IMG/VR virus record: IMGVR_UViG_3300011008_000025
Coordinates: 31,036-95,035 of that record
Length of the DNA stretch: 64,000 bases
DNA from: a virus
Lineage: Duplodnaviria > Caudoviricetes
Strand: one strand, 5' to 3'
The notes beneath the pieces were generated by a model. That model did no database searches. It was not told the origin of the DNA and worked only from the letters and a program-made list of their open reading frames with translations. Below are positions 1 through 64,000 of this stretch, piece by piece (position 1 is the first letter of the stretch; each line of letters opens with the position of its first letter). Both the position numbers and the translations under genes were made by a program.

Positions 1-7771: not shown

Positions 7772-8005
7772 TCACTGATCCCTCCCGAATTTTTTGAGCA
7801 GCGCGTTTTCGATCCAGCTGTACCATGTGGTTCCATTGGAATTCTCCATGGTAACTCCGCAGCTTTCACGCCATTTGGCATATTCCTTTTCGATCACGCC
7901 GAGCAAGGTTTCGTCATCAAAAATGTTGATTCGCTCTGCGTGTTCCATGCAGCCTGAGATGTTGGCTGCGCTTACGATATCTACAAGTTCATCGTGTGTG
8001 TACAT
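7772..8005 (-). CDS. hypothetical protein
   Basis: AAAGGAGG RBS. Confidence 0.7.
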   Translation of the reverse strand: MYTHDELVDIVSAANISGCMEHAERINIFDDETLLGVIEKEYAKWRESCGVTMENSNGTTWYSWIENALLKKFGRDQ

Positions 8006-8017
8006 GTCCGTCCTCCT

Positions 8018-8428
8018 TTAATCGTACCAGCAATAGGCTCCGCAATCGCCGGCGTCGCACTCGTCTGCCCAGCGGAACATACGGTAGAAATCGGCTACTT
8101 CCTTATCGGTCAGCGGTGCGTCGGAACCGACGCCCTCAAAGCTGACGCGGGTATCGAGCCTGGTCGGACTGACCACATAGCCGTGCAGATACCATTTCCC
8201 TGTTTCGTCATCACAGAAATCGATCATAGACTGGTTCGTCGGCGAAAGATTCTGCGTGTCGTCCGGATCGATATATCCGCGCTCCAGAAGTTCTTTTGCT
8301 TTTTCTACCGGCATATGCTCGAAATACCGAATTCCTCCCATACCGTAAAACTCCGGCCTGTAGTCGTAGCCAAAAATGATCCGCTCTCGCTCATTGGCCT
8401 GTGCAAGATCTAATTTCGTTATAAACAT
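8018..8428 (-). CDS. hypothetical protein
   Basis: AAAGGAGG RBS. Confidence 0.75.
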   Translation of the reverse strand: MFITKLDLAQANERERIIFGYDYRPEFYGMGGIRYFEHMPVEKAKELLERGYIDPDDTQNLSPTNQSMIDFCDDETGKWYLHGYVVSPTRLDTRVSFEGVGSDAPLTDKEVADFYRMFRWADECDAGDCGAYCWYD

Positions 8429-8467
8429 TTTGATTCCTCCTTTTACTCTGCTACTTTCTTCGTTTTA

Positions 8468-8917
8468 TCAAACAAGGTCAACATACTTCAGTTCCTCTGG
8501 AGAGATATCTGCACCAAGAGATTCAAGGCGGTCGTACAGAACGGACCGGTCGGTACAGTAATCCTCCTCCAACACACGGGCCAGACGGTAGGCCAGCGTG
8601 TCGGCCGTGATGAAGTCGCCCACATCGAAACTGAATTCCCTCTGGATGTAGACCAGAAGCTGCGTGATATCAATGCCAGATTTAGCGATTTCGGCCGCCC
8701 GGCGGACAATTCGTTTCTGGTAATCGTTTGTCATCACTGCATTGGAATCGTCCTGCTGATCGATTTTCTTGCAGGTGGACTCAACGATTTCCGGCGTAAA
8801 GTTTCGCATGCCGGTATCGATCAGGTGGTAAACCGCCATACGGAACTGAACTTCGCCGCCATACTTATGGCTGTTTCGTATGGAGTCCAGAATCTTTTTC
8901 GCTTCGCTATACTTCAT
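8468..8917 (-). CDS. hypothetical protein
   Basis: GGAGGAGG RBS. Confidence 0.7.
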   Translation of the reverse strand: MKYSEAKKILDSIRNSHKYGGEVQFRMAVYHLIDTGMRNFTPEIVESTCKKIDQQDDSNAVMTNDYQKRIVRRAAEIAKSGIDITQLLVYIQREFSFDVGDFITADTLAYRLARVLEEDYCTDRSVLYDRLESLGADISPEELKYVDLV

Positions 8918-9114
8918 GAGTGTTTTACCTCCTCCAACCAATTCACGGTCTCTTCATCTAAAATTTCTGTTACATCGATTTCGTTCTGACTCAGGCACAT
9001 ACCGACAGCTTCTTGCCCGGCGTCACTCCAGAAGTATTCCAGAGCCGCATCTTCCGATTCCGCTTCAACGGAAATTCCTCCTGTCACCTGAAAACAAATC
9101 GTATATGTCTGCAT
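8914..9114 (-). CDS. small acidic phage protein
   Basis: ISVEAESEDAALE segment; AAGGAGG RBS. Confidence 0.7.
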   Translation of the reverse strand: MQTYTICFQVTGGISVEAESEDAALEYFWSDAGQEAVGMCLSQNEIDVTEILDEETVNWLEEVKHS

Positions 9115-9124
9115 CGCTTCCTCC

Positions 9125-9397
9125 TTACTGAACGTCCATTTCGAGGACTTCCCAACAATAAATGGTTGCTCCATACGGGTCCATGATTCCGGCAGCGAGA
9201 TAGACGTAGTCGTCCGTCTCTTCGCTGTACTCTTCATCCCATTTCCAATCCATACCGGCGTAGAGTTTTTTGATCGGATTCACGTCCGCCTTCATGGCGG
9301 CGCGGGCGGAGTCTCTGTCCGCCCACGCTCCAAGAACCTCGCGGCCGTCGTCCTGATCGGTGTCCCACCAAGTCAGCACAACGTACACTTTCATCAT
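9125..9397 (-). CDS. hypothetical protein
   Basis: MMKVYVV start after GGAGG. Confidence 0.7.
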   Translation of the reverse strand: MMKVYVVLTWWDTDQDDGREVLGAWADRDSARAAMKADVNPIKKLYAGMDWKWDEEYSEETDDYVYLAAGIMDPYGATIYCWEVLEMDVQ

Positions 9398-10350
9398 TAA
9401 TCCTCCACAAATTTTCCGACTTTGGCCACCAGCTGATCCAGAAGCGCATGGCCATCCATGATTCGTCCCCAGTTGTTTTCGGCATAGGTGCCGGTGTTGC
9501 GGGCCGGAGCTGCGTGAGAGACCATATCGCTCATGGCGTTGACTGCACCCCATGCCGTACCACGGAACTTGGCAATGTCGGGCGCAAAGTAGCACACCAT
9601 GAAACTGTCCTTGGCTGCCTGTGCGTTTGCCTTCTTGCGATCGGTTTCATCCTCGGGGACGGCAAACATTTCGTCAATGATCTCCCGCAGCTTCGTCTCT
9701 TCCAGTTTCGTATTAGCGAGCTTGTCGGCGTACTCGGCCAGAGAATCCATATAATCCTCCGCCAGTTCGAGGCACTGCCGCGCCTCGCGGATCTTGCCCT
9801 GAACGTCGCCCACATGCGGCGTACTCCACGCACGCTTAGCCGAGTTCAGAGCCAGGTTCAGCGTGTTGTTGCACACCACGCGGATCGGTGTCATACAGAC
9901 GCGGACGCTGCCGCTGCCGTCATGCGTATTCGAGAAGCAAACGTAGGATTCCACGTCGTCTCCGACCAGTTTCGTATCCGGAAGCCGGGCCAGCAGCCAG
10001 ACTTTCTTGCCGTTCTGGAGGCTGCCGGCGGTTTCGTATCGGACATCGCCGCCGATCAGCTCGTCAGTGAACGCAAACGCCTCGGTGTTCTGAACGATGC
10101 GGTAGCGGTCGGATACCACGCCGAGCACACGGTTGTCCGAAGAGCGAACGTTGGCCTTATAGCCTGGAATCCGATCGCCATTTTCGTCCTTGAGCTGGAT
10201 GTCTTTCTGGATCACGTTCCAATCCAGGCCGGCCAGACGCAGAGCCTCGGCGCTGTTCGGCGCGTCCTGCAGGATCTTTGTCACATCTTTCGTCATGGAA
10301 TAGTGCCAGGGTTTCTCGCGGACACTGAACATACTTTCAACATAATGCAT
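9397..10350 (-). CDS. DUF932/TIGR03299-like phage/plasmid protein
   Basis: REKPWH, AGLDWNV, YRIVQN.EAF.F, YETAGSL..GKKVW, NTHDGS, TPIRVVCNNTL. Confidence 0.88.
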   Translation of the reverse strand: MHYVESMFSVREKPWHYSMTKDVTKILQDAPNSAEALRLAGLDWNVIQKDIQLKDENGDRIPGYKANVRSSDNRVLGVVSDRYRIVQNTEAFAFTDELIGGDVRYETAGSLQNGKKVWLLARLPDTKLVGDDVESYVCFSNTHDGSGSVRVCMTPIRVVCNNTLNLALNSAKRAWSTPHVGDVQGKIREARQCLELAEDYMDSLAEYADKLANTKLEETKLREIIDEMFAVPEDETDRKKANAQAAKDSFMVCYFAPDIAKFRGTAWGAVNAMSDMVSHAAPARNTGTYAENNWGRIMDGHALLDQLVAKVGKFVED

Positions 10351-10353
10351 AAA

Positions 10354-10683
10354 TCAAATTCCTCCTTGCCCAAAATTGACTTCCCAAACCTCTTCTACCG
10401 TAAATGACCATCCGTATTCATGGCCAGAATCGTAATCTGTGCCATGAAATGTGATCGGATACTCTAATTTGATTTTTCTTCCTGTTGCCGTGAGGACTTC
10501 AAGCCTGCACGTTCGTTCGATCGTATCGCGGCCGCACCAATTTGTGGCGCCCTCATAATAAAAATCCTTCTGATCGATTTCGCTGTTGTGTTCGATCAAC
10601 TGTTCAAACGGCGCAAGAGAAGACAGCATACAGCAATACTCTCCCGCTACGCCAAGATATGTGTAACGCCTCATTCTTCTCAC
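10354..10683 (-). CDS. hypothetical protein
   Basis: Packed ORF in the operon. Confidence 0.55.
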   Translation of the reverse strand: MRRMRRYTYLGVAGEYCCMLSSLAPFEQLIEHNSEIDQKDFYYEGATNWCGRDTIERTCRLEVLTATGRKIKLEYPITFHGTDYDSGHEYGWSFTVEEVWEVNFGQGGI

Positions 10684-10835
10684 CCGATCTGGTACATGAT
10701 CTGATGCAGATAATAAAAACTCTTGTCAACCGCCACGAGAACGCCATTATGTATCAGACGGTAAATGGCGTCTTTCCCTTTTCCAACCCGGTAAATGGCG
10801 GCATTCTTAAAACTGGCGACTTTCTTTTCAGGCAT
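10680..10835 (-). CDS. small hypothetical protein
   Basis: GGAGG RBS. Confidence 0.55.
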   Translation of the reverse strand: MPEKKVASFKNAAIYRVGKGKDAIYRLIHNGVLVAVDKSFYYLHQIMYQIG

Positions 10836-10846
10836 ATGCATTCCTC

Positions 10847-11038
10847 CTATCTCCACGGGATCGCGGCGTAACACTTATCGATGTTCGCAGCGGTCAAAAG
10901 TTTGTCGGCGCCATCGGCACCTAACTTCCAAAGGGTAAATTTGTCCTTGGCTATGTTGTACGTCACCTGGTAATTAGTGCCGCCCACGGTACGGCAGAGA
11001 ACACCAGGTGCGTTCAACTCCGATTGCGGGATCTTCAT
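10847..11038 (-). CDS. small hypothetical protein
   Basis: ATGA overlap with the upstream gene. Confidence 0.6.
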   Translation of the reverse strand: MKIPQSELNAPGVLCRTVGGTNYQVTYNIAKDKFTLWKLGADGADKLLTAANIDKCYAAIPWR

Positions 11039-11277
11039 GTCGGCAAATACATTGCACCGAGCTCGTTCGGATTGGGCGGCAGGACAAAAAATCTCAGGAA
11101 ATTGATGCCGCCCAACTTACGCGATTCGTTTGCGCCCATGGAACGGAGCTCGTCCAGATACGCGTTGACCGTTGCATGGTCCATTTCAACATCGCCAAAT
11201 GCAATGTCGAGCGCCAACCACTCGTCCATCGCCGGTATAAAACCCTCCTTGGTCATAACAACGTACTGCAGATCCAT
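11035..11277 (-). CDS. hypothetical protein
   Basis: AAGGAGGAG RBS. Confidence 0.65.
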   Translation of the reverse strand: MDLQYVVMTKEGFIPAMDEWLALDIAFGDVEMDHATVNAYLDELRSMGANESRKLGGINFLRFFVLPPNPNELGAMYLPT

Positions 11278-11279
11278 TT

Positions 11280-11702
11280 TTACTCCTCCTTTTCCTTGTC
11301 GAAATCGAACAGTTTACTGACCACGTCTGCAAATTTCTTTTCCAATTCCTCGCGGGTGTAAATACCATAAATGTCGCAGTCTTCATATCCGGTGACTACT
11401 GCCACGCGTTTTCCGATCATGTCGGAGCTAAGCACGGATTCCCAACCGCAGCACTCCTTGCCGTACATATTGGCGGCCACGACCGTATTCATGTCCTTCA
11501 CATCGATTACGCGGACACAATCTTCAAACGAGAACGGAATATTGTGCTCGTTAAAAACCGTACTGAGCTTCTGCCACTGGGTTTTGATCACACTTCTGGC
11601 CGTCTGTTCATACGCCTTGCACTGCTCTTCGCTGTTGAACCAAGTTCCGTCGTCGGCTTCGTATCCAACTACAACTTCCTGCGTCTTCGTAATTGCTTTC
11701 AT
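11280..11702 (-). CDS. hypothetical phage protein
   Basis: YEADDGTWFNSEEQCKAYE N-terminal motif; GGAGG RBS. Confidence 0.75.
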   Translation of the reverse strand: MKAITKTQEVVVGYEADDGTWFNSEEQCKAYEQTARSVIKTQWQKLSTVFNEHNIPFSFEDCVRVIDVKDMNTVVAANMYGKECCGWESVLSSDMIGKRVAVVTGYEDCDIYGIYTREELEKKFADVVSKLFDFDKEKEE

Positions 11703-11717
11703 AATTCAAATTCCTCC

Positions 11718-11933
11718 TTAGTTCATCCAGTATTTCATAAACTCATCGTGGGTATAGTACAGATCCGGATCGCTGACGTCGAGGAACGGGCGAAAGATGA
11801 TTTCGATATAATCCTCAACAAAATCTGCTTCCTTGCTGCCGGTCGGATATTTCTGTTCGATTGCCGCTTTGACCTGCTCAGGATATTCGCACGGCACAAA
11901 CGTGTGATCAAAGAAATCCAAAACGTAAAACAT
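11718..11933 (-). CDS. hypothetical protein
   Basis: AAGGAGGGAG RBS before MFYVL. Confidence 0.6.
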   Translation of the reverse strand: MFYVLDFFDHTFVPCEYPEQVKAAIEQKYPTGSKEADFVEDYIEIIFRPFLDVSDPDLYYTHDEFMKYWMN

Positions 11934-11950
11934 GACTCCCTCCTTCATGT

Positions 11951-12310
11951 TTATACTCTCAGCTTCCTGCTCGGCGTTTTCGTCGTGCCATCCACATCGG
12001 ACACCCAACAGATCACGCCGCCACACATGTCGTCCGTCAGATGGAGCAGGCCACAGATCTGTTCCTCTCGCTGGTTGCCGGTGTAGATGATTTCATAGGC
12101 ATTGTTATTTACAATTCCATTTGCGTGTTCGTTTTTGCCGAATTTGATATTGGGAATTCGTGCTGCGATCGCGTCTCGCACCTTGCCGACATCGACGCGA
12201 TCCATACCCCAGGAGTATGCGCTGAGCGGCTTCGGGTCGAGCGACCAGATCAGTTTGTTGATCTGATCCGAAATAACGCCGTACATTCTGTCGTCTACAA
12301 CTCGTCTCAT
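11951..12310 (-). CDS. hypothetical protein
   Basis: GGAGG RBS. Confidence 0.65.
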   Translation of the reverse strand: MRRVVDDRMYGVISDQINKLIWSLDPKPLSAYSWGMDRVDVGKVRDAIAARIPNIKFGKNEHANGIVNNNAYEIIYTGNQREEQICGLLHLTDDMCGGVICWVSDVDGTTKTPSRKLRV

Positions 12311-12320
12311 AAAAATCCTC

Positions 12321-12656
12321 CTATTCAATTTCTGCGCGGGTTTCACAGAGCTTTTTCATGTCTTGAAGTCCACTGATAATCGAGTCTATCCAATAAGGCG
12401 AGAAACAGTGTGTAAACTGCCCGTATTGTCTCGGGAACTGGATCGTACCATCGTCTTCAAACCCAACCGCTACGAGTGGATGGTCGGCAGTTCCGATTTT
12501 CATGTATGCCCAGATGCCGCCGTTATAAATAACGTTATACTCGTTTCTGAGCTGTGCCCGCGTTTTGTAATCCCATGTTTGGTCGTAAGCCGAGAACATA
12601 ACAGGACCGTCCGAGTATTTTTCTTCTGGATCAAGGCCGTCAATATAGTCCAACAT
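12321..12656 (-). CDS. hypothetical protein
   Basis: GGAGG RBS. Confidence 0.65.
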   Translation of the reverse strand: MLDYIDGLDPEEKYSDGPVMFSAYDQTWDYKTRAQLRNEYNVIYNGGIWAYMKIGTADHPLVAVGFEDDGTIQFPRQYGQFTHCFSPYWIDSIISGLQDMKKLCETRAEIE

Positions 12657-12676
12657 ACGCATTCCTCCTATCAAAT

Positions 12677-13147
12677 CTAAATTTCTTCTTTGATTTTGCC
12701 TTTATAATTCGCTTTACGCCATTCGTATAGGCGTTGCAATTCATCGAGCGGCAGGTCACAGATGAGTGGCCTTGTATTTGAGCCAACCAAACGATATTTG
12801 ACATCTTCACGCAGAGGGAAACGCTTCGGGACTTGCTCATAAAAATGATTACCGTATTGATTTGCAAGAACATATTGGAGTTCAAAATACCAATGCGGAT
12901 CACCGTCATACTCGATGATGGATGCTTTCCACCCATACCATCTGTGAAATTTTTGATCATTGTTTATCATTTTGATTGCTCGTTTCTTGCGGTTTTTACC
13001 GTAGAATTCCGCAGCGTCATTGTGATCGCGAGGAATGACTGATATACGCGGCCGAAGGCAATACGAACAGCCGTGTTCATCATAACTGCAAGCCCATCGT
13101 TCCTCCCCTGTAAGCGTATTGGTATATAACACTGCGCATTTTTTCAT
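12677..13147 (-). CDS. hypothetical protein
   Basis: GGAGG RBS; AT-richer than the flanks. Confidence 0.65.
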   Translation of the reverse strand: MKKCAVLYTNTLTGEERWACSYDEHGCSYCLRPRISVIPRDHNDAAEFYGKNRKKRAIKMINNDQKFHRWYGWKASIIEYDGDPHWYFELQYVLANQYGNHFYEQVPKRFPLREDVKYRLVGSNTRPLICDLPLDELQRLYEWRKANYKGKIKEEI

Positions 13148-13174
13148 TGTGTCCTCCAATCAAACTAAATTTCG

Positions 13175-13399
13175 TTACAGGCCGCGCACTTCAAATGCCA
13201 TTCCTTGGTATTCATAGAAGGCAAAGTATGGACGAATGTGGACGACCTGAATCTTTTTCATATCCATACGCTTCCGGATTTCTGCTCCGGTATAGAAGGA
13301 TGGCGCGTACCACGGGTAGGAATCTCCTTCCTTCACCATTCTTACCACCTCATCGTCACGGATCTGACAGAGCTTAAAGGCTTCACTCAACGTGATCAA
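13175..13399 (-). CDS. hypothetical protein
   Basis: TTG start after GAGGGG. Confidence 0.6.
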   Translation of the reverse strand: MITLSEAFKLCQIRDDEVVRMVKEGDSYPWYAPSFYTGAEIRKRMDMKKIQVVHIRPYFAFYEYQGMAFEVRGL

Positions 13400-13411
13400 G
13401 TCGATTCCCCC

Positions 13412-14419
13412 TCACTTTTTCTTTTTCTTTTTTGGTTTCTCGTCCACCACAACCAGCGCCTCATTGCGCTTCTTGTCCGCCTCCTCATAGGCAGCGGCGA
13501 TAGCGTCCCAATCCACGACCGCTTCATATGCAGCGAGTTCGGGATCGAACTTCGGTGTGTTGCCGTCCGGCAGGTAAATTCCGATTTCCTCGATCTGCTC
13601 GCAGGCATCCATGTCCGGGTCGTACCAGTAGACATTGCCGCAGGAATCCATACGAAACTCTGTCAGATCGTCGCACATTTCACCGGAACTGAAATCGAAA
13701 GCGTAGGAGCCGTCCGGCAGAAGATCGCACCACATGAGCAGCTTTTCATCCCGGCAGATCCCCTCGTCCTTGTCATAACCGTATCCCCAGCCGCCATCCA
13801 TTTCATCCCAATAGGAATAGGACGGATAGTACATCCGCATTTTGTAAGTCGAATTCGAGTACATGATGCCCTTGTCTTCGATGAAATCGCCAATGGTGTA
13901 GATCTCGCCCTTGCTGTTCAGAAAAGTCATTTTGCTCTTGATGGCATTGGAGATCATCTCGACCAGATTCGGATCGCGATAGAAGCTCGGCATGGATGCA
14001 TAAAGCGGAGCAAGTTGCGTGGCAATATACTCCATCGTGTCGCTGATTCCTTTGCGCGGGGTCACGGATGAAATGATTCCGTTGTGAGCCACGCCCAGCG
14101 CGGTTGCACACGTTTTCCTTTTGAGCATTTCAATGCTCCGCGTCACAGGAAACGGATGACAATTTTCCTCGCTGGTTCCGCCGTGGGTCGTAATGCGGAA
14201 GTGGAATACCATCGGCGTGTTCTTCAGATTCATTTTCCGTTTCAGAGAAGACAGCGCGGACGTGAAGTCGGTGTATTTCATGAACCCCTTTTCGATACGC
14301 ACCTTGCCGTCTTTCACATACATGATGCCGGCACCATCCGAATTGTTTGTCCACATGTTGTAGAAGATATTCTCGTCTGGGAGTTCAACCCCTGCAGGTT
14401 TCGCCGCAATAATGCACAT
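13412..14419 (-). CDS. class II (Ntn) glutamine amidotransferase
   Basis: Met-Cys N-terminus, NSDGAG, HFRITTHG, NCHPF, AHNG, SDT. Confidence 0.9.
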   Translation of the reverse strand: MCIIAAKPAGVELPDENIFYNMWTNNSDGAGIMYVKDGKVRIEKGFMKYTDFTSALSSLKRKMNLKNTPMVFHFRITTHGGTSEENCHPFPVTRSIEMLKRKTCATALGVAHNGIISSVTPRKGISDTMEYIATQLAPLYASMPSFYRDPNLVEMISNAIKSKMTFLNSKGEIYTIGDFIEDKGIMYSNSTYKMRMYYPSYSYWDEMDGGWGYGYDKDEGICRDEKLLMWCDLLPDGSYAFDFSSGEMCDDLTEFRMDSCGNVYWYDPDMDACEQIEEIGIYLPDGNTPKFDPELAAYEAVVDWDAIAAAYEEADKKRNEALVVVDEKPKKKKKK

Positions 14420-14449
14420 AGGCACATTCCTCCTTTATTTGTTATGTAA

Positions 14450-16219
14450 TCAGGACAGCGAAGGTGTGATCGCCGCCACCGGGTCCGGGATAGAAACCGT
14501 GTGCTGGCGCAAAGCCACACGAGGCGTGACATCGTCTTCGACCTCGGGCATATCCTCCGGCGGCAGCTCGTCCGGAATCAGCTTCCGGACCACCATGTAA
14601 GCGTGGAGCTCATCGAATTCCTCGTAGAGCGCCACCTCTTTCCACTTAGACGTGCAGACTTCCTCCCAACTATGCTCCATGGCATAGCGGCAGATGTTGC
14701 TGACAAGCTGAATCGAGGAAATCACGGTGTCGCGCACCAGACTTCCACGGAAGATACGGAATTCGATCGTAGAACGATTTGTCAGATTGACCGCCTGATA
14801 CCGATTACCGAAATTGATCACGTCGCTGGCTCTTACGTCGTTGTAAATCTTGTCGGGATCATACTCGGTCAACATGCGTCCGAAGCTTGCCCACTGGGAA
14901 AGGTTTTCGGATCTGCGGCGGCTGAACTTGGTCAATTCCTTTTCAAACCGCTTGGCCAGCATAACGATTTTGTATGTATCGCTGTTGGTTAGGCAGCTAC
15001 GTCCGACATGGATATGCAGGCCGCAGGTGTCGGTGTCGTGAGACTTGTAATCATAGTCGCTTGCCTTTCTGAATAGATCCGCATAAGGCATTTTCTCCAT
15101 GTGATAGCGGAGAGATCCCGGATACGAAATCATTTCAAACCCGTCATCGCTCAGACTGCCATCATGCTCGAACACGACGCGATCGGTAATGGCGGACATG
15201 GCATCCACGCACTCACACGGATCGTCGCCGTCATCCATTTCGTCCTCGATGCCGAAGGTCAAAGTGTTGTAGTAATCCTCGCCGGGCATATATCCGATGT
15301 TGTATTCGTATTCGCCCTTATGAGCGTGATACGACCCGATTCCTCCTTCGTGATCGCCGATGCAGTTGTCGCAGTAGCAGTTGTCGTCGTATTCGGAGTA
15401 ATACTCATTCCCCTCGGCGATAAAACAGCCGCAATCATCACAGGTATGCCAGTAATGATCGTCATAGCAGTTGTCGCAGAGGAAATCGTCGTTGGAATCA
15501 ACGTATCCGGCGCGACGGATGAAGTGTTCGCCGCAGTCGATGCACTGGTAATAGTTGCGATCGGCGCAGTAGGAGCAAACGTATTTTTCACCGCCGCGAT
15601 ATGTATACACGGTCACCATATCGTCCGCATGTTCAACTTCGCCGCAGTCTTCGCAGACAAAATAGTTGTCCTCGAAGCAGCTGTTGCACAGCGGGTCGCC
15701 GTGATATTCGTATTCAAATTCGTCTGCGGGCAGCCACTCACCGCAATCGCAGCAGCGCTTATAACCCATTTCCTCCAGTTCCTCGGCGGTGTACATTTCG
15801 CCGTTGACTTCGTATTTCATGTCGCTTTTCTCCTTATTTTCAATTTCGTTTTCTGCAGTGATATTTCCACGCCGCACCCACTCAATGTCCGCGGGCAGCA
15901 CAGCCTGACGCAGATTATCAGGTTTGCGCACAAGATGCAGCGAATGGTTATAGACGATTTCGACCTCACACAAATCGCCAACCATGTAGTTGTGGCCGAA
16001 TTCGTTAGCGCTCGGCACGACACGGACAAGGTCGCCCACCTCCCAAACCGGGCCGCACTCCTTGTCTGTGAAGTACGGCGCGACCCGAACGCCCTTGGCC
16101 TTATAGTTGACATCATGCACTTCAACTTCGTACACGCCTCCGATCGTCAAGCTGTGGCCAAACAGCCGCCGCAGGATGCGCACCTTATCGCCGGTATGGA
16201 ATCTTAATTCGGTGCTCAT
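14450..16219 (-). CDS. amidoligase (COOH-NH2 ligase, Amidoligase_2-like) with tandem CxxC Zn fingers
   Basis: FGIEDE, EHDGSL..GFEMIS, TCGLHIHV, RYQAVN, TIEFRIFRG; eight CxxC pairs upstream of the ligase domain. Confidence 0.88.
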   Translation of the reverse strand: MSTELRFHTGDKVRILRRLFGHSLTIGGVYEVEVHDVNYKAKGVRVAPYFTDKECGPVWEVGDLVRVVPSANEFGHNYMVGDLCEVEIVYNHSLHLVRKPDNLRQAVLPADIEWVRRGNITAENEIENKEKSDMKYEVNGEMYTAEELEEMGYKRCCDCGEWLPADEFEYEYHGDPLCNSCFEDNYFVCEDCGEVEHADDMVTVYTYRGGEKYVCSYCADRNYYQCIDCGEHFIRRAGYVDSNDDFLCDNCYDDHYWHTCDDCGCFIAEGNEYYSEYDDNCYCDNCIGDHEGGIGSYHAHKGEYEYNIGYMPGEDYYNTLTFGIEDEMDDGDDPCECVDAMSAITDRVVFEHDGSLSDDGFEMISYPGSLRYHMEKMPYADLFRKASDYDYKSHDTDTCGLHIHVGRSCLTNSDTYKIVMLAKRFEKELTKFSRRRSENLSQWASFGRMLTEYDPDKIYNDVRASDVINFGNRYQAVNLTNRSTIEFRIFRGSLVRDTVISSIQLVSNICRYAMEHSWEEVCTSKWKEVALYEEFDELHAYMVVRKLIPDELPPEDMPEVEDDVTPRVALRQHTVSIPDPVAAITPSLS

Positions 16220-16255
16220 AATTCTTTCCTCCTATAAGCAAATTTTATTTTGATT

Positions 16256-16492
16256 TCACTTTCTCTTTTTAACCTTCACTTTAAGTGTGAGCTTGCGGCC
16301 GCATTCCGGGCAGTATTTCGGATAATAGCGATCTGTTGTGTCATCGCCTACTCCCTCCAGAAACAGCCTGTTATTTGGCTCCACGCCGCGCACAATTGAC
16401 GTCCACGCACCATCTACAACAGTGGTCGTTCTTTGTTTATCCCGGCTATATCTACCGGATTCGTCATAGCGGAGATCGCAAAATTCGCACAT
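16256..16492 (-). CDS. Zn-ribbon phage protein
   Basis: MCEFC...YCPECGRKL. Confidence 0.75.
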   Translation of the reverse strand: MCEFCDLRYDESGRYSRDKQRTTTVVDGAWTSIVRGVEPNNRLFLEGVGDDTTDRYYPKYCPECGRKLTLKVKVKKRK

Positions 16493-16529
16493 AAATCCAT
16501 TCCTCCTAAAATTGGTCTTTAATTCTGTT

Positions 16530-16603
16530 TGGCAGGCCCGATTGGGGTTGAACCAATTCCAACAGAGTCAAAGTCTGTTGTGCTGCCGTTACACCACGGG
16601 CCT
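16530..16603 (-). tRNA. tRNA-Gln(UUG)
   Basis: Cloverleaf: AGGCCCG/CGGGCCT acceptor, ACAGA-CTTTGAC-TCTGT anticodon arm, G73, CCA. Confidence 0.9.
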
Positions 16604-16632
16604 ATGTTGGCGCTCCTTGCGGAGCGCCGATT

Positions 16633-16652
16633 TGTGATTACCCTATTTCTGA
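16633..16652 (-). promoter_or_regulatory. operator copy 5 (TCAGAAATAGGGTAATCACA, non-promoter variant)
   Basis: Motif match; followed by a GGCGCTCC/GGAGCGCC hairpin and tRNA-Gln. Confidence 0.75.
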
Positions 16653-16656
16653 TTAT

Positions 16657-16803
16657 TTAGGGGCAAAAATTTTTGTGGCTGACGAGTGCCGCCACACCCA
16701 GGACGCCCACAAAGACACACCCTGCGCCCTCTTCCGGGCACACGATCAGGCCCAGAATTGCGATTCCAATTAGAATCGCGCCGAATATACGCTGCGTTTT
16801 CAT
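16657..16803 (-). CDS. 48-aa two-helix membrane peptide
   Basis: GAAAGGA RBS; MKTQRIFGAILIGIAILGLIVCPEEGAGCVFVGVLGVAALVSHKNFCP; below the ORF-track cutoff. Confidence 0.75.
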   Translation of the reverse strand: MKTQRIFGAILIGIAILGLIVCPEEGAGCVFVGVLGVAALVSHKNFCP

Positions 16804-16873
16804 TTTTGATTTTCCTTTCCATCGCTCCCTCAGCCGAGGCTATTGCCAAGGCCCGGTTACGATTGTGATTCAT

Positions 16874-16916
16874 AGTATAGTCCGAAAATTCCATCTTGTC
16901 AATACCCTATTTCTGA
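16874..16916 (-). promoter_or_regulatory. sigmaA promoter fused to operator copy 6
   Basis: TCAGAAATAGGGTA-TTGACA-N17-TATACT. Confidence 0.85.
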
Positions 16917-16918
16917 TT

Positions 16919-25237: not shown

Positions 25238-26003
25238 TTATACGCCTATTCTGTTCAACACACCGAAAGAGTTCTCTTACATCGAACTGTATGCGCTGCA
25301 TGATTTGCATATGGGCAGTGCGCAGTTCAACAAAGAAAAGTGGGGCGCTGTCAAACAGGAGATTCTGGATGCGCCGAACCGCTACTGCATCTTTGTGGGC
25401 GACGCCATGGAAAACGCGACTCCTGGTAGTAAGAGCGATGTGTTTACGCAGACTTCCACTCCGCAGGAGCAGCGGGAGTGGTTTGCCGAGCAGCTGTGTG
25501 ATTTGTCTGATCGCACTATAGCTGTGATCGACGGCAACCATGAGCGCAACCGCAGTTATAAGTTGGCTGGGTTGTACCCGCTGTACGACGCCTGTATCAT
25601 TGCCGGTATCAAGGAACGTTACCGTCCGCATTTTGCTTTTATTGATATCGGTGTTGGCACACGCGCCAAGGACCCTAACGCGCAGACGCACTACGTCGGC
25701 TACCTCGTGCATAAGGCCAAGGACACCAAGGCATACAGCACGGCGGACTTTGTCGACGGCGTCGACTTTACCGTGTGGGGACACGACCACTCTCCCAAGG
25801 ATCAGCCTCGGGCCAAGCTGGTTTACAATCCCATCCTTAAAAACATTACGCTGAAATCCACCGAGACCGTGAACGCCGGGTCCTTCCTTGACTACGGCGG
25901 CTACGCTGTGGATAACGGCTACAGGCCCAACTCGGACAAGCTGTATAAGCTGGTACTTGTCGGGGCCGAGAAAAAGATTCAGACCGTCGGATTCTACGTG
26001 TAA
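25227..26003 (+). CDS. calcineurin-like metallophosphoesterase
   Basis: DLHMG, GDAMEN, GNHE, GHDH motifs. Confidence 0.92.
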   Translation: MLSDYTPILFNTPKEFSYIELYALHDLHMGSAQFNKEKWGAVKQEILDAPNRYCIFVGDAMENATPGSKSDVFTQTSTPQEQREWFAEQLCDLSDRTIAVIDGNHERNRSYKLAGLYPLYDACIIAGIKERYRPHFAFIDIGVGTRAKDPNAQTHYVGYLVHKAKDTKAYSTADFVDGVDFTVWGHDHSPKDQPRAKLVYNPILKNITLKSTETVNAGSFLDYGGYAVDNGYRPNSDKLYKLVLVGAEKKIQTVGFYV

Positions 26004-26016
26004 AGGTGGTGACGGT

Positions 26017-26427
26017 ATGAATACAACGGAGTTTTCAAGGTTGTTTGCGAGCCAGTATAACGTCAGTGCGCAGACGGCTGACACGTGGGTGCGATCCATT
26101 TTTGAGTTCCTATGCGAACAGCTTCCTGTGAACCAGGAGATCAAGATCGCCGGTTTCGGCAGCTTTCGGCAGAAATATGCGCCGGCAAGACGGTATCAGG
26201 ATTGGGTTACCGGCAAGATCATGACATCTAAACCGCATATGGACCTGACTTTTGTGCCGTGCGCAAAGCTCGATCGGAGCATGCGCGACGTGCCGATCAT
26301 TGAAGAACCTATTAAAAAGGGCGGCCGTAAAAGCGAGCTGCCTGTGCGCGGCAGTGCGCCGCACGATGTCGAGTATATCGACGAGGAAATACATGATGCT
26401 GAAGCGGTTGAAGAGGAGAAAAAATAA
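26017..26427 (+). CDS. HU/IHF-family DNA-binding protein
   Basis: IKIAGFGSF....PARR...TGK motif. Confidence 0.85.
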   Translation: MNTTEFSRLFASQYNVSAQTADTWVRSIFEFLCEQLPVNQEIKIAGFGSFRQKYAPARRYQDWVTGKIMTSKPHMDLTFVPCAKLDRSMRDVPIIEEPIKKGGRKSELPVRGSAPHDVEYIDEEIHDAEAVEEEKK

Positions 26428-26562
26428 CGCCGCGTAGTGCTGTAACACCACGCGGCGGCGCCTCAGAAAGCCTTACAGATTTCATTGTAAGATCGGGCCC
26501 CGCTTGCACGGGGTTACCAAATAGACACCAGGGTCTATTGATCCACAATGAAATAAAGGCGT
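26419..26562 (-). ncRNA. antisense sRNA (~140 nt) with three-way junction and terminator
   Basis: Own promoter; stems GCCTT/AAGGC, ATTTCATTGT/ACAATGAAAT, AATAGAC/GTCTATT and CCCCG/CGGGG; terminator CGCCGCGT/ACGCGGCG + TTATTTTTT. Confidence 0.78.
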
Positions 26563-26568
26563 ATACAC

Positions 26569-26598
26569 ATTATACTCGTAATCTTGCAGTTTTGTCAA
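26569..26598 (-). promoter_or_regulatory. sigmaA promoter of the sRNA
   Basis: TTGACA-N18-TATAAT. Confidence 0.8.
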
Positions 26599-26619
26599 AA
26601 GGAAAGGGAGGTGAGACAA

Positions 26620-27678
26620 GTGGGTCGCAAGGTACAACAGAATAAGATTACGTCGCCGGAGAAGCTGGCGGCGGTCAATCCGAAAAATATGGAGCTGAAA
26701 CGGGACTTTCTGGCCTACTTGCGCTCCATTCAGAGGTCGCCGAACACCATTAAGGGGTACGATAACGACCTCGATATCATTATGGTGTTCCTGCTGGAAC
26801 GCTGTGGCAACAAGGAGTTTGTCAGCGTTAAGAAGCGGGAATGGGTGGCCATGCAGGACTGGATGGTCAACGAAAATGGCAACAGTGCGGCGAGAGTGCG
26901 CCGTATCAAGGCTGTGATCAGCAGCCTGTCCAATTATGTGTCCAACATTCTGGCAGAGGACGAGCCCGATGAATTCGGCAGTTTCAAGCCTACGATTCGC
27001 GGCATAGAAAACCCGGTAAATACGCCGGTTATGGAGAAGACGGTACTCAGCGACGAGGAGGTCAACACCGTGTTGTCTGCCCTGATGGACGCAAAACAGT
27101 ATGAAAAGGCTTGCTACTTTGCGCTGGCTGCGTTCAGCGGGCGCAGAAAAAGTGAGTTGTTCCGCTTCAAGACGGAGCATTTTGGTCCAGATCATCTGAT
27201 CTGTAACGGCGCTTTGTACTCTACGCTAGAGACGATCCAGTCGAAGGGGCGCGGGGTTACCGGCAAACAGATCGTGTTTTATACGCTGGCGAAGGACTTT
27301 CAGCCGTATTTCGACGCGTGGATGCAGTATAGGGAACAAATCGGCCTCGACAGTCCGTGGATGTTCCCCGATCCGGACGACCCGACGCAGCCAAGAGATC
27401 ACAACATTGCTAACTCGTGGACGCATACGTTCAGCCGCGTGCTGTTTGAGAGCACCGGGCGCGCAGACAAGATCTATTCGCACGCGCTGCGGCACTACTA
27501 TACGACTCGCCTGAGCAAGAGCGGTGTGCCGCACAATGTGATCAAGGAGATCGTTGCGTGGGAAGATGTGTCTATGGTTGCGCGATACGACGACACAGAC
27601 GTCGCGGAGAGTTTCTCTGACTACTTTACGGCGGATGGTATTAAGGGCACTGAGAAGAAATCGCTTAGCGACCTGTGA
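26620..27678 (+). CDS. tyrosine recombinase (XerC/D-like) with N-terminal SAM-like domain
   Basis: RSPNTIKGY, SGRRKSEL, SHALRHYY, VAW...MVARY. Confidence 0.9.
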   Translation: MGRKVQQNKITSPEKLAAVNPKNMELKRDFLAYLRSIQRSPNTIKGYDNDLDIIMVFLLERCGNKEFVSVKKREWVAMQDWMVNENGNSAARVRRIKAVISSLSNYVSNILAEDEPDEFGSFKPTIRGIENPVNTPVMEKTVLSDEEVNTVLSALMDAKQYEKACYFALAAFSGRRKSELFRFKTEHFGPDHLICNGALYSTLETIQSKGRGVTGKQIVFYTLAKDFQPYFDAWMQYREQIGLDSPWMFPDPDDPTQPRDHNIANSWTHTFSRVLFESTGRADKIYSHALRHYYTTRLSKSGVPHNVIKEIVAWEDVSMVARYDDTDVAESFSDYFTADGIKGTEKKSLSDL

Positions 27679-27698
27679 TTTTAAGGTGGTGACTGATT

Positions 27699-28727
27699 AT
27701 AGCAAACGCAAAGAATAGTTTGCCGAAGAAGCTTCCGAAGCGCGAAGTGCCGCGCAAGGAGCCTATGACTACGGCGGAGGCGTTTGAACCGCCGAAATTT
27801 ACGAAGAGGATCGTACGGCCGGATGTAGTCATGCAGCCGCCGTATTATTGCCATTGCACATTCAAGGAGTTCCAGGATCAAAAAGGAAACTTCCTGAAAA
27901 CAAACGGAGATTTGTTCGCGGCAAACAACGGCTTCTTCCCTGTCAGCACGGATGCGATGGAGATGTACTATCAGCACATAGCAGACGATACGGGCAGCGA
28001 GCGCATTGCTTTGCATCGCGTAGCTCAATTGCTCGACTTATACATTAATGACGAGATCATTGATGCTGTGCTGGCGGCAGCTGCCGGGAAAAATCCGGTT
28101 GGGCGTTTGTGCATGAAGTCGCGCACCAAGGCATATGCCGACAAGACCTATGTTGACACGATGCGCGAGGAGGAGGCTGCCAGAGCTGCGGCTGCGGACA
28201 TGATATCGACGCTGCAGCCGGCTAACGTCTCGGACGAGGAAGCTGAGAGTGATCCGCGAGCGGTTGAGCTGTTCGGTATCGGCTATCGGCCTCACGAATA
28301 TGCGATCCTGATGCAGCATTACGAGATGCTGACGAAGCAGTTTGAGAATGCGGACGGCGTTCAGGATTCGCTGATGCGCGACCTTTGCACGACTAAATTG
28401 TTGCAGATGCAGTCGCGCAACGACCCGGACGCGTATGCCAAGCTAACCAAGCTGTATTCTGATACCTTGAAGAGCAGCGGACTGAAAACGCGTACCGCCG
28501 AGGACTACGCGGACGATGAAGCGGCCACCTGGGGACAGTTTATCGCGCAGGTAGAGCGGTTCTCGCCTGCTGAATTGTATGAAACGCCCGATCTGTACAA
28601 GGATGTGGATCAGATCGGCGACTATATCGAGCGGTTCTTTACCCGTTCAACGCTGAATTACTTCGGCAAGACGAATGATAAAGACCCTGAGTTCAGTCTA
28701 ACGGAGGAAGAGATCAATGGCGAATGA
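27699..28727 (+). CDS. probable terminase small subunit/associated protein, probable ATA start
   Basis: Directly upstream of the large terminase; RBS AAGGTGGTGA 6 nt before in-frame ATA GCA; TWGQFI..VE.FSPAE segment. Confidence 0.6.
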   Translation: MANAKNSLPKKLPKREVPRKEPMTTAEAFEPPKFTKRIVRPDVVMQPPYYCHCTFKEFQDQKGNFLKTNGDLFAANNGFFPVSTDAMEMYYQHIADDTGSERIALHRVAQLLDLYINDEIIDAVLAAAAGKNPVGRLCMKSRTKAYADKTYVDTMREEEAARAAAADMISTLQPANVSDEEAESDPRAVELFGIGYRPHEYAILMQHYEMLTKQFENADGVQDSLMRDLCTTKLLQMQSRNDPDAYAKLTKLYSDTLKSSGLKTRTAEDYADDEAATWGQFIAQVERFSPAELYETPDLYKDVDQIGDYIERFFTRSTLNYFGKTNDKDPEFSLTEEEINGE

Positions 28728-30492
28728 GCAGCAACTGGCATCCAATATGTCAGGATGGCTGGCCGATACACGTCATTTGCATTCTTTTCTCGATTGGAAC
28801 CAGTTTTTTCGAAAAAATCCACATATTTTTGCCAGATTATACTTAAAAATTAAACTTTTTCCGTACCAAGAGATCATTTTGTGGGGACTTTTTCAGTCCG
28901 ATAACGCCATCATTGAGGCCAGTCGAGCGGCGGCCAAGAGCTTTATTCTGGCTGTGTACTGCGTGATCCGGTGCATCTTATACCCCGGTACACACGTCAT
29001 CATTGCCAGTTCGACGCGTAAACAGGCGTCGCTGATCATATCGGAGAAGATCATCAAGGAGTTATGCGAGTGGTCTCCTATGCTGCGGCGCGAGATTAAG
29101 AGCTATAAGGATAACCAAATCGAGACGTCGGTGACGTTTCGCAACGGAAGCTTCGTCGAGATCGTTACGCTGGCTGACTCCGCGCGAGGACATCGTGCTC
29201 ACGTCATCGTGATCGACGAGGGGCGCAACATTCTGGACGACGGCGAAGTCGTGAAGAAGGTCATTGTCCCCTTCCTGATTTCAAGACAGCCGGAGTTTGC
29301 AAGACTGCCGGAGTTCAATGGGCGTAAGGAATTCGTGGAGGAACCAGTGCAGATACAGATCTCCAGCAGCACGGACGATCAGCACTGGTTGTCGAAAGCT
29401 TCGGTCAACGCTATGCGCGGCATGCTGAACGGAGACGGTTCGGTCTTCTTTGCGCTGGACTACGCAATCTGCCTGAAACACGGAATCCGTACGCGCAAGC
29501 AGATGATTACGGCGTACCGAGACGCCGACCCGATCACGCGTATGACGGAATACGACAACATCATGATGCGGCAGGGGTCCATGTCGTTCTTCACGTATGC
29601 GGAGCTGCGAAACCGGCAGGTTATCGCGAGACCATTTTACCCGAAGACGACAGATGAGTTCGTCACAAAGGCCAAGCTTTTGAACCCAATCCAAAAACAG
29701 GACGGCGAGATACGGATTGTGGCGGCGGACTTTGCCGCTGTGAACCGATCCGGCAACGACAACAGCGCCTTCTCGCTGATGCGGCTGCTGCCGGATGTCG
29801 GAGACGACGGGCATAAGCTCTATCGTGTACAGGTTGTGTATCTTGAAGCTTTCAAAGGGACAGAGATCCGTGCACAAGCTGTCCGACTACAACAGCTCAG
29901 GCACGATTTTGGAGCTCAATACTTTGTAGTTGACGGACGTAATATAGGAATTTCTATCGTAGACACACTGGCGAGGGTCTTAGCTGACCCTGATCGCGGC
30001 GTGGAGTATGCGCCGGTAAGATGTATGAATGACCCAGTGGTTGCGGCGCGTGTCAACAATCCTAATGCAGAAGAGTGTTTGTTTATTATTAACGCTTCTA
30101 ACAAACTGAATGCCGAGATGACTATGTCGTTCAAGGCCATGCTTATGGAGAAGACGATCGAGTTCCTGATCCCGAAGGACGACGGTCTGGACGAAATCAG
30201 ACGGTTTATTCCGGACTATAACAAGACGATCGACCCGGATGTGCGTCTGCGTTATGAGGCGCCGTATCTTGAGACGATGCTTATGATCTCTGAGATTGCG
30301 ACGCTGCAGTATGACCGAGCCCCGAGTACCGGTTTGATCCGCGTGTTTGAGCAGGGTAACAACACAAAGGACCGTTGGAGCTCTGTTGAAATGGGTGCAT
30401 ACTTTGGCAGCCTGATGGCGCGTGATATGTTAAATGATGATGAGGGTGCGTTTGAGGACGCGCCGTTATTGGTTTCTAATTTGAATTTTTGA
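28717..30492 (+). CDS. terL: terminase large subunit
   Basis: Walker A-like ASRAAAKS, ARGHRAHVIVIDE, ISSS, nuclease AADFA...DNSA, KDRWSS. Confidence 0.92.
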   Translation: MANEQQLASNMSGWLADTRHLHSFLDWNQFFRKNPHIFARLYLKIKLFPYQEIILWGLFQSDNAIIEASRAAAKSFILAVYCVIRCILYPGTHVIIASSTRKQASLIISEKIIKELCEWSPMLRREIKSYKDNQIETSVTFRNGSFVEIVTLADSARGHRAHVIVIDEGRNILDDGEVVKKVIVPFLISRQPEFARLPEFNGRKEFVEEPVQIQISSSTDDQHWLSKASVNAMRGMLNGDGSVFFALDYAICLKHGIRTRKQMITAYRDADPITRMTEYDNIMMRQGSMSFFTYAELRNRQVIARPFYPKTTDEFVTKAKLLNPIQKQDGEIRIVAADFAAVNRSGNDNSAFSLMRLLPDVGDDGHKLYRVQVVYLEAFKGTEIRAQAVRLQQLRHDFGAQYFVVDGRNIGISIVDTLARVLADPDRGVEYAPVRCMNDPVVAARVNNPNAEECLFIINASNKLNAEMTMSFKAMLMEKTIEFLIPKDDGLDEIRRFIPDYNKTIDPDVRLRYEAPYLETMLMISEIATLQYDRAPSTGLIRVFEQGNNTKDRWSSVEMGAYFGSLMARDMLNDDEGAFEDAPLLVSNLNF

Positions 30493-30512
30493 TAAGCAAG
30501 GAGGTGATACCT

Positions 30513-32105
30513 TTGGACGATTATGAAGTGGAATATATGGCAACGCCGATCGACGAGAACACGGTTCTGGTCACGTCGGATCACGATGCGGCCTGGATTG
30601 AAGAGCGCTATGACGAGATTCTGAGAAGTGCGCTTGAAAATTATCCAACCGCCGCACACAACTCTGTGATTGTATCGGATACCACGAGTGGGCAGACGCT
30701 GTCGCTGGACTACATCGATCAACTTGCGTCCGGTCTGAACTCCAGTGTGGCCAATGTCATTACGGCAAATGCCATCATCCTTCAGAAGATCCTCTCGGAC
30801 GCCTTCTTTGGGCAGACGTATGAGTCTGTTGTGAAGAATATCAACACCGATTATAAGTTGTCATACGGACGATACGAAGAGGATAACGACTATGCTGACG
30901 TGCTCCCCGATGTCAAGGCGGCTATTAAATACTTTAATCAGTCGGTTGGCATCAAGCGCCTGATACGGGATGCTATCTCCGGCACATATGCCGAAGGTAA
31001 CTACGTGCTGTATCTGCGCAACGACAAGAATAAGCGGCCGACCATTGACTGGTATCCGCTTTCCATCGCGTATCCTTCGGACTATTTATATGATCACCGC
31101 AACGTGATCGAGTTCTCGATCGACAATCTGAAGTCGCGGCTGCGCAAAACCTATCAGAAGACGCGGAAGAACAAGGCTGTCTATTATGAGAACATCGACA
31201 AAGAGGTTCAGGCCAACTATCCGAAAGAGGTCGTGAAGGCGTATCGGGACGGAGAAAAGATTGTGCGGCTTGATCCGCGCTACTCCGATTGCGTGAAGTT
31301 CAACAGCATGGGGCGCAAGCTCGGCGTCAGTCCGCTGTTCCGCTGCCTGAAACCGCTGATCGTACTTGATCAGATCCAGGCTGCTGACGTATCCGACAGT
31401 AAAGCGCGAAGCAAGAAGATCATCTTTCAGAAGCTGCGCAAGGAGCTGCTTGGTAGCGACGGTACGCGCAAGGGTTTCGCTGAGGCGGCGCACGCTCACG
31501 AGCAGGCTGCCCAGGCACTCAAGACGAACTTTGGTCTGTATACTGCGATTCCGGCTGTTGAAGATATGTATTATGTGCAAGCAAAGGCGCAGTCCGAAGA
31601 TTCTATCAACCAGCAGAAGGAGTATACGTCCAAGCTGCTGACCGCTCTGGGTATTGGCTTTACGGACAGCGGGGCCAGTCTTGGCGCCGTGAAGATCTCC
31701 GTTGCCCAATTGCTCAAAACCGTCAATGCGATCGGCGAAAGCTTTGAAGACGTCATGTACAAGTTCTACAGAACTTATCTGGAGGACTGTGGATTTGACC
31801 CGGAGCTCGCTCCGACCATTAAGGTTATCGACTCCGAGCAGATGGAAATGGATGTGCGCAGACTGCTTGCTGGCTTTGTGTACAACACGCTGAATGGTTC
31901 TCGGCGTACGGCGATGAATATCCTCGACATCGATTACGATGACGAACGCGCCAAGCGTCAGCAAGAGAATGAAGATGGCGACAATGATATCTTCTATGCC
32001 CGCGAGACGTCTTATACCGCAAGCGGTAACAGCGGCGGCAGACCGAAGGGCGACGATGAAAATGGCCGCCAGGATTATGACGAGTCCTATCGAGAGGATA
32101 CTTAA
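30513..32105 (+). CDS. portal protein
   Basis: Position after terminase; ~530 aa; TTG start after AAGGAGGTGA. Confidence 0.75.
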   Translation: MDDYEVEYMATPIDENTVLVTSDHDAAWIEERYDEILRSALENYPTAAHNSVIVSDTTSGQTLSLDYIDQLASGLNSSVANVITANAIILQKILSDAFFGQTYESVVKNINTDYKLSYGRYEEDNDYADVLPDVKAAIKYFNQSVGIKRLIRDAISGTYAEGNYVLYLRNDKNKRPTIDWYPLSIAYPSDYLYDHRNVIEFSIDNLKSRLRKTYQKTRKNKAVYYENIDKEVQANYPKEVVKAYRDGEKIVRLDPRYSDCVKFNSMGRKLGVSPLFRCLKPLIVLDQIQAADVSDSKARSKKIIFQKLRKELLGSDGTRKGFAEAAHAHEQAAQALKTNFGLYTAIPAVEDMYYVQAKAQSEDSINQQKEYTSKLLTALGIGFTDSGASLGAVKISVAQLLKTVNAIGESFEDVMYKFYRTYLEDCGFDPELAPTIKVIDSEQMEMDVRRLLAGFVYNTLNGSRRTAMNILDIDYDDERAKRQQENEDGDNDIFYARETSYTASGNSGGRPKGDDENGRQDYDESYREDT

Positions 32106-32135
32106 TAAACCAACCCGGAGGCGTGAACCTCCGGG
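32104..32135 (-). terminator. intrinsic terminator of the antisense toxin transcript
   Basis: CCCGGAGG/CCTCCGGG stem + TTGGTTTATT. Confidence 0.65.
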
Positions 32136-32144
32136 CGGGCAATT

Positions 32145-32237
32145 TTACAGCCGATGGCTGCGGAAGTAATCTACTGCACGAAACAGTAGCTCGACGATTG
32201 CGCCGCCGAGTATGTTCATAAGTAAATTATCAACCAT
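32145..32237 (-). CDS. 30-aa type I toxin-like hydrophobic peptide
   Basis: GAAGGAGG-6nt-ATG; MVDNLLMNILGGAIVELLFRAVDYFRSHRL; the RBS pairs with CCTCCTTCC at the 5' end of the transcript. Confidence 0.75.
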   Translation of the reverse strand: MVDNLLMNILGGAIVELLFRAVDYFRSHRL

Positions 32238-32367
32238 CGCGTGCCTCCTTCCCGGCATGTGAGCATGCCTTGTTGCACCCTACGCGACTATGGGTGCTGC
32301 AGGGACAACACTATCCCGCGGGTCGTTAGCACGGGCGTCATGTGCCTCGGAAGGAGGTTGCGTAACT

Positions 32368-32396
32368 ATTGTAGCATATCAACATCTGTTATGTAA
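32368..32396 (-). promoter_or_regulatory. sigmaA promoter of the toxin-like mRNA
   Basis: TTACAT-N17-TACAAT with extended TG. Confidence 0.65.
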
Positions 32397-32476
32397 GTTA
32401 TTTTTGATAGAACCCCGCCGGAGACCTGTACCGGCGGGATTTCTATATACATCCTTGCAGAAAGGAGGAGTTACCG

Positions 32477-33925
32477 ATGGACAAAATTCTTCTGTTCTCC
32501 AATAAAGTTTGGATCGCAGAGAATACCTCGAACGGCAATATGGTCGCCAAGTTCTGTATCTGTGACTTTGACGTCAATCGCAACGGTGTGCAGCTTAACC
32601 GAGACACGATTGAAAACTGGATGCAGTCGATGGTGAACCAGCCGCTTGTAGGCAAAATTAAGAAATCCGCCTTTGGTGAGGAGGCAGACTTCACCGGTCA
32701 TAACATGAAGCGCGTTATGGTGAAGGATGAAGATGGCAACTACACGACCAGCGTCGAGTTTGATACGGACGCTCTCGGCGTGTTTACCAGCGTCGACATC
32801 GAGACCATTGATGACAAGGAATGCATCGTTGGTACGGCCGAGATCTGGAGCCGTTACCCGCGTGCTGTGAAGCTGATTCGCGACCGCATTGAAGCTGGCA
32901 CCCTGAGTACATCCTGGGAGATTTCTGTGAACTCTGCTCGGTCTGAGGACGGCGTGAAAATCGTGGATGACGGTGTATTCACCGCTCTGGCTATGCTCGG
33001 CAAGTCCGTGCTGCCCGCATACGAATCCAGCCGTTTGCTCGAAGTGGCCGAAGAAGATGTGGACGACGAACTCATTTCTGCGATCGAACAAGACTTTAAG
33101 GAGATTTCCATGGACGAACCGAAAAAGATCATTGAGGACGAAGAGCCCAGTGAGATCGAAGAGACCACGGAGACGGAAGAGCCTGTCACCAATACTGAAG
33201 ACCCCGTAGAAGAGCAGGAAGATAACGGTTCCGGCGAGCTCGAAGAGGAGCCCGCAGATGAGCCTGAAGAAGAGACGTCTGCTCTGACGCAGTGGGATCT
33301 GTTTGACCGTATTACGCGTGCGTGCCGCGAGAAGCTCGGCGGCTGGGGCTACATCGCTTATTGGTTCCCTGCCAACGATGTTGTGTGGTACCGCGATGAG
33401 GAGCATTCGCAGAGTGAACTCGACTATGTGTTCTTTGTGTATACGGTTAACGACGATGACACTGTCAGCGTTGACGATGGAATTCCCGTCAAACTATCTG
33501 TGTCTGTCGCCGAGGTGAACGACGCTCTGTCCGCCAAAGACGACGCGATCGCGCAGGCCGCTACCGAAATCAGTTCTTTGAAGCAGAAGCTTGCGGAGCT
33601 GGAGCCCTTTGTGGAGGCTTATGAGCAGGCTGAGGCTGAGCGTAAGCAGGCCGAGGCGAACGCCAAGATGGACGAGCTGCGTCAGTACGCGCTCCGTAGT
33701 GGTCTGATCAGCGAGGCTGATCTGGAAACCGAAGAGATTCAGCATATGATTGCCGAGCTGGACGAGGCCGGCATCAAGCAGGTGATCGCGAGCCGCTATA
33801 TGGCGTCGCTCAGCGAGAAGCCCGCCCCCGAAGTCAAAGAGACTCCGGTTGTCACCGCGAGCCTGACCGAGGAAGAGGTCAAGCCCGTATATACGAACGC
33901 CGTGCTGGCCTATCTTGCACGGTAA
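32477..33925 (+). CDS. prohead protease/scaffold protein
   Basis: N-terminal NRNG..., TGH, TSWEI, LG...PAY; acidic linker and coiled-coil C-terminus. Confidence 0.8.
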   Translation: MDKILLFSNKVWIAENTSNGNMVAKFCICDFDVNRNGVQLNRDTIENWMQSMVNQPLVGKIKKSAFGEEADFTGHNMKRVMVKDEDGNYTTSVEFDTDALGVFTSVDIETIDDKECIVGTAEIWSRYPRAVKLIRDRIEAGTLSTSWEISVNSARSEDGVKIVDDGVFTALAMLGKSVLPAYESSRLLEVAEEDVDDELISAIEQDFKEISMDEPKKIIEDEEPSEIEETTETEEPVTNTEDPVEEQEDNGSGELEEEPADEPEEETSALTQWDLFDRITRACREKLGGWGYIAYWFPANDVVWYRDEEHSQSELDYVFFVYTVNDDDTVSVDDGIPVKLSVSVAEVNDALSAKDDAIAQAATEISSLKQKLAELEPFVEAYEQAEAERKQAEANAKMDELRQYALRSGLISEADLETEEIQHMIAELDEAGIKQVIASRYMASLSEKPAPEVKETPVVTASLTEEEVKPVYTNAVLAYLAR

Positions 33926-33949
33926 AAATGAAATAGGAGGAACCCTATC

Positions 33950-34417
33950 ATGATTAGAGAAATCATTCTTCACGAGGGCAAGATCGCTCCCGCTGATTGC
34001 AAGGCTACTGCTGCCGTCAAGACCGGTATGGGTGTTGTGATCGATCGCGAGAATAAGACCTTTGGTCTGCCTTCCGCCGCTACCGCCGCCAACGTCTATG
34101 TTGTGCACAAGGAGCGCATTCCTGTTGGCGTGTATGCCAGCGTGGACAACCTGTCCGACTACTTCGAGCAGTTCAACGAGATCGCCGTGGACGAGTATGC
34201 TCCTCTGATGCCCTATGCGTTTGGCGACGTGTTTGCCACCGATCAGTATGCCACCGCTCTGGCTGATGCCGACAAGGGCAAGGTTCTGGCGGTCGGTACC
34301 GATGGTCTGTGGGCCGTGGCTTCCGGCGCCAGCAAGTATAAGTTTGTTGACTGGTATATGGATAACGGCCATAAGCTGGCGAAGATCGAAGTGCTCGATA
34401 CCGCTGCCTCTAACTAA
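33950..34417 (+). CDS. head decoration/capsid stabilising protein
   Basis: Lies between scaffold and capsid genes; high-expression codon bias. Confidence 0.7.
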   Translation: MIREIILHEGKIAPADCKATAAVKTGMGVVIDRENKTFGLPSAATAANVYVVHKERIPVGVYASVDNLSDYFEQFNEIAVDEYAPLMPYAFGDVFATDQYATALADADKGKVLAVGTDGLWAVASGASKYKFVDWYMDNGHKLAKIEVLDTAASN

Positions 34418-34441
34418 TGAAAGCTTTAGGAGGATACTACA

Positions 34442-35434
34442 ATGATTGATATCGCTGAAGTTGTGAAAGATGTTGACATGATGGAGCTTGCCAGCAAGAC
34501 CATCGACGGTGTTGCTCTGACCGATGAGGAGAAAGAGCTGACCGCTGAGCTCGACGCTCAGTTCAAGGAGATCGGTAAGACCGGTCACGATAAGGATCAT
34601 CTGATCTCTCAGTTCGTGATGAAGACCATCAACGAAGAGATCAACAACGCTCCGGACGAGATTCTGGATCGTATGTTCGACCGCGACACCATCGGTGAAC
34701 AGGACGATTTCGAGGCTTATGTGACCCCGAAGAACACCCTGGTGGCTCACGAAGTCGCCGCCGGCGGCAATGCTGAGAGAAGCTTTCTGGACATTTCTGC
34801 CCTGAAGCCCGTATGGAAGCGCCGCCAGATTGAAACGGACCTTCAGTTCAAGGAGCTGGCTCGCAATGGTTGGAAGACCGTCGCTCTGCTGACTCAGTAC
34901 GCTGAGGATGCTTTCCGGAACTACATGTTCGAGGACGTGCTGAGCGTTATTGACAACGCTATCGTCAGCGGCGCTGACAACTATATCGCCGAGTCTACCG
35001 CTGCCCCCACTCAGGCTACTGCCGATGCTCTGGCTCTGTACCTGCTGGATAACGCCGATAGTGACGGCGCTGTGATGATCGGTCTGAATAAGTATATTCG
35101 TGCCATCTCCAAGCTGCAGCCCCAGTTCTTCAATGGCGACATGAAGGCCGAGCTGCATCGTTCCGGCTTCCTTGGCATGTACGACGGCTGCGACCTGTAT
35201 GGTATCTCCGGCGCCAAGAAGCTTGGCAACGGCGACCTGCTGATTCCCGACAAGCGCGTGTTTGGTATCGCCGGCAAGGTCGGCTCCCTGACTCGCAAGG
35301 GCGACATTAACGTCTACCAGGTCGAGAACCCCAACACCGAGCAGATCCATCTCCTGTTCAAGGATTATGTTTATGGCATCGCCTACAACAGCGAGACGCT
35401 GAAGAAGGTTGCCAAGATTGTAATGGCTCAGTAA
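34442..35434 (+). CDS. major capsid protein
   Basis: 330 aa, position, strong codon bias, GFLGMYDG segment; followed by a GGGCCCGC-TTCG-GCGGGCCC hairpin. Confidence 0.85.
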   Translation: MIDIAEVVKDVDMMELASKTIDGVALTDEEKELTAELDAQFKEIGKTGHDKDHLISQFVMKTINEEINNAPDEILDRMFDRDTIGEQDDFEAYVTPKNTLVAHEVAAGGNAERSFLDISALKPVWKRRQIETDLQFKELARNGWKTVALLTQYAEDAFRNYMFEDVLSVIDNAIVSGADNYIAESTAAPTQATADALALYLLDNADSDGAVMIGLNKYIRAISKLQPQFFNGDMKAELHRSGFLGMYDGCDLYGISGAKKLGNGDLLIPDKRVFGIAGKVGSLTRKGDINVYQVENPNTEQIHLLFKDYVYGIAYNSETLKKVAKIVMAQ

Positions 35435-35474
35435 TCTACCGGGCCCGCTTCGGCGGGCCCTTACGGAGGGCGCA

Positions 35475-35654
35475 ATGAGCTACTTTTATTGTTATTCACC
35501 GCGCCTGAAGCGTGCACTGATTGAACATGGGTTTACCTATATTTGTACCGGCGTGAACTTTCACTCCGGCACCAAGTTTTGGTTATTTGAGTCGAGTGAT
35601 GCGCTCAACACCTATAAAAATGAAGTGTATCCAAATGAGCGCGACAAATATTGA
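35475..35654 (+). CDS. 59-aa protein (DUF5659-like)
   Basis: GGAGGG RBS; MSYFYCYSPRLKRAL..HGF.Y...G.N..SG.KFWLF; below the ORF-track cutoff. Confidence 0.7.
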   Translation: MSYFYCYSPRLKRALIEHGFTYICTGVNFHSGTKFWLFESSDALNTYKNEVYPNERDKY

Positions 35655-35675
35655 TTATAAGGAGTAAAACAGATT

Positions 35676-36347
35676 ATGGCGAAGCCGCTTGATAAAACAA
35701 AGACATATTTAATCTTAAACTACAACCCCTCCCCTGTCGGCGTCACGGTGAGTAAGAATGAAACTATTCTGATTCCCGGTGGTTACGATGACGCGCCGGC
35801 GCAGTATCCGCTTGGCCTGAACGAGATCCGTTATATTAACAACTCGTCAAAAGTGTTCAAGATCGGTATGCTGTATTTTGAGCCCGAGTACGAAGCGCAG
35901 CTTTATGAAGAGCTGCGGATCGCTAATTGGGAGGACATTCTGCGGGATAAGGAGATCGAAGAGATCGTCCTGAATCCGACCGCCGAATCCCTTGAGCGGA
36001 TCTTGAGTATTCGGGATCAGATGTACTTTGAACGAATCTATGGTGTTTACATGGGTCTGCGCAACGCCGGAGCTCCGATCTCCGGGAAGGTAGACAGCAT
36101 TATGCAGATTCGGCGCAAAGAACTCGCGCGGGGAAAAGTGACCACAGAACTGTCCGTCCGGGCCAACGATGTGGCTCGTGCTGATGCGGACGCCGAGAAG
36201 ATCAAAACACTGGAAGACGAGCTCGCTAAGTTGAAGGGTATGCTGGCCGCTGCCATGCAGCAGTTCGGTACCGTTGCTCCGGCCGAGACGCCCACTCCGG
36301 CGGAGGCTCCCAAACAGAGAAGGGGTACGAAGAAACAGGAGGAATGA
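35676..36347 (+). CDS. head-associated hypothetical protein
   Basis: Position; AAGGAG RBS. Confidence 0.7.
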   Translation: MAKPLDKTKTYLILNYNPSPVGVTVSKNETILIPGGYDDAPAQYPLGLNEIRYINNSSKVFKIGMLYFEPEYEAQLYEELRIANWEDILRDKEIEEIVLNPTAESLERILSIRDQMYFERIYGVYMGLRNAGAPISGKVDSIMQIRRKELARGKVTTELSVRANDVARADADAEKIKTLEDELAKLKGMLAAAMQQFGTVAPAETPTPAEAPKQRRGTKKQEE

Positions 36348-36350
36348 TAT

Positions 36351-36842
36351 ATGACCTCCTATGAGACCATCATAGATATGTTCATGCGTCGTGTGGAGCG
36401 CGATAAGAAGTTTTTTAACTATGTCGGGCTGAATGACGATCAGGCGCTGCAGCTTGCATACTGCCGCGCAAATGCCTATTTCCATGAGGCTGTATCGATC
36501 GTCATGTTCAAGGGCCTGCCGCAGGTCGACTTCACGGATTGCGACGATGAACAAGCGACATTTAATTTCGATTTGACGCAGCGGGAAAAATATCTGCTGT
36601 CGTCTCTGATGTACCTGCAGTATCTGGACCGGGATATCGCGTACCTGAAAACGCTGAGTGTGAATTATACCAGCACTGACCTGCGCGTGTTCGATCCGTC
36701 CAATGCCCGCAGTACCTTCTTATCTTTGTATCAAGCGGTTAAACATGAATGCGACGAGCTGCTTGATATCTATAAAAACACAGATCGTGATGATGGTACC
36801 TATCTTGGGATCAATTTTGACGCATACGACACCGAAAGTTGA
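36351..36842 (+). CDS. head-tail adaptor
   Basis: Position; FNFDLT.RE..LL segment. Confidence 0.65.
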   Translation: MTSYETIIDMFMRRVERDKKFFNYVGLNDDQALQLAYCRANAYFHEAVSIVMFKGLPQVDFTDCDDEQATFNFDLTQREKYLLSSLMYLQYLDRDIAYLKTLSVNYTSTDLRVFDPSNARSTFLSLYQAVKHECDELLDIYKNTDRDDGTYLGINFDAYDTES

Positions 36843-36850
36843 GGTGCTCT

Positions 36851-37801
36851 ATGATCGGGATTGATTATTTCAGGGCCATCCAAAACCAGCTTGGTTTCGA
36901 GTCAGAGAATGACGCGAGAATCAACGACGCAAAAATGTCTCTGCGGGAAGAGCTGATGACGTCTGTGCATTATGTTGTCGGGGCGCGCAACGGCGTGTCT
37001 CAGGGTTTTGTGGTGACTTCTTCCGAATCGTACTTCAAGTATGAGATCGAGGCACTGCCGGATGAAGAACTGAATGTCGGCGATATGATTGAGTGTTTTG
37101 ACCACATGTGGATCGTTGTGAAAACGCGTGTAGCGTCTCCGTTCCAGACGATCGGTTTGATGTGGCTGTGTAACGTCAAGTTCCGCTGGCAGAACTTCAG
37201 TCCGCGCATTATCGAGCGCTGGGGTGTGCTGGATAGCGGTGTGTATTCTACCACAAGAGATGGCGACGACACCGTAATGACCCCCGACAAGCAATTCAAA
37301 ATCTATTTGCCGTATGATGACGATACCAAGATGCTGTTTATTGATAAAAGGCTGGCTGTTGGTACGACCTATAATCAGTTCGGCGAACAAATACTTGACG
37401 TGTACGCCGTAACAGGTGTGGATCACGTCAGCAGCAGTTACGGAAACGACGGGCATCTGTTTGTGTTGAATGCCCGCTCCGAAGACTTCGTGCCGGTGCG
37501 TGACAATGTAGAGCTTTTGATATGTGACTACATTGAGAAAGGTGCGGAGCCGGAAGAAATGGTCGGAACAGTAAGCGGCCCGGAGACGATACGCCTCGGC
37601 GTGTCGCGTACGTATACGGCTGACTTTGATGTGGATACGTGGAGCGTAACACCGGAGAACGCTTCCATCCGGCTGAGCCCGGATGGCAACAGCGCCGTCC
37701 TGACGCTTGCAATGGACGACGATCTGGCTGGTGAGACTATCCGTGTGTGCGCCGCCTGTGATGACGGACAAGCTTATATGGATGTAGAGGTGATCGCGTG
37801 A
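36851..37801 (+). CDS. head closure protein with Ig-like C-terminus
   Basis: Position; beta-rich; LICDY junction. Confidence 0.6.
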   Translation: MIGIDYFRAIQNQLGFESENDARINDAKMSLREELMTSVHYVVGARNGVSQGFVVTSSESYFKYEIEALPDEELNVGDMIECFDHMWIVVKTRVASPFQTIGLMWLCNVKFRWQNFSPRIIERWGVLDSGVYSTTRDGDDTVMTPDKQFKIYLPYDDDTKMLFIDKRLAVGTTYNQFGEQILDVYAVTGVDHVSSSYGNDGHLFVLNARSEDFVPVRDNVELLICDYIEKGAEPEEMVGTVSGPETIRLGVSRTYTADFDVDTWSVTPENASIRLSPDGNSAVLTLAMDDDLAGETIRVCAACDDGQAYMDVEVIA

Positions 37802-38304
37802 GTGTAGAAACCCATCTTGATGAATTGATCGACTACACGTCGCTGATCATTTCAAAATTATGTAATTCTAAAGAGGTTGTCGCTTTGATAACCGACAACC
37901 CCGATCCGGATTTAAGCGGCGAAGATGGCGCGTTAGCTGAGCGCAATATCTTCGACTATGATTATATTGATGATACAGTGCAGAGCGCAGGGGCGTTTAT
38001 TATGGTTGACGCCGACATGGTGCTTGGACCTACGGGGTCTATCAAGGACATTGAAGTCTACGTACAGGTGGTAGTTTCAAAGACCTATATGGATCTCGAT
38101 TCCAAGAAATTCAAGGGTGTCAAAGGTAATAGGCGTGATAATCTGGCAAGGCAGATCGATCTGCTGTTAAGGGATAGTCGTGATTTTGGAATCGGAAAGC
38201 TGCATCTGAATTCCGCGCGTACGGCCAATGTGCCGCGCTCGTTCACGTCTAAGCTCCTTACGTATACCATCCCGGACTTTTCCAAGAATCGTAAGGTATA
38301 TTAA
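37798..38304 (+). CDS. tail completion/terminator protein
   Basis: Position; NRRD.L...ID...FGIG.L segment. Confidence 0.6.
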   Translation: MSVETHLDELIDYTSLIISKLCNSKEVVALITDNPDPDLSGEDGALAERNIFDYDYIDDTVQSAGAFIMVDADMVLGPTGSIKDIEVYVQVVVSKTYMDLDSKKFKGVKGNRRDNLARQIDLLLRDSRDFGIGKLHLNSARTANVPRSFTSKLLTYTIPDFSKNRKVY

Positions 38305-39041
38305 TGAAAGTTGATGAGTGGTATCTTGTCAGTGGGTCCGACATCCCATGCGCGGACGGACTGTCTATTCGGCAGCCGACACTCCGCGAATTCAAAGACC
38401 AGCCTGGATTGCTGCATCAATATTACGCTTATATCAATATTTTCAGTCTGACAAAGAAGATGCTGAGCGATCAGCTTGGCATACAATTGCCTGCTGACGC
38501 ACAGGACGACATGACGGTGTTCGACATCCTCATGGCGATCACTCAGCTTCGGGAACAATTGTTAGACGCTCTGGCGTTTTATATACGCGACGGTGTGAGC
38601 TATGACGAAGAGCGTCATGCGTTTCGCACCGGAAAAGGTGTCTGGATCGACAGCACAAACTATGATAGTGTGCGCGGGATCATCCTGACGTCGAATTGTA
38701 TTGACAACTCCTTTGAGTCGCCTCCAAAGTTCGCAAATGAGCGGGCGCGTAAGATCTATGAAAAGATCCAAAAGGGGCGCGAGACGGCAGTCAAGACCAA
38801 AAAGGGCGGATCAAATCTTGGTTTGCCAAACGTGATCTCCAAGCTGTCATCAAAGAGCAGTTCATACAATTTGCTGAACATATGGGGTCTTACGATCTAT
38901 CAGCTATATGATCAGTTTAATAACGTCAATCGCAATAGTCAGATTGACATTATAGGTACTCGTTGGGCCGCATGGGGCAAAGATGATTTTGATTTTGCCA
39001 TGTGGTATAAAAACGAGAATAGTTCGAGCTCGGCTACATGA
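38304..39041 (+). CDS. tail-module hypothetical protein
   Basis: Position; LTIYQLYDQF segment. Confidence 0.65.
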   Translation: MKVDEWYLVSGSDIPCADGLSIRQPTLREFKDQPGLLHQYYAYINIFSLTKKMLSDQLGIQLPADAQDDMTVFDILMAITQLREQLLDALAFYIRDGVSYDEERHAFRTGKGVWIDSTNYDSVRGIILTSNCIDNSFESPPKFANERARKIYEKIQKGRETAVKTKKGGSNLGLPNVISKLSSKSSSYNLLNIWGLTIYQLYDQFNNVNRNSQIDIIGTRWAAWGKDDFDFAMWYKNENSSSSAT

Positions 39042-39072
39042 TAGCCGGGCGCATTTTTAGGAGGAACGTCTT

Positions 39073-39804
39073 ATGCAGAATTTTGCAAACAGAGAGGTTT
39101 GTAACCTGATTGTCAAAGACTTCAAGACGCAGCAGCCCATTCTGCACTGCGACTATGCCAACACCAACACCACCGAGCTGACTGGCACCAACGTGTTCGC
39201 ATACGGTGGCTGGGGCCATCCGAAACGTATCGGCTTCTCCGGCGAGAAGGAAGGCACCTTCAGCTTCACCACTCAGCTGCAGAGCTTCCAGCTGTGGAGT
39301 GTGCTGACTGGCGGTACTGTCGACAGCAGGGCTGACATCGTGAAGCGCGAGGTCATCAAGTGCACGACCGGTGGTTCTCTGACCCTGACCCTGGGCACCC
39401 CCGTTGCCGGCACTGTCAACGTGTTTGCTGCTGAGGATGATGGCGGCACTCCCATTGTTGGTGAAGTGTCCGGTACTACGTTTACCGCTACCGAAGCCAG
39501 CGACATCGTTGCCGACCAGTCTTATGTTGTGTATTACACCGTCGCCTCTACCGATGGTGTGCATCGCATCAACATTAAAAACACCACCTTCCCTGTGGCC
39601 GTTACCATTCAGGGCGAGTCTTACGAGAAGGGCGAGGATGAGTCCATTCTTCCCTATTACCTGGTGGTCTATAAGGCTCAGCCGCAGCCCAACCTGACTC
39701 TGGGCAACAGCAATACCGGTGACCCCAACGAGCTGACCTGCACCTTCGACCTGATGGCCGATGCGAACGGCGATATGCTCGATCTGATCCTCATCGAGGA
39801 GTAA
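39073..39804 (+). CDS. major tail tube protein
   Basis: High-expression codon bias; GDP..LT.TFDLM C-terminus. Confidence 0.75.
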   Translation: MQNFANREVCNLIVKDFKTQQPILHCDYANTNTTELTGTNVFAYGGWGHPKRIGFSGEKEGTFSFTTQLQSFQLWSVLTGGTVDSRADIVKREVIKCTTGGSLTLTLGTPVAGTVNVFAAEDDGGTPIVGEVSGTTFTATEASDIVADQSYVVYYTVASTDGVHRINIKNTTFPVAVTIQGESYEKGEDESILPYYLVVYKAQPQPNLTLGNSNTGDPNELTCTFDLMADANGDMLDLILIEE

Positions 39805-39864
39805 GTCACAAAAAAATATAGGAGGCGCAGTTTTTCTGCGCCTCTTTCTTTGAGAGGAGATTTT

Positions 39865-40125
39865 ATGGCTCGAAAAAAGACAGTAAAGCCTGTTGACGTT
39901 GAGTACGTTGACGTGGAACAGGAGACTCTTGATGCCTTTCAGGAGGTTGACAAAGCAAAGGATCAAGAGCCGGAGCATGAGATTTTAACAGGCGTTGTTT
40001 TAACGAAGTGCCGTGTTGTGTCTTACAATCCGTTCAGCCATATTGTGGTTTATGAACGAGACGGTCAGTTAATTCAGACAAATGCCATTCAGTATGACGG
40101 GAGTGGCTATGTCGAAGTTGAGTAA
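39865..40125 (+). CDS. hypothetical protein
   Basis: GAGGAG RBS. Confidence 0.65.
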   Translation: MARKKTVKPVDVEYVDVEQETLDAFQEVDKAKDQEPEHEILTGVVLTKCRVVSYNPFSHIVVYERDGQLIQTNAIQYDGSGYVEVE

Positions 40126-40642
40126 ACGAGAACCGAGGCTGCTGAGCCTCGACCAGTCTACACGCAAAACAGGTTGGGGCTGCTTCGAGGGTTCTGACCT
40201 GATTGCGTGGGGTGTTATCGACAAGTCGGACATTATCAATTCCGACGAGCGAATTAGAGAAATGACCGCTGAGGTCTGTAAATTAATGGAGCACTACTCC
40301 CCTGCCTCTATTGTATTAGAGGATGTGCAGCAGCAGGCGTCGCCGTCTACGACGATCATGCTGGCCAGATTGCAGGGACACATTATGCATGCATGCGACA
40401 TGCGCGGCGTTCCGTTTTTTACTTATAAATCCACGGCGTGGCGCAAGGTCCTGAAATTTCATCAGGGTGCTGCCAAGCGCGAGGAGTTAAAGGCGCAGGC
40501 TATGGAATACATCAAGAAATGTTATGGCCTGGCACTTGGTGAGGATGTGTGTGAGGCGCTGTGTATCGGCCTGTCGCATCTCAAACGAAAGGGCGTTCTT
40601 CCGGAGTTGCCCGTACATGATTATAAGGAGAGTAAAAGATGA
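40109..40642 (+). CDS. RuvC-like Holliday junction resolvase
   Basis: LSLDQST..TGW, VLED, WRK, DVCEALCIG. Confidence 0.85.
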   Translation: MSKLSKREPRLLSLDQSTRKTGWGCFEGSDLIAWGVIDKSDIINSDERIREMTAEVCKLMEHYSPASIVLEDVQQQASPSTTIMLARLQGHIMHACDMRGVPFFTYKSTAWRKVLKFHQGAAKREELKAQAMEYIKKCYGLALGEDVCEALCIGLSHLKRKGVLPELPVHDYKESKR

Positions 40643-41214
40643 GTTTTCTGAAAGATTTTTATGAGTCTGAGCCAGTATATGAGAGCGTAGTTGTTACGCT
40701 GAATGATCAGGAATACACCGTAAATGTCCGCAAGGATATTTCGCTGCAGGATTTTATGGAGGCTTGCCGCCGTGCCGCTGAGATGTGCTTCTCCTTTGAC
40801 GAAAATGGCAAGCCCGTGTCTTATCATCCGGCCAACAAACAGTTTGCTGAGAATTATGTAATACTGCGATATTGGACCGACGTGGATCTGAATGAACTTC
40901 GTGAACTGTGTCAGTCTGATGAGGAGTACACCGATGCTCTGTGGAGACTGTGCATTAAAACAAACCTCATCTTTAAGATCGAGATGACCGGCGTCACAGA
41001 GGGTTTTTACGGAGCCCGTGAAGAGATGATCGAAGAACTGAAGCGCGAGATGCGTCCCGGCATGGATGAGGTTTGGAAGAACGTTAATGACTTCCTTGAT
41101 TCCATCAAAACGCAATTTGGTGAGATGAGTGAGGAAGATATCGAGGCGACACGAGAGGCTATTAAAAAGCTCGGCGGTATGGATGAGGGGAAGATTGTTG
41201 AACTTCTCAAATAA
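40639..41214 (+). CDS. probable tail assembly chaperone
   Basis: Position upstream of the tape measure gene; acidic and helical. Confidence 0.5.
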   Translation: MSFLKDFYESEPVYESVVVTLNDQEYTVNVRKDISLQDFMEACRRAAEMCFSFDENGKPVSYHPANKQFAENYVILRYWTDVDLNELRELCQSDEEYTDALWRLCIKTNLIFKIEMTGVTEGFYGAREEMIEELKREMRPGMDEVWKNVNDFLDSIKTQFGEMSEEDIEATREAIKKLGGMDEGKIVELLK

Positions 41215-41218
41215 TCGA

Positions 41219-42148
41219 TTAGCGTGGTGAGAACCCTCCGCCTTGATAATTGCCGAAATAACGCGGTCGCTTATTGTATTTACTGATTGGATAACTTTTC
41301 TCGCGGTAATACACGGCGGCTTCACCGCGGATGGAATCCCCACGATGGGCCGCGCGGTCAGCGTCGTTAGCGGACTGGAAGGCTATACTGCGCTTATAGT
41401 CAGCAGCGCGCTGTAATAGTTCTATATATCGCTCATGACAGTCAAGTTGTCTGTAAAGTAAAAATAGTTCCAGCGTTAAGCTTCGTAATGGTTCAGCCGA
41501 TGCTGTCATTTCATGGCCGAAGCGTTTCACGGCTTCCTCTGCCTCGTGTATACTGTTCTGAATTTTCTTGCCTATATGAAAAGCTGTTGCAAGCAATGTA
41601 CCAATATACGCTGCTGTGACACTTTCGGTCTGGTAAACAAACTCATTCGCCTTGAGGTCAGTACGTTTAATTAATGATGATCGTTCAAGGTTCGGTTTGG
41701 CGTCATTGTGGGATGTGTTGGATAGTCCGTCGATGAGAAATATATATGGCGCGTCGAAGTCGCCGCCCCACGCCAAGCACTCCTCAAAATATAGACGAAA
41801 CGCATCAAGCGGTATGCACGAGGACAAGTTGTGTGTATAGTTAATATAATATAGAACCTGCAAATTGGAGCCTATGATTTGAGGGTCGTTATCATCTTCG
41901 TCTATTATTTTCGTTGCAATACAAAACGAGATGAGTTTTGCGAGTTCTGAAGACTGCGTTGGAAGTGTTGGGTGAATCTGTATGATATCTGTTATTGCCA
42001 TTTGACAGAGATTTATATATCGATGGTATATACCGCTGGTATAACCAAATTCTAAAAAATCTTGCCTTGTGGTTGGGTTATTACGCGGTTGCGTTTTACT
42101 AAAAAACCAATACTTATAGTCATAGATTTGTTGAAATATATCTGACAT
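41219..42148 (-). CDS. moron: lone reverse-strand gene of unknown function
   Basis: AT-rich; GGAGGTG RBS; own promoter TTGCTT-N17-TAAACT (42208-42180). Confidence 0.75.
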   Translation of the reverse strand: MSDIFQQIYDYKYWFFSKTQPRNNPTTRQDFLEFGYTSGIYHRYINLCQMAITDIIQIHPTLPTQSSELAKLISFCIATKIIDEDDNDPQIIGSNLQVLYYINYTHNLSSCIPLDAFRLYFEECLAWGGDFDAPYIFLIDGLSNTSHNDAKPNLERSSLIKRTDLKANEFVYQTESVTAAYIGTLLATAFHIGKKIQNSIHEAEEAVKRFGHEMTASAEPLRSLTLELFLLYRQLDCHERYIELLQRAADYKRSIAFQSANDADRAAHRGDSIRGEAAVYYREKSYPISKYNKRPRYFGNYQGGGFSPR

Positions 42149-42265
42149 TTCACAACACCTCCATACCGTTGGCAAAAATAGTTTATCACATTTACGCGCA
42201 TTAAGCAATCGTCGTTCTGGCTACGTAAGACAGCAGAAACTTATCAATATAGATGGGGTGATTGT

Positions 42266-42994
42266 ATGGGGTTTCATCCAGATCCTGGATTTTTGAAAGC
42301 CATAATGCAGGATTTTAAGCCTGATGGAACAAAAAGACGCGGCAAGACATTCGGATCGTCAAATATGGCCGGGCAGAGCAGCGGTAAATACATACCACAA
42401 GCAAAAATGGCGTCAAGGTATCAAACCACTCGTACAGTTGTAGATAAAGAGACTGGAGAAAAATCTGTTGAGCCAAATCGGTGGTTAAACCTTAATTATC
42501 ACATAGATCTTAACAGGCTTTGCGATTTGTTGTATTGGTTTATTCAACAACACATTCCAAGTTTTCCTCGAACTGCTATTGACTACGATTGGAATATTAG
42601 TTGGCTCAATCGTGCTAACGGGAAAACATATGATGATGGAAAGGCTCCGATTGAGAAGAATGCCAGATGGGTGCGTTATGCAGATGTATATATCGATCAG
42701 GATGCTATGTGGCGTGATTCGCTTTGGAATTCATCTGATGACGGGACGTATAACATGAACAAGCGCAGACCTTATTGGAGTGAAGAGCGTAAAAAGTATG
42801 GTGTTAATATCGTGCGCCTGTTTGAGTTTGGTTGGCATGCAGACGGTGGGGTGCGCGGAGTTTGGCATGGCAGAGAAGTGTGGAGTCGTCCAGCACATAA
42901 AGCCACATATATGTTATCGGACGCGATTAAGATATTTAACCAGAGCACCAATCGTGGAGTGACCGCGACACTACGTGGAAAATACAACTCGTAA
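42266..42994 (+). CDS. hypothetical tail-region protein
   Basis: GGGGTGA RBS; NIVRLFEFGWHA...V.G.WHG segment. Confidence 0.7.
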   Translation: MGFHPDPGFLKAIMQDFKPDGTKRRGKTFGSSNMAGQSSGKYIPQAKMASRYQTTRTVVDKETGEKSVEPNRWLNLNYHIDLNRLCDLLYWFIQQHIPSFPRTAIDYDWNISWLNRANGKTYDDGKAPIEKNARWVRYADVYIDQDAMWRDSLWNSSDDGTYNMNKRRPYWSEERKKYGVNIVRLFEFGWHADGGVRGVWHGREVWSRPAHKATYMLSDAIKIFNQSTNRGVTATLRGKYNS

Positions 42995-43105
42995 CATTGG
43001 ATGTTCGGCGAAATAAGTATGTCTAATATGGTGTCTTAAACTATGCGCTTCTATTTCTGAGGCGTATAGTTATATGAAATTGAAAAATAAAAGGTGGTGA
43101 TCCAT

Positions 43106-46100
43106 ATCGCCGGTCAAGATAATATTGCAAGAGTAACATGGGGTGTTGAAGGCGGATCGCGGGTCGGTGGTGCGACATATGATCTTATTGCCAAAGAACT
43201 GAATGAAATCGCGAATAAACTAAGCGAGGATGGGCGACGCCCAAGAGTTACTTTTGGTGTAGCAAATACAGCGGAAGATTTACAAAAAGAATTAACCCGC
43301 GTTGTTGGGTCAAAGCCGCTTCAAATTGATGTTGGCTTTACGCCATCTTCTAAGTCGGCGCAAAGTGTTTCAAAATATTCACACGATGTAATTGAGTCAT
43401 ACACCAAATCTATTCAGCAAGTGAGCGCGCTTGGCAATATCATGATGGAAAAACAAGCGCGTGCTCAAATACAAGCTCAATTAGATACGGCCAGGCGTTA
43501 TTATGATGAGTATGATCAAATAATTAATAAGCGTCCAAAGATTAGTGATAACATTAAAGAGGCTAAAGAGCAATTTGCAAATTGGGCTGCAATAAATACT
43601 GATCCGGATGGTGATTGGGAGCGCTTTGTGATCCGCATGCATAACGGCAAACTGGCGCTCCAAGAGGTTAACGAGGCGTGGCGGAGTGTTAATCAAGATG
43701 ACCCTGGTGCAATTAAGGCATTCTTTAACGAAATCAATGATGCCGCCACTCAGGTAGATGATCGTATACAGGAGTTGGAAAGCCGACTTGAGTCAAATGA
43801 TTTAGACACTTCTAAATACGGTGCCAAGGTAAAAGAAATACTTGTCAGTAAATATGGCGAAGTAATCAACGAAACTAATGCTGCTCTTGAAGCTAATGGG
43901 TTTGAGGCGTTATCAGTCGATAAAATATTGCAACTAAACCCGGATGAAATTAGTCAGTATTTAAGCAGTACACTTGGTACTGTTATGGAGCAGGTTGAAA
44001 CTCAGGTGGAGGCGCAACCACAACAAGCAAATGCGTTGCGTTTTCAAGCGGACGATTCTCCCGAAGCTATTGAGGCTTTACGTGCATCTATTCAAGCACT
44101 TGTATCTTCTGTTAATACCGATTCCTACAATCTTAAGTTTGTGGCAGATACCAGCGCAGAAGGGTTAAGTGCGTTCTCAGAATCATTATCTGCGTTTAAG
44201 GAATTAAATAGTGGGCAACCGATTGAGGTTAAAGTCACTACCGGGACTTCACAAGAAGCGGTCAATGAATTAATCAAATCGGTGCGTACTTTGTGGCAGC
44301 AGATCCAAAGCGATCAGCTGCCTATTCAGTTTAAGCCGGCAGAAGGCACGCTCGACGAGTTACGAACCGCGATTGGTGCTGCGTTGGAGGAAGCTGTTGC
44401 TGTTAAGGTGCGTCTCGATGGAGCCGAATCCGTTGATCTTTCTAAAGAACAAGAGGCGTTTAGTCAGCTTAATGATGCCATAAAAGCGCACTCTGATCTT
44501 ATGGGAAAAGCTGAGTTAGCAGAGCTGTCTAAAGGTGATACTGCGATTGAGCTTACGAAAGCGCTTGAGGAAGAGGCCGAGGCTTTTAAAAAGAGTGCCG
44601 ACCAAATGCGCGAGTATGTCAAATATCTCGATGCGAATAGTCAAAAATTAACGAAGGCTACTCAGTTATCGGATAAGATGCGGCAGCAGCTTAAGGACCA
44701 GACTACTGCCAGCCAGGCTTCCGAGGCAAAACGTAAAGCTGAAACTGCCGCAATTGAGCAGCAGACCGCAGCTCTACAGCGTGAAAACGCTGAGCTTGAG
44801 AATAATAAATTAAAGCGACAGGAAGCAAACGCGCTTGGCAGAGAGAAGAGCGGACAGGCAAAAGCGTGGAACACATTAAATAACCAGGTCGCTGATTATG
44901 CCGACACCGCTAAATTGGCCGAAAAAGAAGCAGAATATAATTCTCTCGTTGACACAATACATAAGCGCAATGGCGATTTGAGCCAAGCTCAAATCGCGTG
45001 GACAAATCTCAAAAAACAGCTTGATGACTTCAGAAAAGAAGCAAGAAAAACAACTCAGGACGTTAACAAGGCAAACTCTGCTCAGTTATCAAATACAAAG
45101 CTGCAAAATAAGCTTACTGATTATTATCATCAGTTTGAAAGGCAGATAAAGCTTCATCCGGAATTACTTGCTCGATATAATACCGCGCTTGAAAGTCTCA
45201 AAACTGATAAGTTTAACCAAAATACCAGGCAAGCCGCTAAGGAAGTGCAGGATTTCATGGTTGCCTGTGAAGAAGCAGGTATTAATGGGATTCATCCGCT
45301 TCAAAACCTTATTGGTGGTTTTTGGAATAAACTTAAATTTGGTTCGCTTGCGGCGCTCGCCGGTTCCGTGCGGAGGTTGGCTCGTCAGGTTTACACTAAC
45401 GTCGTAGAAATCGACGACGCTATGACACAGCTCCGCATCGTCACGGGTGCGACTGGCAGCGAGATGAATCAGTTCTTCGCCAAGTCTACCGATCTCGCTT
45501 CTAAGCTTGGCAAGAGTGTCAAGGATGTGCTTGGGTCGATTGAGACGTTCTCGCGTCTTGGTTATACGCTTGAAGAGTCCAGTACGCTTGCTGAGTACGC
45601 CAACATTCTTTCGAATGTTGCAAATGTAGATGCGAGTGCTGCCACAACAGGTCTGACATCCATCATCAAGGGTTATAATCTTGAGGTCTCTGACTCTGAG
45701 CATATCGCCGACGTTTTGATCAATGTCGGTCAGAAGTATGCGATCAGTGCCAGTGAACTGATGGATGCGTTTGAGCGCGGCGGCGCAGCTCTGTATGCGT
45801 CCGGTACCGAATTTGAAAAATCCGCCGCACTATTTGCCGCCTCAAACAGCGCCATTCAGAATGCTGATAAAGTTGGTACAGCGTTCCAGACTGTATCGGC
45901 GCGTATTCGCAAGTCTGAGTCTGAATTGGAAGAGCTCGGCGCGGATTACGAAGATATCGCCAACGGTATGTCAAAGTATCGCGATGAACTGAAGGCGCTG
46001 ACGAATGTCAATGGCACTGGCGGATTTGACATTATGATGGATGCGGATCATTACAAGGATATCTATGATATCTTTGTTGGTATCGCAGAAGTCTGGGACA

Positions 46101-49100
46101 AGATGACTGATCCGCAGCGTGCGCGTACTGCCGAGATTCTTGGTGGTACACGTCAGCTAAGCATTATTTCGTCGACGATCGCTGCTATTTCTGACGCGGA
46201 GGGCGCACTCAATGACGCAATGAATTCTACCGGTGTGGCCGCAGCAGCTCAGGACCTTTACATGCAGAGCATCACCGGGCATATTCAGCAACTGAGCGCG
46301 GACTTCCAGAAGCTGTCTTATGATCTCTTAAATTCTAATATCGTCAAAAATATTGTTGATGCAGCCGATGCCGCTGTCAAGTTTATAGACAAGATGGCGG
46401 AGGCAAAGGCGATTGTGCCAACGCTTGTTGCTGCCGGCGCAGCTCTTGCTGTGATTGTACAACACGCGAAAGTGTTTGGGTATGCCAAGTATATTGATAT
46501 ACTCAAGGAATCAATAAAAGGTCTTAGTGGGGATGCTCTTGACGCGGCCAAGTCAATGCTTGGTGTGGCCGAGGCAAATAAAAAGGTTGCTGCTACTGCT
46601 ACAGGTCTTACAACTGGCATTGGTCTTGTTGTATCTGTTCTTTCGACGGTTATTGCGGCATATCAAAAATATAAACAAGAGCAAAGAGAGGCTTGGGAGG
46701 CAGGAGTTGAGGCTGGTAAGTCAGCAAAAGATAATGCCGACGAGCTTACTTCTCTTGTTGCTAAATATGAAGAATTAGTTGAGGCCAGAAAAACCGATCT
46801 TGGTGTACAACGCGAATTATACGACGCTCAAAAGCAGTTAAGTGAAGCGCTTGGCAATGAGGGTTTGAGTGTTGACAACCTCGCTAAACGGTATCGTGGT
46901 TTAACAACGTCGAGATTGGCAGACGCTCGAATTGCCGCACAATCTGCTGTATCTGATGCTGAAAGTTTCTTATTTGACGCGACACGGACTAAGAGTAAAA
47001 TAGGGATTACTGTGGGTGTCGGAGATAGCTCGTACGGTATTGTTACTGGCTGGAGCCGTGACAGCGCTGCAACCAATCAAAGCATAATTGAGGCTTTGCG
47101 GTCTGCCGGATTTGCACCATCGTCTGAAACGAGTCGAGGCGCTGCTTTTGATTTTATAGATGAAGATTTGACGACAGTCGATAGCATTCTTCGTGTTTAC
47201 GAACAAGTAGCGCAAATGCGTCGCATCGCTGGCGATATCGATGTAAACTCAAATGTTTTTGAGTCTCTCGATAAGATTTATCGCGGCTTGTCTGATGCTG
47301 TAACACAGTATACAACCACAGTGAGCAATAATAATGAGGTTGTTGCGCAAGAAATTTTATGGCAGCAATCTTTGTCTAATGAGCTACCACAAACAGAGGA
47401 AGAATTCAAAAAATATCGCGCTTCGCTTATTATGAGTGTTGTTGCCGGTGGCAACTACATAAACAATGGCATTGCGATTGGTGATGTGATTGATGCGCTT
47501 TTAAGTAAGGATGATCGTTTTGTACGCTTCTTTGAGGATGGGGCTGATGCGGTAAACGATACAGCAGGCGCTGTCTATAATGCCGCAACCAGTTTTGAAA
47601 AGCTTGATAAATTCAAAGACGCCATTTCGTCTCTCAATGACGCATTTGATGATCTTAGTGCAGATGATAGCACTGGTATTACGTATTCTCACCTAAAAAA
47701 GATCAAAGAAGAGTTCGCTGATGTTGACGGTGTTGATACATATATTGCGCGTCTGTCTGCCGCTGGGACAAATGCAGAGGAAGTTAATAAAATCCTAAAC
47801 GAGCTCGCAACGGCAAAACTTCGGGATGAGGCTGCTACACTTGCTGGGGCTGGCGCTAATGAAGATCTTATTCGTGCGTTACTGGAAGAGGCCGGCGTTA
47901 CAAATGCAGCTGAGACGGCGGCCGATACGCTTGCCGTCGCCGAGGGTAAAGTTGCACTACAAGCCGCTATTGCCAAAGGCAAAATCGATGAGTTTATTGA
48001 TAACCTCCGCAGCGAGGCCGTGTATTCCGACAACGCGAAAAATGAGCTGTATCGTCTGGCCGCTCAAATGATTCTGACGAACCAAACGAATATGGACATG
48101 TCACAGCAGATCAATGAGCTGAAGAAAGTCGCTTTGGCTGCCGGAGTTGCCTCTGTAGCTGTTGCGAGCGTAGTCCAGAGCATAGACAAGCCTGAGATCG
48201 TTAAACCGAGCCAAAGAGGGTTGGTTACAGACTCCGGCACCGGCGGCGGTTCGGCGCTGGACAAGCTATGGGCGCTTATCGACGAACAAACAAGCGGTGG
48301 GACGACGGCCTACGATTTTGCTGATCTGGAAAAAGACAAAACCAGCAGCGGCGGCGGGTCTTCTTCCTCGAAAACAGAGAACGAAACCCGTATTGAAGAG
48401 ATCGTCAAAGAATACGAGAACGCGACCAGTTCCCTGCAATACGAGCTAAATCTGCTGGAACGTCAGTACGAACATCTTGAAGCCAATGGCGATTTGGATG
48501 GCATGAACGCCAACCTCGCTAAACAGGCCGAGCTGCAGCAGCAGTTGAAAGATGCGGCACACAAAACAGCCGATGAGCTTCGTGCGTTTCGGGATGAGGC
48601 TGAGCTGGCCGCCGATGAAGCGGCCGAAGTTGACAAACAGCTCGATGCTCTGAGCAGCGACTGGTATGACGCCGATAAGGACCGCCGGGCGGCGATGAAA
48701 CAGAGCTTTGATAATCAGCTTGAAGCGCTTGAGGACTACATCGACCGCTGCAACGATCTGAATGATTGGGGTGCCGACAACGAGGTGGACGCCCGCAAAC
48801 GGGCGCTTGACCTGCTGGAAGACGCCAATCGTCAGGGCTTGCTGGATTATAAAGACTACTGCGACCAGCACAAGGATATGACCAAAGCGCTGTATGACGC
48901 CGAGATGGACGCTTTGAACGACTATGTGGACGCCATGCAGAAGGCCATCGACAAGCAGAAGGAGTTCCTGGAAGAGCAAAAGGAAGCCGTCGAAAAGGAA
49001 ATGTCCGGCTATGACGCTGTAGTCAACGCCTTGTCCGACCTGATTGACGATGTTACGAGTTCGCTTGAGGATGAAAATTCCGAGCTGGAAAAGCAGAAAG

Positions 49101-50503
49101 AGCTTCAGGAAAAACTCATGGAGCTTGAGCGACTTAAAAACCAGAAGACGCTTCGCATCTATCGTGACGGCGTCGGGTTTGTGTATGAGGCGGATACCGT
49201 GGCGATTCAGGAGGCGCAGGATGCTTATGATGCGCTTGTCGACGACATTAACAACGATGAAGCGCAGAAGCGTCTTGATAAGCTTAAGGAGGCCATCCAA
49301 AACATCACCGGCCGATATGGTCTGGAAAAGGATAAGGCGCTCGCTGCTGCCATTCTCGGGCCCAACTGGGAGAGCAGCTGGTCTGCCTTTATTGCCAAGC
49401 TGGCCACCAATGACGCAGATAGCGAAGCGATTTTCTCCTCCCTACTCGATGAGGTGCAGGACTATACAGACGAATATTCTCTTCTGTCTTCCAAGGTGGA
49501 TGAAGATGTTGAGGGCTCTATTTCCGATCAAATCAAATCTTTGGATGATTTAAGCGACGCATGGGATGACTGGCTGGATGGCGTTAAAGACGCAAATTAT
49601 CAGTATGTCGATGCGTTGGATTATGTCGGGATGGCTGAAATGCAGATTTTCAGTAATAGGTATGATACACTGTCTACTTTTGTAGATGCGTCCGTAGCAA
49701 AGCTGTTGGAATTAAATGCTGCCATGGGCTCCTCCGGAACTTCTCTGAGCGGACTGACTTCGCCGTTTGGTGCGACCATCATGGCGCCCGCCGGCACGAC
49801 ACTCACTGTCTCTGATGATTCATACGAAGGCCGCGTACGTGGCTTATCAGAATTAGCATATAGTGACGGAGCTGCCGTCAGGGCTTATGCGGATGAAAAT
49901 GGTAACATCGGTGCATATTATATTGCTCATGCAAAGTCTGTTGCTCATGGACAGACGGCAGACGCGGCGCTAGCATATCTGGACGCAGGAATTCGCTCTG
50001 GTCAAATTTCTAAAGAGGATGCCGCCAGTGCGCTCAATGAAATTATTGACAGGTCTAGTATCCAGAGCAATCGCGAAAAGTATAGGACGTTTTTACACGC
50101 CATTGAAGATCTGGAAGATGATGATTATGATCGAAAGTGGCGAGAATATGCATCTGGCGGCGTTGTGGATTATACCGGTCCGGCTATTGTACACGGCGCA
50201 ACTTCCAGCGAAGTTATCTTTAATGGCAAAGACGCGAAGAAACTGTATGAGTATGTCCACGCCACACCAGACTTAGTTTCAGCTATGCTTGCCAGGCTTG
50301 GTATTCCGGCAGTCGGCGGTGCTCTTAATATCGGCGCATCGGTCAAACCAAGCCAATATGGCTCGGTTAACGCTGACAGTAACACCATCAGCATCGATAT
50401 AGGTTCTATCATTTTGAACGAGGTTCAGGATGTCAATGGTTTGGCCAAAGCTATCGAAATGGAGCTTCCTGCCGCAATCACACAAATGCTATATAAACGT
50501 TAA
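43106..50503 (+). CDS. tail tape measure protein (TP901-type core), probable ATC start
   Basis: ~2460 aa helical protein; EIDDAMTQLRIVT...FSRLGY core; YASGGVVDYTG C-terminal motif. Confidence 0.92.
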   Translation: MAGQDNIARVTWGVEGGSRVGGATYDLIAKELNEIANKLSEDGRRPRVTFGVANTAEDLQKELTRVVGSKPLQIDVGFTPSSKSAQSVSKYSHDVIESYTKSIQQVSALGNIMMEKQARAQIQAQLDTARRYYDEYDQIINKRPKISDNIKEAKEQFANWAAINTDPDGDWERFVIRMHNGKLALQEVNEAWRSVNQDDPGAIKAFFNEINDAATQVDDRIQELESRLESNDLDTSKYGAKVKEILVSKYGEVINETNAALEANGFEALSVDKILQLNPDEISQYLSSTLGTVMEQVETQVEAQPQQANALRFQADDSPEAIEALRASIQALVSSVNTDSYNLKFVADTSAEGLSAFSESLSAFKELNSGQPIEVKVTTGTSQEAVNELIKSVRTLWQQIQSDQLPIQFKPAEGTLDELRTAIGAALEEAVAVKVRLDGAESVDLSKEQEAFSQLNDAIKAHSDLMGKAELAELSKGDTAIELTKALEEEAEAFKKSADQMREYVKYLDANSQKLTKATQLSDKMRQQLKDQTTASQASEAKRKAETAAIEQQTAALQRENAELENNKLKRQEANALGREKSGQAKAWNTLNNQVADYADTAKLAEKEAEYNSLVDTIHKRNGDLSQAQIAWTNLKKQLDDFRKEARKTTQDVNKANSAQLSNTKLQNKLTDYYHQFERQIKLHPELLARYNTALESLKTDKFNQNTRQAAKEVQDFMVACEEAGINGIHPLQNLIGGFWNKLKFGSLAALAGSVRRLARQVYTNVVEIDDAMTQLRIVTGATGSEMNQFFAKSTDLASKLGKSVKDVLGSIETFSRLGYTLEESSTLAEYANILSNVANVDASAATTGLTSIIKGYNLEVSDSEHIADVLINVGQKYAISASELMDAFERGGAALYASGTEFEKSAALFAASNSAIQNADKVGTAFQTVSARIRKSESELEELGADYEDIANGMSKYRDELKALTNVNGTGGFDIMMDADHYKDIYDIFVGIAEVWDKMTDPQRARTAEILGGTRQLSIISSTIAAISDAEGALNDAMNSTGVAAAAQDLYMQSITGHIQQLSADFQKLSYDLLNSNIVKNIVDAADAAVKFIDKMAEAKAIVPTLVAAGAALAVIVQHAKVFGYAKYIDILKESIKGLSGDALDAAKSMLGVAEANKKVAATATGLTTGIGLVVSVLSTVIAAYQKYKQEQREAWEAGVEAGKSAKDNADELTSLVAKYEELVEARKTDLGVQRELYDAQKQLSEALGNEGLSVDNLAKRYRGLTTSRLADARIAAQSAVSDAESFLFDATRTKSKIGITVGVGDSSYGIVTGWSRDSAATNQSIIEALRSAGFAPSSETSRGAAFDFIDEDLTTVDSILRVYEQVAQMRRIAGDIDVNSNVFESLDKIYRGLSDAVTQYTTTVSNNNEVVAQEILWQQSLSNELPQTEEEFKKYRASLIMSVVAGGNYINNGIAIGDVIDALLSKDDRFVRFFEDGADAVNDTAGAVYNAATSFEKLDKFKDAISSLNDAFDDLSADDSTGITYSHLKKIKEEFADVDGVDTYIARLSAAGTNAEEVNKILNELATAKLRDEAATLAGAGANEDLIRALLEEAGVTNAAETAADTLAVAEGKVALQAAIAKGKIDEFIDNLRSEAVYSDNAKNELYRLAAQMILTNQTNMDMSQQINELKKVALAAGVASVAVASVVQSIDKPEIVKPSQRGLVTDSGTGGGSALDKLWALIDEQTSGGTTAYDFADLEKDKTSSGGGSSSSKTENETRIEEIVKEYENATSSLQYELNLLERQYEHLEANGDLDGMNANLAKQAELQQQLKDAAHKTADELRAFRDEAELAADEAAEVDKQLDALSSDWYDADKDRRAAMKQSFDNQLEALEDYIDRCNDLNDWGADNEVDARKRALDLLEDANRQGLLDYKDYCDQHKDMTKALYDAEMDALNDYVDAMQKAIDKQKEFLEEQKEAVEKEMSGYDAVVNALSDLIDDVTSSLEDENSELEKQKELQEKLMELERLKNQKTLRIYRDGVGFVYEADTVAIQEAQDAYDALVDDINNDEAQKRLDKLKEAIQNITGRYGLEKDKALAAAILGPNWESSWSAFIAKLATNDADSEAIFSSLLDEVQDYTDEYSLLSSKVDEDVEGSISDQIKSLDDLSDAWDDWLDGVKDANYQYVDALDYVGMAEMQIFSNRYDTLSTFVDASVAKLLELNAAMGSSGTSLSGLTSPFGATIMAPAGTTLTVSDDSYEGRVRGLSELAYSDGAAVRAYADENGNIGAYYIAHAKSVAHGQTADAALAYLDAGIRSGQISKEDAASALNEIIDRSSIQSNREKYRTFLHAIEDLEDDDYDRKWREYASGGVVDYTGPAIVHGATSSEVIFNGKDAKKLYEYVHATPDLVSAMLARLGIPAVGGALNIGASVKPSQYGSVNADSNTISIDIGSIILNEVQDVNGLAKAIEMELPAAITQMLYKR

Positions 50504-50553
50504 AACTGGCCGCCCTTATGGGCGGCCTTATGCTATACGAGAGGAGGTGGGCC

Positions 50554-51615
50554 GTGGCAAGCATTCTCATTAAATCCATTACACCGTTTGACGCACTGTA
50601 TGACAACACGATTTCGTTTGTGTATACAGGCAGTCAGATTGTAAAAAACCGTCTGGTTATCAAAAGCAATGCGACAGGCGAGACTGTTTATGACCAGGAA
50701 ATTTCGTCTTATGTAGCCAGTCACACCATACCATCCGGGACGCTGCAGAACGGATCGTACTATACCTGTACAGTCACAGCTTATTGGCTGGTATCTGATC
50801 AGACCTATGACAGCATTACCAGTCAATCCGCCAGCTTCTTATGCCTGACGACTCCGACGTGGTACTTTGACGGGGTGTCGTCCGGGTCGATCTTGAGCTC
50901 CTCTACGCTGTCGGCGCGGCTTACTTATGAACAGGCAGAGGGCGAGCTGCTCAACGAATATGAGGTGCTTTTGTACAGTTATACTGGCGTGCAGCTTTTT
51001 TCAACTGGCGCTTTATATGACAGAACGTACGCGGCAACGATCAGTGGGCTGGACGACAATACGTCATATTATTTGCGGGCAGTTGGACAAACCGTCAATG
51101 GTATGTCCGTCGATACCGGCAGGATTGCTGTTGCAACTCATTTTGATACCTTATATGGCGGCGGGCTTCTGAGCCTGGTTAACCAATATGACAAGGGATA
51201 TATCGATGTCACGTCAACCATCGCAGCCGTGGATGGCGAGGCATCTGGCACGGTTGTCTATCTTGATGACAAGGAAGCTGATCTGCGTAACGGAACAAAC
51301 GTGTTGTTTTCCGGTGTTAATATTACCGGGGAATTTACATGCACTGCTTATGTGCGTGATCCAGTGCTCAATCAAAACGTATTGTCATTTTTGAATGGGC
51401 AGACGCCGGCGTACAAAGTTTATTTTCGCAGTGACGGCAACGACCCGCATTTACTGCTTTGGGCCGAGGTCCGGCAAGAAGGAACCTATTCAACAAGTGT
51501 GTATCTCAGTGACCCCATCGCCTATCCAGACGCTGATACGCCGCTCTATTTATATATCGCTCAAACTGACGGCGTCTTAGATGTTGTGCTGCAAACAGCG
51601 GAGGTGGATAGTTGA
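50554..51615 (+). CDS. baseplate/distal tail protein with FN3-like domains
   Basis: Position after the tape measure gene; LQNG.YY and GLDDNT.YY motifs. Confidence 0.65.
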   Translation: MASILIKSITPFDALYDNTISFVYTGSQIVKNRLVIKSNATGETVYDQEISSYVASHTIPSGTLQNGSYYTCTVTAYWLVSDQTYDSITSQSASFLCLTTPTWYFDGVSSGSILSSSTLSARLTYEQAEGELLNEYEVLLYSYTGVQLFSTGALYDRTYAATISGLDDNTSYYLRAVGQTVNGMSVDTGRIAVATHFDTLYGGGLLSLVNQYDKGYIDVTSTIAAVDGEASGTVVYLDDKEADLRNGTNVLFSGVNITGEFTCTAYVRDPVLNQNVLSFLNGQTPAYKVYFRSDGNDPHLLLWAEVRQEGTYSTSVYLSDPIAYPDADTPLYLYIAQTDGVLDVVLQTAEVDS

Positions 51616-51616
51616 T

Positions 51617-52723
51617 ATGATTTTTCTTGGTTATAGCTTTGCTGGATACACAGACTCGCAGAGTCGTTCGCGCGTTGCGTCAGAGAGCGTGACCGATGTG
51701 ACGGCCGCCTATGCTGTCTTTGACGATTTGCATATATTGCGTCAGATCACCGAACCGGATCAGAGCATTGAGCTTGCATGGGACCCCTATACCCTGCTGT
51801 TTTGTGAGTTTAATGGTTCTCTGCTGGCCGGCAATGTGGATTACTATTTGGAAAGTGTAGATATGGTGCGGCTCAAGCGGCGCAAAGAGGGCGAGCTGGA
51901 GTGGATGACCATCTGGCAGCAGCCGGTCTATGAGGCATCGGATCTATCCTTCCATTTTCTTGATTTTACTGCGCGTGCCGGACAGGCATATGAATATGTT
52001 TGCGTTCCGGTCTGCGGCGGCGTTGAGGGTGAAGCCGAATCGTTCAAGATCACATCGGAGTTTGACGGCTTGGTGATTGCAGATGGCGCTGTCGCCTTCG
52101 GGTCACAGTTTGACGCGGAGGTCACACAAACACGCAACAGCCCCGCAACCGTGGTCAATACGATCAATCGCCGATATCCATATGTGATCCGCAACAGCGC
52201 AAACAATTATGATAGCGGCACGGCCGTCGCCTTCTTTGCGGAATACGACCGGGATATCGATGATGTTGACACGGATACTGCGTGGGACCACCGAAGCGAG
52301 CTCAAGGACTTTTTAGTGTCCGGCACGCCTAAAATTCTGAAGTTCCGTGACGGTCGGATGTGGCTTGTCTCGATTTCCTCGTCTCAAATCACAGATGAAA
52401 AAGCCGGGCATGACGATTTGGTTCATACCTCTTTTGAGTGGACCGAGATCGGCGACTGTGATAGCAGCGACGATCTGTATAATGCCAACATTCTGACGTA
52501 TGCCATATCGGACGGCAGCGAATCGGCGATTTGGTCCAATTTTGATATTGATGAAAATGGACATCTGATTGCCACATACGACGCAGCTGATGATTTTGTC
52601 AACCGCGTCTCTGTAGGAGCGTCAGCCAGCGGCCATCTGACGATCGTCAACAACCAGCAGCTTAGAGACACCGTTTTCTCATTAACTAACAGTGGTAATT
52701 TGGAGGTAGAATATGTCGGTTAA
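51617..52723 (+). CDS. distal tail/baseplate protein
   Basis: RYPYVI.N...NY.SG, PKILK..DGR.WLV and FEWTEIGD motifs. Confidence 0.7.
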   Translation: MIFLGYSFAGYTDSQSRSRVASESVTDVTAAYAVFDDLHILRQITEPDQSIELAWDPYTLLFCEFNGSLLAGNVDYYLESVDMVRLKRRKEGELEWMTIWQQPVYEASDLSFHFLDFTARAGQAYEYVCVPVCGGVEGEAESFKITSEFDGLVIADGAVAFGSQFDAEVTQTRNSPATVVNTINRRYPYVIRNSANNYDSGTAVAFFAEYDRDIDDVDTDTAWDHRSELKDFLVSGTPKILKFRDGRMWLVSISSSQITDEKAGHDDLVHTSFEWTEIGDCDSSDDLYNANILTYAISDGSESAIWSNFDIDENGHLIATYDAADDFVNRVSVGASASGHLTIVNNQQLRDTVFSLTNSGNLEVEYVG

Positions 52724-55700
52724 AGATCTGGGACGGGCAATCCCGTTGCATAAAGGCTCATATGATAACGACACCACATATGAGCTGAATGATCTTGTTG
52801 ATTATCAGGATAGTACGTATTGGCATATTGGCAGTACCGCGACGCAGGGTGTGAAGCCGACCAACACCAATACGTGGAGACTTGTTATTCTGGATGGTAC
52901 CGCAGCCCGCACCTATGCATCCGAGGCAGAGGCCGCCGCTCAGATGGCGCAGAGTGCGAGCGCTCTGGCCCAGGTACACGTTGGCGCTCCCCTTACCGCG
53001 TCAACGGTCTCAGCTATGACGGATACGTCACGTATCTATGTGTACGTTGGGTCTGAAAGCGGTTATACCAACGGTGACTGGTATTATTATAACGGATTGA
53101 CATGGGTGTCCGGCGGCGTCTACAATTCGACGGCGTTTGTAACAGACACAACGTTGCTGCTGGAGGGGGCGGCAGCGGATGCCAAAACGACAGGTGATAC
53201 CATCAGGCTGAGCACGTCCGGCATGATCGGGTCTGACGTTATTGAGTGGGAGGTCGGCGGCATCAATGCATCCGGGGCAAATCTCTCAAGCAGCTCCAGA
53301 CTCAGGACTACGGATTACATTCCGGAGAATATCACCCGGCTCTATGTGCCGAGCGGCGATTATGAGTTTGCAGTGTATGCCTATGACGAGAATGACACCT
53401 TTGTCGGTTCGTGGACTGGGTGGGATCTGGTGTCTGGCGTTACTGCGAGTTTTCATACCAGCGTATCGCTGGCTGAGCTTGGCGACTACAGCTTTCGCAT
53501 CGTGCTGCGTGACAAGGCGGATACGACCGCAGCGCTTGTGATTACAGATGCCGACAATATCGTCATGTATGCCACGAATGCAGACGAATCGCTGTCGATT
53601 GCCGGAGCATACGCCGATGCCAAAATGACCGGGGATGCGATTCAACGCGGTCAATACGCGGAAGAGCATATCCGGCAAAATATGTTCAGCGTCGAGCGTT
53701 CACCCAGCACATCCAGCGGGTTATTTACGCTTACAGACAAATCGCTCAATATTATAACCGGTCTTTTGACTAGCACGTCTGCTACTCTCGGTTGTCACAC
53801 CAACTGCATCTCTGTATCCGGCGACTGCTGCGCCACGCTCGGTCTCGCGGATTATGTGTGGACATGCTTCAGTTATAAAGGCGGAGAGATCGCGTCCAGC
53901 TCTGAACCGACGAATCAAACAGAAGGTCAGTATGTCAGCGGTTCCAATCCCATTTATGTGACGCTGGATGATGACTACACACATATCGCGATCGGCTTCC
54001 GACGCGTTGATATGGCGGCTATGACGACGGACCTGACCGATATGAGCAGTGATTACTACAGAATCCAGCATGCCCTGCATGTGTGGATCAAGGCGACGCC
54101 TGACACAACGCTGACGTTGAGTGGAGAGGCCGCTGACGCTAAGGTAGCCGGGGATGCGATTGCGGCCTTGAATGATACAGTACGATACACGATCGATATT
54201 TCTAATTTCAGTTGGTCATATGGTGGCGTGGCTGCCAACGGCAAAAATCTGAGCTATGACACAAGGCTGCGCCTGCTTGGGCAGAATGGTAGTGGCGGTA
54301 TTACGGTCAGCGCCGGCAGTAGTATTAGCGCCAACAGCGGTTATAAATTCTGCGTTGCTCTGTACAGCGCATATCAAGACGCCAGCAATAACACACTGAT
54401 TGATTATCGTAGCATGGGCGCTGGCAGTTATACGATCTCGGAGGATTGTATTATACGCATTGCCATCGGTACGACCGGCGACGATGTGTTGTGGACAGAG
54501 GACGGCGAAGGGGTAAGAACGCTGACCGCAGAAGGAGTTGCTGCCGCAGAAAATGCGCTGACACTGAATTTGTACGGCGGGACGGTTAAACAGGAAATTG
54601 AGAACCTGAAGGCTGGTACGGAGGAAGCCTCCCGCGTATTAGAGCTGTCGGATGAGATACCACTGAATGCCGTCGACTATCATGCGCTGTGGGATAATAT
54701 GGTCGGCAGCGGCTATGTTGACCGTGAGTTGCTGGCCAATATTAACGATGATGAGACGTTGCCGATGTATCTATATACCATGCGCAGCTTCCCGCATCAT
54801 ATGGCCTCTAACTACGATCTGGTGGCTTACAGCGCGTTTAATACGAGCAGCGTGGCTAACGCATGGCGTACCAGCGTTGATTTGAGTGAGATTGGTGATT
54901 ATCAATTTAAGGTTGTACTAAACTCTACGGATGGCGAAACTGCCATGAATACAACTATGTCGGATAGTCTAAAATTCATGGACAAAAACGGAAATGATGT
55001 GGTTGTTGACGGTTGGGAGCTCGGAACATTTGTGGCAAAAACCGGAGCAACCTCGGCAAGCTCCAAACGCATTCGCACAACAGACTATCTGCCATCCGAA
55101 GTGGCCACAATTACACTAACGTCTGCAAGCTATAAATTTGCTATATATGCATGGACGCAAGATAACGATTATCTGGGTATTTGGGCCCGAGACAACCGTT
55201 TATACCAAAAACCGAAAGCTTTGATTACAGCCGGCATTCATGGCTGCGAGCGGGCTATGCCGGTGGTGGCATGGGATTTTGCCCGCCACCTTGCAACAGA
55301 CAGAGAGTATCAGACGCTGCGCGACACATTTGACTGGTATTTTATCCCGCTGTGCAACCCGTGGGGGTTTGGGCACACGGCCATTCTGACTTCGACGATC
55401 GGGGATACAAAACCGACCTATGGCATAACGTCATATACGAAAGATACAGCGGAGGATTATACCGTCGAAGATAATACCAGCACGATGCATTACGGCATTC
55501 GTCGCAATCTGGCCGGGTATGATTGCAACCGGGATTTTTATGATGAGGACTACGTGTATTCCGGCCTTACATATGGGTTTAAGACGCAGGAAGCGCAACT
55601 GATCAAATCAACAATCGATCGGCTGACAGCCGATGGCGTGGATTTTGCTTTCGCGATCGATTGCCATCAGGCCCAGTGCAGCGAGACAGCGAGCACGACC

Positions 55701-56990
55701 GGCGCTGACGATGTTGGCGAGATGGTCAATAATGTGTCTGCGTTTCTATCTGTGAGTTATGAGGCAACAGACGAAGATAAAGCATTTGTTTATGGAAAAT
55801 TTATGAATGCCGCTGCCGAGACGATATATGATTTGTCTGTCTGGAGCGATAAGGAAGAGCGACAGACAATTTATCCGTGGGACGGGACTAGCGCAAAAAC
55901 AATGCGGAACTATCTGCATGACTACGCTGATTACGCCATGTGCTTTGAGGGCGGCCAGACATGCGCTTATTACAGTGGGCTGACTGGAACTGCTAACTGG
56001 AGCAATGAAATATGTCGCGATGTGGTTAACACACAGTTCCAAGCATTCCTTCGCAAGCTCGGCGAGCATTGGTCTGATGTGACCGGGGATAACGAGAGGC
56101 AAGAGGCGGCTGAATATTATGTTGGCCCAACGCGGGAATATACAAGTTTGACCAGGCTGTTTCTGGATCTGGCCTACGACACCTCCGAGAAAACAATTTA
56201 TGTAGACCCGGGTGAATATGATATTTTTGCTGAATACAGAGCAATTGGCGTTCTCTCACCCATTACCGGAACCAGCACAAATACATATGAACCGTACTGT
56301 GTCTATGTGCCACCCAATACGCGGCTTATCGGTCTTGGTAATGTAACACTAAAGTGGGATCCTGCAGCAAGCGATATTACAGAATTGGAAAGTCAGATCT
56401 GGTCACCTCTTAACGTGCGCGGTAACGTCGAAGTTGAAAACATAACAGTGCTGTGTAATAATGGCCGGTACTGCCTGCATGATGACCCGCAGGGCAATTC
56501 AAACTCAGGAACTAGGCATATTTACAGGAACTGCAGTTTTGTGCGAAACGTTAAGACTATCTCCGTCACCAGTTTTGTGCAGGTGATCGGGATGGGCTAT
56601 ACGGACAACAGCTATTACGAGTTTGACGGCTGCACATTTGAAAACCACCTGACCGGCTCTCTCAATTACTGTGCGGGCGGGCATGAAGGTGCGACAAATA
56701 ACGGCTGGAATGACAGCGCAAACAAAGGCCCGTTGGTTATATATAAAAACTGTGTGATGACCACGCAATACGGGACAAACGCTATGCGCTTCCAGACAAT
56801 AAACACGACAGATCAGCAACGCATTCGGGTACAGATTTTGGGCTGTTACCTAAGCGGGAATGTCTGGCTTGACCAATATACCAGCAACAGTAAGCAGTTT
56901 TTCGATTTGTTGTTGTTAAAATCCGGGAATCCTACGATCCAAATTGATATTGGTACCGACAATCCGTATACGCCACAGGTGTTTCAGTAA
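52713..56990 (+). CDS. multidomain tailspike with M14 zinc carboxypeptidase and C-terminal beta-helix
   Basis: GIHGCE, IPLCNPWG, RRN..G.DCNRDF, IDCH, CFE; three GA.ADAK..GD linkers; YCLHDD beta-helix region. Confidence 0.8.
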   Translation: MSVKDLGRAIPLHKGSYDNDTTYELNDLVDYQDSTYWHIGSTATQGVKPTNTNTWRLVILDGTAARTYASEAEAAAQMAQSASALAQVHVGAPLTASTVSAMTDTSRIYVYVGSESGYTNGDWYYYNGLTWVSGGVYNSTAFVTDTTLLLEGAAADAKTTGDTIRLSTSGMIGSDVIEWEVGGINASGANLSSSSRLRTTDYIPENITRLYVPSGDYEFAVYAYDENDTFVGSWTGWDLVSGVTASFHTSVSLAELGDYSFRIVLRDKADTTAALVITDADNIVMYATNADESLSIAGAYADAKMTGDAIQRGQYAEEHIRQNMFSVERSPSTSSGLFTLTDKSLNIITGLLTSTSATLGCHTNCISVSGDCCATLGLADYVWTCFSYKGGEIASSSEPTNQTEGQYVSGSNPIYVTLDDDYTHIAIGFRRVDMAAMTTDLTDMSSDYYRIQHALHVWIKATPDTTLTLSGEAADAKVAGDAIAALNDTVRYTIDISNFSWSYGGVAANGKNLSYDTRLRLLGQNGSGGITVSAGSSISANSGYKFCVALYSAYQDASNNTLIDYRSMGAGSYTISEDCIIRIAIGTTGDDVLWTEDGEGVRTLTAEGVAAAENALTLNLYGGTVKQEIENLKAGTEEASRVLELSDEIPLNAVDYHALWDNMVGSGYVDRELLANINDDETLPMYLYTMRSFPHHMASNYDLVAYSAFNTSSVANAWRTSVDLSEIGDYQFKVVLNSTDGETAMNTTMSDSLKFMDKNGNDVVVDGWELGTFVAKTGATSASSKRIRTTDYLPSEVATITLTSASYKFAIYAWTQDNDYLGIWARDNRLYQKPKALITAGIHGCERAMPVVAWDFARHLATDREYQTLRDTFDWYFIPLCNPWGFGHTAILTSTIGDTKPTYGITSYTKDTAEDYTVEDNTSTMHYGIRRNLAGYDCNRDFYDEDYVYSGLTYGFKTQEAQLIKSTIDRLTADGVDFAFAIDCHQAQCSETASTTGADDVGEMVNNVSAFLSVSYEATDEDKAFVYGKFMNAAAETIYDLSVWSDKEERQTIYPWDGTSAKTMRNYLHDYADYAMCFEGGQTCAYYSGLTGTANWSNEICRDVVNTQFQAFLRKLGEHWSDVTGDNERQEAAEYYVGPTREYTSLTRLFLDLAYDTSEKTIYVDPGEYDIFAEYRAIGVLSPITGTSTNTYEPYCVYVPPNTRLIGLGNVTLKWDPAASDITELESQIWSPLNVRGNVEVENITVLCNNGRYCLHDDPQGNSNSGTRHIYRNCSFVRNVKTISVTSFVQVIGMGYTDNSYYEFDGCTFENHLTGSLNYCAGGHEGATNNGWNDSANKGPLVIYKNCVMTTQYGTNAMRFQTINTTDQQRIRVQILGCYLSGNVWLDQYTSNSKQFFDLLLLKSGNPTIQIDIGTDNPYTPQVFQ

Positions 56991-58528
56991 TGTATATAAT
57001 ACAGCAACAGGACCTTGAGGTCTTAAATCAATCCGACAGACGCCTGTATGCCAGAATCGACGTATTGAATCATGAACTTCAGACGATTGTTTCGATTGAC
57101 GGCGAGCTGGTGGATGACAGCTATACGGTGGACGCGGAATCGGATGTAAGGCGTGTATACACGCTGACGCTCCATGTGTCTGATGACAGCTATCTGGTGG
57201 GGCGGGATAAAATCGTCTGGATGGATAAATATGTAAGAATTTACGTCGGCATATTTTATGAACGGGAGCAGACAATTCTGTGGTATCCGTGCGGACTTTA
57301 TTGCTTTGACAAGGCCGGGTATTCTTACGACGCCACCACAAACCAGCTGTCGCTCTCTTGCGTGGACCGTATGGCAGAGCTAACCGGCATACGAAACGGT
57401 CAGCTTGGCGGCGAATTAACCAAAATTCCTGCCGACACTTTGGTGCGGGACGCCATGATCAGCGCCGTCACACAGCTTGGCGGCATTGAAAAATATCGGA
57501 TCGCCGGCATGGATGACCTGCTCGTTCCATATGATCTGGAATTTACACGCGGCAGCAATGTGTATGATATTATTTCCGAGCTGCGCGATCTGTATCCGGG
57601 GTACGAGACATTTTTTGATGACGATACGTTTGTGTGCCAGCCGTATCCGACATATGCGTCAGATCCTGTGTTGCTGAACGCGGACACCATCTCCCCTCTC
57701 GTGATTTCGGAAAGTGCGGATTATGATTTTACGCAGGTTCACAACGTTGTTGAAGTGTGGGGGCATTGTAATACCAGCGACTATTTTACGACCAATGTGA
57801 CGGTGACCCAGTCTGGCAGCAGCGTAACGATCCAGGCTTCCTATTCGGGTGTTTCCACTCCGCAGAACGGTAAGATATATGGTTTTTCTCTGCCGTCTAT
57901 TGAGGCCGGAACGGCACTGGTTCGGTTTGGTTTGTCGAACAGCACGTATAACATACGCGACAGCCAGCGGACTTTGATCCGCTCCAGCGATTTGAAAGGC
58001 GGACGGTCGTATTTGCTGAAGTATCGCGCCGTTACTGAAAGCGGCGGGTATTTCGAGCTGCTTGGTCAATATCAGATTGTTGCCGTGACGAAAATGGTGT
58101 CGGCGTTGCCGGACACCGAGACGCGTGAGACAGAGCTGGATAGCGAGGCCACCGATAATATTTCGTACGTGGTCGACCCGACCAACCCGTTTTGCCGAGA
58201 ATATGATCTTGGTGAGATTCGGCTCGTGCTGGGCGACGGCGACTATGACAATATTTATTCAGAGTCGCTGGCGTTGCAGCGGGCTGAGTATGAGCTGTGG
58301 AAGGCGACCGATCTGCAAGACACACTGTCTTTGGAGATGATCGATATACCCTGGTTGGATGTGAACACCAAGCTGGAGATCCGCTCGCAGCAATCCGGCA
58401 AAGTCGACGTATATCTGGTCAAAAGCAAGTCCGGCAGCAGCATGAGCGGCACCATGTCCATTCAGGCTATCAAATTCAGGCCATATTATCCTTGGGACAG
58501 AACCGAGGAATCGGACGAGCAGGAGTGA
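56990..58528 (+). CDS. baseplate hub protein (DUF5048-like)
   Basis: DAESDVRR, ELRDLYP.YE.FFD and IPWLDVN.K motifs. Confidence 0.75.
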   Translation: MYIIQQQDLEVLNQSDRRLYARIDVLNHELQTIVSIDGELVDDSYTVDAESDVRRVYTLTLHVSDDSYLVGRDKIVWMDKYVRIYVGIFYEREQTILWYPCGLYCFDKAGYSYDATTNQLSLSCVDRMAELTGIRNGQLGGELTKIPADTLVRDAMISAVTQLGGIEKYRIAGMDDLLVPYDLEFTRGSNVYDIISELRDLYPGYETFFDDDTFVCQPYPTYASDPVLLNADTISPLVISESADYDFTQVHNVVEVWGHCNTSDYFTTNVTVTQSGSSVTIQASYSGVSTPQNGKIYGFSLPSIEAGTALVRFGLSNSTYNIRDSQRTLIRSSDLKGGRSYLLKYRAVTESGGYFELLGQYQIVAVTKMVSALPDTETRETELDSEATDNISYVVDPTNPFCREYDLGEIRLVLGDGDYDNIYSESLALQRAEYELWKATDLQDTLSLEMIDIPWLDVNTKLEIRSQQSGKVDVYLVKSKSGSSMSGTMSIQAIKFRPYYPWDRTEESDEQE

Positions 58529-58567
58529 TCCTGCTCGTCTTCATCATAACAGGGATAGGAGATTTTT

Positions 58568-59845
58568 ATGAGTGACACATATACGGATTTAACAGAAACC
58601 GTATTCCCTGACGGCATAGACACGTTGACGCGTATGCGCGACGCATCGTCCGGCGACATTACCAAAATCGCGCAGTATAACCAATATATCAGCGACGGCG
58701 AATTTTCCAGCGCCGCAGCCATGGTACAGGACGACCCGCTGTTTGCGCAAGTGATTTTTAATGCGGCCAAGCTGAATCAGCTCTCTGATTCGATTGTTGC
58801 TATCGAGCGCACCTGTTTTCAGAACGGGTGGACCGGTTCCGACAGCAGTACGCTGGTGCTGCGGGACGGATATTCCAGCACGACCTCTTATGAGGCAGGG
58901 AACTGTGTGTTTTATAACGGCACTTTGTGGAAGTGTTTGCGCAGCGTCAGCCGCGTTGCGCCGGGCAGTAATTCCACGTATTGGGAGCAGATTTATCCGA
59001 CGTCATCCTCTCAGTTTCCGCTTAATCAGGTGACGCCGGACGCCGATACGCTGTCTTTGTTTGGTCTGGGGTCCAGCGGTACCGCAGGGGATATTGCACG
59101 GTTTCTTGGCAGCTACGGACTGTATACATGGCAGGCCGTATCATCGCAGACAGTTTATCAGAAGCGCGAAAGTACCAAAGCAGCATCACTGACGTTCTGG
59201 TCTGATTGGTATGAGGTTTCTGTCGATAGAGACACAATTCCTGTCGTTATCACATACTATGACACCCTTACTGTCAATCAGAGCACCGGTCAGTTTATCA
59301 CTGGTACTCAGCACATGATCAGCTCCAATGACGCCACCCATTTTACCGATGTGTTAGGCGCATATGTTTTCTATAACGGCGCGTGGATGCACATATCGGA
59401 TTCCGCCACGCTGACAAAGGTGTATGACCTTGACAGCAACGACGACACACGTCGTGCCGGTATCACGATTTCTGCTGCTTATCAGGTTTATAGCGATCAG
59501 CAATCGGCCGGCAATATGTTCGTGGTGACAAGTCAGAACCGAAATGCATATCCGGATTCGGGCACACAGGATGGTATCACATATCATTATTGTGGCGTGC
59601 CATTCGATCATTTAGCCACGTCAATTCGCTCCGTGTCCGGCATGTATGTCGGTACAGGCGGTCAGGTCTCACTGACCATCGGTTTCCGCCCGGTGCTGTT
59701 TGCTATACAGGCACTTGGGTCTTCTTCCGCTACGATTGTGCTGCTTGGCAATACAGTCAGCGGCATCACGATTGGAGACACAGCAATCACGCTGACCTCG
59801 TATATCACAGCGGGGACCACATATGTCTGGGCGGCGCTCGGCTAA
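58568..59845 (+). CDS. tail fibre/baseplate protein with carbohydrate-binding-like module
   Basis: T.FPD.ID N-terminus; Y..G..V.YNG.LWKC...PG....WE. Confidence 0.65.
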   Translation: MSDTYTDLTETVFPDGIDTLTRMRDASSGDITKIAQYNQYISDGEFSSAAAMVQDDPLFAQVIFNAAKLNQLSDSIVAIERTCFQNGWTGSDSSTLVLRDGYSSTTSYEAGNCVFYNGTLWKCLRSVSRVAPGSNSTYWEQIYPTSSSQFPLNQVTPDADTLSLFGLGSSGTAGDIARFLGSYGLYTWQAVSSQTVYQKRESTKAASLTFWSDWYEVSVDRDTIPVVITYYDTLTVNQSTGQFITGTQHMISSNDATHFTDVLGAYVFYNGAWMHISDSATLTKVYDLDSNDDTRRAGITISAAYQVYSDQQSAGNMFVVTSQNRNAYPDSGTQDGITYHYCGVPFDHLATSIRSVSGMYVGTGGQVSLTIGFRPVLFAIQALGSSSATIVLLGNTVSGITIGDTAITLTSYITAGTTYVWAALG

Positions 59846-59856
59846 GGCGGTGTCCT

Positions 59857-60111
59857 ATGGCTGATACGATCAAAAGTTTGGCCAGCGCTATCATATCCGC
59901 ATCACAAAAGGTGCTGGAAAAAGCCAAATTCGATGTGACCAGACGCGGTGTTGTGCAGGCTGTTTCCGGCAGCCAGTATACGGTTTTGGTGCAGGGTCAG
60001 GAATATACTGCGTGCGGCGCGGCGAATATGCACGCCGTCGGCGATATCGTTTATGTACTATTCGCGCAGGGTGATGAAAAGCTTGCCATCATCCTGCCTG
60101 TTTCTATATAA
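59857..60111 (+). CDS. small OB-fold-like tail protein
   Basis: GVVQAV...YTV...VGD.VYV...GD. Confidence 0.6.
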   Translation: MADTIKSLASAIISASQKVLEKAKFDVTRRGVVQAVSGSQYTVLVQGQEYTACGAANMHAVGDIVYVLFAQGDEKLAIILPVSI

Positions 60112-60191
60112 GCAGGCGAAGGCAGGGGCTGACACGAGCGGCCTCTGCCTCTATATAAAAACTACTTTGATTGTTACGGGAGGTGATGGCA

Positions 60192-60557
60192 ATGGCATGT
60201 GTGAACACGATAGGGGCGAACAAGATTACGCATACGCGCGGCGACACGCTGATCAGACAGGTAGAGTTTTGTTATCAGGCATCCGGAGAAACGTATACGC
60301 CACAGGATGGTGATTCTGTTCGTTTTGCTCTGAAGCACACAACAATGACCTCCGGGAATAAACAATATACCGATCAGGAGCCGCTGATTCTGAAAGCAAT
60401 ACCGATCGACACCATGATTCTGAAGCTTGACCCGGAGGATACAAAACCACTCGATTTCGGGACTTATGTATATGATATCCAAATCACATACTCGAATGGT
60501 GATGTCGAAACGCCAATCAAAGAATCGGTGTTTGTGTTGACTCCGGAGGTGGATTGA
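60192..60557 (+). CDS. BppU-like baseplate protein
   Basis: TRGDT...L.PEDTK.L.FGTYVYDIQI. Confidence 0.7.
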   Translation: MACVNTIGANKITHTRGDTLIRQVEFCYQASGETYTPQDGDSVRFALKHTTMTSGNKQYTDQEPLILKAIPIDTMILKLDPEDTKPLDFGTYVYDIQITYSNGDVETPIKESVFVLTPEVD

Positions 60558-60934
60558 TGAATACCCTTGTCGGTACGATACAGGACGCAAGCAGGTTGGT
60601 CGGTGCGATCGGAGATGCATCCAATAGTCTGAGTGGAGGCGTAACAAAGGTTATCGAGACTGTTACGCGGGATTATGAGCTTTTAAGTAACAAGCCGTCC
60701 ATCAATGGCGTAGAGCTGATTGGCGATCTGACAAGTGAAGACCTTGGTATCGACCCAGGAACTGTTCTTCCACAAGGCGGTTCTGTCGGCGACATCCTTG
60801 TGCGGACCGGCAGCGATTCTGTTGCCTGGGAAACGCCTGCAAGCAGTGCAGAGCAGGACAATACGCGGCCAATCACAGCGGCGGCGGTATATACCGAGAT
60901 CGGCAATATCAACGCTTTGCTGGCGATCATATAA
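60557..60934 (+). CDS. short tail-fibre-like protein
   Basis: DY..L.NKPSINGVEL.G and LP.GG..G..L motifs. Confidence 0.7.
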   Translation: MNTLVGTIQDASRLVGAIGDASNSLSGGVTKVIETVTRDYELLSNKPSINGVELIGDLTSEDLGIDPGTVLPQGGSVGDILVRTGSDSVAWETPASSAEQDNTRPITAAAVYTEIGNINALLAII

Positions 60935-60946
60935 GGAGATGAACAT

Positions 60947-62455
60947 ATGAGTACAGCAACTGAAATAGCGAGACTGCAAGCGGCGAGAAATACGATCCGC
61001 AACAAGCTGGTTAACCTTGGGCTTGCGGAATCGACAGATTTGCTTGACGAGCTGGCTGACGCCGTAGACGGTATCGCCAATCGCGGCGCGGTATCCGCCT
61101 CCGTGCAGGAGGGCGATACATATACGATCCCCGCAGGCTACCACAATGGTTCCGGTACGGTTTCCGGCGTAGCCGGCGGCGGCAATTACAGCTTGCAGTC
61201 CAAGGGGCCTATTACCCCGACGAAAGCACAGCAGTCCATTACGGCAGACAGCGGTTATTATGGCTTGTCCGGCGTGACGATTGCGGCGATTCCGGAAGCA
61301 TATCAGGATGTTTCGTCCGTCAATGCAACGGCGGCCGATGTGTTGTCGCCCAAGGTCATCGTCACCGCTGACGGCACGACGACCACGGGTACGATGGCGA
61401 ATAACGGGGCGGTCAGTAGGACGTTGGACGCTACCACTGGAAATCAGTCCTATACCGTCCCAGCCGGACATCACAACGGCAACGGTACAGTCTCCGTTGT
61501 GTTGGAGGAAAAGAGCGCTACGCCCACTACGGCGAGCCAGGACATTACGCCAACGACAGGCAAAGTCCTCTCCAAAGTTACTGTTAATGCCATTCCGGGC
61601 GAATTCGCCGACACCACGGATGACGACGCTGTTGCCGCCAACATTCTGGACGGCAAAAAAGCACACAGCTACAATAGCACAACCGGCGAGGCTGTGGCTA
61701 TTACGGGTACAATGACTAATCGCGGCGCAGTGACTCAGACGCTGAGCACGACTTCGACCAGCTATACGATTCCTGCGGGCTATCATAATGGTTCCGGCAC
61801 AGTCAGTATTTCAACGGAAACCAAGACTGCAACGCCTACCAAATCCAGTCAGGATATTACGCCAAGCACCGGTAAGGTGTTGAGCAAAGTTACGGTGAAC
61901 GCCATTCCCGACGCATATCAGGACGTGACGAACGTCGATGCAGAGGCCGGAGATGTGTTGACGGGTAAGACGATTGTCGCCGCCGACGGAACAGAAGTTA
62001 CGGGTACGATGGCAGACAACGGAACCGTCACGCACGTTCTGGACGCGACAACAGACAACCAGTCTTTCACCATCGCGGCAGGCAAGCATTCCGGCTCCGG
62101 CGCGGTCACGATCGTACTGGAGAGCAAGACCGCGACTCCCAGCGCGTCCAGCCAGACGATTACACCGACCAGCGGCAAGGTGCTCAGTCAGGTCACGGTA
62201 AACGCCATCCCGGCCAACTGGGGCAACACTACGGGCGACGATGCTGTGGCCGCTAACCTTCTTGCTGGGAAGATTGCCCATACTATCGTCAACGGAACGG
62301 CAACGCAGATTACTGGTACGATGGTAAACAACGGGGCCATTGCCGGCTCTATCGACGGTCTCACGACTACAAGCTACACCATTTCTGCCGGGTACACGAC
62401 CGGAGGATCTGTAAGTCTGACGAACGATATAGAGTTGGCGTTGGCGGCTATTTAA
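60947..62455 (+). CDS. Thr/Gly-rich internally repeated tail fibre protein
   Basis: Repeats of about 100 aa: GTM.N.G.V...YTIPAG.H.G.G.V...K.ATP...Q.ITP..GKVLS.VTVNAIP. Confidence 0.8.
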   Translation: MSTATEIARLQAARNTIRNKLVNLGLAESTDLLDELADAVDGIANRGAVSASVQEGDTYTIPAGYHNGSGTVSGVAGGGNYSLQSKGPITPTKAQQSITADSGYYGLSGVTIAAIPEAYQDVSSVNATAADVLSPKVIVTADGTTTTGTMANNGAVSRTLDATTGNQSYTVPAGHHNGNGTVSVVLEEKSATPTTASQDITPTTGKVLSKVTVNAIPGEFADTTDDDAVAANILDGKKAHSYNSTTGEAVAITGTMTNRGAVTQTLSTTSTSYTIPAGYHNGSGTVSISTETKTATPTKSSQDITPSTGKVLSKVTVNAIPDAYQDVTNVDAEAGDVLTGKTIVAADGTEVTGTMADNGTVTHVLDATTDNQSFTIAAGKHSGSGAVTIVLESKTATPSASSQTITPTSGKVLSQVTVNAIPANWGNTTGDDAVAANLLAGKIAHTIVNGTATQITGTMVNNGAIAGSIDGLTTTSYTISAGYTTGGSVSLTNDIELALAAI

Positions 62456-62467
62456 GGGGGTGCTTGC

Positions 62468-64000
62468 ATGAGCATCCAGAGTGAAATCAACCGCATACTC
62501 AGTTTCCGGGACGAAAGTTTCGCGGTTGTCGAGAGCAAGGGCGTAACCGTGGCATCTGGTGCCATCATAGATGATTTGCCTGACTATATTGGGCAGATCA
62601 CTGGCGAGAACATGATGATCAATACGCTGGTGCCGAGCACGGTGCTGGCGAGTCGGCCAAAGCTTGTCGGGCAAACGAGCAATACGACGGTGGCCTCGGC
62701 AGCATCTGCTGTCACCGCCGAGCACGGTATCCGTGTCGGTGTGGCCAGCTCTACATATCCCTACATCACGTTCGGCAACATCTCCATAACCGGAGCAACT
62801 ACCGGTATGAACGGTCTGATCGCCGGCGAGACCTATACGCTGTCCTTTGATTGCGATGCCAAGCTTTTTTCCGGCGGCCCCGACGCGGGGACAAATTACG
62901 AGCTGCGGGCATATCTCTACGACAACCATGCGGACGAGTCGGTGTTCGCTATCAGCCAATACGGCACGATCCATGTCTATGCCGCGTCTGACACCAGCGA
63001 CAGGGGCGTGCTTGTGGAGGACCTGCGGTGCGAATTCACCTTCACGGTGCCGGATGATACGACCAAATTATATTTGAGCGTCCGCCCAAGCTCCACGACG
63101 GGCGGCCTCTACGCGTCCGGCGACTACATCGAGCTCCGCAATCTCAAAATGGAGAAGGGCAGCTTTGCCACGGCATGGATACCGGCATCGACAGACAGCG
63201 CCAACGCCCTCAGCCCGGATTCCCTCTCCGTCACAGCCAACGGCACCTATACGGCGCCCAGTGGCACGGCCTATAACGAGGTCACGGTGGCGGTGCCGCA
63301 GGATTCCGATCTCGCGGGTGATGAGGTAGCGACTTGGGAGGTCGGTTCATTCTCCGGGACGACTGGCGGCAATCTGAGCGCGTCGACACGGATACGGACG
63401 ACAGACTACCTCCCGGCGTCGATCGCGGGCATATCCGTCAATACGGACGGGTACCAATTCGGTGTGTATGGCTGGGATAGCAGCGGTGCTTATCTGGGTA
63501 TATGGACCGGCTCAGGCTGGGCGACGAGTATATCCGGCAACTGGCAAACATCCGTGACTCTGAGCGACTGTACCAACGCGGCGAAAGTCAAGTTGTTACT
63601 CCGCAAGACAGACGATAGCGCGGCGTCCACGGCATGGGCAGAGTACCTGACCTGCTCCGTCGATGCGATCCTGACCGGGCCGCTATCGGTCACGGCCAAC
63701 GGCACGTATACAGCCCCAAGCGGCACGGCCTATGACGAGGTGACGGTCAACGTCAGCGGCGGTACCACGCCAACGGGGACGCTGAACATCACGGCTAACG
63801 GGACGTATGATGTGGCGGCCTATGCCTCCGCGCTGGTCAACGTGCCGGGGTTAGAGTACGAAGCGGGTACATGGGAACCTAGCGCAGATATTGCACGAGG
63901 AACAATCTCTTTTTCCAACACGCACACGGGAGTGCCGTTTCTGGTGGCGCTTTCCGATGCAACGGGGACAACAGATGGAACGGCAAACACAAACTACACG
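62468..64000 (+). CDS. tail fibre/receptor-binding protein (partial, runs off the right edge)
   Basis: AAGGGGG RBS; open frame MSIQSEINRI...KMEKGSFATAW (CBM-like)...TANGTY repeats; not in the ORF track because there is no stop. Confidence 0.8.
   Translation, partial: MSIQSEINRILSFRDESFAVVESKGVTVASGAIIDDLPDYIGQITGENMMINTLVPSTVLASRPKLVGQTSNTTVASAASAVTAEHGIRVGVASSTYPYITFGNISITGATTGMNGLIAGETYTLSFDCDAKLFSGGPDAGTNYELRAYLYDNHADESVFAISQYGTIHVYAASDTSDRGVLVEDLRCEFTFTVPDDTTKLYLSVRPSSTTGGLYASGDYIELRNLKMEKGSFATAWIPASTDSANALSPDSLSVTANGTYTAPSGTAYNEVTVAVPQDSDLAGDEVATWEVGSFSGTTGGNLSASTRIRTTDYLPASIAGISVNTDGYQFGVYGWDSSGAYLGIWTGSGWATSISGNWQTSVTLSDCTNAAKVKLLLRKTDDSAASTAWAEYLTCSVDAILTGPLSVTANGTYTAPSGTAYDEVTVNVSGGTTPTGTLNITANGTYDVAAYASALVNVPGLEYEAGTWEPSADIARGTISFSNTHTGVPFLVALSDATGTTDGTANTNYT

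Follow-up and report, generated by a model that had tools for sequence, protein, structure and literature searches.

The minus-strand transcription unit that lies between an HU-like gene and a recombinase gene in this viral DNA is most probably a decayed accessory gene ("moron") of an SPbeta-like phage of gut Oscillospirales and, judged from sequence comparison, would represent the shell of a small-peptide mRNA. The window, i.e., the whole 64-kb stretch that was analysed, corresponds to 31036-95035 in an IMG/VR virus record of 95 kb. The cassette acquired between the two genes would have been self-contained, with a 29-codon ORF (MRQLMSDVADVASILGLMLVVLQLVCKAF) and its RBS set between a consensus promoter with a 5'UTR of several hairpins on one side and a terminator on the other. 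In the window's phage, one of the leader hairpins and the start of the coding part (RBS, start codon and codons 1-24) would then have been lost through two internal deletions. With the perfect promoter, the terminator and most of the leader left in place, the locus probably still gives a structured RNA of ~140 nt, which would be an empty mRNA shell and not a designed riboregulator. An earlier note on this DNA had described a stand-alone sRNA gene; the autonomy of the unit holds, but the alleles of two sister phages (L125 and L124) mark it as a deletion derivative of a peptide gene. A promoter-structured RNA-terminator unit that looks convincing in a single genome can thus turn out to be what a decayed small-protein gene has left behind, and comparing near-identical phages for presence/absence and internal deletions settles such cases fast.

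Phage setting and architecture of the element

The element and its neighbours are arranged in the window as follows.

22112-24916: YonO-type single-subunit RNA polymerase gene, 934 aa (phrog_8308, weak RdRP signals)
Between the YonO-like polymerase gene and the HU-like gene: metallophosphoesterase-like gene
26017-26427, plus strand: HU-like DNA-binding protein gene, 136 aa (Pfam PF00216), left neighbour of the element, with its stop codon at 26425-26427
26381-26604, minus strand: whole accessory segment, 224 nt, delimited by alignments with relatives
26569-26598, minus strand: promoter of the consensus sigma-70/sigma-A type, with TTGACA at 26598-26593, an 18-nt spacer and TATAAT at 26574-26569
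26480-26553, minus strand: structured leader (putative former 5'UTR) of the predicted fold, with helices that recur in the long-allele fold
26553-26540 paired with 26494-26480, minus strand: closing helix P1 (predicted fold)
26539-26520, minus strand: hairpin P2 (predicted fold)
26513-26498, minus strand: hairpin P3, CCCCGU-GCAA-GCGGGG, the "I-E-like" arm (predicted fold)
26418-26457, minus strand: intrinsic terminator, with a 13-bp stem and 4-nt loop (26457-26428) and a U-tract (26427-26418)
26620-27678, plus strand: tyrosine recombinase gene (Pfam PF00589), right neighbour of the element
3' of the recombinase gene: an unknown gene, followed by large terminase and portal genes (Pfam PF03354 among the matches)

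The HU-like gene forms the end of the YonO-like RNA polymerase block and is followed by the recombinase/terminase block, and the "late region" of the earlier note is roughly right for an element that sits between the HU-like gene and the latter block. Within a phage collection, the best terminase matches are SPbeta-like phages of Bacillus, Staphylococcus and Clostridioides (30-39% identity), and the neighbourhood is, by the similarities of its genes, of the SPbeta-like phage type. The host is probably a gut member of Oscillospirales, since homologues of the recombinase (45-54% identity) sit mostly in genomes and MAGs labelled Oscillospiraceae, Acutalibacteraceae, Ruminococcus or Clostridia.

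The accessory segment, which occurs only once in the 95-kb record, holds the transcription unit and also provides the final codons of the HU-like gene. We observe that the promoter proposed in the earlier note is present on the minus strand and scores 12/12, as one of three perfect matches to TTGACA-N16-18-TATAAT that the 64-kb window contains, where 0.04 would be expected; its sequence is the same in L124 and L125, and transcription is predicted to start near 26562. The predicted fold of 26415-26565 on the minus strand consists of a long closing stem round two hairpins, plus the terminator hairpin (minimum free energy [MFE] of -63.2 kcal/mol; z = -5.75 versus shuffles). Here the ~100 nt between promoter and terminator form a three-way junction, in agreement with the long stem and junction that had been proposed before. 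The U-tailed terminator is likewise present: 9 of its 13 stem pairs are G-C, the stem is followed by TTATTTTTTC, and the U-tract runs into the 3' end of the convergent HU-like gene, covering its last codons and stop.

The minus-strand transcript of the window allele contains neither a Shine-Dalgarno (SD) sequence nor a plausible ORF. Furthermore, of the nine copies of a 14-nt phage operator motif in the window, the nearest lies at 21358 and none at the element, which bears out the earlier observation of a unit with no RBS and no operator. A non-coding RNA of ~140 nt is probably made from the window allele, because the locus is an autonomous promoter-structure-terminator unit that lacks both signals.

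Sister alleles, deletion junctions and empty sites

In L125, we observe the same promoter, leader and terminator as in the window, together with an additional 22-nt hairpin, an RBS and a 29-codon ORF. The 3' strand of the closing helix is followed there by AAAGGAGAATGGT-ATG, with a canonical RBS (AAAGGAG), and the ORF runs from this start codon to a stop just upstream of the terminator stem. The ORF of L124 is as in L125, the sole difference being synonymous (TTG/TTA), but L124 is without 11 nt (AAAGGAGAATG) between AATG direct repeats, and its SD is gone. Aligned with the L125 transcript, the window allele falls into three blocks at unit positions 1-44 (100% identity), 67-107 (100%) and 191-250 (98.3%), the first two being its leader stretches. 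The junctions between these blocks, and what is left of the ORF, can be placed exactly.

26520-26521, minus strand: deletion junction 1, where unit positions 45-66 are missing, corresponding to the 22-nt hairpin GCUGUACCGCCCAGGAGKACAA of L124/L125
26479-26480, minus strand: deletion junction 2, where unit positions 108-190 (83 nt) are missing, which hold the SD (GGAG) and, of the 29-codon ORF, the start codon, codons 1-24 and one base (the first) of codon 25
26463-26479, minus strand: ORF remnant UC UGU AAG GCU UUC UGA as compared with the L124/L125 ORF, i.e., the last four codons and stop of the peptide gene, without start codon and RBS

The window allele was found base for base in two further assemblies (L137 and L138; a JGI contig and a 94.8-kb ENA contig) and is therefore a real allele and no assembly artefact. 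Taken together, what is essentially a single phage species shows, among five distinct sequences, four states of the locus: intact, RBS-deleted, ORF-deleted and empty site. These four states provide a natural series for testing the cost of such peptides and may also be a snapshot of a non-coding RNA locus arising from an mRNA.

With respect to the direction of change, which is drawn by parsimony from only three alleles, deletion from the long form appears far likelier than insertion, because inserted DNA would have to bring along an SD and start codon plus 24 1/3 codons that are exactly in frame with four existing codons and a stop ahead of the terminator. The converse history, in which the sRNA gene came first in its short form and L124/L125 gained the hairpin and the RBS-ORF later, draws on the fact that the three alleles come with no outgroup that carries the unit, so that polarity is not formally rooted. 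In addition to the in-frame requirement, the 11-nt gap of L124 between AATG direct repeats is the signature of a slippage deletion, and we regard a gain of the ORF as very unlikely.

Of the 145 transcribed nt that the window has kept, one position differs from L125 (99.3% identity), while the flanking genes are ~95% identical between the two phages and the HU tail (26381-26427) only ~75%. By our own binomial estimate, the chance of finding at most one difference in the retained RNA at the flank rate is ~0.007. This near-identity could mean that the phages exchanged the cassette recently, or that purifying selection constrains the RNA.

The latter possibility would suit a functional stand-alone RNA: the structured leader, strongly expressed, would serve the lysogen as a trans-acting regulator, as a sponge or as a decoy for proteins, either since the loss of the coding part or already earlier. 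Such a role would agree with a perfect consensus promoter without operator, an intact terminator, the very stable fold (z-score as given above), retained parts that are near-identical to the long allele between flanks that are ~5% different, and the occurrence of the window allele in three assemblies. We nevertheless consider it unlikely. The Rfam search that the earlier note had proposed yielded no family: the short form matched nothing at either the gathering or a permissive threshold (the best E-value, 1.2, being a terminator-only match to the trpB motif), and the long alleles have no match with an E-value of 1 or below. No homologue was found in 401 Oscillospirales genomes, in the phage database, or in viral and metagenome scans; in sequence searches, the element gave only chance-level short matches in INPHARED phages, 69 related loci and the 401 genomes, and exact patterns for the hairpin with its flank and for the pair of P1 strands separated by a gap of variable length each had 0 matches in IMG/VR and JGI metagenomes. 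Furthermore, neither the short nor the long form has a complementary stretch of at least 12 nt elsewhere in the 95-kb phage, and 11-nt complementarity matches are at chance level. The three alleles contain no sequence variation that could show covariation, and the loss of one leader hairpin from the window allele argues against a constrained structure. Under the decayed-gene explanation that we favour, the remnant RNA would still be transcribed, without a function of its own.

Relatives of the phage were gathered via a large protein database and exact-sequence look-ups, the recombinase protein as sole query having found no close relatives among viral or metagenome contigs. The closest relative by recombinase (L002; protein 97%, DNA 95% identical) has only 14 nt between its HU stop and recombinase start, and the same empty site is found in L126/L128 and L129. 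In L002, L126 and L129, ~30 nt of unrelated sequence take the place of 26381-26604 of the window; the recombinase genes of these closest relatives are 95-97% identical to that of the window at the nucleotide level. The HU-recombinase junction is also without the element in three relatives at 59-63% recombinase identity, and the gap between the two genes in relatives is 14 nt or an overlap. A further 65 more distant loci, taken from genomes, have mostly <100-nt gaps upstream of the recombinase gene; none of the 69 related loci shows similarity to the element, and a search for small hydrophobic ORFs in the larger gaps of the more distant relatives found none.

The insertion also altered the C-terminal tail of the HU-like protein. 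We observe 136-aa and 131-aa forms within its 90%-identity cluster; contigs with the 136-aa form carry the element, whereas phages without the element have the 131-aa form.

This distribution also bears on a plus-strand reading of the segment, according to which the stem-loops act in cis on the recombinase/terminase operon, as its leader or attenuator. Plus-strand transcription that continues from the HU gene has to pass through the element, hairpins form in the complementary RNA too, and on that strand the terminator hairpin is without a U-tract. However, the segment is absent from the closest and ~65 more distant relatives, in which HU and recombinase genes are directly joined, and both signals, promoter and U-tailed terminator, read in the minus-strand direction, leaving us with hardly any credence in a plus-strand role.

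Morons are independent promoter-gene-terminator cassettes that lie between two phage genes and are absent in relatives, as known from lambdoid comparisons. The element is present at a gene junction that lacks it in close relatives, and the 224-nt segment is a phage moron by this classic definition, because it has its own promoter and terminator and an orientation opposite to the surrounding operon. The likeness to known morons thus lies in a unit that is found in some near-identical phages only, carries its own consensus promoter and terminator and runs against the surrounding operon. The cargo makes the difference: here it is an ORF of 29 codons behind a long leader, and the window has lost it, keeping only the expression signals.

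The 29-aa peptide and its likeness to type I toxins

The product of the L125/L124 ORF is a hydrophobic peptide of 29 aa with a single predicted helix, in which a polar, acidic N-terminus precedes a hydrophobic core of 15-17 residues (highest 15-residue Kyte-Doolittle mean, 2.62) and the C-terminus has a single Lys. A small (<60 aa) hydrophobic ORF of this kind is present only in L125 and L124, the window having lost it by deletion. The peptide has no toxin family match in Pfam, PHROGs, NCBIfam or PDB, and an hmmscan against Pfam at E <= 10 returned 0 families, Fst_toxin included. In addition, tblastn over the related loci found no paralogue. A weak peptide match in phage SPR was discarded as an unrelated 64-aa ORF.

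In the long allele, the leader measures ~115 nt and its closing helix ends directly at the SD, with the AAA at the end of P1 standing immediately 5' of GGAG. The SD adjoins P1 and is unpaired in the long-allele MFE fold, a point that counts against the explanation we favour; it could pair with CUUU of the 5' end. Furthermore, a long-range 5'-3' helix (GCCUU/AAGGC) is predicted that brackets the whole long-allele message.

Type I toxin modules are typical of prophages, and SPbeta itself carries two of them, bsrG/SR4 and yonT/SR6 (PMC5848175, PMC6563280). Gram-positive type I toxins typically have a Lys-rich C-terminus (PMC6563280). The long allele resembles the modules of SPbeta and other Firmicutes (bsrG/SR4, yonT/SR6; C. 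difficile phiCD630) in its 29-aa single-helix hydrophobic peptide, in its own strong promoter, structured 5'UTR abutting the SD and own terminator, and in its residence in an SPbeta-like temperate phage that has a second unit of like layout. It differs from them in that we find no antisense RNA or antisense promoter, no similarity to a described family, and a single Lys in place of a charged tail; in the window, where the ORF is deleted, a toxin is impossible.

The intact gene can be called type I toxin-like because it combines a small hydrophobic peptide, a strong, constitutive-looking promoter, a leader that closes at the SD and a bracketing helix, and from its sequence the chance that it actually functions as a toxin seems about even. 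The peptide may be pictured as a membrane-active toxin of the type I kind with translation restrained by the leader. Full membership of the type I class is argued against by the lack of an antisense promoter (no plus-strand promoter faces the ORF in L124), of a complementary RNA and of a family match, and by the single Lys. As a side observation, read-through from the HU operon might supply antisense RNA, which would not amount to a dedicated antitoxin.

A more distant parallel is the Fst/RNA I-RNA II system (par of pAD1), where toxin mRNA leader helices restrain translation, as the modelled leader of the long allele might also do. The peptide N-terminus, M-R-x-L-M-S-x-V, presumably recalls that of Fst. 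The long allele differs from this system in having no Fst_toxin match, no convergent RNA II that shares the terminator and no direct repeats.

Loss of expression may have been tolerated or even favoured, because L124 independently lost its RBS. Two independent expression-killing deletions in near-identical phages fit a costly product, and they also fit neutral decay. The long allele is an undescribed gene for a small hydrophobic peptide, preceded by a complex leader; its carriers, the SPbeta-like phages of gut Oscillospirales, are a group in which type I toxin-like modules are hardly charted.

The same phage carries a second minus-strand unit of like layout, with an intact 30-aa peptide, at 32104-32396. 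The earlier note had offered a trans-acting antitoxin as a possible role for the element RNA. Pairing of this RNA with the toxin-like unit at 32104-32396 gave a duplex energy no better than that of shuffled controls, and together with the absence of complementary stretches of at least 12 nt in the 95-kb phage, this leaves such a role unsupported.

The CRISPR-repeat likeness

The 29-nt arm at 26490-26518 (minus strand) had been likened to type I-E CRISPR repeats, with a solitary-repeat RNA anti-CRISPR (Racr) as a speculative role. The hairpin GGUAACCCCGUGCAAGCGGGGCCCGAUCU would then mimic a repeat and sequester the host's Cas6e/Cascade subunits. Scanning 401 Oscillospirales genomes for the hairpin core with at most 2 mismatches, we found two genomes with regular 61-bp arrays, whose repeats read (C/G)T(T/G)TTCCCCGCGTAAGCGGGGGTGATCC. 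The 16-nt core of the phage hairpin, CCCCGTGCAAGCGGGG (26498-26513), agrees at 14 of 16 positions (87.5%) with real Oscillospirales I-E repeats, the best matching being those of genomes G081 and G204 (CCCCGCGTAAGCGGGG), and both differences (C-G to U-G; GUAA to GCAA) keep the 6-bp stem and GNRA loop. Cas6e genes (PF08798) are present in 12 of the 401 sampled genomes (3%) and adjoin arrays where checked.

The likeness does not extend beyond the core. Six I-E repeats were compared, two from the arrays and four read downstream of Cas6e genes, and all six continue after the stem with [GA]TGA[TA]CC, versus CCCGATCT in the phage, which is base-paired in P1. On the 5' side, the I-E repeats are T-rich, whereas the phage flanks are CCCGAUCU (paired in the closing helix) and GGUAA. 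Taken over the full repeat length, ungapped identity to the six repeats does not exceed 57%, and the best blastn-short match with SRUFinder-style settings covers 8 of 28 nt. The comparison with CRISPR repeats of the candidate host order thus upholds the resemblance of the arm for its 16-nt core and not for its flanks or the repeat as a whole.

Solitary repeat units (SRUs) are called by SRUFinder at an identity of at least 90% and a repeat coverage of at least 50% (partial) or 90% (full), and published Racrs have a promoter within 250 bp upstream (PMC10651486). Against the six Oscillospirales I-E repeats, the phage hairpin falls below these identity and coverage values, and its match is confined to the 6-bp stem and tetraloop. 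Its context is that of an SRU, the hairpin being solitary, with a perfect promoter ~50 nt upstream and no cas genes nearby. With RacrIE1/2 and RacrIF1 (PMC10651486), the element therefore shares a predicted short non-coding RNA, a strong phage promoter and an I-E-like stem and tetraloop. It differs from them in its sub-threshold match, in 5' and 3' handles that are not mimicked, in the absence of acr neighbours (a Pfam survey of the neighbourhood found no acr-type genes around the element), and in a hairpin that is embedded in a larger junction and belongs to the leader of a peptide gene.

On balance, a Racr role is most improbable. The structure-preserving 14/16 core, the promoter distance and the Cas6e genes of the candidate host order speak for it. 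Against it stand the dissimilar flanks, the low identity and coverage, the place of the hairpin in the 5'UTR of the long alleles, the rarity of I-E systems in that order and the lack of acr-type neighbours, and in addition the 33 spacers of the two I-E arrays gave no significant match in the phage or related loci. The predicted hairpin is a generic, very stable stem-tetraloop within the leader of a peptide gene, and we caution that a stem-loop alone is insufficient for a Racr call.

A combination of both themes can be imagined, to which we accord only the slightest chance: the I-E-like hairpin, then no accident, would make the intact toxin mRNA a substrate of host Cas6e, and the ORF-less leader of the window allele, transcribed in abundance, would be a Cas6e/Cascade decoy. 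A Cas6e cut at the hairpin base would then separate the SD region from the closing helix's 5' strand and, if true, the window allele would be an RNA anti-CRISPR born from a toxin-gene leader. With regard to the generic nature of the hairpin, the 16-mer is found unchanged in 23 other viral contigs, a number close to the chance expectation, and roughly a third of these are T-tailed terminator hairpins, with only one occurrence in an I-E-repeat-like context.

A second autonomous minus-strand unit

The window carries a second autonomous unit on the minus strand (32104-32396), located between the portal and protease genes, with the following elements:

Promoter, minus strand: extended -10 type, TG-TACAAT, score 9/12
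Leader, minus strand: about 125 nt, its 5' CCUCCUUCC predicted to be able to pair with the RBS GGAAGGAGG
32237-32148, minus strand: intact ORF of 30 codons, MVDNLLMNILGGAIVELLFRAVDYFRSHRL
32136-32113, minus strand: terminator

The layout is the same as that of the intact unit in the sister-phage locus L125, although the two units show no sequence similarity.

Hairpin variation among alleles

With respect to the terminator hairpin, we observe that its centre is flipped between alleles (window 26428-26457 versus 1845-1874 in L124, the sister-phage locus lacking the RBS), with the window and L125 carrying GTGGTGTTACAGCAC and L124 carrying a near reverse complement, GTAGTGCCATAACAC. The difference between L124 and the other two alleles resembles the outcome of inverting the tip of the palindrome, with the stem retained.

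In the long mRNA (L125 2645-2770, minus strand; window 26528-26534), CCWGG is present in the loops of three hairpins, namely, CCCUGGU, CCCAGGA, and UCCUGGGA. Since 5 nt of the first loop are complementary to the second, a loop-loop contact between them is possible. The second loop (CCCAGGA) has been lost from the window allele.

A solitary type I-E repeat copy and a candidate elsewhere

The Oscillospirales genome G204, which has a type I-E system, contains a solitary copy of its own repeat, TGTTCCCCGCGTAAGCGGGGGTGATAC (L098; contig C72, near 14399). This copy and the array of 14 repeats are about 7 kb apart, with the cas genes between them. On a viral contig (IMG/VR 3300037484_000502; L122, 558-573), the 16-mer of the leader hairpin core, CCCCGTGCAAGCGGGG, is present as a single copy, and the sequence after it, ATGAACCG, is typical of a type I-E 3' handle. 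As a candidate for a solitary I-E repeat, this copy looks stronger than the hairpin in the window.

Operator copies, promoters, and the terminase gene

The operator motif TCAGAAWTAGGGTA occurs in eight copies with at most one mismatch (window 1802-21371; 0.45 expected), all of them within the early/regulatory half of the window; two of these (21271 and 21358) immediately precede the operon of the YonO-like polymerase. An additional copy at 49847 has two mismatches. The window's two other perfect TTGACA-N16/17-TATAAT promoters (2801-2829 and 5777-5804) are both on the minus strand, the former directly adjoining the operator copy at 2830-2843.

In L002 (5098-7059), the closest relative found via the recombinase, the large terminase gene apparently breaks off after codon 416, where an HNH/DUF7487 gene splits it, which appears to be an insertion of the homing-endonuclease type; the terminase gene of the window is uninterrupted (591 aa).
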